From NCBI GenBank assembly GCA_963707505.1, contig CAVPQB010000006.1, forward strand, positions 704,001-768,000: a stretch of DNA of 64,000 nucleotides, read 5' to 3'. The notes under the pieces were generated by a model. That model did not search any database. It saw nothing but the letters and a program-made list of their open reading frames with translations, and was not told the DNA's origin. Made by a program: the position numbers and the translations under genes. The first letter of the stretch is position 1. Each line of letters opens with the position of its first letter. Source of the stretch: an uncultured Gemmatimonadales bacterium. Lineage in GTDB: Bacteria > Gemmatimonadota > Gemmatimonadetes > Gemmatimonadales > Gemmatimonadaceae. Below are positions 1-64,000 of the stretch, one piece after another.

Positions 1-103
1 GATGCCGGACATCTATCCGAGCACGCCCGCGGCCGCCGCTGAACAGTACACGGCTCTCATTCTAAGAGCGATCGGTCTCTCGCCGCGCACTGCGGACGCA
101 TAG
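1..103 (+). CDS. 3' end of a gene cut by the window edge, probably a TetR/AcrR regulator of the efflux operon
   Basis: Frame from nt 2 reads MPDIYPSTPAAAAEQYTALILRAIGLSPRTADA* (TAG 101-103), directly upstream of TolC-MFP-RND. The TetR call is from context only. Confidence 0.45.
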   Translation, partial: MPDIYPSTPAAAAEQYTALILRAIGLSPRTADA

Positions 104-136
104 TCAGACACAAAACCAGATTCATTCGACAACTCG

Positions 137-1880
137 ATGATACCTACTACGGCCACAATCACCCGCACAAACCGGATTCAACGCGCGCTGGCCGGCGGTC
201 TGCTTGCATCGTCTGCGCTCGTCGCAGCGGCGATGCCAGTAACGTTGCGCGCGCAGCAGCCGATCACGCACGCAGACTCCAACGCGGCGACGCCGGCGCG
301 ACCACTGTCGCTCGGCGATGCCGTCGATATTGCGCAGAGGCAGAGTCAGGTCGTGCACATCGCCAACAACGCGATACAGCGCGCACAGGGTGGCCAGTAT
401 CAGGCGCGCAGCGGTCTCTTCCCGCAACTGAACGCAACCGCGAACTACACGCGCACGCTTGCGTCACAATTTTCCAAGGCGTTCTCATCTTCACCGAGCA
501 CCGCACCAAGCGGTCCGGCGGGCCCGTGTAATCAATACCTGTTCAACGGCGACTCATCCGAGCTGGCGCGCGTCGCTGGTCTCGAGAATTACGCGCGGTG
601 CACGGTCGCGGGCCATAGCGCGAGCGATGCTTCCACCGGCGGAATCGATTTCAGCAAGGTCGGTTTCGGTTCCGTGAACGGCTACACGCTCGGCCTCTCA
701 GGCTCGCAGAACATATTCACTGGTGGTCGTCTCTCAGGTCAGATCCAGGCGGCCAATGCAACACAACGCTCGGCGCGCATCGAGCTCACCGCACAGCAGG
801 CGCAGCTTCGTCTCGACGTGACGTCGGCGTACTATGACGCTGCATTGTCGGATCGTCTGCTGGCCATCGCGCAATCGACGCTGAAGCAGACACAGGCCCT
901 GCTGGCGCAGACTCAGCTGCAACAAAAAGTGGGCAACACCAGCGAGTTCGATCTGTTGCGTGCGCAGGTTTCGGTGAGTAATCAGCTTCCTGTGGTGATC
1001 CAGGCTCAGAGCGCGCGCGAGGTTGCATATCTCAAGCTCAAGCAGCTGCTGAATCTTCCGTTCGAGCAGCGACTCGCGCTCACCACGTCGGTCGAGGATT
1101 CCACAGCTGCACCGCCCGGCGTCGATCTCGCCCGCGCATCGTCGCCGGATACGCTCACGGATCATCGCGCGCCTGTGCGGGAAGCCGTCGAGGCTGTTAC
1201 GGCCCAGAAGGGACAGTTGAAGGTCGCGCGCTCGGAGCGGATTCCGACGCTGCAGCTCTCGACTGCGTACAGCAGAGTCGCATATCCCAGCATCCGGGCT
1301 CCCGTCGCTGGCGGATTTCAGCCCCAACTGGACGGTAACGCTGTCGACGTCGTTCCCGATCTTCCAGGGCGGACGCATTCACGGCGACAAGATGGTGGCC
1401 GAGTCGAATGTGCGAGATGCACAGGCGCGCCTGGAGCAGGCACGCGAGGGTGCTGCGCTGGACTCGCGCGTCGCACTCAACACACTGCGCCAGGCTGAAG
1501 CAACTTTCGAAGCAAGCGCTGGCACCGCATCACAGGCGCAGCGCGCTTATGAGATTGCCGAAGTGAGATACAAGGAAGGGATCTCGACGCAGCTCGAGTT
1601 GAACGACACACGGAATCAACTTGCGCAGGCGCTGGTGAACAGGGCGCAGGCATCACGCGACGTACAGGTCGCGCGCGTGCGACTCGCACTGTTGCCGGAT
1701 CTGCCGGTGCAGACTGCGACAGCGGGGCAGACCAATCTTTCACAACAGCAACAGCAACAGCAGCAGCAAGCGCAACAACAGACACAACCGCAGACGACGC
1801 AGCCGGCGGGGGCGCCGGGTCAGAGCACACCAACCGCGGCCGGCACATCGCCGACTGGACAATCAGGGATCAATCCATAA
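137..1880 (+). CDS. TolC-family outer-membrane efflux protein, split by a +1 frameshift near 1293; Q/T/P-rich tail
   Basis: ORF 137..1498 has a signal peptide and OEP motifs (ARSGLFPQLNATANY, VTSAYYDA, GNTSEFDLLRAQV). The +1 frame continues ADFSPNWTVTLSTSFPIFQGG into ORF 1392..1880 (RYKEGISTQLEL). Confidence 0.88.
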
Positions 1881-3020
1881 ATGCGACGCACTTACACATA
1901 TCTCCCACTTGCCCTGGCAACGGTTACGCTCGCGACAGGCTGCAAGCGCAAGACGGCTGAAGCGGCAGATACAGTTCAGCAGCTGGTCGTCGGCACCGAG
2001 AACATCGCGATCGCGCGACACGGATCGGTGACGAACGGACCCGCGATCTCGGGATCGCTCGACGCCGAGCTGAACGCGACTGTGCGCGCGCAGATCGCGG
2101 GCTCGATCATCTCCACCGACGCCGACGTTGGACAGTCCGTCCGAAAGGGTCAGCTACTCGGCCGCATCGACGCGTCCGGTTTGCAGGACGCATATCTGAG
2201 CGCCAAGTCGGCCGTTTCGTCGGCCGAAGCAACGGCAGCTGTTGCGCAACGCAATCTGCAGCGCAGCCAGACGCTGCTGCAGGCCGGTGCGATCGCGCAG
2301 CGGGATCTCGAGACTGCTCAGACTCAGGCGTCGAGTGCACAGGCCGCACTCGAAGATGCAAAGTCCCGGCTCGCAACCGCGCAGAAGAATTTCGATAACA
2401 CGCGGATCACCGCCCCGTTCGACGGCATCGTGAGTCAGAAAAGTGTGAGCCCCGGGGATGTAGTGCAGCCGGGCGGTGCACTGTTCACCGTCGTCGATCC
2501 GTCGACGATGCGGCTCGTCGCAGCGGTTCCCTCGGATCAGCTGTCGATGCTTCGCGTAGGCACCGACGTGACGTTCACAGTGACCGGATATCTCGGTCAG
2601 GAATTTCACGGCAAGGTGACGCGCGTGAGCCCGGCCGTCGACCCGACGACGCGTCAGGTGCAGATCATCGTATCGATTCCGAACAAGAGCCACACGCTCA
2701 TCACGGGACTCTATGCGGATGGCCGCATCTCCAGCCGGACGGAGGAAGGAATCGTCGTTCCGCTTTCGGCGGTCGATACGCGCATGCAGCGTCCCGCGGT
2801 CGTCGAGATAAAGGGTGGCAAGGTTACACGCGTCGACGTCGCGCTCGGGATGCGCGATCCGACGAGCGAGACCGTGCAGATCACAAACGGAGTCGCAGTT
2901 GGGGACACGCTGCTGATTGCGGCTGCCCAGGGCATCACGCCAGGTACACCGGTACGCGTGCAGCCACCGCCATCGGATCAGAGCGCGCAAACCAACACCA
3001 CGCCAAACAGCGGTCGCTAG
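1881..3020 (+). CDS. RND efflux periplasmic adaptor (MFP) lipoprotein
   Basis: Lipobox LATGC, GQSVRKGQLL, ITAPFDGIV and VSPAVDPTTR motifs; lies between TolC and the RND permease. Confidence 0.92.
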   Translation: MRRTYTYLPLALATVTLATGCKRKTAEAADTVQQLVVGTENIAIARHGSVTNGPAISGSLDAELNATVRAQIAGSIISTDADVGQSVRKGQLLGRIDASGLQDAYLSAKSAVSSAEATAAVAQRNLQRSQTLLQAGAIAQRDLETAQTQASSAQAALEDAKSRLATAQKNFDNTRITAPFDGIVSQKSVSPGDVVQPGGALFTVVDPSTMRLVAAVPSDQLSMLRVGTDVTFTVTGYLGQEFHGKVTRVSPAVDPTTRQVQIIVSIPNKSHTLITGLYADGRISSRTEEGIVVPLSAVDTRMQRPAVVEIKGGKVTRVDVALGMRDPTSETVQITNGVAVGDTLLIAAAQGITPGTPVRVQPPPSDQSAQTNTTPNSGR

Positions 3021-3030
3021 AGGCTTCACG

Positions 3031-6000
3031 ATGTTCATCTCAGACTTCGCGATCAAGCGTCCCATTGTCACAGTGGTGATAATGGTCGCGCTCGTGATCT
3101 TCGGACTGTTCTCCGCGTTCAATACGGACGTGGATGAGCTACCCGACATTCAGCAGCCGATCGTGTTCGTTGCCGTTCCGTATCCCGGCGCGTCGCCGGA
3201 TCAGGTCGAGCGTGAAGTGGTCGATCGAATGGAAGAGGCGTTCCAGGGTCTCAACGGTATCGATCAGATCACATCGACGTCAACGGACGGCTTCGCGCAG
3301 ATCATCGTGCAGTTCGTTTACTCCAAGCCGACCGACGAGGCGGCGCAGGATGTACGCGATGCGATCTCCGGAATTCGCGACAAGCTCCCGGTCGAGATGA
3401 AGGAGCCGATCATCAAGAAGTTCGATCCGGCTGATCAGCCGATCGTGTCGCTCACTCTTTCGTCCAACACGCTCAAGCCGAACGAGCTGACGATTCTGGC
3501 GGACCCGGACATCACGCGCCAGCTTCAGGGACTGTCAGGAGTGGCGCAGGTGACATTGTCGGGTGGCGTCGACCGCGAAATTTCGGTCGACGTGATTCCA
3601 GCCCGTCTCAATGCGGCGAAGGTGAGCGTGTCGGACGTCGTCAACGCACTCAACGCGCAGAATCTCGCGGTTCCGGTCGGCATGATCACGGGTTCGCTGG
3701 AAGAGCGCTCGATCCGGCTGCGTGGGCGTATCGAGGACGCAAGAGACTTCGGTCAGCTCGTCGTCGCGCAACGGGGCGGGCAGGTGATCCGTCTCGCGGA
3801 CGTCGCGAACGTATATGACGGATCCGCGGAGCAGCGATCGCTCGCTCTATTCAACGGCGTCGAAGGTATCGGTATCGACATCACGAAGTCGAAGGGGAGC
3901 AGCACGACGCGCGTGAGCGATGAGATCAACGAGCGCGTAAAGGAGATAAGAAAGACCCTGCCGGCGGGCGTGACACTCGACGTCGTGCGCGATGCGGGGC
4001 CGCGCGTGACAAATTCGGTGCGGAACGTCGAGGAGGCGCTCGTCGAGGGCGCAATCCTTACGGTGATCGTCGTGTTCCTCTTCCTCAACTCGTGGCGTTC
4101 GACCGTGATCACCGGTCTTGCACTGCCGGTTTCCGCGATCTCGGCGTTCATCGCAGTCCATGCCTTCGGGTTCACGCTCAACACGATGTCGCTGCTCGGC
4201 CTTTCGCTCGCGATCGGAATACTGATCGACGACGCGATAGTAGTGCGAGAGAACATCGTGCGGCACATCGAGATGGGTGAAGACCATTTCACGGCTGCGC
4301 ACACGGGTACCGACGAAATCGGTCTCGCTGTAACAGCGACGACGCTGTCGATCATGGCGGTGTTCGTTCCGATCGCGTTCATGAGCGGCATATCCGGACA
4401 GTGGTTCCGGCCGTTCGCGCTGACGATTGCATGCGCAGTTCTTGTCTCGCTCTTCGTCTCGTTCTCGCTCGATCCGATGCTCTCGGCGTACTGGCCCGAT
4501 CCCGCGATCGAGGCGCACGAGCATCGCAGCTGGATCTCGCGCAAGCTGGACACGTTCAACAAGTGGTTCGACAGACAGGCGGATAACTACAAGGGCGTGA
4601 TTGCGTGGGCGCTGGATCATCGCGCCGATATGGTCGCGATCTCGATTGGTGTGTTCTTCGCGAGCATTCTGATTCCCGCGAAGGGGTTGTTCGCGGCGCT
4701 GACGCTGCTCGCCGGCGTACTGCTGATCGTATGGTTGATGTCGTTCAACTATCCGAAATCAGCCCTTGGTACCACTCTCAAGAGCGTCATCGCCGTCGGC
4801 GTGTTCGTGGGCTCTCTGGTGTTCGGTCTCACACTGCCAGAGCCCGGCTGGGCCAAGCTGGGGGGCGGTTTCATTCCTGATTCGGACAACTCCGAGCTGA
4901 ATGTCTCGGTCGAAGCGCCGCCAGGATCGAACATCGATTACACGCACATAAAGGCCGAGGAGATCGGGCGCATCATTCGCACGCACAAGGAAGTTGCATA
5001 TACGTACACGACTGTTGGCACTGCGACGGGTTCGGGCGAGGTGGATGTCGGGAGCATCTACGTCAAGCTGGTTCCCAAGAATGAGCGATCCATATCGCAG
5101 GGCGACCTGAGCAACATCATCCGTGCAGAGATTTCCCATGTCGCCGGTGTTACCGCGTACACGTTCAACAGCAGCTTCGCCGGTAATCAGAAGCAGATTC
5201 AGGTTCAGATTCGCGGCAACGATGCCGCACAACTGAATGCGGTAGCGGAGCAGATGGAAGTCGAGGTGCGGAAGGTTCCGGGGGCGGCCGACGTGGGACT
5301 GTCGACGAAGGGCCTCAAGCCGGAGCTCGACGTGCAGCTGAATCGCGGTCTCGCCGGAACACTCGGCATCACCGTTGGGCAGCTCGCGCAGGCGCTGCGG
5401 CCGGCGTTCGCCGGTGTGCAGGCTGGCAGCTGGGTGGATCCAACAGGAAAGACGCGCGACGTTACGGTTCGTCTTCCAGCGGCTTCGCGACAGAACGCTT
5501 CGGATCTGCGGCAGTTGCCGATCAGTGTGCCGGCCGCGAACGGCGCCTCTTCGGCACAGTCGTCCACCGCTGCTGCGACTCCGATCAATTCGGGACCGCA
5601 GACGATTCCGCTCGGCCAGATCGCGACCGTGCGTCTGACAACCGGGCCGGCGCAGATCGACCATCTGGACGAGGACAAGGTCGTCACGGTGGGTGTCAAT
5701 CCGCAGGGACGTCCATTGAGCGAGGTGTCTGCTGACGTGAATCGCGCGATCGCGAAGGTTCCATTGCCGCCCGGCGTGCACCTGTCGCAGGGCGGGCAGG
5801 TGAAGGATCAGAACGAGGTGTACGGCGCGATTGTCGCCGCGCTCGGCCTCGCGATTCTGTTGATGTATCTCATTCTCGTGGTGCAGTTCGGATCGTTCCT
5901 GGATCCGCTTGCGATCATGTTGTCACTTCCGTTGTCGCTGATCGGAGTCGTGCTCGCGTTGCTTGTAACAGGCGGCACGCTGAACATCATGTCGATGATC

Positions 6001-6441
6001 GGTGTGATTCTGTTGATGGGAATCGTCGCGAAGAATGCGATTCTGCTGGTGGACTTCGCCAAGTGGACGCGTGAATCGAAGAAGATCACGTTGCGCGAGG
6101 CGCTCATCGAAGCTGGCAGGGTACGTCTGCGTCCGATTCTCATGACGACGTTCGCGCTCATCGCTGGCATGATTCCGGTAGCGCTCGGAATCGGCGAGGG
6201 CGCCGACTTCCGTGCGCCGCTGGGACGTGCGGTGATAGGTGGCGTCATAACGTCGACGTTGCTCACGTTGATCGTCATCCCGACGTTCTACGAGATCCTC
6301 GACGAATGGCGCGAGAAGCTCGTGCATGCGTTTGGGCGTGGGACGGAGGGTGAGCACGAGCATGTGCCGGAGCACGCGCCGCGGGCCGAGCCTGGCATGG
6401 GAGCGCCGCCGAGACCAGCCATGGGCGAGCCGACACCGTAG
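3031..6441 (+). CDS. RND efflux permease (AcrB/AcrD/AcrF family)
   Basis: ATG 3031 gives MFISDFAIKRP; GILIDDAIVVRENI, AKNAILLVDF and RLRPILMTT motifs. Confidence 0.95.
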   Translation: MFISDFAIKRPIVTVVIMVALVIFGLFSAFNTDVDELPDIQQPIVFVAVPYPGASPDQVEREVVDRMEEAFQGLNGIDQITSTSTDGFAQIIVQFVYSKPTDEAAQDVRDAISGIRDKLPVEMKEPIIKKFDPADQPIVSLTLSSNTLKPNELTILADPDITRQLQGLSGVAQVTLSGGVDREISVDVIPARLNAAKVSVSDVVNALNAQNLAVPVGMITGSLEERSIRLRGRIEDARDFGQLVVAQRGGQVIRLADVANVYDGSAEQRSLALFNGVEGIGIDITKSKGSSTTRVSDEINERVKEIRKTLPAGVTLDVVRDAGPRVTNSVRNVEEALVEGAILTVIVVFLFLNSWRSTVITGLALPVSAISAFIAVHAFGFTLNTMSLLGLSLAIGILIDDAIVVRENIVRHIEMGEDHFTAAHTGTDEIGLAVTATTLSIMAVFVPIAFMSGISGQWFRPFALTIACAVLVSLFVSFSLDPMLSAYWPDPAIEAHEHRSWISRKLDTFNKWFDRQADNYKGVIAWALDHRADMVAISIGVFFASILIPAKGLFAALTLLAGVLLIVWLMSFNYPKSALGTTLKSVIAVGVFVGSLVFGLTLPEPGWAKLGGGFIPDSDNSELNVSVEAPPGSNIDYTHIKAEEIGRIIRTHKEVAYTYTTVGTATGSGEVDVGSIYVKLVPKNERSISQGDLSNIIRAEISHVAGVTAYTFNSSFAGNQKQIQVQIRGNDAAQLNAVAEQMEVEVRKVPGAADVGLSTKGLKPELDVQLNRGLAGTLGITVGQLAQALRPAFAGVQAGSWVDPTGKTRDVTVRLPAASRQNASDLRQLPISVPAANGASSAQSSTAAATPINSGPQTIPLGQIATVRLTTGPAQIDHLDEDKVVTVGVNPQGRPLSEVSADVNRAIAKVPLPPGVHLSQGGQVKDQNEVYGAIVAALGLAILLMYLILVVQFGSFLDPLAIMLSLPLSLIGVVLALLVTGGTLNIMSMIGVILLMGIVAKNAILLVDFAKWTRESKKITLREALIEAGRVRLRPILMTTFALIAGMIPVALGIGEGADFRAPLGRAVIGGVITSTLLTLIVIPTFYEILDEWREKLVHAFGRGTEGEHEHVPEHAPRAEPGMGAPPRPAMGEPTP

Positions 6442-6451
6442 ATTTCGCCGG

Positions 6452-7330
6452 GTGAGGTCAGCCACCAGCCGCGCGATGCGCGCGGCGCAGGCCGGAATGG
6501 CGGTGAATCTGATCCTCGCGGTCATCAAGCTGATCGCGGGGATCATCGGCCATGCATACGCGCTAGTGGCCGATGCAGTCGAATCGACGGCTGATATTTT
6601 CTCGTCGCTCGTCGTATACGGCGGTCTGCGGATTGCCGCGCAGCCTGCAGATGAGGACCATCCGTACGGTCATGGGCGCGCCGAGGCACTCGCCGGCGCG
6701 TTCGTGGCATTGATGCTGCTTGCTGCGGCGCTCGGAATTGGGATCGAGGCAGTGCGTGAGATAAGAACTCCGCATCACACGCCGAGGGCATGGACGCTCG
6801 CGGTGTTGGTCGGGGTGATCGTCATCAAGCAGGTGATGGCGAGCAAGGTATTCCGGATCGGTTCGGAGATCGGAAGCACGGCGGTGATGGCCGACGCGCA
6901 GCATCACCGCAGCGACGTGATTACATCGACAGCCGCGTTCATCGGCATCAGCATCGCCGTGATCGGCGGTCCGGGCTGGGAGCAGGCAGACGACTGGGCG
7001 GCGCTCGTGGCGTCGCTCGTGATCTGCTACAACGGCGTGAGGATGTTGCGGCCCGCGGTGAACGATCTGATGGATCGCATTCCGGATGACAGCGTGGTGC
7101 AGGGCATAGCGAGCGCGGCGACGAGCGTACCGGAAGTCTGTGCGATCGAGAAGCTCAAGGTACGCAAGGTGGGCTTGCAGTACGCGGTCGATCTGCACGT
7201 TCAGACAGACCCGCAGATGTCACTTCACGACGCGCATATAGTGAGCGGCAAGGTGAAGGGCGCGATACGAGCGGCGATGCCGTCGGTGGATGGAGTGCTG
7301 ATCCACATGGAGCCGTACGACCAGTCGTAG
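6452..7330 (+). CDS. Cation diffusion facilitator (FieF-like) transporter
   Basis: ALVADAVESTAD, PADEDHPYGHGRAE, DAQHHRSD and IHMEP motifs. Start is GTG 6452 or ATG 6476. Confidence 0.9.
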   Translation: MRSATSRAMRAAQAGMAVNLILAVIKLIAGIIGHAYALVADAVESTADIFSSLVVYGGLRIAAQPADEDHPYGHGRAEALAGAFVALMLLAAALGIGIEAVREIRTPHHTPRAWTLAVLVGVIVIKQVMASKVFRIGSEIGSTAVMADAQHHRSDVITSTAAFIGISIAVIGGPGWEQADDWAALVASLVICYNGVRMLRPAVNDLMDRIPDDSVVQGIASAATSVPEVCAIEKLKVRKVGLQYAVDLHVQTDPQMSLHDAHIVSGKVKGAIRAAMPSVDGVLIHMEPYDQS

Positions 7331-7333
7331 GGG

Positions 7334-7642
7334 TCAGAGAATCGCGCGAAGCACCGGCGTCCGTCTGAACACTGCAGCACTGAGCGCGAACGACGCGATG
7401 CACGCCACGATCGTGAGGAGCGCGAACTTGAACAGAGGGGCGCCCGTGATCGGATGAAGCATGCGCGCGCCGAGTATGACGAAGGGCGGATGAAAGACGT
7501 ACACGCTGAACGCGTTATCCGACATGAATTTCTCGAAACGCCCCTGCGTGAACAGGGCGTCGACCGTACGGCCAGCAGCGGACGAATAGAATGCCCCCGC
7601 CGATCGCATCCAACAGTACGCGTGACGTCCGGTCTGATACAA
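7334..7642 (-). pseudogene. C-terminal fragment of an acyltransferase-3/OpgC-like membrane protein
   Basis: FMSDNAFSVYVFHPPF plus the last TM helix and RRTPVLRAIL; the N-terminal part is absent. Confidence 0.6.
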
Positions 7643-7805
7643 GATTGGTCAGGTCCAACGGGGGAAAGGTTCATCTGGCGAGCGACCGCGTCGCCGCCGA
7701 CCGGACTACGGGCAAGGAGAGCGGGTCCAGTTGTGCGAGCATCATTTATGCACGCAAGCTGTACGTTTGTGTACGCAATCGTCATCATCAATCCGGAGTG
7801 TCCCC

Positions 7806-8117
7806 GTGTATCTGATTCGAGAGATCATGTACTGCAAGCCGGGCAAGGTACGGCCGATGGTCGAGAAGTTTCTTACCATGTCCAAGCTTGGCGAGAAGTC
7901 GGGCATGCCTCGCATGCGCATCATGACAGACTTCAGCGCGGAGCGCTACTGGACTGTCGTAGCGGAGATGGAGGTTCCCGACCTCGGCGCGTTCGAGAAG
8001 ATGATGTCCGCTCCACCGGGATCAAACGATGACATGAAACAGATGGAAGAGATCATGAAGGACTATCACGAGCTCGTCGATCACGGCAAACGGGAGATCT
8101 ACAAGATCGAGGGTTGA
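7806..8117 (+). CDS. Small NIPSNAP-like (dimeric alpha/beta barrel) hypothetical protein
   Basis: GTG 7806 after GGAG; MYLIREIMYCKPGKVRPMVEKF...GKREIYKIEG. Confidence 0.7.
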   Translation: MYLIREIMYCKPGKVRPMVEKFLTMSKLGEKSGMPRMRIMTDFSAERYWTVVAEMEVPDLGAFEKMMSAPPGSNDDMKQMEEIMKDYHELVDHGKREIYKIEG

Positions 8118-8322
8118 TTGACCGGCACCTCCGCGCCGTGGCAAGCTGTCCATGCCACCCGGTCTTACGCTCGCGGGCAGCAGCCGCTATCCTTTGCACC
8201 GTTCGATCCGATCGAGTTTCGGAATCCGCGCGCGCACCTTCAGTTGAATGATGCAGACGCCGCCGCGCTGACGGCGGCCGCAATTCTCATCTGTTTGAAC
8301 TCTCAACTCCAACGAGGACAGA

Positions 8323-9180
8323 ATGCGCAGTGTCGGTGCGGTGATACCGCTCATGGCAGGAATCGCGATGATCTCCAGCGCGATGCGTCACTCCACCGTT
8401 CCAGCGCCTTCGACGACCATGTCAGCGCCGTCGGCGACTCGCACTCTCGTCGTCACTGCGAACGACTATGCGTTCACCGGAATGACCGCACGCGTTTCAG
8501 CTGGCTGGGTGACGATCCGGATGATCAACGCCGGCAAGGAGCTGCACATGTTCGCGAGTGCGGCTGTTCCGCACGGCATGACGACTGCCGGCGTGCTCGA
8601 TTCGCTCACGAAGGATCGGGTCCCGAAGAACTTAACGGAGTGGGGCGGTCCGAATGCGGTTGCACCAGGCGACACCAACGCGATAACTCTGTTCCTGCCC
8701 GCGGGATCCTACGTCGTCGGTTGTTTCGTCGTGAGCCCGGATGGAAAGACCCATTTCATGAAGGGGATGATGGGCTCGTTCGAGGTGGTCGCGGCAAAGG
8801 ATACCGGTACTGCACCGGTCAGCGACAGAAATATCCTGCTCTCGACGTACCACATCGCGATGGATGGTGGTCCGCTAAGCAAAGGACCGCACGTCTTCAT
8901 GGTGCGCAATACGGTGAAGCAGACTCACGATTTCGTGATCCTCAAGGTGCTGCCCGGGCACACGGTCGCGCAGGCACTCAAGTGGTTCGGGAATCCGCCG
9001 GTTGGAGCGCCAGCCGCGGAACCGATAGGTGGTACTACGGGGCTGCATCTCGATGAGCAGGGCTATGTGACGGCGCGATTCACTCCCGGCACCTACGTTC
9101 TTGTTTGCTGGATGCAGACAGACAACAAGCCACACTTCCAGATGGGCATGGAGAAAGTGTTGACGGTTCCCGCTACGTAA
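8323..9180 (+). CDS. Exported protein with two cupredoxin-like domains
   Basis: GAGGA RBS and signal-like N-terminus; two repeats ending C-x9-H-x4-M and C-x8-H-x4-M. Confidence 0.7.
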   Translation: MRSVGAVIPLMAGIAMISSAMRHSTVPAPSTTMSAPSATRTLVVTANDYAFTGMTARVSAGWVTIRMINAGKELHMFASAAVPHGMTTAGVLDSLTKDRVPKNLTEWGGPNAVAPGDTNAITLFLPAGSYVVGCFVVSPDGKTHFMKGMMGSFEVVAAKDTGTAPVSDRNILLSTYHIAMDGGPLSKGPHVFMVRNTVKQTHDFVILKVLPGHTVAQALKWFGNPPVGAPAAEPIGGTTGLHLDEQGYVTARFTPGTYVLVCWMQTDNKPHFQMGMEKVLTVPAT

Positions 9181-9233
9181 CTACGTGAGGGCTGGCTAGC
9201 GCGTCCGGCTCATCGGGCAGCCGCGATGTGACG

Positions 9234-10190
9234 TCAGCCCGCGTCGATCCACGGGTCGTGTGTCATCCAGTTGCTGTCCGGTGCAAACAGGAACACCAGC
9301 CCGCCATTCGCGAGCTTGGGTAGCAACTGCCTGGCGCGCGTAGTTTCCATCGCTGGACAACCCTCACTCCGTCCCGCACGCGTGGATGTGACGTACGGTG
9401 CGCCGTGCGCGACAACTCCACGCGCTCGCGCGTTGTTGTTGAAGTCGCCCGAGACGCCCGCGAGCCTCAAGCCGACCGAATGGTACGGTTGGCCGCCCGC
9501 GTGACCGGTGAAAGCGTAAAGCTCCTGCGCCACGTAGAGGCCGAGCGAGGTCGTGGCTGCACCGAAGGCATTGGAGAATCGCTTCGGGACGCCGGCCGAG
9601 TTGGCGGCAGATCCGCGGCCGTGCGCTACCATGAATGGTCCGTCGACTATGGAGAGCGCATCCATGTCGAAGACGTATCCGCGCGGCTGAGTGCTGGGTA
9701 GGCCGTAGTCGACGAAGTACAGATACGGCTTGCGCACCTTGTCTGGATGCGCGGCCCTGAACGCGAAATAGCTCTCGAATGCGTCAGGGAGCGCGCGCGA
9801 GTTGCTGAGTGGCCGTACCGCGGACGCGAGTGCGCCGAGTGCGTTCCGGGTGCTGGTCTCGATCTCCTCGTTGTTGTGGGCAGCAGGGTTCAGCGAAACG
9901 CGGCCACTGAATACGGAGCCGATAGCTGCGCTCACACTCCCCGTACGCATCGATGCCAGCGTCGTTGCGGAGCGGAGCACTCGGCCGTTCCGGCGCGATG
10001 CGGAATACGCGGGATTGGCGTTCGACCCCACGTACGCGACCGCGGTGGCTGCAATGAGCAGCGTAGGGAGCAGGTTCAGGTATTTGCGTGATGCCATGCT
10101 GATTCCAGAAGCGCGATCGGGCCCGCGACCGACTGTCGGGGCAATAGGAACGGTTGCCGTCAGGGGGATGACGACCGAGGCCTCATTCAT
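9234..10190 (-). CDS. Murein L,D-transpeptidase catalytic-domain protein (YkuD_2 type)
   Basis: VAHGRGS, FSN..TSLG, HGAPYV and GRSEGCPA motifs. The real start may be the internal MASRKY. Confidence 0.85.
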   Translation of the reverse strand: MNEASVVIPLTATVPIAPTVGRGPDRASGISMASRKYLNLLPTLLIAATAVAYVGSNANPAYSASRRNGRVLRSATTLASMRTGSVSAAIGSVFSGRVSLNPAAHNNEEIETSTRNALGALASAVRPLSNSRALPDAFESYFAFRAAHPDKVRKPYLYFVDYGLPSTQPRGYVFDMDALSIVDGPFMVAHGRGSAANSAGVPKRFSNAFGAATTSLGLYVAQELYAFTGHAGGQPYHSVGLRLAGVSGDFNNNARARGVVAHGAPYVTSTRAGRSEGCPAMETTRARQLLPKLANGGLVFLFAPDSNWMTHDPWIDAG

Positions 10191-10277
10191 ATTACACCGC
10201 GGAGTGGGGATGGTCCAAGACCCTGAAGGTGGGGGCTGAGCTGGAGGCTGCCCGACGCGGCAAACCGCATTCTTTTC

Positions 10278-10306
10278 TTGACACTATCTGTACGCGGCCG
10301 TACTGT
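10278..10306 (+). promoter_or_regulatory. Sigma70-type promoter
   Basis: TTGACA (10278-83), 17-bp spacer, TACTGT (10301-06), upstream of the 10360 CDS. Confidence 0.6.
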
Positions 10307-10359
10307 AGGTACTGACAGGCCGGTCCAGAGGCTCAATCACCACTGCAAAGCACGACTGA

Positions 10360-13300
10360 ATGCAAATCCATCCGTCGCTGCTTCGGTTTGCGATAGCCCT
10401 GATCCTTGCGGTTCCCCTCCTTCTGGTTGCAAGACCCGCTGCAGCCCAGCAAGCGGACGTCATTCGCGGCCTCATTACAGGGCGGGACGGTGTTGCGATC
10501 GCCGGCGTTCGAGTGACTGTGACGTCGGTCTCGGGAAACGTCAGCCGCACTGCTCGAACGGACAACAGCGGGCGCTTCACGGTGATCTTTCCCGGTGGCG
10601 AGGGCGACTACTTCGTTGGCCTCGCGATTCTCGGCTTCGCCCCGAAACGGTTCGAGATCAAGCGCTCGGCTGACGAAGAGATTCTCATCGCCGACGCGAC
10701 GATGAACACCGCCGTCACGCAGCTCGACACGGTACAGGTCGGCGCCGGCCGCAAGCCACCGCCACGCGGCGTTGCGACGCCGGACATCAGTGGCACCGAG
10801 CATAATGTCGACGTCCGGAACGTCGATCCTGCGCAGCAAGGCGATCTGGCGGCGATGGCAGCCAGCATTCCGGGTGTAACACTCGTCCCGGGTGCGGACG
10901 GAGACCCGTCCGGCTTCTCCGTACTCGGACTCTCGCCCGATCAGAACGCCACGACACTCAATGGGATGTCGTACAACGGGTCGAACGTTCCGCGCGATGC
11001 CGGGATCTCCACGTCGGTCGTGACGAATCCGTACGACGTGTCGCGCGGTGGCTTCGCAGGCGCGCAGCTCAACGTGCGCTCGCAGCCTGGCTCCAACTAC
11101 ATCACACGCTACACCAGCGCGAATGTGGACGCACCAGCGCTCCAGTGGACCGACGCGTCCGGCCGCGCGCTGGGACAACAGTACGGCAACGTGTCACTTG
11201 GCGGCCGGGTGTCCGGGCCACTCGTCTTCGACAAGGCGTTCTATAATCTTGCATTTCAGGCGGGGCGAAGAGCGAGCGACCTGCGCTCACTGATCAGCAC
11301 CGATGCGCTCGGATTGCAATCAGCAGGCGTGAGTCTCGACTCGGTAACGCGTCTCGTCAGTCTGTTGAATCGGGCCGGAGTGCCGCTCGCCGCGCCTCAG
11401 ATCGGTTCCAGCCGCGAAACGGATCAGGCTTCTCTCTTCGGATCCTTCGACTTCGCTCCGCCAAGCTCCACTCGCGGGACGGCGGTCAACGTAACGGTGA
11501 GCGCCAACCTGACGAGTCTGTCACCCGCGAGCGCAATGAATACGGAAGTGCCGGCGCACGGCGGCGATCGCAAGTCCGCGCAGGGCGCGCTGCAGGTGGG
11601 ACACAGTACGTATTTCGGTGTGGGTGTTCTGTCGGAAACGCAGGCAAGCGTCTCGACGTCCGCCAATCACGGTGACCCATTCACAGCGTTGCCCAGTGCG
11701 AGCGTGCTCGTGGGATCGACGTTCGCCGATGGGAGCAGCGTAGTCCGTAACATTGGCTTCGGCGGGAACCCGTTCCTCGGTACCCGCCAGTCCACGACGA
11801 CTGCGGGACTCATGAATCAGCTCTCGTGGTTCAGCACGAACAACAAGCACCGCATCAAGCTCACGAGCGAGCTTCGCAACGACGCCTACTCGCAGGACCA
11901 GACGACGAACGCGCTGGGCACGTTCACGTTCAATTCGCTCGCCGATCTCGATGCGAATCAGCCGACATCTTTCACGCGTCAGTTGTCGCGACGCGTGAGA
12001 AGTGGCAACGATCACATCGAAGCGTTGTCGCTGGGCGATGCGTACAGGCCGAGCACCACGTTGCAGTTGCAGTATGGATTGCGTCTCGATGCCAACCAGT
12101 TCAACACGCAGCCCGTCGCAAACCCCGACGTCGCGCGAATTTTCGGAAACTCGAACGATCACGTTCCGAGTCATGCGTATGTGAGTCCGCGGCTCGGCTT
12201 CTCGTGGGCATATGGAACCGGAGCGCAGATCGCGGCTTTCGCCGGAGCAGCGCGTGGACCACGCGCGGTTGTCCGCGGGGGCGTTGGAGTATTTCAGGGC
12301 GTTCCGCAGGCGACGCTCATCGGTGCTGCGCTGGACAACACCGGCCTGCCGGGAAGCGTTCAGCAGGTGTTCTGCGTGGGCCCTGCGACGCCGGTACCCG
12401 ACTGGTCCGCGTACATCGCGAGCATCAACAGCGTACCGACCGCATGTGCAGACGGTACGAGCGGCACCCCGTTCGCGAACACGGCGCCGTCGGTGACGCT
12501 ATTCGATAGAAGCTACACAGCGCCGCGCAGCGTCCGATCGAATCTGCAGTGGAACGGCGCGGTGTTGAACAACCGCTTCAACGCGAGCTTCGAAGGCGTC
12601 CTGTCGGTCAATCAGCGTCAGCCGAGCTTCGTGGATCTGAATTTCAAGGGTGTACAGCAGTTCGTGCTGCCTGGAGAGGCGAACCGCCCGGTGTATGTGT
12701 CGCCCGCGAGCATCGTCGCAAGCACGGGGTCCATCGGTGGAACGGACGGACGTGTGTCGCCGCTGTTCTCACGCGTGACAGCGCTTCGCTCCGATCTGAC
12801 GTCACAGAGCCGGCAGTTCACCGTACGGTTGTCGCCGGTCGGTTTCAATACTCATTTCGCCTGGAGCCTCGCATACGTTCTCTCGGATGTGCGGGAGCAG
12901 GCGCGCGGATTCACAAGCGCGTCGGGTGACCCGCGCGACGTCGAGCAATCCCGGTCCACGTTCGACTCGAGGCATCAGATCACGTACAGTTTCGTGTATA
13001 ACGCGCTCGACTGGGTGCGCATGACCTGGTTTGGTAATCTTCGCTCGGGGACGCCATTCACTCCGCAGGTAGCTGGAGACATAAACGGGGATGGATACTC
13101 GAACGACCGTGCATTCATCTTCGATCCTGCACGGAGCACCGATCCTGTAGCGGCCGCGATACACTCGCTTGTCACGAGCGGGTCGAGCGAGGCCCGCCGT
13201 TGCCTTGTTTCGCAGCTGGGTCAGATCGCGCGGAGAAACAGCTGCGAGGGGCCGTGGACTTCGACGGCATCGCTCTCGTTCGCGTTCAATCCGCTGAAGG

Positions 13301-14088
13301 TGAGACTTCCGCAGCGCGCGCAGCTGTCGTTTGCAGTCTCGAATCCACTCGGCGCCGCGGATCTGCTGTTGCACGGCGAGAACAACCTGCGCGGTTGGGG
13401 GCAGTTGGCAATACCGGATCAGACGTTGCTCTATGTCCGCGGCTTCGATCCGGTTTCGCGCAGTTACAGGTACGACGTCAATCAGCGCTTCGGCGCGACG
13501 AATGCTGCGTTCTCCGCGATCCGCGCGCCCGTTACGTTGACCGCGATGCTACGGGTGGACATCGGTCCGTCGCGTGAGCGCCAACTCCTTACGCAGCAGC
13601 TCGACCGTGGACGAACGCAGCCAGGCCAGAAGGTGAGTGAGACGATCCTCAAGATCACTCATGGAAGTAGCGATGTCCCCAACCCAATGACGTCGATACT
13701 CCAGCAGGCCGATACGTTGCATCTCACGGGGCGCCAGGCGGACAGTCTCGCCACTTTGAATCGCTGGTACTCCATAAAGCGTGACTCGATATGGAATCCC
13801 GTGTCGATATATCTGGCAGCGCTGCCCGATCACTACGACCAGGGCGAGGCCTATGCGCATTATCGGCGGGCACGCGAGGCTTCGGTGGATCTGCTGGTTC
13901 CACTGGTTCCGAAGGTTCGGGGCGTACTCACAGCGGCGCAGCTGCGATTGCTGCCGGACTACATACGCGCTTATCTCGACACTCAGTATCTCGCATCGAT
14001 TCGCTCCGGAACGATGGGAGTTGGTGGCAATGCCAGTCTCTTTCCATCGCCGCCGGGCGGTGGTCAGCAGACCTTCATCATGCGATGA
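10360..14088 (+). CDS. TonB-dependent-receptor-like outer-membrane protein with N-terminal carboxypeptidase-regulatory-like domain
   Basis: Signal peptide, IRGLITGRDG..RTDNSGRF, plug-like YDVSRGGFAG, beta-rich body, GDINGDGYSND. Confidence 0.75.
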   Translation: MQIHPSLLRFAIALILAVPLLLVARPAAAQQADVIRGLITGRDGVAIAGVRVTVTSVSGNVSRTARTDNSGRFTVIFPGGEGDYFVGLAILGFAPKRFEIKRSADEEILIADATMNTAVTQLDTVQVGAGRKPPPRGVATPDISGTEHNVDVRNVDPAQQGDLAAMAASIPGVTLVPGADGDPSGFSVLGLSPDQNATTLNGMSYNGSNVPRDAGISTSVVTNPYDVSRGGFAGAQLNVRSQPGSNYITRYTSANVDAPALQWTDASGRALGQQYGNVSLGGRVSGPLVFDKAFYNLAFQAGRRASDLRSLISTDALGLQSAGVSLDSVTRLVSLLNRAGVPLAAPQIGSSRETDQASLFGSFDFAPPSSTRGTAVNVTVSANLTSLSPASAMNTEVPAHGGDRKSAQGALQVGHSTYFGVGVLSETQASVSTSANHGDPFTALPSASVLVGSTFADGSSVVRNIGFGGNPFLGTRQSTTTAGLMNQLSWFSTNNKHRIKLTSELRNDAYSQDQTTNALGTFTFNSLADLDANQPTSFTRQLSRRVRSGNDHIEALSLGDAYRPSTTLQLQYGLRLDANQFNTQPVANPDVARIFGNSNDHVPSHAYVSPRLGFSWAYGTGAQIAAFAGAARGPRAVVRGGVGVFQGVPQATLIGAALDNTGLPGSVQQVFCVGPATPVPDWSAYIASINSVPTACADGTSGTPFANTAPSVTLFDRSYTAPRSVRSNLQWNGAVLNNRFNASFEGVLSVNQRQPSFVDLNFKGVQQFVLPGEANRPVYVSPASIVASTGSIGGTDGRVSPLFSRVTALRSDLTSQSRQFTVRLSPVGFNTHFAWSLAYVLSDVREQARGFTSASGDPRDVEQSRSTFDSRHQITYSFVYNALDWVRMTWFGNLRSGTPFTPQVAGDINGDGYSNDRAFIFDPARSTDPVAAAIHSLVTSGSSEARRCLVSQLGQIARRNSCEGPWTSTASLSFAFNPLKVRLPQRAQLSFAVSNPLGAADLLLHGENNLRGWGQLAIPDQTLLYVRGFDPVSRSYRYDVNQRFGATNAAFSAIRAPVTLTAMLRVDIGPSRERQLLTQQLDRGRTQPGQKVSETILKITHGSSDVPNPMTSILQQADTLHLTGRQADSLATLNRWYSIKRDSIWNPVSIYLAALPDHYDQGEAYAHYRRAREASVDLLVPLVPKVRGVLTAAQLRLLPDYIRAYLDTQYLASIRSGTMGVGGNASLFPSPPGGGQQTFIMR

Positions 14089-15440
14089 CGCGTACCGTCA
14101 TCGCTCACTGGAGCTCGATCATGTCGATCCATTCACGCTTCTTCATCACGCTGACGCTGGCTGGCGGTCCTCTTGTTGCGCAGAGTACGCTGCCGCCGGT
14201 ACGGCCACTCGGACAGATTACTGTGGCATCTCCGTCGGAGTTTGCGAGCATATCGTCGGTGCGCGCGTTATCGGATGGAAGCGTACTCGTGAACGACCTG
14301 ACTGGGCGCAAGGTCACGCTGCTCGATCCCACGTTCGCACACAGCACTGTCATCGCCGATTCGACGAGCGCAACATCGATGGCATACAGCTCCCGACTCG
14401 GCGGCCTCATCGCATATCACGGTGACACGACGCTGTTCGTGGATCCGCAATCCATGTCGATGCTGGTGCTTGACGGAGCTGGCAAGGTTGCAAGAGTGAT
14501 GTCGGTGCCGAAGGCGCAGGACGCAACATTTCTGATCGGCGGACCATTCGGCAACCCGGGCATGGACCCTTCAGGGCGCCTCGTGTATCGCACGATGCTG
14601 CGGCCGAACTTCGCGCCGCCGGGTCCTGACGGCAAGGTCGTTGCGCCTGTGTCGATAGACTCCGCGCCGATAATCCGGTTCGATCTCAACGAGCGGCGCG
14701 CGGACACTGCCGGTTACATCAAGGTTCCTGCACCTCGCGTGAGCATCAACTCCAGCGAAGGGAGAATGCGGGTAACGATGCAGATGAACCCGCTGAGCGT
14801 AACAGATGAGTGGGCGCTTCTGCCTGATGGAAACATCGCCGTCGTTCGAGGTGCGGACTTTCGCATCGACCTGTTGAAGTCGGATGGCACAGTGGTGAAG
14901 GGAGAGAAGATACCGTTCGAATGGCAGCGCTTGAGCGACTCGAGCAAGCAGGCGATTGTCGATTCCACACGAAAGATCGTCGAAGAGGCGCGCACACGGC
15001 AGCTCGCCATCATGCAGGGGAATGCGTCAGCGACAACGGGATCGGCGAGCAGCGCAGCGCCGTCTGGAGGAGCCGTGTTCCAGATGCGCGTCGAGGGTGG
15101 GCCGCCGGCGGCGGGAGCTCCGGCGACGCGGTCAGGTGGAACATCGATCGAAATCCCACCAGTTGAGTTCGCGCCACTGTCGGAGATGCCGGACTACCGG
15201 CCTGCGTTCTCCGCTGGCGCGGTGCGCGCAGATGCGGATGGTAACCTCTGGATCCGTACCTCCAGCGTGTTCAACGGGGCACAGGTCTACGACGTGGTGA
15301 ACAGCAGCGGGCAGCTCGTCGACCGCGTCCAGCTTCCAGCCGGTCGCACGATCGCTGGGTTTGGCAAGGGAGGTTTCGTTTACCTTGCCGTGCGCGACGG
15401 AACCGCCGGCGTGAGACTCGAGAAGGCGCGGACGAAGTAG
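14085..15440 (+). CDS. Exported hypothetical protein, probably a beta-propeller
   Basis: ATGA overlap with the upstream stop (alternative ATG 14121); VRALSDGSVLV, ADADGNLWIRT, YDVVNSSGQLVDRVQLP. Confidence 0.7.
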   Translation: MTRTVIAHWSSIMSIHSRFFITLTLAGGPLVAQSTLPPVRPLGQITVASPSEFASISSVRALSDGSVLVNDLTGRKVTLLDPTFAHSTVIADSTSATSMAYSSRLGGLIAYHGDTTLFVDPQSMSMLVLDGAGKVARVMSVPKAQDATFLIGGPFGNPGMDPSGRLVYRTMLRPNFAPPGPDGKVVAPVSIDSAPIIRFDLNERRADTAGYIKVPAPRVSINSSEGRMRVTMQMNPLSVTDEWALLPDGNIAVVRGADFRIDLLKSDGTVVKGEKIPFEWQRLSDSSKQAIVDSTRKIVEEARTRQLAIMQGNASATTGSASSAAPSGGAVFQMRVEGGPPAAGAPATRSGGTSIEIPPVEFAPLSEMPDYRPAFSAGAVRADADGNLWIRTSSVFNGAQVYDVVNSSGQLVDRVQLPAGRTIAGFGKGGFVYLAVRDGTAGVRLEKARTK

Positions 15441-15506
15441 CGAGTTGCTCCGACTGGGCCTGATTGAATTATCGGTGTTTCCGTTTTGTAGGGTTGCGTG
15501 TGGACA

Positions 15507-15863
15507 TTACTTGGAGCGTTCCCGCGATAAAGCGACTGCAACGCGGCCGATGAGGTCGTAAGGGATTGGCGCGTCCAGGGGAAATTTGAGATTGCCCTTC
15601 TCGCCGCGGTACGGAAGTAGCGCTTTCTGGAGCTTGGTATCTCCCTTTAACGGCGGGTAAACGCCAATGTGCTTCTTGAACGCGGCAAAATAGATGAATA
15701 CTTCGTTCAACCTGAACGCTGGCAACTGATAACTGATAGTCTCAATCGCTGCCGGAACCCTGGCTTTCACGATCTGTCGGATCTCTTCGATAATGATTCG
15801 CGAAGCGTGAGGCAGCGATGCGAGATAGCCATCGATGGTAGTGAACCTGGGTTGTTTTTCCAT
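15507..15863 (-). CDS. DUF1801 (YdhG-like) protein
   Basis: TIDGYLA..ETISYQLPAF..FAAFKKHIGVYP..KGNLKFPLDAPIPYDLI. Confidence 0.88.
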   Translation of the reverse strand: MEKQPRFTTIDGYLASLPHASRIIIEEIRQIVKARVPAAIETISYQLPAFRLNEVFIYFAAFKKHIGVYPPLKGDTKLQKALLPYRGEKGNLKFPLDAPIPYDLIGRVAVALSRERSK

Positions 15864-15896
15864 GAGCTCTCTTTCGATGTATGGCGCCGGACGGCG

Positions 15897-17795
15897 TTAC
15901 TGCGTACTGCCAACCACCGGCAGCACGATGTGCGACGGCAGCGCCTGCGATACATACACACGCTGCGTCGCCTTTTGAAAATCGTTTTCCTTCGCGTCGT
16001 AGATACTCGATACGAAACGCTGCGGGTTGCGGTCGATGAGCGGGAACCAGGTCGACTGCACCTGAACCATCAGACGATGCCCCTGCTTGAACACGTGGTC
16101 GCGGTCGCGTAGCGGGATCTTCCATTCCACGGGCTTGTTTGCCGGCAGCGCGCTCGGGTGCTCGTAGCTCGTGTTGTACCGCCCGCGGCGAACTTCCATC
16201 GCGATCGGCAGCTCGTAACCGTTCAGGGACTGCGCGTATGCACGTGGCGCCGGTCCAGCATCGGGGTTCCACGCATTCGGCTGCGCGTTCTCCGGAAAGA
16301 CGTCGATCAGCTTGACGACGAAGTCGGCGTCCGTCCCGCTCGTCGAGGCGAAGAGATCGGCAGCGACGGCACCGGTGATCGTGAGATCGTGTTCGAGCGG
16401 CGCGCTCGTGAACGTGAGCACGTCGGGTCGTCCGTCCACGAACCGCTGGTCGGCAACTTCCCACGTGCGCCAGTCACCCGCGGGATACGTCGGCGAAATC
16501 GGTCGCGCGCGGTATGGCACGGGGTTCGCCGGATCGGAGACGTACTCGCGATATGCTGCCGCTCCAGCCGCGGGAGCGGTGAACGATAGCGTGCCGTCGG
16601 CGTGCAGGTACAGATTGGTGTTCCGCGCGCCAGGCGCCGGCCAGGTCGCATAAGTTCGCCAGCTATTCGATCCCGACTGGAACGTCGTCGCCTTCCACGT
16701 TGGTTTCGCGCCTTCGCCGTGCAGGTAGTAGCGGAAGAACGGCGCCTCGATGTTCTCGCGAAATTCGCGCGCGGTTTCGTGTCCGCCGAGCGGGATGGCG
16801 CCGATGCTGTCACCCCTTGGCGACTGCCATTCGCCGTGATACCACGGACCTGCGACGATGAAGTTGGTGTTGTCCGGATCGTGCTCCGCTGCATGGCGGA
16901 ATATCTGCCACGGGCCCCACGGATCTTCCTGATCGAAGAAGCCGGCGACGTTCAGGTTGGGGACCGTAGAAGCGTGCAACTGATTTACCCACGCCTCACG
17001 CTTCCAGAACGCGTCGTAGTCGGGGTGCTTGACGACGTCGTTCCAGTATGGAATGGAGCCGTGCAAGTACTTCGCGTTGATGTTGGAGATCGGGCCGAGA
17101 TTCAGGTACCACGAGTAGCCGTCGTAAGTATCGAAGTCGAAATGCGTATTCTTGAACTTGTCGGCCTGCTCGTAGACAGCATATTCGAATGCGTAGCTCA
17201 GTCGCAGCGCACCGTAACGGTGGTCATCGTCGTTCATCCACTGGTCCACGGGCGATGCCTGCTCGCTTATCGCCTTGAGCGCCGGATGCGGATGCAGCAG
17301 CGCGAGCGCCGCAGTGAGTCCGTCGTACGACACGCCGTACATTCCAACTTTCCCGTTGTTGTTCGGCACGTGCTTGACGAGCCAGTCGATGCTGTCGTAT
17401 GCATCGGTGGTCTCGTTCGTCGCTCTGGGATCGTTCAGGTCCACCTGCGACGAGAGGAGAAAAGTGCCCTCCGACTTGAATCGGCCACGCAGGTTCTGGA
17501 TGACGAAGATGTACCCATCGTGCGCGAGCTCGCGAAGGTTTGCGGGCAGCTGCCGGTACGGACCGTCGGGCACACCGTAGGGTGTACGCCGGAAAAGAAT
17601 CGGCAGCGGGCCGCTCTGATTTGCCGGCGCGAGGATAACGGTCTGCAGATGCACACCGTCGCGCACGGGGATCATCACTTCCTGATACGTGAATGGTGCG
17701 TCGGCGTTGGTATTCTGCGCGGCCAGCGAGCCGCACGGAATAGCCAGTAGCACAGCGAGAAGCGACGGGACGATCGTGCGGACGGGGAGGCGCAT
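15897..17795 (-). CDS. CocE/NonD-family hydrolase (alpha-amino-acid ester hydrolase-like)
   Basis: RTPYG, RGRFKSEG, nucleophile motif GVSYDG, GPWYHG, VQSTWFPLIDRNPQ. Confidence 0.92.
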   Translation of the reverse strand: MRLPVRTIVPSLLAVLLAIPCGSLAAQNTNADAPFTYQEVMIPVRDGVHLQTVILAPANQSGPLPILFRRTPYGVPDGPYRQLPANLRELAHDGYIFVIQNLRGRFKSEGTFLLSSQVDLNDPRATNETTDAYDSIDWLVKHVPNNNGKVGMYGVSYDGLTAALALLHPHPALKAISEQASPVDQWMNDDDHRYGALRLSYAFEYAVYEQADKFKNTHFDFDTYDGYSWYLNLGPISNINAKYLHGSIPYWNDVVKHPDYDAFWKREAWVNQLHASTVPNLNVAGFFDQEDPWGPWQIFRHAAEHDPDNTNFIVAGPWYHGEWQSPRGDSIGAIPLGGHETAREFRENIEAPFFRYYLHGEGAKPTWKATTFQSGSNSWRTYATWPAPGARNTNLYLHADGTLSFTAPAAGAAAYREYVSDPANPVPYRARPISPTYPAGDWRTWEVADQRFVDGRPDVLTFTSAPLEHDLTITGAVAADLFASTSGTDADFVVKLIDVFPENAQPNAWNPDAGPAPRAYAQSLNGYELPIAMEVRRGRYNTSYEHPSALPANKPVEWKIPLRDRDHVFKQGHRLMVQVQSTWFPLIDRNPQRFVSSIYDAKENDFQKATQRVYVSQALPSHIVLPVVGSTQ

Positions 17796-17927
17796 GACGA
17801 CCGGAGTTTGGGTAATTGTGATAATATCCGCGCCGCCGGGATGATTGGTAAGAACTGTGCCGCTACGTTATCATCTGGCGGCGTTTGGCAACTCGCTCAA
17901 TCGTCGACGGACACGCGCAGCGCGCGC

Positions 17928-20900
17928 TTACTTCGCCGTCGAAACTCTCGCCAGTCGCTTCCTTACATCCGCTACCTGCGGCTGGAGATCGGGATCGGCG
18001 TTCTTCCAGAGATCCACGAACGCGGCATAGTGTGTAGCGGCGCGCGCACGATCGCCCCTGGCCTCGTACAGCTCGCCCAGCCGCCGCTGCACAAGGGGTA
18101 AATTCACCATGTCGTTGCCAAGCCGCTCGATGGTCTGGCAATGAAGGTATTGCTCGAACGTCGCTATGGTGGAGTCGGGCATGTTTGCCCTGTCAAATGC
18201 GCGGCCGGTATTGTACAGGACAGTCGACGGATCCTCGTTCACCGGCCCATCGGGAAGGTTATCAGCATTCCGGAATTCCGTGACTGCATCGCGCGCTCGA
18301 TTCTCCGTGAGCGCAATCTCGGCCTGGATCCGATGCGCATCTGGCTGACGATTACGCCGGGTGACCGTGTCTGCGATCTGCGCGATCTGAGCAAGCACAG
18401 CTCGCGCGCGATCGGTGCGTCCCAACGCAGCGTACGCGACGCCCAGGTCGCCGTATGGACGGTCCAGCTCGGGCAGTGATGCAAGGGGCAGCGCGGCAGT
18501 TACCGCGTCCAGTCGCTTCAATGCGCGATCGCGCTGTCCGCGCAGCCACCAGTCCATCATCGCGAAAGAGATCGAGTCCGTGAGCGGCGCGGTCGTGGAG
18601 AGACCGGCTTCGTGTTGCATCGCAGTGGCCTCGCCGTACAATCGTTGTCCCTCCGCGAGTCTGCCGTGAGTGATTGCAAACACGGACCTGTAGTTCCGCA
18701 TGGACTGCCGCAGCTCCGGACTCGCTGTAACACGGTCGACGCTGTCGGCAAGTCTTTCAGCGGCCGCGGCGTTACCCTCGGCGTACTTCGTCATTACCAT
18801 CGCCGAGAGTACTCCGGGTCCCGATGGGCTTTTCTCCAACGCGGTGGCCAACGCCGAATCCGCAGCAGAATTCTTGCCCTCCACGGCCAGCACGAACGCG
18901 AGGTTCGTTGCCGGGAGCGAATTGTTTGCTGCCTGGCGTACGGCTAAGCGAAACACCTGCTCCGCCTGCGCAAACTTGCGGAGGCCGTTGTAGTTCACGC
19001 CGAGGTTGTTCAAGGCGTACGACGAATCGCCGGTCGCGAGCAACGCCTGATACGCGGTGATGCTCTTTGGCCTGTCCATTCCTGCACCGGACCCGTAGTA
19101 GGTCCCTTCGGTCATGTACCGTTCCTGATCCGTGAGGCGTGACCGTAGTTGGAATGCCTTGAGAATTGCGGACGACATCGCCGATGGCGGGTATCCACCG
19201 TTGCCATAGGCCATGGCGAGTTTCCGCCAGGCCATCGCGAAGCCTGTATCGATGGTCACCGCCTGACGCAGGAGAGGAATCGCCTTCTGATAATCCTGCT
19301 GATCGTCAAATACCCGCGCACCCTCGGTGTACGCCTTGAGCGCGTCATATGAGGCAGTCGTCACCTGAGCAAGTGGCGGGCTGTTCTGTACACTTTTCAG
19401 TGACTCGCCGATCTTGCCGCGCAGCTTGCGCGTAACTTCGTCCACACCGCTGACGAGCTGAGACGGACCGTCGACGGTTGTCTGATACGACGCGAGCACA
19501 TCGCCGGAATCTGCGGAAACGAGCCGCAGCGCGATGACGAATCCATTGCCGAGTCCCGTTACGTCGCCGGTGACGATCGCCTTGATTCCCTCGCGTGCCG
19601 CAAGCTGGCGTGCCAGCGGTGGTGTCAGCGGTGCGGTGGGCGGCAGCTGCATTCGCGCGAGCGCCGAAGTGACACTCGCCGGACTGAAAAGAGTTATCGA
19701 GTTCGACTGACTCAGATTCTGCCGTACGCCCTCGGCGACGACGTGTCCCACACTCGAATCGGTGTGGCTCGTGGCGAAGTCCGCGATGAGAACGGGGTCG
19801 CGTTGAGTAAGCCGGCCCTCGGCGAGCAGCGATCCGACCGGTCCGATTCCGAACGCACGCATCACCATGAATGCGACCACGAGCACGGCGAAGGTACCGA
19901 GCGCGTACACACCGCCGCGTGTCGTACGCTGCCACGAAACGTGTGGGCTCGCGCGCAGTGCGATCGTTGCCATGGTTCCGTGCGCTTCCTGGCCGCCGCC
20001 AGGCGTGACCGCGGGCGTCGTCGTGAGCGCTCGACGCGTCACGCGCTGCACGTATCCCGTGAACAGTATCACCGGAAGACCGAGCGCCATCACGGCGAGC
20101 GCGCCCGGCATGACCCAGTCGGGCAGACCGATCGTGATCGTCGCGGCTCGCACGACAACCGTGACTACGATCACCGCAACCGCGTACGCAATGAGTGCGC
20201 GCCGGAACGCGCCTGGTCCTTGCAGCAGCACTGGCGGAAGCGACGGCACTCCCCACCCGCTGGTAACCACGTTCAGCGCGAGTATCACTTCAGCCGCGCT
20301 CTGCGGCCTGCCGTCGGCGTCCTTCGCGAGACAGCGCATCACCAGATCGCACAGTGCAGCCGGTGCATCGGGTCTGAGCGACGCGATGGGTTTCGGCGTC
20401 TCGCTGATCTGCGCTGCGAGCACGCGTTGCGGCGCGCGATCGTGAAATGGAGGATGACCCGCGAGAAGCTCGTATGCCATGCAGCCGAGCGCGTAGATGT
20501 CCGCGCGCGCATCGGTGTCCGGATCGCCGACCGCCTGTTCTGGCGCCATGTATGCTGGCGTCCCCATCGACGTGCCGAGCTGCGTGAGCGTCGCACCTGC
20601 GCCGCCCGTGCGCGATGCACTCAATGCCTTTGCGATTCCGAAGTCGGTGACGACCGCCGTGCCGCCAGATAGAAGAACGTTATCGGGCTTGATGTCGCGA
20701 TGCACGACCCCGCGCTCGTGCGCATACTGAAGTGCGCGCGACACGTCGCCAAGAATTCGTACGATGTCGAGTATCTGGAGCGCAGGCTGATGCCCGAGTC
20801 TGGCGCGCAAGGATTCGCCTTCGACGAACGGCATCGTATAGAACGGTAGCCCGTCGGTGTCGCCGGTCGAGAGCAGCGGTACGATGTTCGCCTGCTGCAG

Positions 20901-21107
20901 CGACGCCGCCAGTCTGATCTCCCGCTCGAATCGCTCGGCGCTGATCCCCGCTGCGAGCTCGGGCGAGAGCACCTTGACGACGACCTTTCGACCCAGCCGG
21001 AGCTCGTCGGCGAGGAAGACTTGCGACATTCCGCCGCCGCCGAGCTCGCGTTCGAGGACGTAGGAGCCTGCGAGGGTCGTCTGTAGTCGGTCGAAGATGT
21101 CAGCCAT
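17928..21107 (-). CDS. Membrane Ser/Thr protein kinase with C-terminal TPR region
   Basis: LGGGGMS, VVVKVL, HRDIKPDN, DFG, GTPAYMAPE; three hydrophobic segments, then TPR-like helices. Confidence 0.93.
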   Translation of the reverse strand: MADIFDRLQTTLAGSYVLERELGGGGMSQVFLADELRLGRKVVVKVLSPELAAGISAERFEREIRLAASLQQANIVPLLSTGDTDGLPFYTMPFVEGESLRARLGHQPALQILDIVRILGDVSRALQYAHERGVVHRDIKPDNVLLSGGTAVVTDFGIAKALSASRTGGAGATLTQLGTSMGTPAYMAPEQAVGDPDTDARADIYALGCMAYELLAGHPPFHDRAPQRVLAAQISETPKPIASLRPDAPAALCDLVMRCLAKDADGRPQSAAEVILALNVVTSGWGVPSLPPVLLQGPGAFRRALIAYAVAVIVVTVVVRAATITIGLPDWVMPGALAVMALGLPVILFTGYVQRVTRRALTTTPAVTPGGGQEAHGTMATIALRASPHVSWQRTTRGGVYALGTFAVLVVAFMVMRAFGIGPVGSLLAEGRLTQRDPVLIADFATSHTDSSVGHVVAEGVRQNLSQSNSITLFSPASVTSALARMQLPPTAPLTPPLARQLAAREGIKAIVTGDVTGLGNGFVIALRLVSADSGDVLASYQTTVDGPSQLVSGVDEVTRKLRGKIGESLKSVQNSPPLAQVTTASYDALKAYTEGARVFDDQQDYQKAIPLLRQAVTIDTGFAMAWRKLAMAYGNGGYPPSAMSSAILKAFQLRSRLTDQERYMTEGTYYGSGAGMDRPKSITAYQALLATGDSSYALNNLGVNYNGLRKFAQAEQVFRLAVRQAANNSLPATNLAFVLAVEGKNSAADSALATALEKSPSGPGVLSAMVMTKYAEGNAAAAERLADSVDRVTASPELRQSMRNYRSVFAITHGRLAEGQRLYGEATAMQHEAGLSTTAPLTDSISFAMMDWWLRGQRDRALKRLDAVTAALPLASLPELDRPYGDLGVAYAALGRTDRARAVLAQIAQIADTVTRRNRQPDAHRIQAEIALTENRARDAVTEFRNADNLPDGPVNEDPSTVLYNTGRAFDRANMPDSTIATFEQYLHCQTIERLGNDMVNLPLVQRRLGELYEARGDRARAATHYAAFVDLWKNADPDLQPQVADVRKRLARVSTAK

Positions 21108-21336
21108 ATGGCGACAGCGGATTTTGGGGAGCCAGCCTAGACGAATCTACGGGTTAATGCGGTGCGCGCCAGAGAGAAACGTCGAGCGCCGAGACCGCAC
21201 ATTTCTCGCGAAATCACGCTCGTGGCACCGGCGTATGCCCGGATGTGGAAGTCTACGTCGGGCATGCGACCCCGTTTCATCCATGCGATCCCACAGGATG
21301 CGGATAGCCCTTAACCCCGGCGTGAGGGTCTTGGTT

Positions 21337-21432
21337 GGGGTCAGGTCTTGCGCCGTGCGCAGCAGCCGGTCATTGCTGCCTTTCGCTACACCGTGCGTTG
21401 CTTTGACAGCGCACGGGGCAAGACCTGACCCC
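21337..21432. repeat. 96-bp palindromic REPIN/MITE-like element, copy 1 (inverted relative to copies 2 and 3)
   Basis: Arms GGGGTCAGGTCTTGCGCCGTGCGC / GCGCACGGGGCAAGACCTGACCCC (23/24 paired) around a 48-bp core. Confidence 0.9.
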
Positions 21433-21444
21433 GCAGCTGTCTTC

Positions 21445-24124
21445 TCATTCTGTTCTCAACGCAATCACGGGATCGACGCGGCTGGCCCGTGTGGCAGGCA
21501 CCCACGCCGAAAGACAGGCGATCACCACGAGCGCCGTCGTCATGACGACGAAGGTTCCTGCGTCCGCCGGTGTGACGTCATAGAGCAATTGCGTCATCAG
21601 CCTTGTGAGCACGAGCGCGCCGACGACGCCCAGCGTCACTCCTACCGCCACCGCCGGCATCGCTCGGCGCACCGTTTCACGCACGACAGTCGCCCCACTC
21701 GCGCCCAGCGCCATTCGCACGCCGATCTCACGCGTACGTTGGCCCACAACATAGCTCATTACGCCGAACACACCGATGGCAGCCAACACAAGCGCGAGGA
21801 TCGCGAACGACGCCAACAGCAGCATCGCGAACCGTTGATCGGCCACCGACTGTCCCATGATCCGTTCCATGGATGTGAATTGGCGAACGGGGAGATACGG
21901 ATCGATGTCGTGGAGCTGCCGGCGAACACCGGCAGCGAGGCGGCCAGCGTCGATGCCGGGAGCCGTTTTCGCAACGATGGCCATGTCGGTGACGGGGAAC
22001 TGTGCGTGCGCCAGGTACACGGTCGGCCGCGGCGCCGATTGGAGCTGGTCGTCGTGCACGTCGTGAACCACACCGATGACTTCTCCCCCCGCACGCCCGC
22101 GACCGAGGCCGAAGCTCGTGCCAATCTCCATCGTGCGGCCAACGGGATCGACGCCCCTCCACAGCAGTTTGGCAGCAGTCTCGTTCACCACCACAACGTT
22201 CGGGGCGCCATGCCGGTCCGTTTCCGCGAACGTCCGCCCCGCCAACACCGAAATGCCGAGCGTCTGGAAGTAGCCAGGTGTGGCCACGCGTATCTGCGTC
22301 GACGGCTGGTCCGCGTCGGGAATGACCTCTCCGTCGATTGAACGCGTGGTGATGGAATAGTCGTATCCCGAGAGCGGAAGTCCTGAAATAGCAGCCGCCG
22401 TCCGCACGCCGGGCAGTTGCCGCACGCTGGCGAGCATGCGATCGAAGAAGATCCCCGACTGCTCCGGTGTGTGATACCGCGCCTCGGGAAGCGACAGGCT
22501 GAACGCCGCCACGTTCGACGCGTCGAACCCGGTCGGGACGTGCTGCAGTCTCGCGAAGCTGCGGATAAGCAGCCCCGCTCCTGCCAGCAGAATCATCGCC
22601 AGTGCGAGCTCGCCCGCAACCAGCGCTCCGCGTACCCTCCACCCGCTACGCCCGATGGTGCCGCCGCGTCCGCCGGCCTGCATCGTACCACTCAGCGTCG
22701 ACAGCCGCGCCGACTGGACAGCGGGCGCGATGCCGAACAGCAGTCCGGTGACGAGGCTCAGAACGAAGGTGAAGCCAAGCACGTGAAGATCGATACCGGC
22801 GGTGCCGAACTGATCGAGCGACGGCGGACGGATGGCGTGCATTGCACGCGTAGCGGTGAAACCGACCAGAACCGCTGCAGCGCCACCCATCAGGGCGAGC
22901 ATCAGGCTCTCCACCATCGCCATGCCGATGAGGTCGCGAGGTCGCGCGCCCAGGGCAGTGCGAACCGCGAATTCCCGTTGGCGCGCGGCACCGCGGGCCA
23001 GCAGCAGATTGGCCACGTTCACGCACGCGATGAGTGCCACCAATGCCACCGCGCCAAGCAGTATCAGCAACGCAGTTCGCGAAGACCGACCCACCAGCGA
23101 ATCGCGCAGCGGAATCGCCCTGGCGCCGTGGTCCTTATTCACTCTGGGAAAGGTCACCGCCAGTCGCCTGGCCAACCCATCGAGGTCCCGGCTCGCTGCA
23201 TCCAGCGAGATCACCCGGCTTGAGCCGCGCCACCACATCCAGATAGTGGGCCCCACGCTGAGTGCTCAGCACGGTGTCGCTGAATGCGAGCGGCAGCCAC
23301 AACACGCTGCGGTCGGGATACGCGAAGCCAGGCGGCATGACGCCGGTGACGCGTCGCGTCCTTCCATCGATCTGCACGTTCTGGCCGATTATGTCGGTGC
23401 GCGCACCGAACAGTCTGCGCCAGATTCCGTCGCTAAGAATCACCGCGTCGGTCTGACCATACGTCGTCTGGGCGGGCGTAAAGGGATAGCCGAGTGCCGG
23501 ATGTACACCGATCGCATCGAAGAATCCCTGCGTTACGTACGCACCGGAGAGCGGTAAGGGGTCACCATGTCCGGTTAGTGTCGGTGTGTCCTCATACATG
23601 GCGCCCATTGCCGAGAAGGCGTGCGTGTACCGGGTCCAATCGACGAAGTTCGGGGGCGACGTCACGTCATCGCTGCCGCGTATGCGCTCATACAGCTTCA
23701 CGATCCGTGTCGGGTTGCCGTACGGCAGTGGCCGGAGCAGCGTCGCGTTCACGACGGTGAACACGGCGGAGTTGGCGCCGATGCCCAGCGCAAGCGTGAG
23801 CACCGCGGCAGCGGTGAATCCGGGCTGATGGAGCAGTTTGCGCGCTGCGAGTCGCGCGTCGAAGGCCATCGTCCGCCACCAAACGATGCGCTCCGCTCGC
23901 CTGCGCGCTCGGGTGGAACCGCGTCGCATTCTCTTCCGTGCACTCTCGACGCTTCCGAACTGTGCGCGCGCAGCGCGCGCGGCATCGTCCGCGCTCATCC
24001 CGCGCTCACGAAAGCCGCGCTCGAGTTCCTGGAGGTGAAAGCCGATCTCGTCGTCAGCATCGGCGCGAGGGTCGGCGCCGAGGAATCGGAGATAACGCCG
24101 CCACAGCGGTTCGTCGTGACTCAT
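21445..24124 (-). CDS. ADOP-type duplicated ABC permease (MacB-PCD/FtsX), +1 frameshift near 23211
   Basis: ATG 24124 overlaps the padR stop. [13 protein letters not shown] is in ORF 23135..24286; [12 protein letters not shown] and [13 protein letters not shown] are in ORF 21445..23256. The frames join as ARLKPG/ISLDAA. Confidence 0.88.
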
Positions 24125-24483
24125 GGACAGGCGCCCGCGGGCTGAATGATCATCGGAATCTCGAGCGCCGCGAAGATCGCGTGCGCGTAGCGCGTCCAGC
24201 TGACTGTCTCCTCGCGCAGGCGCTTCGTGCCGGCGGCCGTGAGTGCATAGTATTTGGCGCGCCGGCGATCGTCGGTCAGGCGCCACTCGGCGACGATAAG
24301 CCCGCGCTCCTCCAGCCGGTACAGCGCCGGGTAGAGCGACCCATCCTCTATGCGCAGCGCGTCGCCGGTGGCCGACTCGACCCAGCGGGCGATCTGATAG
24401 CCGTGGGCAGGCGTGGCACTGACCGCTTTGAGGACCAGGAGGTCGAGGGTGCCGCGGAGGATCTGCTGTTTGAGGTCAGGCAT
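24121..24483 (-). CDS. PadR-family transcriptional regulator
   Basis: [36 protein letters not shown]. Confidence 0.95.
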
Positions 24484-24489
24484 TTTAGT

Positions 24490-24542
24490 TGTCCTAGGAA
24501 GTCTAGGACAGAGAATTGGATGCCTGACCTAGAAAGTCAAGG
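24490..24542 (-). promoter_or_regulatory. padR promoter/operator: two CCTAG-N5-CTAGG-type boxes and a -35 TTGACT
   Basis: TGTCCTAG-gaagt-CTAGGACA at 24490-24510; CCTAG-aaagt-CAAGG at 24528-42, overlapping AGTCAA (24535-40). Confidence 0.65.
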
Positions 24543-24545
24543 GTT

Positions 24546-24641
24546 GGGGTCAGGTCTTGCGCCGTGCGCGGTCAAACCAACGCATGGTGTAGCGAACGAC
24601 TGCAACGACCGGCTGCGGCGCACGGCGCAAGACCTGACCCC
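24546..24641. repeat. 96-bp palindromic REPIN/MITE-like element, copy 2
   Basis: Perfect 24-bp inverted arms (GGGGTCAGGTCTTGCGCCGTGCGC); 48-bp core homologous to copies 1 and 3. Confidence 0.9.
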
Positions 24642-24743
24642 CAGCAAGCTCCCACAAGCTCCCACCAGCTCGAACGACGCTGTCCCGTGGCACGTATGTT
24701 TTTCAGGGCAGTCATCCACCCTTCACCTCTCCATGAGACTTAA

Positions 24744-26541
24744 GTGAGCCATCGCTCCATTTCCCGAGGCGCCGCGGCATTGTCCGTGGCCTTCGCCCTC
24801 GCCGCGCCCACACTGGCGGCGCAGCAAACCTGTCCGGCGGTCGAGCCGGGCGCCACCATGCCGCTCAAGTATCAGGGCGGTCCCACGGTCGCCGCCATCA
24901 CTCCGTGCGACCTCATGACGCGCCTGTACATCTACGCGGACGACTCGCTCCGCGGTCGCGAAGCCGGAACTCCCGACGCAATGCGCGCGACGGCGTACAT
25001 CGAACGCGAGGTGCGGAAGCTGGGTCTCAAGCCGGCTGGCGATCATGGATCCTACTTCCAGAACATGCCGGTTACGGCGCGCAGCGTAACACCGGCGTCG
25101 ACGATGACGGCCGGTGGCAAGACCTTCCACGCTGACAGGGACTTCGTCCTCTCCGCTCCGCCAGCTGACCACAAGGTGTCGGCGGCAGTCATCTTCGGTG
25201 GAACCCTCGGCGACACGACGGCCGAGCTCACCGCCGATCAGGCGAAGGGGAAGATCGTGGTGATGATGGCGCCAGCCGGCGGCAGTCGCGGCTTTTTCCG
25301 GCGCGCGCCTGGCAGCGCAAATCCGCTGGCCGACGCGGCGGCGATCGTTACTGTCACGGAGACACTCGCGAAGCCGCGCTTTCAGCCGACGCTGAATGAC
25401 ACCGTGCAGAACACGGGACGGGAGGCGTACGCTGCCAGCCATCCGAACGAAGGCAACGCACGTGGTGGCCGCGGTGGATTCGGCGGCGCCGGTCTCAACA
25501 TCACTGTCACGCCGCAGGTCGCCAGCGCACTGCTTGGAAAATCAGTAGAAAGCGCTGCCCTCGGTGATGCGGGACCGTCGGCGACGATCGACATTCACGT
25601 GAAGACAGCAGCCGCGCCGACGCGGAGCGTCGTCGCCATTCTGCCCGGCACCGATCCCAAGCTCAGCAAGCGAGTACATCGTTATCGGCGCACACGCGGA
25701 TCACATCGGTGTTTCGGGCGCGCGTCCCGTCGTCGAGCACGATTCACTCAAGGCGTACAACGAAGTTGCGCGCGTCGAAGGTGCCGACACTCGGACCGCG
25801 CCGGAGCCGACGGCGGAGCAGTGGGTGCGCATCAATGCGATCAAGGATTCGCTACGCAAGATCTATCCGCCGCGGCTCGACTCGATCAGCAACGGTGCGG
25901 ATGACGACGGCTCGGGCTCCGTGTCCATTCTCGAGATCGCGCGAGGCGTTCGCGAAGGGACCGGTCAAGCCAAAGCGGTCGCTGATCTTCATCTGGCAGA
26001 TGGGCGAGGAGAAGGGACTCTGGGGCTCGGAGTGGTTCACCAACCATCCGACGGTTCCGCGCGATTCGATCGTCGCGGATCTGAACCTCGACATGGTCGG
26101 CCGCGGCGCTGCGACCGACGTCACCGGCAAGAACAAGGACGGCGAGGAGCTGAAGGGCGCGAACAACTATCTGCAGCTCGTCGGCTCGCGTCGTCTGTCT
26201 ACCGAGCTTGGTGATATCGCCGAGCAGGTGAATAGCAGTCAGAGCCGATGCCGTTCACGTTCGATTATTCGATGGACGCGAACGGGCATCCGCAGAACAT
26301 CTATTGCCGCAGCGATCACGCCAACTATGCGCGGTACGGCATCCCGGTCATCTTCTTCACGACGGGCGGTCACGCGGATTACCACCAGGTGACGGACGAA
26401 CCGCAGTACATCCAGTACGAGCACATGGCTCGCGTCGACAAGCTCGTGTTCGACATCGCGATGCATGTCGCGGATCTCGATCACCGCGTCGTCGTGGACA
26501 AGGCGAAGCCGGACAGTCCGTTTGCGCGGTGTCAGCAGTAG
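24744..26541 (+). CDS. M28-family aminopeptidase broken by three frameshifts (~25670, ~25942, ~26246)
   Basis: ADDSLRGREAGT, then IGAHADHIG and NGADDDGSG, then GEEKGLWGS and LNLDMVGR, then RSDHANY and DYHQVTDE, in successive frames. Confidence 0.88.
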
Positions 26542-26571
26542 AGACGTCAGCCCGGTAGTAACCGCTGCAAA

Positions 26572-26613
26572 AAGACAGCTCCGGTATCGAGATCTCGATA
26601 CCGGAGCTGTCTT
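26572..26613. terminator. Perfect 42-bp palindrome, probable intrinsic terminator
   Basis: AAGACAGCTCCGGTATCGAGA|TCTCGATACCGGAGCTGTCTT, 30 bp after the M28 stop, with an A-run on the left. Confidence 0.65.
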
Positions 26614-26681
26614 GCTTGGCGTTTTGGTTGTGCACCTCATGGATGTTGCTGCACGAGCGCACTCGGGCATAAGTTACAGAT

Positions 26682-27176
26682 ATGAAACTGACCGCAGGCA
26701 CCCTGGCGCCGGACTTCGAGCTCGAAAGTACCGCGGGTACCGTGTCACTCGCCGGACTGCGTGGCTCGCGAGTGGTACTCTACTTCTATCCGAAGGATGA
26801 TACGCCCGGTTGCACGCGTGAGGCATGCTCGTTCCGCGACAGCATGAGTCGTCTCCAGGGTCACGGCGCCACGATAATCGGCGTCTCCAGGGATTCGCTG
26901 AACTCACACCACCGCTTTCGCGAGAAGTACGGTCTTCCGTTCGCACTCGCGTCGGATCCCGAAAACACCGTCGCGAAGGCCTACGGAGCCTTCGGTAAGA
27001 AGATGATGTACGGCAAGGAGGTTAGCGGAACCATCCGGTCCACGTTCCTCATCGATCCGCAGGGATACATCGAGCGGGTCTGGTCACCGGTGAAAGTTGA
27101 TGGACACGTGGACCAGATACTTGCTGCACTCGATGAAACTGCTTCGTCGGCGAGTGGAACGAAGACAGTGAGGTGA
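26682..27176 (+). CDS. bcp: Thioredoxin-dependent peroxiredoxin (BCP/PrxQ)
   Basis: YFYPKDDTPGCTREACSFRD, RSTFLID. Confidence 0.93.
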   Translation: MKLTAGTLAPDFELESTAGTVSLAGLRGSRVVLYFYPKDDTPGCTREACSFRDSMSRLQGHGATIIGVSRDSLNSHHRFREKYGLPFALASDPENTVAKAYGAFGKKMMYGKEVSGTIRSTFLIDPQGYIERVWSPVKVDGHVDQILAALDETASSASGTKTVR

Positions 27177-27368
27177 CGCTCAATCGCGCCGTACTCCCGA
27201 GGGACTGAGCTATGCGCTGGCCCGGGAGCGCTATCGATTAATTCTGAGCGTCCGGAATTATTGCAGGTCCCGTGCGTGCACCTCGTGTAGCGTGGTGAAC
27301 ACTCTATACCGATATTCAGGATCGGCACGCTGGTGATTCTCAACCTCCGCGACTATGACACGGCCAGA

Positions 27369-28370
27369 ATGGACGACTTCGATTCGTTGAAGAAGCATCA
27401 TCGCGCATTCATCACTGCGCGATCCGTCATCGCGATTACTCTGGCATCCTCGCTTGCTGCGTGCGCATCTGCCGGAAGTCGCGCGACGCCGGTGACATCG
27501 TCTCCGATATCGGTCGCTGTGCCGACGTCAGGCTATCGGATCATTTCGCCGGCCACGCGAAGCGACGTGACGATGCCGCAGATGCTCGACCGGCTGTCGC
27601 GCGCCGACGTGGTGTTCTTCGGCGAGCAGCATGATGATCCGGAAACGCACCGTGCCGAGGCGGAGATGCTCGAGGCGATCGGCCGGCTCGGGCGACCGGT
27701 CGTGCTTTCGCTCGAGATGTTCGAGCGTGATGTGCAGCCGGTGCTGGACGATTATCTCGCCGGCCGCATCGGCGAGTCCGAGTTTCTTGCGCGCAGTCGG
27801 CCGTGGCCCAACTACAGTACTGGTTACCGGCCGCTGGTGGAGCTGGCCCGCGCGCGTCACTGGCCGGTGATCGCGGCGAACGTTCCTCGGCCGCTCGCAT
27901 CGGCGGTGGCGCGAAAGGGGATTGTTGCGCTCGACACGCTCACACCAGTCGAGCACCTGACCGCGGCGCGCAAGATCGTCTGCCCGGCGGACGACTACTA
28001 CGCGCGCTTCATGGATGAGATGCACGCGCATTCCACCGGCTCGGGCGGCGCGGCCGAACCCGGCGATTCACTTCCGACGGCGATGGCCGAGCGTTTTTAC
28101 GTGGCCCAGTGCGTAAAGGATGAGACCATGGCCGAGTCGATCGTGATGGCGAAGGGTAAGGCGCCGCGCGACGCGATCATCGTTCACTTCGATGGCGCTT
28201 TCCATAGCGATTATGCACAGGGCACCGTGGCGCGTGTGAAGCGACGTGAGCCGTCGTGGGACGTAGTCGTGATCAGTGCCGTCCCTGTCGCCGATCCGTT
28301 GGTGGCGCCGATCGCGCCGGAAAGCGGCGTCGCGGATTTCGTCATTTTTACGAAGCGGGCGTCGCACTAG
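27369..28370 (+). CDS. ChaN-family (haem-uptake-like) lipoprotein
   Basis: Lipobox LAAC, FFGEQHDDPETH, LSLEMFERD, AQCVKDETMAESI, GAFHSDY. Start uncertain (27333 or 27369). Confidence 0.85.
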   Translation: MDDFDSLKKHHRAFITARSVIAITLASSLAACASAGSRATPVTSSPISVAVPTSGYRIISPATRSDVTMPQMLDRLSRADVVFFGEQHDDPETHRAEAEMLEAIGRLGRPVVLSLEMFERDVQPVLDDYLAGRIGESEFLARSRPWPNYSTGYRPLVELARARHWPVIAANVPRPLASAVARKGIVALDTLTPVEHLTAARKIVCPADDYYARFMDEMHAHSTGSGGAAEPGDSLPTAMAERFYVAQCVKDETMAESIVMAKGKAPRDAIIVHFDGAFHSDYAQGTVARVKRREPSWDVVVISAVPVADPLVAPIAPESGVADFVIFTKRASH

Positions 28371-28386
28371 TCACTCGTTCGGCTCG

Positions 28387-28658
28387 ATGGACAGGCGCCC
28401 GCCGCCTGAATGATCATCGGAATCTCCAGTGCCGCGAAGATCGCGTGCGCGTACCGCGTCCAGCTCGCCGTCTCCTCGCGCAGGCGCTTCCTGCCCTCGG
28501 CTGTAAGTGCATAGTATTTGGCGCGCCGGCGATTGTCGGTCAGCCGCCACTCGGCGTCGATGAGCCCGCGCTCCTCCAGGAGGTACAGCGCGGGGTAGAG
28601 CGAGCGATCCTCTATGCGCAGCGCGTCGTCGGTGGCCGACTCCACCCAGCGGGCGATC
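28387..28658 (-). pseudogene. 5'-truncated copy of the padR at 24121-24483
   Basis: Aligns with 24123-24394 (IARWVESAT...EIPMIIQ.AGACP); the first ~30 codons are missing. Confidence 0.88.
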
Positions 28659-28736
28659 CTGGCCGGACTGCGCGCGGGCGGGGGCCGCACCTATGAGAGT
28701 AGCCGCGACGGCGGCGACGAGGAGGTGTGATCGCAT
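28659..28736 (-). pseudogene. Orphan signal-peptide start of a lost secreted protein, joined out of frame to the padR remnant
   Basis: MRSHLLVAAVAATLIGAAPARAQSGQD (A-x-A cleavage site), then an abrupt switch to padR DNA at GATC. Confidence 0.6.
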
Positions 28737-28778
28737 GGACCAACGGTACTTCCCCGAACGAGGTGATCACCAGTCCGG

Positions 28779-28821
28779 TCGACCCATCCGTCCGTCGCGT
28801 CCATAATTGGCTTCGTTCATC
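28779..28821 (+). repeat. Orphan copy of the 43-bp promoter at 31014-31056
   Basis: 36/43 identical; TCGACC-17 bp-CATAAT. Confidence 0.8.
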
Positions 28822-28851
28822 GCTGGCCGTGTGAACCCGGGTGCGGGGATC

Positions 28852-30849
28852 TCACGGTTTTCTTCGCGCCTTCACATCGCTCGCCGTAATCCTCTTGCTG
28901 TTGTTTCCCCACGATGATCGTTCGTGGTTGATGATGTCTGCGATCTGTGTGTTGTTCAACAGCCCGCTGAATGGAGGCATCGCGCCTGGATAGACTGTAC
29001 CGCCGATGTTCTGCCCCTGAAGTCCGTGCAACACCACATCGATTTGCTTGGCGGGATCAGCGTCCAGCACGACGAGATTTCCCTTGAGCGGCGGGTATGC
29101 ACCCGTTATCCCCATGCCGGTAGTCTGATGGCACGCGGAGCACGTGGTTGCGAAAGCCGCGGCGCCTCGCGCTGGATCGTAACTATACGGGCCCGGCGGC
29201 TCTGGAGGCGCCGAGCTCGCGACGGCGGTCGTTGTGTCGAGTGCCGGCGTTGCGGCGACGGGAGCCGCGACTCTCGACGAGCCGACCGGGCGAACGTCGA
29301 TAACGCCGAGTGCACCGACCATGAGGTGCGCCATGTCGTGATCAACGAAGGCGTACTTGCCCGGCTTGGGAATCACCACATCGAATACGGCCCCCGCACC
29401 GGGCCCGACGGTGTACGTGGATACGCCACTCAGTGCATGCGACGCATCCCCATCGGGATAGACCTTGTCGAACATGGAACCGATGACGTGAAACGAAGTC
29501 CACAGGTTCGGGCCGCCGTCGATAAGGTAGATGCGAATGCGATCGCCCGCGATGGCGACAAGTGGACGGTCACGGTACTGGAACGCGACGCCGTTGAAGA
29601 CCACTTCGTCGGGGCGCTCGGCCAGCATCCGGTCGTAGTTCGCGGTCATGAGATGTCCGGACGCCTGCTGTGTGTACCACTCGCTCTGCAGGATCACGAA
29701 ACTCTCGTCCGCTGGTGGAAGCGGGGTCGCCGGATCCACGATCAGTGCACCATACATTCCGTTCCCGACATGCAACAGAATGGGCTGCGTCTCGCAGTGG
29801 TAGATGAACGCGCCAGGCACGTTCGCAACAAACGAAAACTTGAGCGACTTGTTTGGCTCGACGTCGATGTAATTCAGATTCGGTTCTGTCTCGGCGGCAT
29901 GAAAGTCGATGGAATGCTTCATGTTGCCGTGATTGGTAAGCGTCACGTTTACCGTCTGTCCCTGGCGCACGTGAATGATCGGACCGGGGACGGTGCCGTT
30001 ATACGTCCACGCCTGATACTCGACGCCGTTCGCGATGGTAACCGATTCATCCGTGACGACAAGATGCAGATCGACGCTGTTGCCGGTACCGAGAAGCGGC
30101 GGCAGGTGTGCATCGCGAGCCTTCGCGATCGGTTCCTGCAAGGCAAGCGAGAGAGGTGACACTGCGGCAGCGGCTGCGCCAGGCGATGGCGACCTCACGT
30201 TGAACGCGCTGTGCAGGCCGCCGATCAGCATCACGAGCAGAGCCAGAACGCCGAGCATCGCAAAGATCTGGATGCGCCATGGAAGGCGCTCGGGTTCGGA
30301 CGCGAGCGTATCCGCCGTGCCCCACTCCGCGAACCGGCGCCAGCGCGGCCACCGATTCTCGATGTGATAGTCCAGACTGTAAGGGCTGCGTCCGCCGCGG
30401 CTGTTGATGGCGATGAGTGCGACGAAGATCAGCACGTAACTGATCGCAGTGCCCATGTTCGTCGCACCGACCGTGTACGGTCCACCGAACCCCTCAGCGG
30501 TGCTCCAGATCAGTAGACTGAACAGCCCGCCCACGATGTAAAGGATCTTTCGCGCGAAGCCCGTGAGCAACGCCACGGCGATCGCGGTTTCAATGATGCG
30601 CGTGAGCCATGTGAAGAGGAGGGCGTGCGGTGTGACCAGCGCGATCCACATCGAGAACCAGCCGGCCAGCCAGGCGGGCTGTCCCTGTGCGGCATTGTGC
30701 AGATAGCCCACATAATGAACCGCGAAATCCGGTGACCACGTCAGCGCTGCACCAACCGCCCATACGACGCCGAAGGCTACACGCAGCCCTGCGGCTGCTA
30801 CTGCCGGCCAGGTCCTGTGCGTGTGTACGTCAATTTGCGTTTGTGACAT
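28852..30849 (-). CDS. nirK: Copper nitrite reductase with N-terminal DoxX/TQO-like membrane domain and C-terminal cytochrome c
   Basis: HSIDFH, YHC, LLHVGNGM, SFHVIG and FVDH supply all T1/T2 Cu ligands plus catalytic Asp and His. CSACH and GAMP form the haem site. The N-terminus has LRVAFGVVW...EGFGGPY...YSLD and about five hydrophobic segments. Confidence 0.85.
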   Translation of the reverse strand: MSQTQIDVHTHRTWPAVAAAGLRVAFGVVWAVGAALTWSPDFAVHYVGYLHNAAQGQPAWLAGWFSMWIALVTPHALLFTWLTRIIETAIAVALLTGFARKILYIVGGLFSLLIWSTAEGFGGPYTVGATNMGTAISYVLIFVALIAINSRGGRSPYSLDYHIENRWPRWRRFAEWGTADTLASEPERLPWRIQIFAMLGVLALLVMLIGGLHSAFNVRSPSPGAAAAAVSPLSLALQEPIAKARDAHLPPLLGTGNSVDLHLVVTDESVTIANGVEYQAWTYNGTVPGPIIHVRQGQTVNVTLTNHGNMKHSIDFHAAETEPNLNYIDVEPNKSLKFSFVANVPGAFIYHCETQPILLHVGNGMYGALIVDPATPLPPADESFVILQSEWYTQQASGHLMTANYDRMLAERPDEVVFNGVAFQYRDRPLVAIAGDRIRIYLIDGGPNLWTSFHVIGSMFDKVYPDGDASHALSGVSTYTVGPGAGAVFDVVIPKPGKYAFVDHDMAHLMVGALGVIDVRPVGSSRVAAPVAATPALDTTTAVASSAPPEPPGPYSYDPARGAAAFATTCSACHQTTGMGITGAYPPLKGNLVVLDADPAKQIDVVLHGLQGQNIGGTVYPGAMPPFSGLLNNTQIADIINHERSSWGNNSKRITASDVKARRKP

Positions 30850-31013
30850 CTGTCACACACTCCGTGATACTCGGGCCGCCAACAGGGTCGCCGGTCCCGG
30901 TAACCGATGCGCGCGATCGTATGTGATCAAAGTACAGATAATCCTGCAGCTTCGTTGCAGCTGGAGCGGCTGGCGCATTGCGCGCACCGAAGCCCGCTCG
31001 CCATCCCTTCGTA

Positions 31014-31042
31014 TTGACCCACTCTCCCGGCGCGTCCATAAT
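31014..31042 (+). promoter_or_regulatory. Sigma70-type promoter of the S10 peptidase
   Basis: TTGACC (31014-19), 17-bp spacer, CATAAT (31037-42); GAGGA upstream of ATG 31076. Confidence 0.7.
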
Positions 31043-31075
31043 TGGCCTCGTTCATCACCAACGAGGAAGCAAGGC

Positions 31076-32674
31076 ATGAGTGCAACACGAATGGCGATCG
31101 GCGCCCTGGCGGCTCTGCTCGTCACGGTACCGGCAGGCGCACAGCAGCGGGGACGGGGACGTCCCGGCAACTCGACGACGACGGATACAACGACGTCGGA
31201 CACGACAATCTCCCAGACTACGCCTCGGGGCGTGGTCCAGTCCGCGCAGACGATTACGCGGACCACGACAGCCATGCCCTACAAGCCGATGCCGCCGATT
31301 GACACTACCGTTGTCACCCAGCACACGGCGACCATCGGGGGTCAGCAGATCCACTATACGGCGACCACCGGCACCTATGTGGTTCGCGACGATTCCGGCG
31401 CCCCGAAGGCGACCTTCTTCTTTGTGGCGTACACGAAGAATGGCGTGCCGGACGTCGCGCGTCGTCCGATCGCTTTCGTATATAACGGCGGACCCGGCTC
31501 GGCGTCGCTGTTCACGCACATGGGGATGGGACCGAAGAAGGTGGTGTTGACGCCCGATGGACACGGCATGCCGGCGCCGTACCGCATCACCGATAACTCG
31601 GACTCGTTTCTCGACACGACCGATCTCGTGTTCGTCGATGCGATCTCGACGGGGTACAGCCGCCCCGCACCGGGCCAGAAGCCGGCGCAATTCTACGGTG
31701 TCGTCGAGGATGCGACGTGGTTCTCAGACTTCATCTATCAGTACGTAACGCGCAACGAGCGGTGGAATTCGCCCAAGTTCCTGATTGGCGAGAGTTACGG
31801 CACCACGCGCTCTGCCGAGCTGTCGGGCGTGCTGTTGAAGCGTCACGAGATGTACCTGAATGGAATCGTGCTGCTCTCATCGGTCGCGTTCGCGCAGTGG
31901 GGCGATGACGACCGTACCGAATTCTTCCTGCCGGGCTACGTCACCACGGCATGGTATCACCACCTTTTGGCGCCGGATCTTCAGCAGCAATCGCTCGAGC
32001 AGATTGCGCAACTGGGGCGCACGTTCGCGCACGGTGAATACGCGCAGGCACTCGAGAAGGGTGATGAAATCACTCCCGCCGAATACCAGAAGGTGGTGAG
32101 CGACATGGCTCGTCTCACCGCGCTCTCGCCGACGTACATCGAGCAGTCCAATCTGCGCGTGAGTCCGCAGCGCTGGTTCACCGAGCTGCTCCGCAACAAG
32201 CGCGAAGTCCTCGGCCGCCTGGATTCACGATTCACCGGCTACAACCGCGACGCCGCTGGCGAGCGGGCAGAGTACGATCCGAGCGAAGCATCGTATGAAG
32301 GCGCCTTCACGGCAACGTTCATGGACTACGTGCGGCGTGATCTCCACTGGAAGAGCAACGCCTTCTACACGGTGACGGCGAATGTCCGGCCGTGGGACCG
32401 GTCAGCGCAAGCGCAGGTGGCCGAGACCCTTCGTAGCGCGATGACGCAGGAGACATCGCTCAAGGTGCGCGTGCTGGCGGGTTACTACGATTTCGCTACA
32501 CCGTTCAACGGAATCGAAGAGACAGTATCGCACATGCAGCTGGAACCGTCAGTTCGCAAAAACATCGGATTCGACTACTACCCGACAGGACACATGGTTT
32601 ACATCGACCAGCAGGCGAGCGACAAGCTGCATCACGACGTTGATGCATTCATCAACTCGAGCTACGAGCATTGA
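31076..32674 (+). CDS. Peptidase S10 (serine carboxypeptidase), exported
   Basis: YNGGPGSAS, GESYGT, GYYDFATP, GHMVY; signal peptide. Confidence 0.92.
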   Translation: MSATRMAIGALAALLVTVPAGAQQRGRGRPGNSTTTDTTTSDTTISQTTPRGVVQSAQTITRTTTAMPYKPMPPIDTTVVTQHTATIGGQQIHYTATTGTYVVRDDSGAPKATFFFVAYTKNGVPDVARRPIAFVYNGGPGSASLFTHMGMGPKKVVLTPDGHGMPAPYRITDNSDSFLDTTDLVFVDAISTGYSRPAPGQKPAQFYGVVEDATWFSDFIYQYVTRNERWNSPKFLIGESYGTTRSAELSGVLLKRHEMYLNGIVLLSSVAFAQWGDDDRTEFFLPGYVTTAWYHHLLAPDLQQQSLEQIAQLGRTFAHGEYAQALEKGDEITPAEYQKVVSDMARLTALSPTYIEQSNLRVSPQRWFTELLRNKREVLGRLDSRFTGYNRDAAGERAEYDPSEASYEGAFTATFMDYVRRDLHWKSNAFYTVTANVRPWDRSAQAQVAETLRSAMTQETSLKVRVLAGYYDFATPFNGIEETVSHMQLEPSVRKNIGFDYYPTGHMVYIDQQASDKLHHDVDAFINSSYEH

Positions 32675-32749
32675 TCCGTAGCGCGCAGTGACAGCGTTGT
32701 TCTCTCCGGCGCACGCGAACGAGTGCGCCGGAGAGAGTCGCAGCGGTCG

Positions 32750-33286
32750 TTAGTCGCGCAGATAGTGACAGCTGTAGCCGCCGGGATTCTTTTTCAGGTA
32801 GTCCTGGTGGTACTTCTCCGCACTGTACCATGTCGAAGCAGGCTCGATCGACGTCGTGATCGGCTTCTTCCACTTGCCTGACGCCTGCACGCGCGCGATC
32901 ACCTGTTCGGCGATCTTCGCCTGTTCCGGTGACTGCGGAAAGATCGCGGAGCGGTATTGCGTGCCGATGTCGTTGCCCTGACGATTCAACGTTGTCGGAT
33001 CGTGCAGGCGGAAAAACCAGTTCTCGAGCAGGTCCTGGTAGCTGAGCACCGAGGGATCGAAGGTGACTCGGATCGATTCTGCGTGCCCCGACTTGCTGTC
33101 GTGCGTGTCTTCGTAGGTGGGATTCTTCACCCAGCCGCCCGTGTAGCCCACGTCGGTGTCGATGACGCCGGGGACCTCGCGAAGAATGTCCTCGACGCCC
33201 CAGAAGCAGCCGCCCGCGAGGACGGCGATTTCAGTGCGGGTGGCGGCTGCTACGCCCGAGTCCGTTGCGTGCTGTTGTTCGTTCAT
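32750..33286 (-). CDS. msrA: Peptide-methionine (S)-S-oxide reductase
   Basis: AGGCFWG, GHAE, HDPTTLNRQGND.GTQYRS, AEKYHQDY. Confidence 0.95.
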   Translation of the reverse strand: MNEQQHATDSGVAAATRTEIAVLAGGCFWGVEDILREVPGVIDTDVGYTGGWVKNPTYEDTHDSKSGHAESIRVTFDPSVLSYQDLLENWFFRLHDPTTLNRQGNDIGTQYRSAIFPQSPEQAKIAEQVIARVQASGKWKKPITTSIEPASTWYSAEKYHQDYLKKNPGGYSCHYLRD

Positions 33287-33436
33287 TTCCGACCTTCCGT
33301 TCAAGCATTGGCGCATTCAATGGCGCGTCAATGAAAGATAAATGTCCTGGGCGGTGAAATGTCGCTGACGGTGTGGTGCCCCGCGTCCTGGGCACGGGGC
33401 AATGCCAGACCTTGCTGTGACCGTGGCTGCCCGTGG

Positions 33437-33937
33437 CTATGAGCGCTGTACCGTCCGTCCGATTCGCACGCGCCAGACTTCCGGTCCTTCTTCCAGCGCG
33501 TCCCACGTGAATTCACCCTTGTGCTCGGCGTCGAACTGATACCACAGCGGCTTGGGATCGTGATCGTTGACGAGCACGTATGCAGTACCCGGCGCGAGTG
33601 CTGCGAACTGGTCGAATATTATTTCATGCCGCACCCTGGGTGTTTCAGGGCGGACGTCAATGATGCGGTCTTCGGTGTGCATTGCGGCCTCCATTTGAGC
33701 CTGGCGTTGCTGTGCTTCGAGTTTCTGTTCCAGGCGGGACAGAAAGTGCATCGCGCCATCCAAGCGCTCGGCGTCATCGGGATAGTCGTCTCTCAGCAGC
33801 GACCAGCCTTCCGCCGCAAGCTGTGCGGCGGTGGATGGATGGCCCGCCTTGCCCAGCTCACGGCACGTGTGAGCGAGAATGCGAGTGAGTGCGTTTACGA
33901 CAGCTGCCGTAACGACTTCCGGTGATGGTTCCATCAT
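33437..33937 (-). CDS. DUF2249-domain protein with extra N-terminal helical region
   Basis: IDVR..PRVRHEIIF..LVNDHDPKPL.YQF..EGPEVWRVRI. Confidence 0.8.
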   Translation of the reverse strand: MMEPSPEVVTAAVVNALTRILAHTCRELGKAGHPSTAAQLAAEGWSLLRDDYPDDAERLDGAMHFLSRLEQKLEAQQRQAQMEAAMHTEDRIIDVRPETPRVRHEIIFDQFAALAPGTAYVLVNDHDPKPLWYQFDAEHKGEFTWDALEEGPEVWRVRIGRTVQRS

Positions 33938-34135
33938 ATCAGGTGACAATTTGACCCTCCGCATGCAATCTGCAGTATGAACGCGCGAATTTGCAACGGG
34001 CATTGGCGGGATGCGACCTGCACGCTTTGATATTCGCGTGCACCCAACGCTCCGGCCTGGGGTATGAACGAAAGTCGATACCGACGGCTCCCGGAAACCG
34101 CATTTGTGCGCTCACCCTGTTACAGGTGCAGTCTG

Positions 34136-35089
34136 ATGCAAATACGTGAGATAATGAGCACCGGCGTAGTTACGATCGAACCTCGCGAAGCGGCGAGTGC
34201 TGCGTGGGCGCGCATGCGGCGTCGCGGCATTCGGCATCTCGTGGTGGTGGACGAAGGGCGGGTCGTCGGCGTTCTCTCGGAACGCGACCTCGGCGGGCGA
34301 TCGGGGGCCGCAAAGCGCAGGAATCGCATCGTGCGCGACCTCATGACGCCGCGCGTGGAAACGATGGATTCAGAAGCGAGTGCAGACTCTGCTGCGGAGC
34401 TCATGCGGGAACGCCTGATCGGGTCGCTGCCTGTGATGGACGGCGATGACCTGGTTGGCATAGTTACGGCTACTGATGTGTTCGAAGCGGTCGACAATGG
34501 AACGCGCGGTCGGCTCAGTAGCGCCGAGCGACAGATGTTGCGCGCGCCAAGCAGCAGCAAGCGGCTGGGCGGGAGCCCCATCGCGCGCAAGCGAGTCGCG
34601 GAATCGAGCGACGTCCGGCGCGAGCGACCGAAAATATCGAATCGGGACAAGCGGGAACCGCTCGCGGATCAGCTCACCAAACCCGAGAAGCGGATAGCCG
34701 GCCGAACCGTCGCGTCGGAGGTGCCGGCAAACATCCGCGTGTCGGGAGTCGAACTGGATGACGACGATCGGGATTACATCCGTCAGCGGCTCGGTTTGAA
34801 ACTCGGCAAGTTCGCGAGTTCGATAGAGCGCGTGACGGTGCGTGTGAAGGACATCAATGGCGATCGCGGCGGGATCGACAAGGTCTGCAACATCAAGGTT
34901 GTGGTGAGCGGACTCCCGAGCGTGGTGGTGGAAGAGCGATCCGACTCGACCAGGGTAGCGGTCAATTCCGCTCTCGCCGCGATCGAGAGTGCCGTGCGCC
35001 GGGTTGTGCAGCGGAGGCGGATGACTCCTCTCAGGACGGGTGGGGGGACGGAGTGGGGACGGAGTGGGGACGGACTCCGTCGCCCCTAA
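34136..35089 (+). CDS. CBS-pair protein fused to an HPF/RaiA (S30AE)-like domain
   Basis: Two CBS motifs (GIRHLVVVD..VGVLSERD; GSLPVMD..VGIVTATD). C-terminus: YIRQRLGLKLGKFASSIERVTVRVKDINGDRGGIDKVC. Confidence 0.8.
   Translation: MQIREIMSTGVVTIEPREAASAAWARMRRRGIRHLVVVDEGRVVGVLSERDLGGRSGAAKRRNRIVRDLMTPRVETMDSEASADSAAELMRERLIGSLPVMDGDDLVGIVTATDVFEAVDNGTRGRLSSAERQMLRAPSSSKRLGGSPIARKRVAESSDVRRERPKISNRDKREPLADQLTKPEKRIAGRTVASEVPANIRVSGVELDDDDRDYIRQRLGLKLGKFASSIERVTVRVKDINGDRGGIDKVCNIKVVVSGLPSVVVEERSDSTRVAVNSALAAIESAVRRVVQRRRMTPLRTGGGTEWGRSGDGLRRP
35038..35086. repeat. G-rich 11-bp tandem repeat (TGGGGACGGAG, ~3 copies) ending in its own inverted copy
   Basis: GGGTGGGGGGACGGAGTGGGGACGGAGTGGGGACGGACTCCGTCGCCCC at the junction of convergent genes. 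Confidence 0.7.
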
Positions 35090-35092
35090 GCG

Positions 35093-36013
35093 TCATTTCG
35101 TGCCGATCGACTGGCGCGAGCCGCCTCGGCTCTCGATCGCGGTATGGCGCGGAGCTGTGAATCCCCTGGCGTTCAGCCACCAGACGAAATCGTCGATCCA
35201 GTGGTCGCTGCTCGTGCCCTGCTTGCGCATGCCGAAGCCGTGCCCGCCGGCGTTGAAGACGTGTGCTTCCGGTTTCTGGCCAGCTGATGTCAACGCATCG
35301 TAGAATCTGACGACGGGGACGCGCGCTACGGTGTCGTCCTGCGCCCATGCCATGAAAATCGGCGGCAGGTTGTGCGGGATCGCGGGCATTACGCCGAATG
35401 GCGCGCCGTAGATGAGCGCATCGAAGCTCGGGCGCGCTGCGGCGTTCTCCTGCAGCATGGCTCCGCTCGCAACCATGCCGCCGGCCGAAAAGCCGATGAT
35501 GCCCACCTTGTCAGGAGAGACGCGCCATTCAGCCGCGTGTTGCCGAATCACCTTGATGGCCTGAATGCCGTCCGCGATCCCGTACTTGCAGGCCTGATCC
35601 ATATCGATGTTGGTTGGAATCCCTTGCTGGCGTTTCTCCATCGTTCTGTACTTGAGCACGAACGCAGCGACACCCGCTTTCTGGAGCGCGCGCGCGACAT
35701 CGTTGCCCTCGATGTCCATTGCGAGCGCGACGCAATATCCACCGGGCGCGATGATGACACCCGCGCCGGTCGCGATTGACCGGTCCGGTAGGTAGAGGGT
35801 CAACGTAGGTGTCACCACATCGAGCGCGACGGTGCCGATGGGAGCGACGTGCACTACCATCTCCTTCTGCTTCCAGCTCTCCGAGCCCGGTGCTACGCCA
35901 GGCCAGATGTCGAGCGTCTGAGCGTGGGCGCCGAGTGCTGCAAGCAAGTAGAGCGCAGTCGCGCCGGCTTTGAGTAACGTCGTTGAGCGCATAGACGCCG
36001 GTTCCACGCTCAC
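35093..36013 (-). CDS. Alpha/beta hydrolase (carbohydrate-esterase-like)
   Basis: APGGY, GFSAGG, AQDD, GGHGFG; GTGA overlap with the mscS stop. Confidence 0.88.
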   Translation of the reverse strand: MSVEPASMRSTTLLKAGATALYLLAALGAHAQTLDIWPGVAPGSESWKQKEMVVHVAPIGTVALDVVTPTLTLYLPDRSIATGAGVIIAPGGYCVALAMDIEGNDVARALQKAGVAAFVLKYRTMEKRQQGIPTNIDMDQACKYGIADGIQAIKVIRQHAAEWRVSPDKVGIIGFSAGGMVASGAMLQENAAARPSFDALIYGAPFGVMPAIPHNLPPIFMAWAQDDTVARVPVVRFYDALTSAGQKPEAHVFNAGGHGFGMRKQGTSSDHWIDDFVWWLNARGFTAPRHTAIESRGGSRQSIGTK

Positions 36014-38094
36014 GTCAGAGCGGGCCGGTCCTCCGTCGCGAGCTGTGCGTTGGGCACCGCGGCCTGGCCCGCCGCGTCGTGTAGTGCGCGGGTCATGAGC
36101 TGATCGTTCATCGCGGCGTGATCGGGGAGAACGGGGTATCGCACCACGAACTCCAGGGCGCGCTCCGTAAAGTGTACGTCCACGTGTGGCTCCGGTCGCG
36201 ACGTATCGAAATCGATCAGTCTCTGGACTGTTGCGTGTTGCTCGTCGATCGCCTGCCGATAGGTTGCATATACGGAGGAGGCGACTTCCGCCAGACGGAC
36301 CTGCGTGGAGTGCACGTCAGTGGTCGGCGGCAGCGTAAGGGTCACGCTGTGCCATATGTAGTCCGCCCCAGGAATCTGCTTGAACAACGCCTGCGGTTGG
36401 AACAGGACGGAATTGGAAAGCACCACGATGCGCCCGGTGGACTGCAATTCGGGACCCGCGAGCTCCATGAGATAGATACGAACGAGCCCAATGTCGATCA
36501 CACGACCGGTGACACCGGCGAGAGTGATACGATCACCGGTGCGCACGCCGTAGCGGCCGATCAGGAAGAAGTAGCCGACCACGGCGAGAATGACGTTCTG
36601 CAGTGCGAGAGCGAGTCCGGCGGTGAGGAAGCCGACATACGTGGCGAGCGATCCCATCTGTGATACGAATCCCATCACGATGATGAGCAACAAGGCCACC
36701 ACGACGACGATTCGCCGAAGCAGCAGAAATTGTCTGCGTCTGCGAGTGTCGCGCAGATAGCGGAACGTCGCTCTACGCCAGGCTTCCGAAATCACCAGGA
36801 CCAGCAGGACGGACGCGATGAGCAGACCCAGGCGCCAGAGCAGTGCGTCGCGCAGGGTGGCGGAGCGTGCGTCGAAGGTTCCGCGCAACAACACCAGCGA
36901 GTTGCGAGCGTCGTCGGTGGAGATGTCCTGCTCGCTCAGCGGCACGACCAGCGTGGCCAGTTGCTTGAATTGTGCTGTGGCGTTCTGGAGTTGAAGCTGG
37001 GTGGCCAACAGCTGTTGAGGATCGGTCGACGCGCTGTCCAGGGGATTGGCGTGCAGCCTCACGAGCGTGCGGACCTGCGCCGAGACGCGCGTGCGTAAGC
37101 TGTCGAGCTCGCCGCCGAGGTTGTCGGTTTGGCGGATTGCGGCATCAAACTCGTACCGTATCCGTTTGAGAGCGAGCCACTCTCCAACGAGCGCCACCAG
37201 TCCGGAAGAGCTTTGTACGCTGCTCTCGGATGGCGACGGCGTCGACGGAGCTGTCGCTGCCGAAGCGGCCGTGTCGTTCCGTGTCTTCGTTCTGCCAGCC
37301 GCGGAGCTGGCGCTCGGTGCCACACTATCGTTGGCACCGGAGCCGCCGGTACTGTTGTCGCGCAGCTCCGGCACCGTGTGCTCGATCTCTTCGACCTGCG
37401 ACGTCAGAGTGCCGCCTGTCCCCCCGCCGTGCGCCGCGGCAGAAACGGCGAACTGCTGAAGCTGCGTGACGGTGCTCTGAACCTCCCGCGCCAGATCCAG
37501 TGCGGCTTCCGCTTCCGCGCGTTGCGCAGTGAGAGTTCGTCGCGCCGACGGCGTTGCGTGCGCGAGCGACGAGTCGATGGCGGCGATACGTTTCTGGATA
37601 GTATCCGTCCGCGCCCCGATTCGAGTCGCCGCGCGGTCGAGACGCACGGCATCATCCGACGTATCGCTCGTACTCGCGTTCGGAACCCCGACGTGCGGGG
37701 CCGCATCCACCATGCGCGCGGCGGCGCGAGCAAAGTCAAATGCCGAGCGCAGCGCCGCGAGTGCCGAGCTCCGCATTCCGTCACGAGTTCTGGTGCCGTC
37801 GGAGAGGTCGCTGTTCTGCGCGATCGTTTCGATGGTGTGGTACCACGTGACTGTCTCGTGCAGATGGTGCAACACCGCGTCAGCGGATGGAGGCGACGAT
37901 ACTGGAGCGGCGACCGCTGCTGTTGGCGATGCTGTCCGTGCGGATTTCGCTGAAGGAGCGACGGCCGGGGCGGTTCGCTGCGTCGTGGTTTGAGCGGCGG
38001 CAGCGAGAGGAACCAGTGCGGCAGCGCAGAGGATCGCACCGGTTGCGAGTCGCGTGACCGTGGGAGTAGCCCTGAAGCGGGTCACGGGGTGCAT
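36010..38094 (-). CDS. Large MscS-family mechanosensitive channel
   Basis: GLALALQNVI, GDRITLAGVTGRVIDIG, GRIVVLSNS; long helical periplasmic N-terminus. Confidence 0.88.
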   Translation of the reverse strand: MHPVTRFRATPTVTRLATGAILCAAALVPLAAAAQTTTQRTAPAVAPSAKSARTASPTAAVAAPVSSPPSADAVLHHLHETVTWYHTIETIAQNSDLSDGTRTRDGMRSSALAALRSAFDFARAAARMVDAAPHVGVPNASTSDTSDDAVRLDRAATRIGARTDTIQKRIAAIDSSLAHATPSARRTLTAQRAEAEAALDLAREVQSTVTQLQQFAVSAAAHGGGTGGTLTSQVEEIEHTVPELRDNSTGGSGANDSVAPSASSAAGRTKTRNDTAASAATAPSTPSPSESSVQSSSGLVALVGEWLALKRIRYEFDAAIRQTDNLGGELDSLRTRVSAQVRTLVRLHANPLDSASTDPQQLLATQLQLQNATAQFKQLATLVVPLSEQDISTDDARNSLVLLRGTFDARSATLRDALLWRLGLLIASVLLVLVISEAWRRATFRYLRDTRRRRQFLLLRRIVVVVALLLIIVMGFVSQMGSLATYVGFLTAGLALALQNVILAVVGYFFLIGRYGVRTGDRITLAGVTGRVIDIGLVRIYLMELAGPELQSTGRIVVLSNSVLFQPQALFKQIPGADYIWHSVTLTLPPTTDVHSTQVRLAEVASSVYATYRQAIDEQHATVQRLIDFDTSRPEPHVDVHFTERALEFVVRYPVLPDHAAMNDQLMTRALHDAAGQAAVPNAQLATEDRPALT

Positions 38095-38500
38095 CCGGAC
38101 TATGCTCTCATCCCGGGGTCGGCAGGAAGTTGTCGATTTGATTGTTTCTCTCCTGCCCGCTGGTGAGAATCCGTGCGAAGGAGCCTGACGGCCCGGAGAC
38201 AAAGATATCGGAGTCAGCTGGCGTGCGGACGGGTGACGCGGTGACCATCTGATACGGAACATCGGAGGCTAAGCGGTAAGGCGTTCCCGGTTCCTCGAGC
38301 TCAGCGCGGTCCGTCCCACCGAAGGACACCAGCAGGGCCGCGCGCGGTTACAGCCGCGCTGCCCGCCAGAATCACCCGCTGGGCTATTGAGGGCTACACC
38401 GAAGTAGCTCCCTTTTGGTACGTTTGGGGCCAGGCGTTGCTTTGTGCGCAACATTCAACCCGATTCCTTTCTGGATCATGCGACCAGATCAGTGAGCAGT

Positions 38501-40750
38501 ATGACTTTCTTCAAGTTCCGACGCCGATGGTTAGCCTGCTTCTGGCTCATCCTCCCGCTGGCCGGTGCAGTGCCGGGCGGGGTCAAAGCGCAGACGTCGC
38601 ATCGCGTCGATCTGGCGGCCGCCCGCTCGCTGATTGCGCGGGTTGTACCGACCAACGCCGCCAATTTCGAAGTCGCTGCGATTCCCGACAGCGCGGGTCG
38701 CGACGTATTTGAAGTGGCAAGCGTCGGATCGCGGGTGATGCTCCGCGGATCATCGGGCGTGGCCATCGCCTCGGCGCTCAACTGGTACCTGGAGCACGTG
38801 GCTGGCGTGAATGCGTCGCTTCCACTCAAGCCAATTGCGTTACCGACGCCGCTTCCCCGCGTGACGGCGCCGGTGCACGAGTCCACGCGTTACCGCGTGC
38901 GCTACTTCTTCAACTACTGCACGTTTTCGTATTCGATGGCGTGGTGGAACTGGAACGACTGGCAGTCGATGATCGACTGGATGGCGCTCAAGGGAATCAA
39001 CGCGCCGCTCGCCGTTACGGGACAGGAAGCGGTCTGGCGCTCGGTACTCGGCGACTTCGGGTTCAACCGCAAGCAGATCGGCGACTTCATCGTGGGGCCG
39101 GCATATCTGCCGTGGGGGTGGATGGCGAACATCGACGGGTTGGGCGGCCCACTGCCCGACAGCTGGATTGACAGTCACGTCACGCTGGAGCGACAAATTT
39201 TGTCGCGCGAGCGGTCATTGGGAATGACTCCGGTACTGCAAGGATTCACAGGACATGTGCCGGAGTCGATCACGCAAGTGATTCCCGGAACGAAGATTCA
39301 TCAAACCGGAGATTGGTCAGCGGGATTCTCCGGCACCTGGTTTCTGGATCCGCAGGATTCGCTGTTCCAGCGAATGGGTCGGAAGTTCGTCGAGAAGCAG
39401 ACTGAACTCTTCGGCACCGACCATCTGTACGCCGCCGATCCGTTCAACGAAATCGACCCGCCGTCCAACGACTCGACGTTCCTGGCCGAGATGGGCGGCG
39501 CGATCTACAACGGCATGCACTCGGCGGACACGAGCGCCACGTGGGTAATACAGGCGTGGTTCCTGGTGTATGGCAAGAAGTTCTGGCAGGATCCGCAGGC
39601 CGAGGCATTGTTGGGTGCCGTGCCGGATGACCGCATGCTGGTGCTGGATCTGTGGGGCGACCGCTCGCCCGGATGGAAGGCGCGTCACGCCTTTTACGGC
39701 AAGCCGTGGATCTGGAATGTGCTGTACAATTTTGGCGGCAAGGTGAGCGTGAACGGTGACCTGCCGCAGATTGCCGCGAATCTCGACACGGCCATTCGCA
39801 GCCCCGATAAGGGGCGCATGGAAGGACTCGGCATGACCATGGAAGGTCTGGGGACGAACCCGATCGTGCCCGATTTCGTGTTCGACCAGGTGTGGCGCGA
39901 TACCGTGCCCAACGTGACTGCGTGGACGCGCGATTACATCATACGCCGGTATGGGCATTACAACGCGTCGGCGTGGAGCGCGTGGAAGTTGCTGCTCGCG
40001 ACAGCGTTCCGCTCGTCGGCGCAGACTGGGAATTTTCTGGGCGAGCGGCCGCAGTTCCATGTAAAGGGGCGGTCGTACCGTACCGAGCCGATTCCGCCGT
40101 ACGACGAGCGCATTGTCGCGCGCGCTTTGGATTCGCTGTTGGCAGCCGCGCCCGCACTTGGCAGTAACGACGCGTACCGTTACGACGTCGTGAATCTGAC
40201 GAGGCAGGTACTTGGGCAGCTCGGGCTACCGTTGGTGAATCGACTGCAGGCGGCGTACGAGGAGAAGAATCACACGAAGCTGATCGCGACGGAGGGACAG
40301 ATCGAATCGCTGTTACGCGACCTCGATACGTTGGTTGGCACGCGGCGGGAGTTCCTGTTGGGACGGTGGATTGCCGACGCCAAACGCTGGGGCACTACGG
40401 ATGATGAGCGACGGTTGTACGAGTGGAACGCGCGCAACATCATCACGCTCTGGGGCACCAAGTGCACCGAGGGACAGAACGACGACCTGAACCTTTACGC
40501 GTTCAAGGAGTGGGAGGGGATGTTCACCGGATACTTCCTACCGCGATGGGACGCGTTCTTCAAGGATCTGAACGCGTCACTGGACAGTGGGAAGCCGCTC
40601 GACCGGGCGCCGTTTGCCGCCGCTTCGTGCGAGTGGGAACAGAAATGGTCGCGCGCGACGACGCCGACGTTCAGAACCGAGCCGACGGGTGAGCCGGTGG
40701 CGACAGCGGAGCGGTTGGTGAAGAAGTGGCGGCCCGAGATTGTCCAATAA
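38501..40750 (+). CDS. Alpha-N-acetylglucosaminidase (GH89)
   Basis: RYFFNYCTFSYS, IDWMALKGIN, DPFNE, MEG, NARNIITLWG. Confidence 0.93.
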   Translation: MTFFKFRRRWLACFWLILPLAGAVPGGVKAQTSHRVDLAAARSLIARVVPTNAANFEVAAIPDSAGRDVFEVASVGSRVMLRGSSGVAIASALNWYLEHVAGVNASLPLKPIALPTPLPRVTAPVHESTRYRVRYFFNYCTFSYSMAWWNWNDWQSMIDWMALKGINAPLAVTGQEAVWRSVLGDFGFNRKQIGDFIVGPAYLPWGWMANIDGLGGPLPDSWIDSHVTLERQILSRERSLGMTPVLQGFTGHVPESITQVIPGTKIHQTGDWSAGFSGTWFLDPQDSLFQRMGRKFVEKQTELFGTDHLYAADPFNEIDPPSNDSTFLAEMGGAIYNGMHSADTSATWVIQAWFLVYGKKFWQDPQAEALLGAVPDDRMLVLDLWGDRSPGWKARHAFYGKPWIWNVLYNFGGKVSVNGDLPQIAANLDTAIRSPDKGRMEGLGMTMEGLGTNPIVPDFVFDQVWRDTVPNVTAWTRDYIIRRYGHYNASAWSAWKLLLATAFRSSAQTGNFLGERPQFHVKGRSYRTEPIPPYDERIVARALDSLLAAAPALGSNDAYRYDVVNLTRQVLGQLGLPLVNRLQAAYEEKNHTKLIATEGQIESLLRDLDTLVGTRREFLLGRWIADAKRWGTTDDERRLYEWNARNIITLWGTKCTEGQNDDLNLYAFKEWEGMFTGYFLPRWDAFFKDLNASLDSGKPLDRAPFAAASCEWEQKWSRATTPTFRTEPTGEPVATAERLVKKWRPEIVQ

Positions 40751-40825
40751 CGCCGTTCAATCTCCCACATCCATGACGTAACCTTGGTCATGGCCGAAAA
40801 CTCAGAGAACTCAAAGGGAAATCCA

Positions 40826-42052
40826 ATGAAGCCTTTCGCAAGTGCAGCACTGTTTCTCACACTCATATCCATCGCACCCGCAGCGGATGCCCAGGTCAAC
40901 GCCGGCGAACAGAAGCCCGAACCAACGCTCCCGTTCACCATGACCCAGGTTGCAACCTTCAACCTCCCATGGCGCATCGCCTTCCTCCCCGATGGGCGGA
41001 TGCTCATCACTGAGAAGGTCGGCCCGCTCTGGGTCGTGACCCAGAAGGGCGCGAAGACGGAGGTCAAGAATGTCCCCGCCGTCCTGCACCACGATCAGGG
41101 TGGCATGCTCGGCGTCTATCTGTCGCCGAACTACGCGACCGACCACTACGTCTATCTCACCTACGCCGAGCCGCACGACAGCGGGTCGAGCCTGGCGCTC
41201 GCACGGGCCAAGCTCTCGCTTTCCGGAAGCTCGGCCAGCCTCGATGGGCTCAATGTCATCTGGCGCGACGGTGCAGGTGGCAAGGGCGGCCAGTTCGGCG
41301 GAGCGGTCGCGTTCTCGCCTGACAAGAAGTTCCTGTTCCTGACCGTCGGCGAGCGTCAGCGCTTTACGCCCGCGCAGGATCCTGATTCACCGCTCGGCAA
41401 GATTCTGCGCCTGACGCTCGACGGCAAGCCGGCGCCCGGCAACCCCGAGGCTGGCAAGGTCGGCGCGTCGAAGATTCCGGTGATAAATCCGACGCGCAAC
41501 ACGGAAACGGCCAAGACTGCGCCCGTCATCTACACGTATACCTTCCCCGGACCGAACCTCACGCCGTCGGAGACCTGGGCCACCGGTTTTCGCACGCCGT
41601 ACGGACTGGCGTTCGCGCCCGACGGCCGGCTGTGGGAGCTCGAGGACGGACCGCGCGGCGGCGACGAGCTCAACCTGGTCGAGCGCGGCAAGAACTACGG
41701 CTGGCCGCTCGTCTCCTACGGCAAGAACTACGACGGCGTACCAATCCCGAGCCCGGACACTAGGCCCGATCTCGTCAAGCCCGTCATCTACTGGGTGCCG
41801 GTCATCGCGTCGGCAGGCCTCACCTTCTACGACGGCAAGATGTTCCCGCAGTGGGACGGATCGGCGTTCGCCGCCGGACTCGGGAGCAAGTCGCTTACCC
41901 GGATCACGTTCGACAAGAACGGTGGTGCCAACGCTGCGGAACGCTGGGACATGAGTCGCAGGGTTCGCGACATCGCCGTTGCGCCGGACGGCGCGCTGTG
42001 GCTGATCGAGGATTCGGCTACGGGCGGGCTGTTTCGCATCACACCGAAGTAG
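40826..42052 (+). CDS. PQQ-dependent glucose/sorbosone dehydrogenase family
   Basis: PWRIAFLPDGRMLITEK, GKILRL, GPRGGDELN, GKNYGWP. Confidence 0.9.
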   Translation: MKPFASAALFLTLISIAPAADAQVNAGEQKPEPTLPFTMTQVATFNLPWRIAFLPDGRMLITEKVGPLWVVTQKGAKTEVKNVPAVLHHDQGGMLGVYLSPNYATDHYVYLTYAEPHDSGSSLALARAKLSLSGSSASLDGLNVIWRDGAGGKGGQFGGAVAFSPDKKFLFLTVGERQRFTPAQDPDSPLGKILRLTLDGKPAPGNPEAGKVGASKIPVINPTRNTETAKTAPVIYTYTFPGPNLTPSETWATGFRTPYGLAFAPDGRLWELEDGPRGGDELNLVERGKNYGWPLVSYGKNYDGVPIPSPDTRPDLVKPVIYWVPVIASAGLTFYDGKMFPQWDGSAFAAGLGSKSLTRITFDKNGGANAAERWDMSRRVRDIAVAPDGALWLIEDSATGGLFRITPK

Positions 42053-42120
42053 CGCCTTGAAGTAGATCCTGCCTCGTGCTCACGCGCACGGGGCAGGATC
42101 TGATGTCGCACTCTCCGCAG

Positions 42121-42741
42121 CTAGACTCTGAGCGAGCAGCGGAATCCCCGCGCGGCATAGTAGGACTCCGCGCCATTGTGGTACACGAAGACCATGTCGT
42201 AGCGGCGATCGCAGAACAGCGCACCTCCGAGCTTCCGGACGTTGTCGGGTGTCTGCACCCAGCTGGACGTGGTCGTATCGACCTTCTCCATCTCCTGCAG
42301 CCGCCGGTACTCGGCTGCCGTAAGAAGCGTCGCACCCATCGTGGTTGCCATTTCGACTGCGCTGTTCTTCGGCTTGTGCTCTTTCCGTGCCTCCAGCGCT
42401 TCGCGGTCGTAGCAGACGCTTCGGCGCCCCTTGGGGCTCTGCGCTGAACAATCCATGAATATCAGCTCGCTTGTAGCCGCATCGACATCGACTACGTCCG
42501 GTTCGCCTCCGGATTGCTCCATCTCGCTGAGCGACCAGAGTCTGGCGCTGTTGGACGCGAGTCTTGCCTGCACCGCGCTCCATTCGAGGCCGGCATGGCG
42601 GTGCATGTGCACTTCGAAGCGGGTCTTCAAAGTCTTGAGCAACTCGTCGCGTTGCTTCCCGGTAAGATCTTTCGCTTTTGGCATTTTCATTCGCGTTGCG
42701 TTTGATGTCGGGACGGGTTCGAGATGTGCCGCCTTCGTCAC
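42121..42741 (-). CDS. DUF4256-family protein
   Basis: GGEPDVV, SPKGRRSVCYDREAL, GGALFCDRRY, YHNGAESYYAARGFR. Confidence 0.85.
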   Translation of the reverse strand: MTKAAHLEPVPTSNATRMKMPKAKDLTGKQRDELLKTLKTRFEVHMHRHAGLEWSAVQARLASNSARLWSLSEMEQSGGEPDVVDVDAATSELIFMDCSAQSPKGRRSVCYDREALEARKEHKPKNSAVEMATTMGATLLTAAEYRRLQEMEKVDTTTSSWVQTPDNVRKLGGALFCDRRYDMVFVYHNGAESYYAARGFRCSLRV

Positions 42742-42743
42742 GC

Positions 42744-42911
42744 TCAGAGGCGTTTCACGAACCGGAAGTAGAAGGCTGCGAATATCAGGACGATTCCTGC
42801 GTTTACCGCCAGCCGTTCCCAGAATCGGTTCCTGAAGAACGAGACATCGACTACTACGATCACAATTGCCATCAAAACTACGTAGAGTGCGCTGGCGGTC
42901 TGACTTTTCAC
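42744..42911 (-). CDS. 55-aa two-helix membrane protein (absent from the ORF track)
   Basis: GAAGGAG RBS and GTG 42911; MKSQTASALYVVLMAIVIVVVDVSFFRNRFWERLAVNAGIVLIFAAFYFRFVKRL*. Confidence 0.8.
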   Translation of the reverse strand: MKSQTASALYVVLMAIVIVVVDVSFFRNRFWERLAVNAGIVLIFAAFYFRFVKRL

Positions 42912-42997
42912 TTCAGGTCTCCTTCGAGTGGTAGTCGCCCGCTGGCTGCTTCAGCGTCAGCCGAGTCGTGGATTCGGGCTGGTGCGGATTTCCCCCA

Positions 42998-43384
42998 TCA
43001 TTGACCGGCAGGCGGTTGCCAGAGTTCCACCTTGTTTCCTTCCGGATCGATGACCCAGGCAAATTTCCCGTACTCGGAATCGTCGATCTTGTCGAGAACG
43101 TTGCAGCCTTCTTCGCGTAAGACTTTGACCAGACCGTGGAGATCTTCCACGCGGTAATTGACCATGAAAGGTGCAGCACTGGGTGCAAACTGGTCGCTTT
43201 GCGCCGAAGCAATGGACCAGACGGTGGTCCCGGCAGCCGGCTTACCTTCACCATCGGTCCAGGTGAAAGCCGCGCCACCCCATTCCTGGACATCGATTCC
43301 AAGGTGCTGCTTGTACCATGCCTGCAATGCGGGTGCATCCTTCGCCTTGAAGAAGATGCCGCCAATGCCAGTGACTCGCTTCAT
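42998..43384 (-). CDS. VOC/glyoxalase-family protein
   Basis: MKRVTGIGGIFFK, FMVNYRV, YGKFAWVIDPEGNKVELW. Confidence 0.92.
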   Translation of the reverse strand: MKRVTGIGGIFFKAKDAPALQAWYKQHLGIDVQEWGGAAFTWTDGEGKPAAGTTVWSIASAQSDQFAPSAAPFMVNYRVEDLHGLVKVLREEGCNVLDKIDDSEYGKFAWVIDPEGNKVELWQPPAGQ

Positions 43385-43495
43385 GGAACCTCCGACGACG
43401 GGTGGCGGGGGAGCGTGCGTTTTCAGCGGTTTAGCCCCAAGTTAACCAGTTCCCGCCAGATCGAATCATCCGTTCCTCTATCCTGTCCCGAAAAG

Positions 43496-44524
43496 ATGAT
43501 GACCAGCCGTCGACAATTCCTCCAGAGCTCACTACTCGCTACCGGTGCGCTTGCATTGCCGCGCACGATGCTGGCGGGCGACACAGTTTCGCGTCGTGCA
43601 GCAGGGGGCCGAGTGGTGTCGACCTGGGATTTTGGCGTCGGTGCGAATGCCGCTGCGTGGCCGGTGCTGGCGCGCAGCGGCGCGGCGCTCGACGCGGTCG
43701 AGGCCGGCGCGCGCTGGGCCGAATCGGATCTGTGCAACTCCACGGTCGGACACTGCGGTTACCCCGATCGCGATGGCGTGCTCACACTCGACGCCAGCAT
43801 CATGAACGGCGACGGCAGTTGCGGAGGCGTCGGCGCGATCGAGGACATCGAGCATCCGGTCTCGGTTGCGCGCGCGGTGATGGAAAAGACTCCGCACGTG
43901 CTGCTCGTTGCGGATGGCGCGCAGGAGTTCGCAGTATCGCAAGGCTTCGCGAAGAAGCCGCTGCTTACGGATGACGCGCGCAAGGCGTGGCGGGAATGGC
44001 TCAAGACGTCCGAGTACAAACCGAAGATGAATGTCGAGCGTACGGGTATTCCCGGCGACGAGCACAATCACGACACGCTGGGCATCCTTGCCCTCGATGC
44101 GCATGGCAAGCTCGCCGGTGCCTGCACCACCAGCGGCATGGCGTGGAAGATGCACGGCCGCGTCGGCGACAGTCCCATCATCGGTGCTGGTCTTTATGCC
44201 GACAACGAAGTCGGCGCCGCCACCGCGTCGGGCGTCGGCGAGGAGATGATCCGCAACTCGGCGAGCTTCCTCGTTGTTGAGTTGATGCGACAGGGCCGCT
44301 CACCAAGGGAAGCGTGCCGCGGAGCGATCGAGCGCGTCGTTCAGAAGCGACCGGCCGCGAGCAAGAATCTGCAGGTGTGCTTCCTCGCGATCAACAAACT
44401 CGGCGAGGTTGGTGCGTACGCACTGCATCCCGGATTCGTCTATGCAATGCACGATGCGACACCGGGACCGCACGACAAGCTGATCGCGGCCGAATCGGTC
44501 TACGGTGGCAGTGTCGTTCGGTGA
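43496..44524 (+). CDS. N(4)-(beta-N-acetylglucosaminyl)-L-asparaginase, Tat-exported
   Basis: SRRQFL Tat motif, HDTLG autoproteolysis site, TTSG, GRVGDSPIIGAG. Confidence 0.92.
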   Translation: MMTSRRQFLQSSLLATGALALPRTMLAGDTVSRRAAGGRVVSTWDFGVGANAAAWPVLARSGAALDAVEAGARWAESDLCNSTVGHCGYPDRDGVLTLDASIMNGDGSCGGVGAIEDIEHPVSVARAVMEKTPHVLLVADGAQEFAVSQGFAKKPLLTDDARKAWREWLKTSEYKPKMNVERTGIPGDEHNHDTLGILALDAHGKLAGACTTSGMAWKMHGRVGDSPIIGAGLYADNEVGAATASGVGEEMIRNSASFLVVELMRQGRSPREACRGAIERVVQKRPAASKNLQVCFLAINKLGEVGAYALHPGFVYAMHDATPGPHDKLIAAESVYGGSVVR

Positions 44525-45270
44525 TCCGGCCGGTGCTCGAGATCGCGGCCAACTCGCTGGGCTCTGCACTCGCTGCGCAGGAAGGTGGCGCCGATCGCAT
44601 CGAGCTGTGCGCTGACCTGGGCAACGGCGGCACGACGCCCTCCTACGGCACGCTCGCCATCACACGCGATCGGCTGCGCATTCCGCTGTATGCATTGATC
44701 CGCCCGCGCACTGGTGACTTCTGCTACGGCACAGACGACGTCGACGTGATGCTGCGCGACATCGAGATGTGCGCGAAATTGGGTTGCGACGGCGTGGTCA
44801 TCGGCGCACTCGACAGCCATGGGGATGTCGATGAAACAGTTTGCCGAGAGCTGATCGCCGCGGCAAATCCGCTCGGCGTCACCTTCCATCGCGCCTTCGA
44901 TGCCGCGCGCGACCAGGCGCGTGCGCTGGAAACGATAATCGAGCTGGGCTGCGAACGTGTATTGACGTCAGGCGGCCAAGCGACCGCGCTCGCCGGCGCA
45001 GAGCGCATCGCTGGATTCGTGAAGCAGGCCGGCTCGCGTCTCAACATGATGGCCGGCGCCGGTGTCGACGCCGGCAATATCCTCGACGTGGCCATCCTCA
45101 GCAATGCACGCGAATTCCACAGCTCGGCGAAAGCGGTGCGCAGATCGGTGAGCCATCATCGCAACGACCACCTGCCGGGACTGCACGCGGATTGGTGGCA
45201 GACCGACGTCGTCATCGTTCGCACAATGGTCGAGGCGTTGAGTCGTCACGAAGATCAGGGAACGGCGTGA
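44521..45270 (+). CDS. cutC: CutC-family protein
   Basis: LEIAANS, GADRIELC, GGTTPS, IRPR.GDF, TFHRAFD, RVLTSG; GTGA overlap. Confidence 0.93.
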   Translation: MIRPVLEIAANSLGSALAAQEGGADRIELCADLGNGGTTPSYGTLAITRDRLRIPLYALIRPRTGDFCYGTDDVDVMLRDIEMCAKLGCDGVVIGALDSHGDVDETVCRELIAAANPLGVTFHRAFDAARDQARALETIIELGCERVLTSGGQATALAGAERIAGFVKQAGSRLNMMAGAGVDAGNILDVAILSNAREFHSSAKAVRRSVSHHRNDHLPGLHADWWQTDVVIVRTMVEALSRHEDQGTA

Positions 45271-45289
45271 GGAGTTGCGTCGGTAAGAT

Positions 45290-47971
45290 CTAGTTGTCGC
45301 GCAGTGCGCTGACCGGATCGAGCCGCGCCGCACGCCACGCCGGCAGCATCGCGGCGACGATCGCGACAATCGCCAGTGTGGCAGCCGACAACACTATCGT
45401 CGCAGGATCGGATGGCTTCACGCCATACAGGAACGCAGACACGAGCCGCGTCACGCTGAGTGTGAGCAGTGTTCCGATTATCACGCCGACGCCGACGATG
45501 CGCCCGACTTCGCTCATCACCATGTGGATCACGCGACCCTGCGTTGCACCGAGCGCTATTCGCACACCAATCTCGTTCCGGCGGCGCGCCACGGTGTATG
45601 ACATGATGCCGTACAAACCGATCGTCGCCAGCAACAGTGCAAGCACACCGAAAAAACCGGCCAGCGTCGCGAGCGTCCGCGGAAGCATTAACGATTCCGC
45701 GACCTGACGATCCAGTGTCGTGAAATCGAGCGACGCGCGTGGAGCGATCTGCGCCACTGCCGCCTTGATGCCCGGAACTATCGCCGTCGTCGGCCCGACT
45801 GTGCGAATTTCAAAGTTGACGGAGAGTCCCGGATCGCTGTCCTGACCCATCGGTATGTAGGCGATGGGTTGCGGCGTTTCGCGCATCGATTCGTACTTTG
45901 CATTGCCAACGACGCCGACGATCTCGATGGGCGCGTCGAAATCATTGCCGTTGGCTACCTGGATGTGTTTTCCGATCGCGGAGCGGGCGCCAAATACTTT
46001 CTGCGCCAGTGCCTCGTTCACGATCGCAACCCTGGCCGAGCCGGGCACGTCAGTCGTATTGAAATCGCGTCCGGCGATCAACGCGGTTCCCATCGTCGAG
46101 AAATAACCGTCGCTCACCTCGTTCATCCACACCAGTCCGTCGTCACGCACAGCGGGTGTGTATCCGTCGGCCTTGATGTCGTTGTTCCATCCCGAGCCAC
46201 TGATCGGTGTAAGCTCGGATGCACTTGCCAGTCGAACGCCGGGAACGGCGCGCAACCGCTCGAGCATCTGGCGGCGCAGCGAACCGCGTTGCTCGGGCGA
46301 CGCGCTTTCGTTTCCACTGCGCCAGTCAGCTGCAAGGAGCAGTACGTGATCGCTCCTGAATCCCGGGTCCACTGTCGCAAGACGTTTCCAGCTGCCAAGC
46401 AGCAAAACCGCGCCGACGACCAACAGCAGCGAGAGTGCGATCTGTGCGACGACGAGCGCCTTGCCGATCGAGAAGCGCGAATGCCCGTCCGCGACTCCGC
46501 GTGCCTGTGACTTCATGGCGTTGTGCGGAGCGACTCGGCACGCGCGCCACGCTGGCGCGAGCCCGAACAGTATGCCCGTCGCCATTGCGACGGCGGCGGT
46601 GAATGCAAGAACGGGCAGATCGAGCGACAGATCGAGTGCGACCGTATTGCCGGACGTCGACATCAGCCGCACGAGCAGACGACTGCCCCAGATGGCGAAG
46701 AATATGCCTACCGCAGCGCCCATGAATGCCAGCAATACGCTCTCCGTGAGCAACTGACGAATCAGTCGCGCGGGCCTGGCGCCGAGTGCGAGCCGGACCG
46801 CGATCTCGTGCTGGCGTTTTGTTGCGCGCGCGAGCAACAGGTTGGCGACGTTCGCACACGCGATGAGAAGCACGATGCCGACGACAGTCATCAGCACGAA
46901 CAGGGCCTTGCGAAACGTCGTTCGCAGATCCGAAAATCCTGTCGCGACACTCGCGACTTCCATGTGCGCCTTCCGGTAGCGTGATACGGCATCGGCCGGC
47001 CATTTGGGCGGCAGCGTCGCTTCTATCAGGCCTGGCATCAGCATCTGGAGCCGCGCGCTGGCCTGCGCGGGAGTTACACTCGCCTTCCGCCGCCCGACGA
47101 TATGCAGGTACCAGGTGCTCCGTGCATCGATCCACTTGTCGTTGCCGTTCATGATGGTCTTTGCACAGAGCGGCGTGTAGATCTGTGCATGCGATCCAAC
47201 ATCGAGGCCGAAGAACGCCGGATCGATCACGCCAACGATCTGAAACGGGTGGCCGTCGAGACTGACGGTCCTGCCAATGACGGCTTCGCTGCCACCGTAT
47301 TCCGTCTGCCAGAATGAACTGCTGATCGCCGCGACCGCCGGACAGCCACGCACGTCGTCGGCTGGCAGCAACGTGCGGCCGATGACTGCGCGAACGCCAA
47401 GTGTGGAGAAATACGCGCCACTGACCCAGTTCGCGTAAACGTTCCGAACCTGACCTCCGTTGGCGAGGTTGAACTGGGTGGGACCGTACGCGAATGTTCC
47501 GGCGAACACGTCCTGGTGATCGCGGACGTATTCCCAGATTGGATTGGTAGCCGTCTTGCTGCTATCGCGGAGCACTACCATCAGCTCCTCGGGATGACGC
47601 ACCGGCAACGACTTGAGCATCACCGCGTTGATGAGCGAGAAGATCGCGGTGTTCGCGCCGATGCCGAGCGCCAGCGATAGAATCGCGACGATGGTGAACG
47701 CGGGCGCTGCGCGTAGCGTGCGCAGTGCGTAGCGCAGGTCGCCGAGCACTGTTTCGAGCCACCGGAAGACGTCGCGATCGCGCGTGCTCTCCTTCTGCAA
47801 TCCGTAATTGCCGAATTGTCGTCGCGCCTCGCGTCGAGCCGCATCGGGCTTCATGCCGTGCGCTACCAGGTCGTCGATTCGCTCGGCGAGGTGGAACGAC
47901 AACTCACGATCGAGATCGTCGGAGAGGCGATTTGGAAGAACGACGTTGCGGATGCGGGCGAACCAGGACAT
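45290..47971 (-). CDS. ADOP-type duplicated ABC permease, intact
   Basis: [44 protein letters not shown]. Confidence 0.92.
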   Translation of the reverse strand: MSWFARIRNVVLPNRLSDDLDRELSFHLAERIDDLVAHGMKPDAARREARRQFGNYGLQKESTRDRDVFRWLETVLGDLRYALRTLRAAPAFTIVAILSLALGIGANTAIFSLINAVMLKSLPVRHPEELMVVLRDSSKTATNPIWEYVRDHQDVFAGTFAYGPTQFNLANGGQVRNVYANWVSGAYFSTLGVRAVIGRTLLPADDVRGCPAVAAISSSFWQTEYGGSEAVIGRTVSLDGHPFQIVGVIDPAFFGLDVGSHAQIYTPLCAKTIMNGNDKWIDARSTWYLHIVGRRKASVTPAQASARLQMLMPGLIEATLPPKWPADAVSRYRKAHMEVASVATGFSDLRTTFRKALFVLMTVVGIVLLIACANVANLLLARATKRQHEIAVRLALGARPARLIRQLLTESVLLAFMGAAVGIFFAIWGSRLLVRLMSTSGNTVALDLSLDLPVLAFTAAVAMATGILFGLAPAWRACRVAPHNAMKSQARGVADGHSRFSIGKALVVAQIALSLLLVVGAVLLLGSWKRLATVDPGFRSDHVLLLAADWRSGNESASPEQRGSLRRQMLERLRAVPGVRLASASELTPISGSGWNNDIKADGYTPAVRDDGLVWMNEVSDGYFSTMGTALIAGRDFNTTDVPGSARVAIVNEALAQKVFGARSAIGKHIQVANGNDFDAPIEIVGVVGNAKYESMRETPQPIAYIPMGQDSDPGLSVNFEIRTVGPTTAIVPGIKAAVAQIAPRASLDFTTLDRQVAESLMLPRTLATLAGFFGVLALLLATIGLYGIMSYTVARRRNEIGVRIALGATQGRVIHMVMSEVGRIVGVGVIIGTLLTLSVTRLVSAFLYGVKPSDPATIVLSAATLAIVAIVAAMLPAWRAARLDPVSALRDN

Positions 47972-48021
47972 GGACCGACTCTCCGGAAGCGGAACGACGA
48001 GCAACGATGATCGAACGGCGC

Positions 48022-48357
48022 TCAGGCGTAGCAGAGTACGCGCTGCACGCCGTCGCGCAGGCGCGCCCAGCTCTCTTGTTCGAGCTCGAGCTGCCGTCTG
48101 CCAGCAGCGGTGACGGAATAGAAGCGTGCCTGGCGATTCTTTTCCGTGATGCCCCACTCTGCGCGCAACCACCCGTCCTGCGCCATCCGGTGGAGCGCTG
48201 GATAGAGCGAGCCCTCTTCGACGCGCAGCAAGTCCGCCGACACGCGCTGGATATGTGCAGTGATGGCGTAGCCGTGCATGCGTCCCTGTGCGGCGATGGC
48301 CTTGAGGACGAGCAGTGCAAGCGTGCCCTGGAGGATATCGTTCTTGTTCTTCGGCAC
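48022..48357 (-). CDS. PadR-family transcriptional regulator
   Basis: QGTLALLVL, HGYAI, EEGSLYPALHR, RQARFYS. Confidence 0.95.
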   Translation of the reverse strand: MPKNKNDILQGTLALLVLKAIAAQGRMHGYAITAHIQRVSADLLRVEEGSLYPALHRMAQDGWLRAEWGITEKNRQARFYSVTAAGRRQLELEQESWARLRDGVQRVLCYA

Positions 48358-48393
48358 GATACCTATTTAGCTAGGTATCGTCGCCAGTGTCAA
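48358..48393 (-). promoter_or_regulatory. padR operator palindrome and -35 TTGACA; probably a leaderless transcript
   Basis: GATACCTA-tttagc-TAGGTATC (48358-79) abuts the GTG start; TGTCAA at 48388-93. Confidence 0.65.
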
Positions 48394-48401
48394 GGGATTT
48401 T

Positions 48402-48497
48402 GGGGTCAGGTCTTGCCCCGTGCGCGGTCAAAGCAACGCACGGTGTAGCGAAAGGCAGCAATGCCCGGGGGAGGCGCACGGGGCAAGACCTGACCCC
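48402..48497. repeat. 96-bp palindromic REPIN/MITE-like element, copy 3
   Basis: Perfect 24-bp arms (GGGGTCAGGTCTTGCCCCGTGCGC) around a 48-bp core. Confidence 0.9.
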
Positions 48498-48518
48498 CAA
48501 AAAAACTTCTGGACGAGT

Positions 48519-48545
48519 TGTAGAATTCTGGTCCGGCCGTTCGTC
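48519..48545 (+). promoter_or_regulatory. Candidate ECF42-type promoter
   Basis: TGTAGA-17 bp-CGTC resembles the ECF42 TGTCGA/CG(A/T)C motif and lies upstream of yciI. Confidence 0.55.
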
Positions 48546-48598
48546 GAGATAGTGAAGGCACGGATCAGAACGCGTGGAAAACCATTACAGGAGAAGAC

Positions 48599-48955
48599 AT
48601 GCCACAATATCTGGTTGCAATTCACCTCCCCGACAACTTCGACCCCTCCCAGGCGGACGAAGCGATGGCTCGGGATATCGATGTGCTCAACGAAGAGATG
48701 GATGCGGCTGGCGCCAGGTTTTTCGCCGGGGGCCTGGAACCGGCGCCCAGGGCGAAATCGCTGCGTGAGCAGCCAGGTGGCGAGGTGCTCATCACCGACG
48801 GGCCGTACCTCGAGGCCAAGGAGCACGTAGGCGGATTCTGGATCCTGGAAGCGGCCGACATGGACGAGGCACTCGCGTGGGGACGCAAAGCCGTCGTCGC
48901 GTGTCGGGCGCCGGTCGAGGTGCGAGCCTTCCAGCGGATCCGGCCGGACAGGTAA
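48599..48955 (+). CDS. YciI/DGPF-family protein
   Basis: ITDGPYLEAKEHVGGFWI, VEVR. Confidence 0.92.
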   Translation: MPQYLVAIHLPDNFDPSQADEAMARDIDVLNEEMDAAGARFFAGGLEPAPRAKSLREQPGGEVLITDGPYLEAKEHVGGFWILEAADMDEALAWGRKAVVACRAPVEVRAFQRIRPDR

Positions 48956-48980
48956 GAATCCCATTCAGGAGGATACAATC

Positions 48981-49742
48981 GTGAGAAAGAAGGTTCGCGC
49001 AATCGGAATCAAAAGCTTTGCACCGCTGGTTGTGTTAGTCGTGCTCGGCACGGCGCACCAGGCGATGGCACAGAATGCCACAACACAGTATCCGAACATG
49101 GCCCCGATCGATCAGTACCTCATGCCGGATCAGAGCGCGGAGATCGCGCTGGCGCGAAGTGCAGCGCCGGAGTCCATTTCACGCGATGCGGAGGTACTGG
49201 TTCTTGGACGTCATGGATTCGAAACGGCAGTCAAGGGCAAGAACGGTTTCGTGTGTATCGTGGGGCGTGGCTGGTCATCTGCAGCGGATCCTGACTTCTG
49301 GAATCCGAAGGTGCGGGTCCCAATGTGTGTGAATGCGGCAGCCGCGCGTACCTACCTTCTACGCGTCACAAAAATCACCGATCTGGCCCTGGCGGGACGA
49401 CCGCTGGCTCAGGTGAACGACGCCATCGGCACCGCGGTCGCGAGGAAAGAACTGCCGCCGATGGAATCCGGGGCGATGTGTTACATGATGTCGAAACAAG
49501 GATACGGCGGCGATGCAGCGCCACACTGGCCTTCGCACCTCATGTTCTTCTATTCCGACACCGACCTCGCGATATGGGGAGCGAATCTGCCGGGTTCTCC
49601 CGTCATTGGCCTTGCGGATCCTGTGGAGCACCTGACGCAGTTCGTCATCACAACGCCACGGTGGTCCGATGGAACGGAAGATCTTCCGGCGACCGCAGGT
49701 CCCGCTGGGAGCACCGCGCCGCAACCTCATGTACATCCATGA
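48981..49742 (+). CDS. Exported hypothetical protein
   Basis: AGGAGG RBS, signal peptide, EIALARSAAP, GKNGFVC, YMMSKQGY, WPSHLMF. Confidence 0.75.
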   Translation: MRKKVRAIGIKSFAPLVVLVVLGTAHQAMAQNATTQYPNMAPIDQYLMPDQSAEIALARSAAPESISRDAEVLVLGRHGFETAVKGKNGFVCIVGRGWSSAADPDFWNPKVRVPMCVNAAAARTYLLRVTKITDLALAGRPLAQVNDAIGTAVARKELPPMESGAMCYMMSKQGYGGDAAPHWPSHLMFFYSDTDLAIWGANLPGSPVIGLADPVEHLTQFVITTPRWSDGTEDLPATAGPAGSTAPQPHVHP

Positions 49743-49944
49743 GAAATCCCAGGTTGGACCGACGCAACTTTATATAAGGCTCCTTGGAGCGGGAATGCCT
49801 GCGGAACTGTTTGTCGCTCCTGGCGGATATCATGGCTTCGACGTGTTCGCGCCGAATGCACGCTCGACCAGGCAGTTCACGCAAGCGTGGAATGAAGCAA
49901 TTCACCGTGCATTCCAACCGTGCATTCCAACAGTCGTGAAGTAG
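49743..49944 (+). pseudogene. C-terminal fragment of an HSL-like alpha/beta hydrolase
   Basis: RLLGAGMPAELFVAPGGYHGFDVFAP (catalytic His region) with no N-terminus. Confidence 0.6.
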
Positions 49945-49986
49945 TGTGTGTTTTAATGCGTCTGTTTGCCTCGTAGCCAGATAACC

Positions 49987-51273
49987 ATGAGTGATGTCCA
50001 TAAGACGGTCGAGGCGGTATGGAAGATCGAGTCGACGCGGCTCATCGCCGCGATTGCCCGCGTCACCGGAGATATCGGCGTCGCAGAGGAGCTTGCTCAG
50101 GATGCTCTCGTCACTGCCCTCGAACTGTGGCCCGAGGAAGGCATCCCTGACAATCCTGGGGCATGGCTCATGAAGGCCGCGAAGCGACGCGCCATCGATT
50201 CCCTCCGGCGGAGCCGCATGCTGGTGCAAAAACACGAAGAAATTGCGCGCGAACTCGAGTGGCAACAGCAGCACCTTGCCGATGCACTGGAGCACTCATT
50301 GGACGAAGTTATCGACGACGACATCCTGCGCCTCATCTTTACCGCATGCCATCCGGTACTTCCGGTTGAAGCGCGCATTGCGCTTACACTACGTCTCGTC
50401 GGCGGCCTCACCACTGCGGAGATCGCCCGTGCCTTTCTTGTCCCCGAGAAGACGCTGGGTCAGCGGATCTTTCGCGCCAAGAAAACCCTCTCGGAAGCAA
50501 AGGTTCCCTTCGAGACACCGAGCGGGGACGAGTTGCGCCGCAGGGTAGAGTCCGTACTCATGGTGGTCTACCTGATCTTCAATGAGGGATACACCGCAAC
50601 GTCGGGCGGTGAATGGATGCGGGCGGCACTCTCCGAAGATGCGCTGCGCCTCGGCCGCATGTTGGCGCAACTTCTCCCCGCCGAATCTGAAGTCCATGCA
50701 CTTCTGGCGCTCATGGAATTGCAGGCTTCGCGTGCTGCAGCGCGCCGCGGCGAAAATGGTGAGGCAGTCTTGTTACCGGACCAGAACCGCTCGCTGTGGG
50801 ACCACGCGCAGATTCAGCGAGGACTGAGCTCGCTCGAACGCGCGCGGAAACTGGAGGGAGACGGCGGCGCCAAATACTATTCGTTGCAGGCAGCAATCGT
50901 GGCTTGTCACGCGCGTGTTCGTACAGCCGAAGAGACAGACTGGAACCAGATCGTCCTGCTCTACGATATCCTGATGCAGATCAGCCCATCTCCGATCGTG
51001 GCGCTTAATCGAGCGGTCGCCGTGGGTATGGCTCGAGGGCCGTCCGCCGGACTCGACGCACTCGATGCGGCGACCAGTCTCGCCGGCGACTCTGCGTTGG
51101 CTGGCTACCATCTCTTTCCGAGTGTTCGCGGCGACCTGCTCATGAAGCTGGGGAGGTTCGGCGAGGCGAGTGACGAAATCCAACGCGCAATCGCGATGAC
51201 AAAAAACCTTCGCGAGCAGGAATTGCTGACGGAACGGCTGAAGCGGATTGAGAAAGCCGCCTCGTCAGCCTAG
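49987..51273 (+). CDS. ECF sigma factor, ECF42 type with TPR-like extension
   Basis: AEELAQDAL, WLMKAAKRRAID, LRLIFTACHP, YLIFNEGY, LNRAVA. Confidence 0.92.
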   Translation: MSDVHKTVEAVWKIESTRLIAAIARVTGDIGVAEELAQDALVTALELWPEEGIPDNPGAWLMKAAKRRAIDSLRRSRMLVQKHEEIARELEWQQQHLADALEHSLDEVIDDDILRLIFTACHPVLPVEARIALTLRLVGGLTTAEIARAFLVPEKTLGQRIFRAKKTLSEAKVPFETPSGDELRRRVESVLMVVYLIFNEGYTATSGGEWMRAALSEDALRLGRMLAQLLPAESEVHALLALMELQASRAAARRGENGEAVLLPDQNRSLWDHAQIQRGLSSLERARKLEGDGGAKYYSLQAAIVACHARVRTAEETDWNQIVLLYDILMQISPSPIVALNRAVAVGMARGPSAGLDALDAATSLAGDSALAGYHLFPSVRGDLLMKLGRFGEASDEIQRAIAMTKNLREQELLTERLKRIEKAASSA

Positions 51274-51389
51274 GAGCTCACGTTCGCCGGCTCAACGCGA
51301 TGTTACCCGCACGTGGCAAGAGCTGACTCCGTATGCACGATCCTGCATGCACTCGTCTCGTGATGTGATTCGCCCCAACTTCCAATAGC

Positions 51390-52055
51390 TCACTCTTCGT
51401 CAGGCGGCCATCCCAGCGCGCCCATCAGAGTTTCGCCGTCGGGAACCCGAATGCCTCCAAGCTGGTCGGGTCGCGGAAGGTGAAGGTAGTCATGTACTGC
51501 ATACTTGTAGTCGAGAGCAGTTTGCGCATGCTCGACAAGTCGCGCCGCTTGGTCGATGCGCTTCCGTGCGTTGCCCTCGGCCGACACGATCGCATCGAGC
51601 CACCTCGCAATGTTCAGATCGAGCGCGAGCAGAAGGGCGAAGCCGACACCGGCGCCGAGGAGCAGACTCTGCGTCAGGGATGATGCCAACGCCGCCGCCC
51701 CCAGGATCACTGCGACCGCAATTACGCCGCTGACAAGCGTGGTCCGCGGCCGAGATCGCATGGCGCGCAGCATCGGCGCCGCGAAGAAGAAGACCGCAAA
51801 TCCTGCCGCGGCATTCCCCGCCAGAGTCTGCGCGTAGCTGTCTGGTGGCGACCGGTACGCGGCGTACACGCATGCCACCGCCGCCGCGATGATGGCGGCT
51901 CGCACGCTCGTCAGTACGAGGAAGTAGCCGGGAAGCTTGCCTTGTTCCGTTGCTGCAATGCGAGTGCCCTCTCCAATCTGCGTCAGCCACGGCCCGTCGT
52001 CATCGTCATCAGGCTCGGGGTCAGGTGACTGCGCCGGTCGATTATCTGTCGCCAT
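51390..52055 (-). CDS. Hypothetical membrane protein
   Basis: GAGGGAG RBS and four hydrophobic segments; family not recognised. Confidence 0.6.
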   Translation of the reverse strand: MATDNRPAQSPDPEPDDDDDGPWLTQIGEGTRIAATEQGKLPGYFLVLTSVRAAIIAAAVACVYAAYRSPPDSYAQTLAGNAAAGFAVFFFAAPMLRAMRSRPRTTLVSGVIAVAVILGAAALASSLTQSLLLGAGVGFALLLALDLNIARWLDAIVSAEGNARKRIDQAARLVEHAQTALDYKYAVHDYLHLPRPDQLGGIRVPDGETLMGALGWPPDEE

Positions 52056-52167
52056 TCGCCATTTCTCCCTCGGTTGATGTGCAAGTCCTGAATCATTTCA
52101 CGCTGTAGCTGCCGCCACACGTTTCGCGCGCCCTACGCAGTCGCCTGTTCGAGCGCTCGGCGTTCGA

Positions 52168-52860
52168 TCAACTCACAGTCGTGCCGAACAGGCGACCGAT
52201 GAGCGCCGACGCGCCCATCGCGAGCGCTCCCCAGAATGCGACGCGCAATGCACCGCGCGTGAGTGATGCACCACCAACTTTCGCCGCCAGCGCACCGAGT
52301 AAAACCAGGAGCACGAGCGTGGTTCCGATCACGACCACCGAGAGGTATGAGCTCGCAACAAATGCGGATACGAGGACGGGCAGGGCAGCGCCGGCGGCGA
52401 ATGACACGGCGGACGACAACGCTGCCTGGAGTGGTCGCGCGGTCGTCAGTTCCGAGAGCCCGAGCTCCTCTCGTGCATGTGCGCCCAGCGCGTCTTTCGC
52501 CATGAGCTGTTCGGCAACGTCGCGCGCCAGCGCGGGGGTGAGTCCGCGAGACTCGAAGATCTCGCTCAACTCTGCATGCTCAGCCGCGGGATTCGCAGCG
52601 AGCTCGGTCCGCTCGCGACTCAAATCCGCCGTCTCGGTATCCCTCTGCGAGCTTACCGAGACGTACTCGCCCGCCGCCATCGACATTGCGCCGGCGACGA
52701 GGCCGGCGACGCCCGCGATCAGTACTGCCGCTCGGCCGGTTCCCGCCGCGGCGACGCCAACGACGAGGCTCGCGGTGGAGATGAGCCCGTCGTTTGCGCC
52801 AAGGACGGCGGCACGTAGCCAGCCGATATGTGCGGTGCGGTGCCGTTCGATGTGGCGCAT
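52168..52860 (-). CDS. VIT1/CCC1 Fe/Mn transporter family
   Basis: WLRAAVLGANDG, SMAAGEYVSVSSQ, HAREELG. Confidence 0.93.
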   Translation of the reverse strand: MRHIERHRTAHIGWLRAAVLGANDGLISTASLVVGVAAAGTGRAAVLIAGVAGLVAGAMSMAAGEYVSVSSQRDTETADLSRERTELAANPAAEHAELSEIFESRGLTPALARDVAEQLMAKDALGAHAREELGLSELTTARPLQAALSSAVSFAAGAALPVLVSAFVASSYLSVVVIGTTLVLLVLLGALAAKVGGASLTRGALRVAFWGALAMGASALIGRLFGTTVS

Positions 52861-52944
52861 CCATAGCCCCGTGTGCAGGTCAAACCGGTGCCGCGGAAAT
52901 AACCCGGTTGTGGAATCTACAGATCCTTTGCGCCTGGATCGCAA

Positions 52945-52973
52945 ATCGTATGGCCGGTCAGTTGAAGTGTCAA
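52945..52973 (-). promoter_or_regulatory. Sigma70 promoter of the VIT1 gene
   Basis: Minus strand TTGACA-17 bp-TACGAT. Confidence 0.7.
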
Positions 52974-53088
52974 GAAGCCGCATGTTTGCAGGCAGCAGGG
53001 TTATTATTTCACATGTCTGACCTGTTTTTGCAGCAGGGGTTTCTGTAGCTGTCCCGCCACGAGAAGTATCTCTGAAACGCGAGGCAAC

Positions 53089-53826
53089 ATGGTCAGGAGT
53101 AAGCGCGCCAAGGCGTTTGTTGCGGGTATCGTGAATAGTCGCTTACTGAGTCCGCTCCGTGCCCCCGCCCTCCACGCCACTCAATTCGTGCTGGGACTCA
53201 ACCATCGTGAGGTAGTGAGTTTCGCCCAGCCGACGCGCGCCGCCGCGGTAGCCCGGATCCGTGAGATCGTCACCGGTTTTCCTTCCCAGACGGTCGGCGT
53301 GGACGAGGCTTACATGATTCGAAGCGCGGTACTTGCGACCGAACGAATTCCGGGAATCCTGGCAGAAGTGGGTGTCTTCAGGGGCGGCACAGCAAGAGTG
53401 ATTTGTGAGGCGAAGGGCGACCGAACACTGCATCTGTTCGACACTTTTGAAGGGCTCCCCTCCCCGACTGCGATCGACCGGGGTTTCGAGAGCGGCCAAT
53501 ACGCATGCAGCCTCGACGATGTGAAGAAATATCTCGATGGATGCCGGGACGTTCACTTTCACCAGGGGCTGTTTCCCGCAACGGCCGGTCCCGTTCGCGA
53601 TCTTCGATTCTCTTTCGTGCACCTCGACGTGGATCTCTATCAAAGCACGCTCGAATCTCTCCAGTTCTTCTATCCGAGGATGAGTGTCGGAGCCATGCTC
53701 ATCTCCCACGACTACGTCGAGTTCGCCGCCGTGCGCCGCGCCTTTGATGATTATCTGAGGGATTCGAGGCAGCCGGTGCTCGAGCTGAGTGGCAATCAAT
53801 GCCTGATCGTCAAGGTCGCGGACTGA
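53089..53826 (+). CDS. TylF/MycF/NovP-like O-methyltransferase
   Basis: AEVGVFRGG, LFDTFEGLP, FVHLDVDLYQST, HDY. Confidence 0.9.
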   Translation: MVRSKRAKAFVAGIVNSRLLSPLRAPALHATQFVLGLNHREVVSFAQPTRAAAVARIREIVTGFPSQTVGVDEAYMIRSAVLATERIPGILAEVGVFRGGTARVICEAKGDRTLHLFDTFEGLPSPTAIDRGFESGQYACSLDDVKKYLDGCRDVHFHQGLFPATAGPVRDLRFSFVHLDVDLYQSTLESLQFFYPRMSVGAMLISHDYVEFAAVRRAFDDYLRDSRQPVLELSGNQCLIVKVAD

Positions 53827-53845
53827 CCACCGTGGCTGAAAGGCC

Positions 53846-54916
53846 CTAGGGCGCCGCAACCTCCGCGGCGATCGGCGTGCGAACGTGGACAATGCGACGG
53901 CCAAGGGCGATCCCGGGGCGCTCGATCGTGCGGTATGCAGCCACAGGGAGCGCGACAATGAACACGCAGAACATGACCCACTGGAGCGCCACCGGCAGGT
54001 CCTTCAGCACGATGAACGCAAGCCAGATGGCTGCGAGGTGCAACAGGTATATGCTGTAGCTGTTGGTGCAGATGCTATGTGCGATGCGAGTCAGCCACGA
54101 CTCGCTCACGTCGCGCACGAGCGTGATCGCGAGCGCGACGGCGATACAGAAGGGCCATCCCCGCACCGGCAGCTCCTCACTGGGATGAGAGAGCTTGAAG
54201 ATCGCGACACAGCCCAGAAGCAGGAGAGCGAAGCTCCACCCCGGAAGCGGTGGTTGGCCACCCCGTCGGAGAATCGCATACGCAAGCACTCCAGCAACGA
54301 AGCATGGGGCGAACGCTACAACCGACTCGAGCCTCCACAGCCCCGGGATGCTGTCGGTAAAACCGTGCGTGACCAGGAGCGCGAACCCACAGCACGCGGC
54401 GAGTGCAGCAACTACCGCCCAGATACTCTTCCGGGCGAGCAGGAACGCCAGCGGAAGCATGAGGTATAGCTGCACCTCGATCGGTAGCGTCCAGAGCATT
54501 CCGGGCACCGGGTCATCCTGCGTGATGTTCTGCACCAGCGCCATGTCCGCCAGCACTGTCCGAAGATGCGGATGAACGATCAGACCGGGACTGCCGAACG
54601 GAAGCGCGTGTGGCATGATGCCAAATGCGGCCGTGCCGAGCACGGTCACGATCGCGAGCGGGTAAATCCTGAATGCACGCCGGATGTAGAACGCTCGAAC
54701 CCAATCCGGACGCGGTCCCTGACGTTCGAGCGATGACATCAGGACGAGCGACGTGTGCACGAAGAAAAGCAGAACGCCGATGCGCCCCAGCTCCCAATTG
54801 TCGATCGGCGTCGCGTCCAGCGACCACACCGCGAGCAAGTGCGCAATCAGAACGCACAACACCGCCGCAGCCCGCAGCAGGTCCAGATTGCGCTCTGGGA
54901 GCGGCGTGGCGCTCAT
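53846..54916 (-). CDS. Acyltransferase-3 (OafA-like) membrane O-acyltransferase
   Basis: LDLLRAAA, GVLLFF, RRAFRIYP, WTLPIEVQLY, SYSIYLLH. Confidence 0.9.
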   Translation of the reverse strand: MSATPLPERNLDLLRAAAVLCVLIAHLLAVWSLDATPIDNWELGRIGVLLFFVHTSLVLMSSLERQGPRPDWVRAFYIRRAFRIYPLAIVTVLGTAAFGIMPHALPFGSPGLIVHPHLRTVLADMALVQNITQDDPVPGMLWTLPIEVQLYLMLPLAFLLARKSIWAVVAALAACCGFALLVTHGFTDSIPGLWRLESVVAFAPCFVAGVLAYAILRRGGQPPLPGWSFALLLLGCVAIFKLSHPSEELPVRGWPFCIAVALAITLVRDVSESWLTRIAHSICTNSYSIYLLHLAAIWLAFIVLKDLPVALQWVMFCVFIVALPVAAYRTIERPGIALGRRIVHVRTPIAAEVAAP

Positions 54917-54965
54917 AGCGGACGAACGTACAACGGGTCATCCCAGCGGACAAGATTTTTTTGTC

Positions 54966-54989
54966 AGCGTCAGGTCCTGCGCCATACGC
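54966..54989 (+). repeat. Degenerate single arm of the 96-bp element
   Basis: AGCGTCAGGTCCTGCGCCATACGC matches the arm at 19/24; intergenic, 16 bp before TTGACA (55006). Confidence 0.5.
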
Positions 54990-55146
54990 CCAGCGAAGTC
55001 CGCCCTTGACAGGCGGGGTCGATATGTTGAAATTTCACCACGGCTGTTTTTTCAGCATACGGACGACTCCGGCCCCCGGTTTCGCCCTACCGGCTGGGAC
55101 GAACAGCGCCGCGCGATACCAGCTCGCGCATTCTTTTTGAGGCATT

Positions 55147-57786
55147 ATGCTGATTTTTCAACATAAATCCGTGCAGTCGTTCGAATCGGCCCCGTCGAGC
55201 AGCCTCGGGCCACTCTCGGCGATGTGCGCGTGGCTCGTCATCAGTATGGCTACGGCACGGCCGCAGGCGATCCAGGCGCAGCAATCCGCTCCGCCAACCG
55301 TCAGCGACAGCAACAGCAGCAGCAACAGGACTGCGGTAGCGACTCGCGCCGAGCACGCGCCGGTGATCGATGGCAAGGATGACGATCCGGTCTGGCGCGC
55401 TGCGCCAGCGGTTTCGTCGTTCCGCGAGCACGACCCGGTGGAAGACGCCGATCCCCGTTTTCGCACCGAGTTCAAAATTGCGTACGACAGCCACAACATC
55501 TACGTCTTCGTTCGCGCATTCGACAAGGACCCGAAGGCGATACGCACCACGCTCGCACGACGAGACGCGCGTGCGCCGACGGATCAGATAATCGTGATGA
55601 TCGATTCGTATCATGACGGCCGCAGCGGCTTCGAGTTCTGCGTGAGTCCCGGCGGTGTGAAGCGCGACTTCGCCATCTATAACGACAACAACGAGGACGG
55701 AAGCTGGGACGGCGTGTGGGACGTCGCGACCAGAATAGACTCGCTTGGCTGGACAGCAGAGTACGCGATTCCCATGTCGCAGCTGGGATTCACGAGCGCG
55801 CCGACGCACACGATAGGATTTAGTGTGTGGCGTGATCTGGACCGCTTCAAGGAGAGATTGAGCTGGCCGGGATATCATCCAAGCAGGAACGGTCTCGTCT
55901 CGCAATTCGGAACCGTTACCGGAATCGGTGACGTCGGCTCGACACATCCGCTCGAAGTCGTTCCGTACGTCGTCACGAAGAACGTCTCGACGACCGGCGC
56001 TTCATCCTTCGGTCGGGCGCAACGCGTTTCGGCAGGCGCCGATCTCAAGCTGGGAGTGACGCCGGGACTGCGGCTCACAGCGGCGATCAATCCCGATTTC
56101 GGACAGGTCGAGGCGGATCCATCGGTCCTCAACCTCGGTGCGTTCGAGACGTTCTTCAGCGAGCAGCGCCCATTCTTCGTCGAAGGGCAGGGACGCTACA
56201 CGATGAGCCTCAACTGCAATGCGGTCAACTGCAATTCCGAAGGTCTGTTCTATTCGCGTCGCATCGGGCGCACACCGCAGCTGCTCGGCGCGTACGGCGA
56301 TCCGGGCTCGCCTACTGCCAGCACGATTCTCGGTGCGGCGAAGCTGAGCGGACGAATCGGAAATTCCATCTCGATCGGCGCGCTCGATGCGGTGACGGGT
56401 CGGGCGGCGGGATCTTTCGACCGTACAATCGAGCCAACGACGAATTACGGTGTGTTGCGCGCTCAACGGGATTTCCGCGGCGGCGCCAGCAATATCGGGA
56501 TCATCGCAACGAGCGTGGAGCGAGACAACGACACGTGGACTTCCAATGCGCTGCGCAAGTCCGCGAGCGTGCTGGGAGCCGACTTCTCGCACAAATTCCT
56601 GGCCAACAATTACACGGTGTCCGGCTCGGTGACAGCCAGCGACGTCACAGGAACGCCGGAAGCGATCCTCAGTACACAAACCAACGCGGTTCATTACTAC
56701 CAGCGTCCGGACGGCAAGCTGCGCGTCGACTCGAGCCTCACTTCATTGAACGGAAATTCCGAGGAATTCATTTTCGGAAAGTACGGCGGCGGAATCACTC
56801 GCTTCGAGACGAGCTATCAGCGCCAGTCATCCGGCTACGAAGTCAACGACATCGGCTACCTGCAGCGGGCGGACATACAATCATGGAACAACTGGGCAGC
56901 GCTCAATTTCTTCAAGCGCACTGCGATCTACAACAGTCTCCGCGTCAACGGAAATTTCTGGAATCGATGGACCAGTGCAGGCCTGCCGCTGGAGCACGCT
57001 CTCAATACCAACGCACACATCGTATTTCACAACAACTGGAGCGCCGGCGCCGGCGGAACAATGGGACAGCTCGGCACGGTGTACTGTGACCGGTGCGCGC
57101 GCGGCGGGCCTGCCATTCGCCAGTCTTCGTACATCTCACCATGGTTCTACATCACCGGTGACGATCGGCGCCGGATCGCGCCCTCGATATCGGCAAATTT
57201 CCAGAGGAGCGACGAGGGCCGGTCGCATTACATGTCGCTCGAGCCAAGTGTCGCAATTCAGGCGACGAGCCAGCTACTGTTCTCGCTCGACGTCAACGCC
57301 GCACGCAACGACGACAACTCGCAGTGGATCGGGAACTTCAGCGACTCGACGAGCAACACGACGCACTATGCGTTCGCGCGTCTGCATCAGACCACGCTCT
57401 CGACATCGGTGCGAGCGACGTATCTCGCGACGCCGAATCTCTCGCTCCAGTTCTACGCGCAGCCATTCGTGTCCAACGGATCGTACTCCAATCCGCGCGA
57501 ATTGAGCTCCACGCCGAGGGCGGCGAGTTATGTCAACAGGTTCGTTGCATACGCGGCACCAGCATCGGCGACGTCTGGTTTCAGCGACCGCGAGTTCAAG
57601 CTGAACGCGGTGGCGCGCTGGGAATACAGACCTGGATCGACGGTGTTCCTCGTATGGACACAGGGCCGGTCGGCTTACGACGACTCGCCCGACGTGCGCG
57701 GCTGGACGGGGACGTATCCGGCTCTGTTCAAGCTGCGGCCGGACAACACATTCCTTGTAAAGGTGAGCTACTGGCTGAGCAGGTAA
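55147..57786 (+). CDS. DUF5916 protein (CBM9-like N-domain plus outer-membrane barrel)
   Basis: PVIDGKDDD..W, GWTAEYAIP, NPDFGQVEAD, EQRPFFVEG, FYSRRIG, C-terminal FLVKVSYWL. Start uncertain. Confidence 0.85.
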   Translation: MLIFQHKSVQSFESAPSSSLGPLSAMCAWLVISMATARPQAIQAQQSAPPTVSDSNSSSNRTAVATRAEHAPVIDGKDDDPVWRAAPAVSSFREHDPVEDADPRFRTEFKIAYDSHNIYVFVRAFDKDPKAIRTTLARRDARAPTDQIIVMIDSYHDGRSGFEFCVSPGGVKRDFAIYNDNNEDGSWDGVWDVATRIDSLGWTAEYAIPMSQLGFTSAPTHTIGFSVWRDLDRFKERLSWPGYHPSRNGLVSQFGTVTGIGDVGSTHPLEVVPYVVTKNVSTTGASSFGRAQRVSAGADLKLGVTPGLRLTAAINPDFGQVEADPSVLNLGAFETFFSEQRPFFVEGQGRYTMSLNCNAVNCNSEGLFYSRRIGRTPQLLGAYGDPGSPTASTILGAAKLSGRIGNSISIGALDAVTGRAAGSFDRTIEPTTNYGVLRAQRDFRGGASNIGIIATSVERDNDTWTSNALRKSASVLGADFSHKFLANNYTVSGSVTASDVTGTPEAILSTQTNAVHYYQRPDGKLRVDSSLTSLNGNSEEFIFGKYGGGITRFETSYQRQSSGYEVNDIGYLQRADIQSWNNWAALNFFKRTAIYNSLRVNGNFWNRWTSAGLPLEHALNTNAHIVFHNNWSAGAGGTMGQLGTVYCDRCARGGPAIRQSSYISPWFYITGDDRRRIAPSISANFQRSDEGRSHYMSLEPSVAIQATSQLLFSLDVNAARNDDNSQWIGNFSDSTSNTTHYAFARLHQTTLSTSVRATYLATPNLSLQFYAQPFVSNGSYSNPRELSSTPRAASYVNRFVAYAAPASATSGFSDREFKLNAVARWEYRPGSTVFLVWTQGRSAYDDSPDVRGWTGTYPALFKLRPDNTFLVKVSYWLSR

Positions 57787-57870
57787 GCCATGTGCAGCCT
57801 TGCGGCTCGGCAAGGTGCGGGCTACGCTTCGTGCGCTTCGCAGTCCCCGACACCAATCCGCCTCCGTCCC

Positions 57871-58752
57871 ATGCCTATCCGCATCCGTCCGTTCGCCGTG
57901 GTCGCCGCCACGCTCCTGACCTTCGGCCCGACACTCGGCGCGCAGCAAGTACCGAAAGCGATCTATACCGACCCACCGCGCGACGTTCAGCACCCCGCGC
58001 GCATGGAAGTGTTGCACATCCCATCCGGCGACGTGAAGATCAACGGCGTCGCATATCTGGTCGGTGGTACCGGTGTGCATCCAACTTTCGTGCTGCTGCA
58101 CGGACTCCCCGGCAATGAGAAGAACCTCGATCTGGCGCAGGCGGTGCGACGCGCCGGCTGGAACGCGATCACATTCAATTACCGTGGATCGTGGGGCAGT
58201 CCCGGCGTCTTCCGCTTCGCACAGAACCTGGAGGATGCAGATGCGGTGCTCGCATTCCTGCGCGATCCCGCCAACTCAGCCGCGCTCGGTATCGATACCA
58301 CACATCTCGTCCTCGCCGGTCACAGCATGGGCGGCTGGGTGACGGCGCTCACCGCGGCGCATCAACACGGGCTCGAGGGAGCCGTGCTCATCTCGGCAGC
58401 GGACATGGCCGCGTTCGGCGGAACGTCCAGAGCGAAAATTGTCGCTGCGATGGCCACAGACATGGAGTCGCTCGCCGGTACGAGCCCCGAGCAGATGGCC
58501 GACGAGGTGATCGCGCACAAGGACGTCTGGAACTTCGGCACCGCATACGCCGGCCTTGCGTCGATTCCGATGCTCGTCATCACATCGAACGATGGCCTGG
58601 CACCAACGAACGACGCGCTCGTCGCAGCTGTGCGCGCGCGCGGCAACACGAAAATCACAACCGCGCACTTTCCCACGGATCACTCATATTCCGATCAGCG
58701 TATAGCGCTGGAAAGCGCAGTGATCGAGTGGCTGCAGAAGATGGCGAGATAG
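57871..58752 (+). CDS. Exported alpha/beta hydrolase
   Basis: LLHGLPGNEKN, YRGSWGS, GHSMGG, TDHSY. Confidence 0.88.
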   Translation: MPIRIRPFAVVAATLLTFGPTLGAQQVPKAIYTDPPRDVQHPARMEVLHIPSGDVKINGVAYLVGGTGVHPTFVLLHGLPGNEKNLDLAQAVRRAGWNAITFNYRGSWGSPGVFRFAQNLEDADAVLAFLRDPANSAALGIDTTHLVLAGHSMGGWVTALTAAHQHGLEGAVLISAADMAAFGGTSRAKIVAAMATDMESLAGTSPEQMADEVIAHKDVWNFGTAYAGLASIPMLVITSNDGLAPTNDALVAAVRARGNTKITTAHFPTDHSYSDQRIALESAVIEWLQKMAR

Positions 58753-58866
58753 CATGGCTCGTCGATAGTTGTGTAGCAGGTGAGTCGGTTCGCCAGTTCA
58801 GCTGCGAGCGTCAATGTCCCCGCGGCATGACTCCCCGAAATGGCGATGCCCATTACCGAGCCGTGC

Positions 58867-59475
58867 TCATTCCTCGATCGCTTCGGCGACTATCGCAAAG
58901 CGTCCCTTGTCTCGACCCGTGGTAGGCGGATTCAGGAACTCGCTGAGAATTATCTTGAACCGCAAACCACCCAGTAGCGCCATCGCGGCTTCCGGGGAAT
59001 GCGAATCGTAGAAGAACGTATGCCCGAACATCGTGTCTGTGAATGCCGGATGTTCGGATCCGCCAACGGTGAGAGCAAAGCGGCCACCCAGCGGCATGAC
59101 CGCTCGCACGCGCGCAAGAATTGCGGCGTGCTCCTCTCTAGGAATATGAAAAAGCGAATCCCAGGCGATGACCGCTGCGAATTCTCCCTCGGGCTCGAAG
59201 TTCTCCAGCGATGACAGGATCCAATCCTGTTCCGGTAAGTGACTGCGCGCCAGTTGCAGCATTGCCGCCGACTGATCCACCCCTGTCACATGAACCTGTC
59301 GTGAAACCAGATATTCTGCGATCGGCCGACCCGTGCCGCAGCCAAGATCCAGGACGTTCGCACCAGTCGGTACGCGCTCGAGCGTGAGATCGAAGATTCG
59401 CCTTTCAGAGTCTGACAGGAGCAACCTTGCTTCGTGCCACTGGTGCGCGATGGCGTCGTACGACTCACGATTCAT
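58867..59475 (-). CDS. Class I SAM-dependent methyltransferase
   Basis: VLDLGCGTG, GVDQS, AWDSLFH. Confidence 0.9.
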   Translation of the reverse strand: MNRESYDAIAHQWHEARLLLSDSERRIFDLTLERVPTGANVLDLGCGTGRPIAEYLVSRQVHVTGVDQSAAMLQLARSHLPEQDWILSSLENFEPEGEFAAVIAWDSLFHIPREEHAAILARVRAVMPLGGRFALTVGGSEHPAFTDTMFGHTFFYDSHSPEAAMALLGGLRFKIILSEFLNPPTTGRDKGRFAIVAEAIEE

Positions 59476-59497
59476 ATGTCGAGTCTTTCGCGCGCGC

Positions 59498-60058
59498 TTA
59501 TCGAATCGCCTGGCTGGAAATTCGAGCAACGGCAACGACAAGCACTACACTTGCCGCGGACCACTCGAATCGCCGTGACCTGAAGATCAAGGCTCCAACT
59601 GCACATAGAAGAGCGATGGTTCGTACGAGACCGGCGAAATCAATGACGACAGCGCCGCTGGCAGCGATTGCAGCGATCCAGGTTGCTGTCTGATTGATCG
59701 CCAGAATCGTGAGGAACACATCTCTGCTCTTTGCCCATTCGGCGCGCATGTCGAGCCGCCCCGATTCCGGAATGGCTCTCGGTAATACGCTTGCGGACAG
59801 GAGAAACAGCAGGATTGGAAGAACAGCGAGCAGCACATAGTGGCCGACCACACGAGCATTCCGCGAACCGTCCAATCCCGCACCCACGGCCCACCAGTAA
59901 TTGAACAGCCACAGCAATGCGATCGTGGCCCACACGAGCGGTAACCAGTCCCACTCGACGTGCTTGCGAGCGTGGATCAGTCTGTGAAAATTGACGAGCA
60001 GATCGGCGATGCCGAGGCCGATGATGATCGAGACGAGAGTTGCCCAATGTTCTGTCAT
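59498..60058 (-). CDS. Hypothetical membrane protein
   Basis: TLVSIIIGLGIADLL..WW, with five to six hydrophobic segments. Confidence 0.7.
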   Translation of the reverse strand: MTEHWATLVSIIIGLGIADLLVNFHRLIHARKHVEWDWLPLVWATIALLWLFNYWWAVGAGLDGSRNARVVGHYVLLAVLPILLFLLSASVLPRAIPESGRLDMRAEWAKSRDVFLTILAINQTATWIAAIAASGAVVIDFAGLVRTIALLCAVGALIFRSRRFEWSAASVVLVVAVARISSQAIR

Positions 60059-60076
60059 ACGAGGGGTATTGGGTAT

Positions 60077-60100
60077 TGGGTCGGGTCGTGCGCCGTGTAC
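60077..60100 (+). repeat. Degenerate single arm of the 96-bp element
   Basis: TGGGTCGGGTCGTGCGCCGTGTAC matches the arm at 19/24, 4 bp from the GT2 stop. Confidence 0.55.
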
Positions 60101-60104
60101 GCCG

Positions 60105-61124
60105 TTACGCTGATCTTCGCCGACGGGCCCAGTCCATAGCCACGAGGGCGAAGCGACGTGGGAAGAATGCCTTGAGGAATCCTGTAAAAGCCCCAATCGT
60201 AGGTCTGGTTCGCCAGCTTTGCAGGAATCCCACGCGTGCATCTCGCGGATTACCATCGCACCAGTCCCAGTATGCGAGTCCCCACAACATCTGTGCAAGC
60301 GCGCTATCGGCCGCGGCCGCTTCGCTGTGCGAAAGAGTGTGCCTGAGGCGTTTCAGATGCGCTCTCCGAACCGTGATGGCATCCACTCGAGTCGCGCGCT
60401 GATTGCGCGCGGTCAAGCTTGCCGAGTGACGGCGGTTGAGTGAATGGATCTCGTTGACGAACACAAACGGTGTATGCTCGGCGAATCGAAACCAGAGATC
60501 GACGTCCTCCGAGCAGACGATGGATTCGTCGAACCATAGCGCTTCGCTCACGACGAGTTCGCGCTTGAATACGACCGTTGGAGTGTTGACCGGCGTCGAC
60601 GTGAGAAGAAAAGCTCGAAAACTCACCGGACAGAGAAACGTATCCCCGTCGACATGGTCCATATAGCGCGCGGTCTTTTCGAGGAATCGCATGGATCGAA
60701 GCACGGACTGAGCCTCGACGTTGCCGGTGGCCTGATGCAGGTGCTGATAGTCGGCGAACGCAAAGTGTGCACCGGTCCGACGCATCGCAGCCACACATGA
60801 TGCAAGGCGAGTCGGCAGCGAGACGTCATCAGCGTCGAGCAGTGCCACGTACTCGCCGCGAGCAGCACGCAGCCCGTCGTTACGAGCACACGACGGGCGG
60901 CCCGATGCGGATTGTCGACGAATGAGGCGGATGCGCGGATCGGCAGCAGCATGCGCGGCCGCGACATCTGCCGTGTGATCGGTCGACGCATCATCGACGA
61001 CGATGATCTCGATGTCCCGGACCGTCTGATTCGACAGAGAAGCAAGCGCCTCGGCTATGTATGCGCCGCAGTTGTACGCCGGCACGATCACCGACACCAG
61101 CGGCTCTTTATACTGTGTCGTCAT
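60105..61124 (-). CDS. Glycosyltransferase family 2
   Basis: SVIVPAYN, VDDASTD, ARN.G, LDADD, SEDVDLW. Confidence 0.93.
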   Translation of the reverse strand: MTTQYKEPLVSVIVPAYNCGAYIAEALASLSNQTVRDIEIIVVDDASTDHTADVAAAHAAADPRIRLIRRQSASGRPSCARNDGLRAARGEYVALLDADDVSLPTRLASCVAAMRRTGAHFAFADYQHLHQATGNVEAQSVLRSMRFLEKTARYMDHVDGDTFLCPVSFRAFLLTSTPVNTPTVVFKRELVVSEALWFDESIVCSEDVDLWFRFAEHTPFVFVNEIHSLNRRHSASLTARNQRATRVDAITVRRAHLKRLRHTLSHSEAAAADSALAQMLWGLAYWDWCDGNPRDARVGFLQSWRTRPTIGAFTGFLKAFFPRRFALVAMDWARRRRSA

Positions 61125-62332
61125 CGCAGATGGGACGCGATGAGCGAGACAGTGGTTTCGGCAGCCGCGATAGTCTGTCTCAGCATTTCCGGTGCAATGA
61201 CGAAATCGTCGACGTTTCCGTCACCGCACTGTCCGTTGGGATATGCGCCGAGGATCGAGAAGTAGCTCATGCCCGCCGAGTCGGCGGCGGTATAATAATA
61301 CGGCTCGATATGCCCGGGCGGAGTGAGTTCTATGAGGACCGAGCCCGGATGACAGAACACGACATCGGTGAGCGCCGCTCCGTGCGGACCGATGATGATC
61401 TCCGCCTGCGGCAGGAGATCACGGATTGCGTCCGTGCCCGGAATGATCGTCTCGAATCCCGCCGCATCCAGGATCGGAGCGAGTGCCTCTTCATCGATCA
61501 GCGTACGTCTCGACCCTCGTCTGCTAAGAAAAAGACGCCGGCCCTGCTGCGGAACATGCGGCGATCGCGAGCGCCAGAATTCGCCGACCCATGTTGGACT
61601 GTTGCATCGCAAGCCCGGAAAGGTAGGCGCGATCAGCTGCTCGCATTCCACAATTGAAAAGCTGCTCAGCGCAACCATCTTCTCCGGTGGGATTCCGCAC
61701 AGCTGTACGGCAGATTTTCGTCCTTCGGATGACAGATCCGGAACGAGTACGTGCGACACATCGTCCCAGGTGTAGCCGGATCGCTCGAACAAGGCGACTC
61801 GGGACAGCGCATCGAACATCATGTGACCGTAGTTCGCGGACCACTCCGTACACAGGTTGAGTGTCACGCCCGACAAACGCGCAGTCGACGCGAGGCTGTC
61901 GTGGAGATAGATCGGACATGACCCCACTCGGTATCCATACCAGCTGTGATCGGGAAGATATGTGTCATCCTCGGCGACGATCCATCCTTGCGGACTGATC
62001 ACGCGTGCATTCCGCAGTCGTGCAACGCCTGCCGCCGGCAGGACTGTCGCGACCAGCTCGAGCATCTGCGCAGCGGGATAGTTGACGCAACGCGGCGCTT
62101 GCCTCTCGGCGACGCCAGCCGGAACGACCTCACGCCATTCGGCGCCATGTCGCCGGCAGTATTCCGGAGTGTGAGACCAGTGCCGGGGCGGCCCGAAGGT
62201 TCGCGAGTCCAGAGGCAGCCACTTGCTGCGCTCCGGACTCGCGAACGTGCCAGCGAATCGGCGATAGGTTGCTCCGCCGAGCTTCCACAACGGGCGCGGA
62301 ACCAGCGCGCGTAAACCGGGGTCAGAGTGCAC
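61121..62332 (-). CDS. Glycosyltransferase family 61 (DUF563)
   Basis: NYGHMMFD, LFLSRR, IIGPHGAALT, LIEL. The candidate GTG start lies inside the REP-like hairpin. Confidence 0.82.
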   Translation of the reverse strand: MHSDPGLRALVPRPLWKLGGATYRRFAGTFASPERSKWLPLDSRTFGPPRHWSHTPEYCRRHGAEWREVVPAGVAERQAPRCVNYPAAQMLELVATVLPAAGVARLRNARVISPQGWIVAEDDTYLPDHSWYGYRVGSCPIYLHDSLASTARLSGVTLNLCTEWSANYGHMMFDALSRVALFERSGYTWDDVSHVLVPDLSSEGRKSAVQLCGIPPEKMVALSSFSIVECEQLIAPTFPGLRCNSPTWVGEFWRSRSPHVPQQGRRLFLSRRGSRRTLIDEEALAPILDAAGFETIIPGTDAIRDLLPQAEIIIGPHGAALTDVVFCHPGSVLIELTPPGHIEPYYYTAADSAGMSYFSILGAYPNGQCGDGNVDDFVIAPEMLRQTIAAAETTVSLIASHLR

Positions 62333-62344
62333 TTCTCTGACTCC
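62318..62344. repeat. REP-like hairpin at the 3' end of the RAYT remnant
   Basis: GGGGTCAGAG-tgcactt-CTCTGACTCC. Confidence 0.75.
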
Positions 62345-62684
62345 CGCGATCCTTGCGTGGCCCGCCGATCTTTGCGGGACGCGCGCGGCGCCCTAGCGGC
62401 GGGCGAATCGCGGGATCCCTGGCACCGAGTGCATTGGCCCCATGACTCGACCAGCGATAATCCTTGCGCTCCGCCACGATCCCAGGCGTGACGAGCAGAT
62501 GAACATGGTTGGTCATGAGCACGTACGCATGCACGGCACAATGTTCCCGCATGGACAGTTCACGCAGAGCTTGCAGGTAACGGAGATAGTCCGATTCACG
62601 AAAGAAGCACGGCCTGCGATCGTTGCCAGGTTGGATAACGTGCTGCGCGATGCCAGGAATGTCCAGGCGCGGCTGGCGTGCGAT
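62322..62684 (-). mobile_element. Decayed REP-associated tyrosine transposase (RAYT, IS200/Y1 HUH family)
   Basis: AGGAG RBS then ATC in place of ATG; ARQPRLDIPGIAQHVIQPGN, HAYVLMTNHVHLLVTP, then a jump to DYRWSS with the catalytic-Tyr segment missing. Confidence 0.85.
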
Positions 62685-62774
62685 GGTGAAGCTCCTGTGA
62701 AGGGAGCCACACAATACTATGGGGCGGCGTCATGCCATTCAGTCGATTGCAACATCTGAAACCGGAATACCGCG

Positions 62775-62784
62775 CTCTGACCCC
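62775..62784. repeat. REP-like half-site upstream of the RAYT remnant
   Basis: CTCTGACCCC is the exact reverse complement of GGGGTCAGAG at 62318-27. Confidence 0.65.
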
Positions 62785-62850
62785 TATTCCCCCATTTTCC
62801 CGGCAAACCCTATATTCCAGAGTCTTTCCGACCCACAACCAGCAGGCGCC

Positions 62851-64000
62851 TTGGCGGATCTTCGATCGCGTGTCGAGCAGTCGTTGTCTGGCAGCTACAC
62901 TCTTGAGCGCGAACTCGGCGGCGGCGGGATGTCGCGCGTGTTCGTGGCCAGCGAGGACCGCCTCGGCCGACGGGTAGTCGTCAAGGTGCTGTCGACCGAA
63001 CTGGCGGCGGCGATGTCGGTGCCGCGGTTCGAGCGCGAAATTCGCGTTGCAGCGTCGCTGCAGCAAGCCAATATCGTACCGGTGCTCGCGGCCGGCGACA
63101 TCGACGGCATTCCGTACTATACGATGCCCTACGTCGAAGGTGAGAGTCTCCGCGCGCGGCTGGGCCGCAAGCCGCTCGCCATTTCAGAAGTGCTCAGCAT
63201 ACTTCGCGATGTCGCACGCGCGCTGGCGTACGCGCATGAACGCGGAGTGGTTCATCGCGACATCAAGCCGGACAACGTGCTGCTTTCGGGGCACACCGCC
63301 GTAGTCACCGACTTCGGTATCGCGAAGGCGATCGCGGCCGCAGCCGCGAGTCCCACCGGCGCGACACTCACGCAATTGGGCACCGCCGTGGGGACGCCGG
63401 CCTACATGGCGCCGGAACAGGCTGCGGGTGATCCGGCAACCGATCACCGCGCCGATCTCTACGCGTTCGGCTGCATGGCGTACGAGTTGCTCGCCGGTCG
63501 AGCAGTGTTTCCCGACCTCGCACCACACAAGTTGCTGGTCGCGCACATGACGGAGACGCCGACGCCGGTCGCTGATCTGCGATTGGATTGCCCACCTGCG
63601 CTCGCGTCGCTGGTGATGCAGTGCCTGGCGAAGTCGCCCGCCGCGCGGCCGGCAAGTGCCACCGAGCTGCTGCAGCGCCTGGACAACACCACATCGGGCG
63701 CCGGTGGCGTAATGCCCGGGATACTGATCGGCGGACGTCCCATGCTGTGGCGCGCACTCGGGATCTACGTCGCTGCCTTCATCGGCGTCGCGATCCTGGC
63801 GCGTGCGGCGATCATCGCGATCGGTCTGCCGGACTGGGTCTTTTCCGGCGCACTCGTCGTCATGGCGCTTGGATTGCCCGTGGTGCTGTTCACCGCGTAC
63901 ACACAGTACATCGCGCGGCGGGTCGCCACGGCGACACCGGTGTACACAGCCGGCGGCACACGGTCGCTCGCCGGCCACGGAACCATGGCGACCATCGCCA
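62851..64000 (+). CDS. Ser/Thr kinase, paralog of 17928..21107, running off the window (absent from the ORF track)
   Basis: TTG start gives MADLRSRVEQSLSGSYTLERELGGGGMSRV; HRDIKPDN, DFG, GTPAYMAPE, GLPDWV..GTMATIA; no stop before the window end. Confidence 0.92.
   Translation, partial: MADLRSRVEQSLSGSYTLERELGGGGMSRVFVASEDRLGRRVVVKVLSTELAAAMSVPRFEREIRVAASLQQANIVPVLAAGDIDGIPYYTMPYVEGESLRARLGRKPLAISEVLSILRDVARALAYAHERGVVHRDIKPDNVLLSGHTAVVTDFGIAKAIAAAAASPTGATLTQLGTAVGTPAYMAPEQAAGDPATDHRADLYAFGCMAYELLAGRAVFPDLAPHKLLVAHMTETPTPVADLRLDCPPALASLVMQCLAKSPAARPASATELLQRLDNTTSGAGGVMPGILIGGRPMLWRALGIYVAAFIGVAILARAAIIAIGLPDWVFSGALVVMALGLPVVLFTAYTQYIARRVATATPVYTAGGTRSLAGHGTMATIA

Follow-up and report, generated by a model that had tools for sequence, protein, structure and literature searches.

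Copper nitrite reductase NirK is a trimer in which nitrite is held at the type-2 copper with an Asp and a His (here Asp315 and His454), and electrons pass from the type-1 to the type-2 copper via a Cys-His pair (here Cys352-His351). At the locus described here, such a core is encoded in one chain with a membrane domain in front and a cytochrome c behind, and the question is what the membrane domain does for the enzyme, in particular whether it brings electrons to the copper. The gene lies in a window of 64,000 nucleotides from an uncultured Gemmatimonadales bacterium (contig CAVPQB010000006.1, positions 704,001 to 768,000), for which an initial annotation had proposed a self-contained quinol:nitrite oxidoreductase.

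Domain architecture of the gene

The three-part chain of membrane domain, NirK and cytochrome c is real, being encoded by a single reading frame that starts with ATG and runs without interruption (Table 1). All motifs named in the initial annotation were located: LRVAFGVVW at residue 22 and the other N-terminal ones at 86, 119 and 157; HSIDFH at 312, YHC at 350, H-x4-M at 360-365, SFHVIG at 452 and VDH at 502 in the NirK part; and, after the Pro/Ala/Thr linker, CSACH at 570 and Met624. Its five hydrophobic helices were likewise recovered at about residues 15-37, 77-96, 101-119, 132-150 and 193-213. Pfam matches in the protein are Cu-oxidase_2/3 and Cytochrom_C (PF00034, 37.9 bits against a cut-off of 21.3). 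The linker is weakly conserved (36% mean identity), and the domains do not pack against each other in the full-length AlphaFold model (pTM 0.47).

Table 1. Positions of the DoxX-NirK-cytochrome c gene, its domains and an adjoining palindrome in the window.
Feature	Residues	Positions	Strand
Whole gene, DoxX-TM5-NirK-linker-cytochrome c	665 aa	28852..30849	-
DoxX-clan domain	14-175	30325..30810	-
Fifth membrane helix	about 193-213	30211..30273	-
Two-cupredoxin NirK core	256-521	29287..30084	-
Pro/Ala/Thr-rich linker	522-555	29185..29286	-
Class I cytochrome c (CxxCH 570-574, Met624)	556-662	28864..29184	-
Perfect CRP-type palindrome TGTGA-N6-TCACA, spanning the start codon		30842..30857	.

An assembly chimera is ruled out by full-length relatives of 98% identity in other genomes, and an assembly artefact is excluded because the N-terminal 240 residues have matches in 540 proteins, which are 365-1164 aa long. 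Lys and Arg residues in successive loops of the membrane part number 0, 2, 0 and 8, a distribution suggesting that the N-terminus is inside and the enzyme outside the membrane. The fifth membrane helix, missing from stand-alone DoxX proteins, is predicted to put the NirK core outside.

The copper core

The type-1 copper ligands His312, Cys352, His360 and Met365 are kept in 188/188 full-length relatives. The type-2 ligands His317, His351 and His504 and the catalytic pair Asp315/His454 are present together with Ile456, so that the protein has the type-2 His triad and the catalytic Asp and His by which Decleyre et al. recognize NirK. Thus, the motif set described as complete in the initial annotation is intact (9/9 residues in the window protein), and all nine copper and catalytic residues are kept in 186 of the 188 relatives. 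HSIDFH, YHCET, SFHVIG and FVDH are the NirK rather than the oxidase forms of these motifs, according to the legend of Fig. S2 in Pold et al. The His-x-His and His-Cys-His motifs of a trinuclear site, as in small laccase, are absent, their places being occupied by Asp315, Ile456 and Asp503. Two-domain multicopper oxidases score lower than NirKs against the core in both sequence and fold, and the solved structures most similar to it are without exception nitrite reductases, Nitrosomonas NirK being the top match by fold (Z 30.0). By residues, motifs and fold, the core is therefore classified as NirK. The TIGR02376 score of the protein (192.7 bits; relatives 186-209) lies below the equivalog cut-off of 296.3, hence no automatic NirK label is assigned, which leaves the NirK chemistry unaffected.

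Identity and conservation of the membrane domain

Four helices of the N-terminal domain cross the membrane; it also has two amphipathic helices on the outside (about residues 42-54 and 59-72) and the EGFGGPY loop. Its DoxX identity, claimed from motifs, holds through relatives and fails as a direct assignment: the N-domain of the window protein has no Pfam or NCBIfam match (residues 1-215, 1-170 and 1-190 were tried against PF07681), whereas 27 of the 44 family members in the alignment match PF07681 DoxX, with E values of at most 0.1 and a best value of 2.5e-7. Moreover, the domain is about 50% identical to stand-alone proteins annotated as DoxX, and a stand-alone family member scores 0.98 to DoxX clusters. 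The Atlas top match of the window N-domain is a DoxD-labelled cluster at 0.86, taken as a lead only, and the NCBIfam top match for the family is HvfX (16/44). The domain is thus derived from the DoxX clan, judged by homology, and is not a PF07681 member.

Among solved structures, the DoxX model is nearest in fold to NACHO/TMEM35A (Z 10.2, rmsd 3.0 over 122 residues) and to residues 51-190 of GGCX (Z up to 9.3), both below the level of about 13 that the tool sets for helical bundles. NACHO and GGCX are presumably members of the DoxX clan; they differ in being eukaryotic and only 12-15% identical. The aligned part of GGCX, its N-terminal half, omits the vitamin K pocket formed by TM5-TM8 with Lys218 and Asp263. 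A Foldseek search yielded no match with an E value of 0.001 or lower, and sequence comparison with solved structures gave no match to the DoxX family.

Selection on the domain is strong. In six pairs dN/dS is 0.033-0.049 for DoxX versus 0.030-0.070 for the catalytic core, and mean identity is 77% versus 73%, a comparison biased because the sequences were collected using the N-domain. Purifying selection as strong as on the core argues that DoxX is more than an anchor; a plain membrane anchor was rejected on this ground and also because the fifth helix would anchor the enzyme by itself. Tyr49, Asn52 and Arg84 are invariant across the fusions. No cysteine occurs in the DoxX domain of 101/116 fusions, including the window protein, and neither an invariant pair of haem-ligand His nor a redox Cys pair, as in quinol dehydrogenase modules of the haem b, haem c or disulfide type, is present across the 188 full-length fusions. 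A haem b and a disulfide relay are thus ruled out, since Cys is lacking and His45 (168/188) and His51 (130/188), both on an outside helix, are not invariant. Stand-alone relatives keep an Asp/Lys/Asp set (98, 101 and 103 of 104), for which the window protein has Gly33/Thr37/Asn131.

Distribution and variants of the fusion

All three domains were found together in 67 ORFs (80 GTDB loci). Cytochrome c is present in 110/188 full-length fusions and absent in 78, so DoxX plus NirK form the fixed unit; from these counts cytochrome c is an optional part of the family, and DoxX is retained without it. This design is found in numerous soil bacteria, with Rhodanobacter, Paraburkholderia and HdN1 among the cultured hosts; a Nitrolancea record is the source of some relatives. 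Among the sequencing runs listed for the gene no RNA holder appears, and shares are under 0.2. In 31 of the 50 host genomes sampled, the fusion is the sole nirK match; five of these 31 also carry a nirS-type gene. Rhodanobacter glycinis MO64 has no other nirK match. The source genome of the window additionally encodes an ordinary NirK of 339 aa without a DoxX domain.

Genomic context and regulation

Across lineages, the 80 loci used for neighbour and DNA analysis share no conserved neighbour gene and no conserved operon; forms without cytochrome c, of roughly 520 aa, are little sampled in this set. Synteny is lineage-limited, with ubiA/comF-like genes (labels read by eye) upstream in 11-14 loci. 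The CRP-type palindrome over the start codon is the only one in the window. An exact FNR-type box lies upstream in 8/80 loci, compared with 0.04 in shuffles, which suggests anoxia-type control of some relatives. In the 200 bases upstream of the window gene there is no FNR box with up to two mismatches, and a promoter scan gave no consensus promoter on the minus strand.

As the initial annotation had stated, the window ORFs (read by eye) contain no nor gene. No qNor was found in the source genome, which is 83% complete; qNor occurs in 26/50 host genomes and in none of the six Gemmatimonadota sampled. A cytochrome b match was found in 43/50 hosts; the source genome has none and encodes an alternative complex III subunit.

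The stand-alone sister genes of the DoxX domain have a copper context, drawn from one close clade. Of 41 loci whose flank is long enough, 37 have a sulfocyanin-like type-1 copper lipoprotein of the Met-rich blue-copper type downstream, and CsoR or CopA lies upstream in 43 of 49. The DoxX family therefore pairs with type-1 copper proteins. One distant stand-alone relative is located near rhodanese and DsrE genes. Two further relatives carry redox partners in the same chain: in P0148 DoxX is fused directly to cytochrome c, and the C-terminus of P0283 is a sulfocyanin-like tail, recognized by eye.

Source of electrons

The DoxX domain is most likely a built-in input that carries electrons from quinol to the type-1 copper, a tentative reading to which we give somewhat less than an even chance. 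The single chain is predicted to be an inner-membrane protein that faces outward and reduces nitrite to NO. Quinone may bind DoxX beneath its two outside helices, and in fusions that have a cytochrome c, this tethered domain could act as a shuttle from DoxX, or from bc1 or alternative complex III, to the type-1 copper. Direct quinol oxidation by the domain is plausible; in thiosulfate:quinone oxidoreductase (TQO), the DoxD subunit binds quinone and contains no haem. The redox carriers that accompany the domain elsewhere, namely the sulfocyanin-like lipoprotein and the partners in P0148 and P0283, support an electron input, as do the core-level selection on DoxX and its retention in fusions that lack the cytochrome. 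Against it count the absence of cofactor ligands and of the Asp/Lys/Asp set, the NACHO-like fold, the vitamin K pocket of GGCX falling outside the aligned part, the unpacked AlphaFold domains and the copper-resistance context of the sister family. The bypass of bc1 suggested earlier is not required, because most hosts have a cytochrome b match, and for the same reason compensation for a missing bc1 was rejected. It is less likely than not that the fusions form a widespread class of self-sufficient quinol:nitrite oxidoreductases, the first copper NirK fed directly from the quinone pool via a haem-free DoxX that ancestrally linked quinol to type-1 copper proteins.

The copper context of the sister genes (CsoR, CopA and the Met-rich lipoprotein) would also fit a built-in maturation module, which loads copper or helps NirK to fold or trimerise, useful at low pH, with electrons arriving by the ordinary route. 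HvfX, a maturation protein for a copper-binding peptide, and NACHO, an assembly chaperone, being the top family and fold matches, point the same way. In NosZ, another copper enzyme, maturation is reportedly likely to suffer at low pH and to be restored by small helper proteins, and the habitat of the fusion hosts is one that we take to be acid. Nevertheless, such a role is unlikely: the domain has no Cys/Met-rich copper motif and its His residues vary, copper genes do not accompany the fusion (CopA in 2/80 loci), the 339-aa NirK of the same genome manages without the domain, and DoxX-type BufD is not needed for its copper-binding peptide, as far as the available text of that work goes.

Docking to a membrane partner that oxidises quinol (bc1, alternative complex III or an NO reductase), with the tethered cytochrome c carrying the electrons, agrees with the cytochrome b and alternative complex III matches described above, the long flexible linker, the missing cofactor ligands and the C-terminal cytochrome c tethers already known in NirK. 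One docking partner hardly explains a near-invariant domain in hosts with differing complexes III. Likewise, qNor occurs in just over half of the hosts, no such partner is found among conserved neighbours in the 80 loci, and the cytochrome is missing from 78 fusions, so a scaffold is again an unlikely role.

It is improbable that the main role of the core in vivo is that of an oxidase, or the reverse reaction from NO to nitrite, in which case DoxX and cytochrome c would take electrons away. The TIGR02376 score below cut-off, the absence of qNor from about half of the hosts, including all six Gemmatimonadota sampled, the Nitrolancea record, and the NO oxidation proposed for Nitrosomonas NirK, the top fold match, in the portion of that literature available would agree with it; the fully kept NirK-specific residues, the missing oxidase-type His motifs, the FNR-type boxes ahead of some members and the status as sole nirK match in 31 hosts speak against it. 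The thiosulfate or thiol link that had been drawn from DoxD and TQO did not hold, and a true DoxD passing such electrons to nitrite is very improbable, with thiosulfate not a likely donor: the DoxD-labelled cluster (a lead only) and the relative near rhodanese/DsrE favour it, but the domain has no Cys, DoxD and TQO_large_DoxD match 6/44 and 2/44 members (best E 0.029 and 0.045) and not the window protein, DoxA is found in 0/50 genomes, many of them incomplete (the control was positive in Bacteroides), and sulfur genes do not recur among the neighbour clusters.

Implications and relation to known systems

Were quinol electrons to enter through DoxX, nitrite reduction would skip the proton-translocating complex III, and the enzyme might be a low-yield sink or a nitrite detoxifier. 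Soil denitrifiers such as Rhodanobacter would then have a bc1-independent route to NO, and the DoxX family would gain a general function. Should its task be copper loading or enzyme assembly, the domain would be a built-in maturation device. Either way, NO formation provides a simple readout by which the function of this poorly understood family is directly testable. Cultured strains are among the hosts of this large fusion family; many database records label its members merely "multicopper oxidase" and, together with scores below the NirK cut-off, this may make it an under-counted source of soil NO and N2O.

Rhodanobacter glycinis is the named representative of NirK clade 9 in the consulted parts of Pold et al. 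(2024; PMC10999283). The fusion family is thus probably already on the NirK tree as clade 9, since the fusion is the only nirK match of strain MO64, the strain of the representative being unnamed there. The words "DoxX", "DoxD" and "TQO" are absent from the text supplements of that paper and "transmembrane" from its main text. Listings and abstract openings of the open-access literature yielded no paper describing a DoxX-NirK fusion, in agreement with the earlier statement that no characterised enzyme with this architecture was known (literature mostly at listing or abstract level). The available text of the HdN1 paper does not contain nirK, nirS or "nitrite reductase", and that of the Rhodanobacter genome paper does not describe the domains. 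Actinobacterial NirK, as in Propionibacterium acnes, also has an N-terminal polytopic membrane domain, by description, but this is about 400 aa long and is accompanied by an extra cupredoxin (Decleyre et al., 2016; PMC4770552).

TQO DoxD/DoxA shares the clan and the four-helix membrane domain, as seen from weak DoxD matches in relatives; the fusion differs in lacking a DoxA partner and Cys, with scores far under family level. Quinol dehydrogenases of the NapC/NirT type perform the task proposed for DoxX, handing electrons from quinol on to a reductase outside the membrane independently of bc1. They are tetrahaem proteins encoded separately and have no relation to DoxX; they are known to occur with NirS, Nap or Nrf and not as fusions to NirK. 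Geobacillus, Nitrosomonas europaea and Hyphomicrobium NirK (3WIA, 3X1E, 4KNS, 2DV6) have the same two-domain core with all copper ligands and lack the DoxX domain; their electrons come through separate carrier proteins or an additional cupredoxin. In cytochrome c-tethered NirK (the PDB 3ZIY/6QPV group, also 2ZOO; 3ZIY we take to be the Ralstonia pickettii enzyme), the core is likewise followed by a C-terminal class I cytochrome c (residues 258-663, 248 bits), but DoxX or any other polytopic anchor is lacking, and the Pro/Ala/Thr-rich linker belongs to the window protein. Taken alone, the window core is nearer to Geobacillus NirK (209 bits) than to the 3ZIY group.

The DoxX-NirK fusion and its copper core

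The DoxX-NirK fusion is a real, widespread and testable new form of NirK. Its gene is a single open frame encoding 665 aa, in which every motif named in the initial annotation was located at its expected place. Pfam detected cupredoxin domains at residues ~265-446 and cytochrome c at 560-642, and residues 258-663 gave a 248-bit alignment to PDB copper nitrite reductases with a tethered cytochrome. Under the copper-ligand and catalytic-residue criteria of Decleyre et al. (PMC4770552), the type-1 ligands are His312, Cys352, His360 and Met365, the type-2 ligands His317, His351 and His504, and the catalytic residues Asp315 and His454, bearing out the NirK motif set that had been proposed. All nine are complete in 186 of 188 full-length fusions, a set comprising the window protein and every protein of at least 495 aa from two top-120 lists of relatives. 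The core alone is closest by sequence to Geobacillus NirK (209 bits) and by fold to the NirK of Nitrosomonas (Z 30.0) and Geobacillus (Z 28.9). Although its TIGR02376 score of 192.7 lies below the 296.3 cut-off and counts against the label, the copper core is, judged by its residues, a NirK.

NirK with C-terminal cytochrome tethers, as in the fusion, is already in print, and so is a 400-aa membrane extension of actinobacterial NirK, which looks unrelated to the DoxX domain. The fusion family is probably clade 9 of Pold et al. (PMC10999283), represented by R. glycinis; these authors scanned for membrane helices, which their spreadsheet may record. Searches of open-access literature showed no account of the fusion's DoxX identity, copper-partner link or biochemistry.

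Distribution

The first 240 residues match 540 proteins of 365-1164 aa, and 309 GTDB stretches encode a relative. The three-domain chain picked out in the initial annotation recurs: among the best 80 of these 309 loci, all three domains occur in 67 ORFs, DoxX plus core in 10 and the N-part only in 4, the short ORFs being mostly contig ends or frameshifts. Hosts include Rhodanobacter glycinis MO64, R. caeni, R. lindaniclasticus, Frateuria flava, Paraburkholderia denitrificans, gamma proteobacterium HdN1, Steroidobacteraceae, Stellaceae and Ca. Tyrphobacter; going by source names, Thermomicrobiaceae, Nitrolancea and Opitutaceae also carry it. The fusion is rare in the window's phylum (3 of 301 genomes, all from one genus). 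NirK-fused domains all fall on one branch of the DoxX-domain tree (48 of 73 rows, support 100/99), where six Gemmatimonadota rows group together among Pseudomonadota.

Cytochrome c is present in 110 of the 188 fusions and absent in 78, most of which measure 518-529 aa, with a few truncated. Its distribution on a 40-row sample tree, rooted at the midpoint only, needs three changes and is compatible with one gain and two losses. Tandem double-DoxX proteins of the same family (~330-370 aa) were also seen (P0242, P0289, P0296, P0311); one lies on an Acidithiobacillus caldus megaplasmid, adjoining a LysR gene.

The DoxX membrane domain

The DoxX/DoxD assignment of the initial annotation held in part: profile searches gave no match for the window's own membrane domain, but among 44 family members DoxX matched 27, HvfX 16, MauE 4 and DoxD only 6. 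Stand-alone proteins of 170-220 aa that carry a DoxX annotation share ~50% identity with the domain. Residues 15-213 hold five hydrophobic helices, and the four loops carry 0, 2, 0 and 8 Lys/Arg; by the positive-inside rule the N-terminus would lie inside and the enzyme outside, and the export role would fall to the fifth helix.

The model of the domain is confident (pLDDT 89, pTM 0.84). Its top fold match, NACHO/TMEM35A (Z 10.2, rmsd 3.0, 122 residues), and the next, GGCX residues 51-190 (Z 7.3-9.3), are both below the tool's level for helical bundles. The vitamin K pocket of GGCX, formed by TM5-TM8 with Lys218 and Asp263 (PMC12647623), is outside the aligned part, so this match gives a quinol site no support.

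A rough count over six non-independent pairs gave the DoxX domain a dN/dS of 0.033-0.049; the core had 0.030-0.070 and the cytochrome 0.077-0.159. On these ratios the DoxX domain is under strong constraint. Tyr49, Asn52 and Arg84 are invariant in 188/188 fusions and Asn131 is kept in 184/188, while 104 stand-alone relatives have Ala at 84 in 92, Asp at 131 in 103, Asp at 33 in 98 and Lys at 37 in 101. The domain was remodelled after fusion, and Arg84 may substitute for the lost Lys37. No His of the membrane domain is invariant among the aligned fusions.

Stand-alone relatives and copper partners

Stand-alone members are encoded in 510 metagenome loci, of which the best 80 were analysed. Where at least 1 kb of downstream sequence is present (41 loci), DoxX is followed in 37 by a sulfocyanin-like lipoprotein that has a type-1 copper motif (His...Cys-His-Met) and a Met-rich arm; where at least 1 kb is present upstream (49 loci), 43 have CsoR-type or CopA-type genes. 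These loci share 64-77% identity with one query and count as one lineage. P0148 (354 aa), nested within the fusion branch, has DoxX fused straight to cytochrome c, the NirK core missing, and P0283 (433 aa), read by eye, joins DoxX to a sulfocyanin-like tail. In four regions from more distant plasmid relatives, the neighbours are in one case a multicopper oxidase, rhodanese and DsrE, and elsewhere a metal-sensing repressor with DsbA, or nothing informative. The DoxX branch thus pairs again and again with type-1 copper or haem carriers, which fits electron hand-over but also copper handling. In a copper-peptide operon, the DoxX-type gene was dispensable (PMC11626156).

In L101, L135 and others of the sister loci L099-L178, stand-alone DoxX recurs in a cassette with the Met-rich lipoprotein, a SHOCT protein, a CsoR-type repressor and a CopA-type ATPase, the last three present in 59, 47 and 17 of the 80 best loci, respectively. 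This cassette looks like an undescribed copper-response module and is probably actinobacterial.

Host genomes

Genes were counted in 50 genomes from the 80 hosts, many of them incomplete MAGs and kin not independent: the fusion is the sole nirK match in 31, qNor was found in 26 and cytochrome b in 43; with one genome swapped for the window's own, a nirS-type gene occurred in 5 of 50. G005 (locus L015), flagged unpublished, is included in the 80-locus architecture, FNR-box, nirK, qNor and cytochrome b counts and in one dN/dS pair, and no conclusion rests on its inclusion. HdN1 (L074), an alkane-degrading nitrate reducer, has no nirK match other than the fusion, but does have nirS-type and several qNor-like genes. 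Rhodanobacter thiooxydans R12 expresses a NirK, copy unspecified, that tracks nitrite reduction (PMC12146267).

This genome, 83% complete, seems from its nearest relatives to belong to a member of the Gemmatimonadaceae. It encodes a second, ordinary NirK (339 aa, core 45% identical) adjoining a CRP/FNR-type regulator, a clade II-type nosZ interrupted by a frameshift, and an alternative complex III subunit; neither cytochrome b of bc1 nor qNor was found in it. All four of its full-length haem-copper matches resemble oxidases, two by sequence and the others by the CuA-type matches adjoining them.

Electron supply

Our first, tentative choice is a membrane-bound, outward-facing NirK that forms NO, its DoxX domain putatively handing quinol electrons to type-1 copper directly or via the optional cytochrome. 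Transfer from quinol to type-1 copper is downhill by midpoint potentials, and DoxD of TQO holds quinone without haem. Weaknesses of this reading are that a cofactor ligand is absent, the nearest fold is an assembly factor, bc1 occurs in most hosts and the full-length model leaves the domains unpacked (pTM 0.47); the quinol-oxidase claim is offered as a live hypothesis, not a result. A close rival, somewhat less probable, is that the DoxX domain loads copper or assists assembly, for which the likely failure of NosZ maturation at low pH supplies a motive (bioRxiv 10.64898/2025.12.16.694761). Equally close is a docking module, the electrons coming from bc1 or alternative complex III. It is improbable that the core acts as an oxidase or in reverse, its motifs agreeing with NirK and not oxidase forms (Pold et al., Fig. 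S2 legend, PMC10999283). Thiosulfate oxidation by the DoxX domain, the sulfur link of the initial annotation, is very improbable: DoxA was found in none of the 50 genomes of the swapped set, many of them incomplete MAGs, DoxD matched only those six relatives, and Cys is absent from 101 of 116 N-domains.

Gene neighbourhood

Neighbour genes conserved across lineages were absent from the 80 loci, conservation being limited to single lineages, and MsrA/DUF2249 is not among the recurring neighbours of relatives. The upstream half of the CRP-type palindrome is conserved only in two 98%-identical relatives. The 200 bases upstream of the fusion gene hold no FNR-type box; over the same distance, 8 of 80 related loci have an exact one (shuffles give 0.04). 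The frameshifts in the window and the nosZ break suggest assembly indel errors, which leave the fusion gene unaffected.

Coordinates of the fusion gene, its surroundings and related loci (window positions unless a locus is named)
Feature	Position	Strand	Remark
Fusion gene	28852-30849	-	
CRP-type palindrome	30842-30857		Perfect; over start codon; sole one in 64 kb
MsrA and DUF2249 protein	32750-34003		2-3 kb upstream of fusion gene
PadR-type regulator copies	28367-28690; 24121-24483		Near-identical; copy just downstream of fusion gene lacks N-terminus, looks like decayed duplicate
ABC-permease-like and peptidase-like genes	~23135-23256; 25850-26250		Split by frameshifts
nosZ region, this genome	G000:C6:543000-571000		Outside window (part is L001); clade II-type nosZ (frameshift near 545600), cupredoxin, heavy-metal ATPase, haem-copper oxidase subunit I, CRP/FNR-type regulator, second nirK, two-component pair; no nor gene seen within
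Tandem double-DoxX	L096:5905-6894		
Two full-length fusion copies	L060:361-2436; 4335-6452		Within 6.5 kb; Nevskiaceae contig
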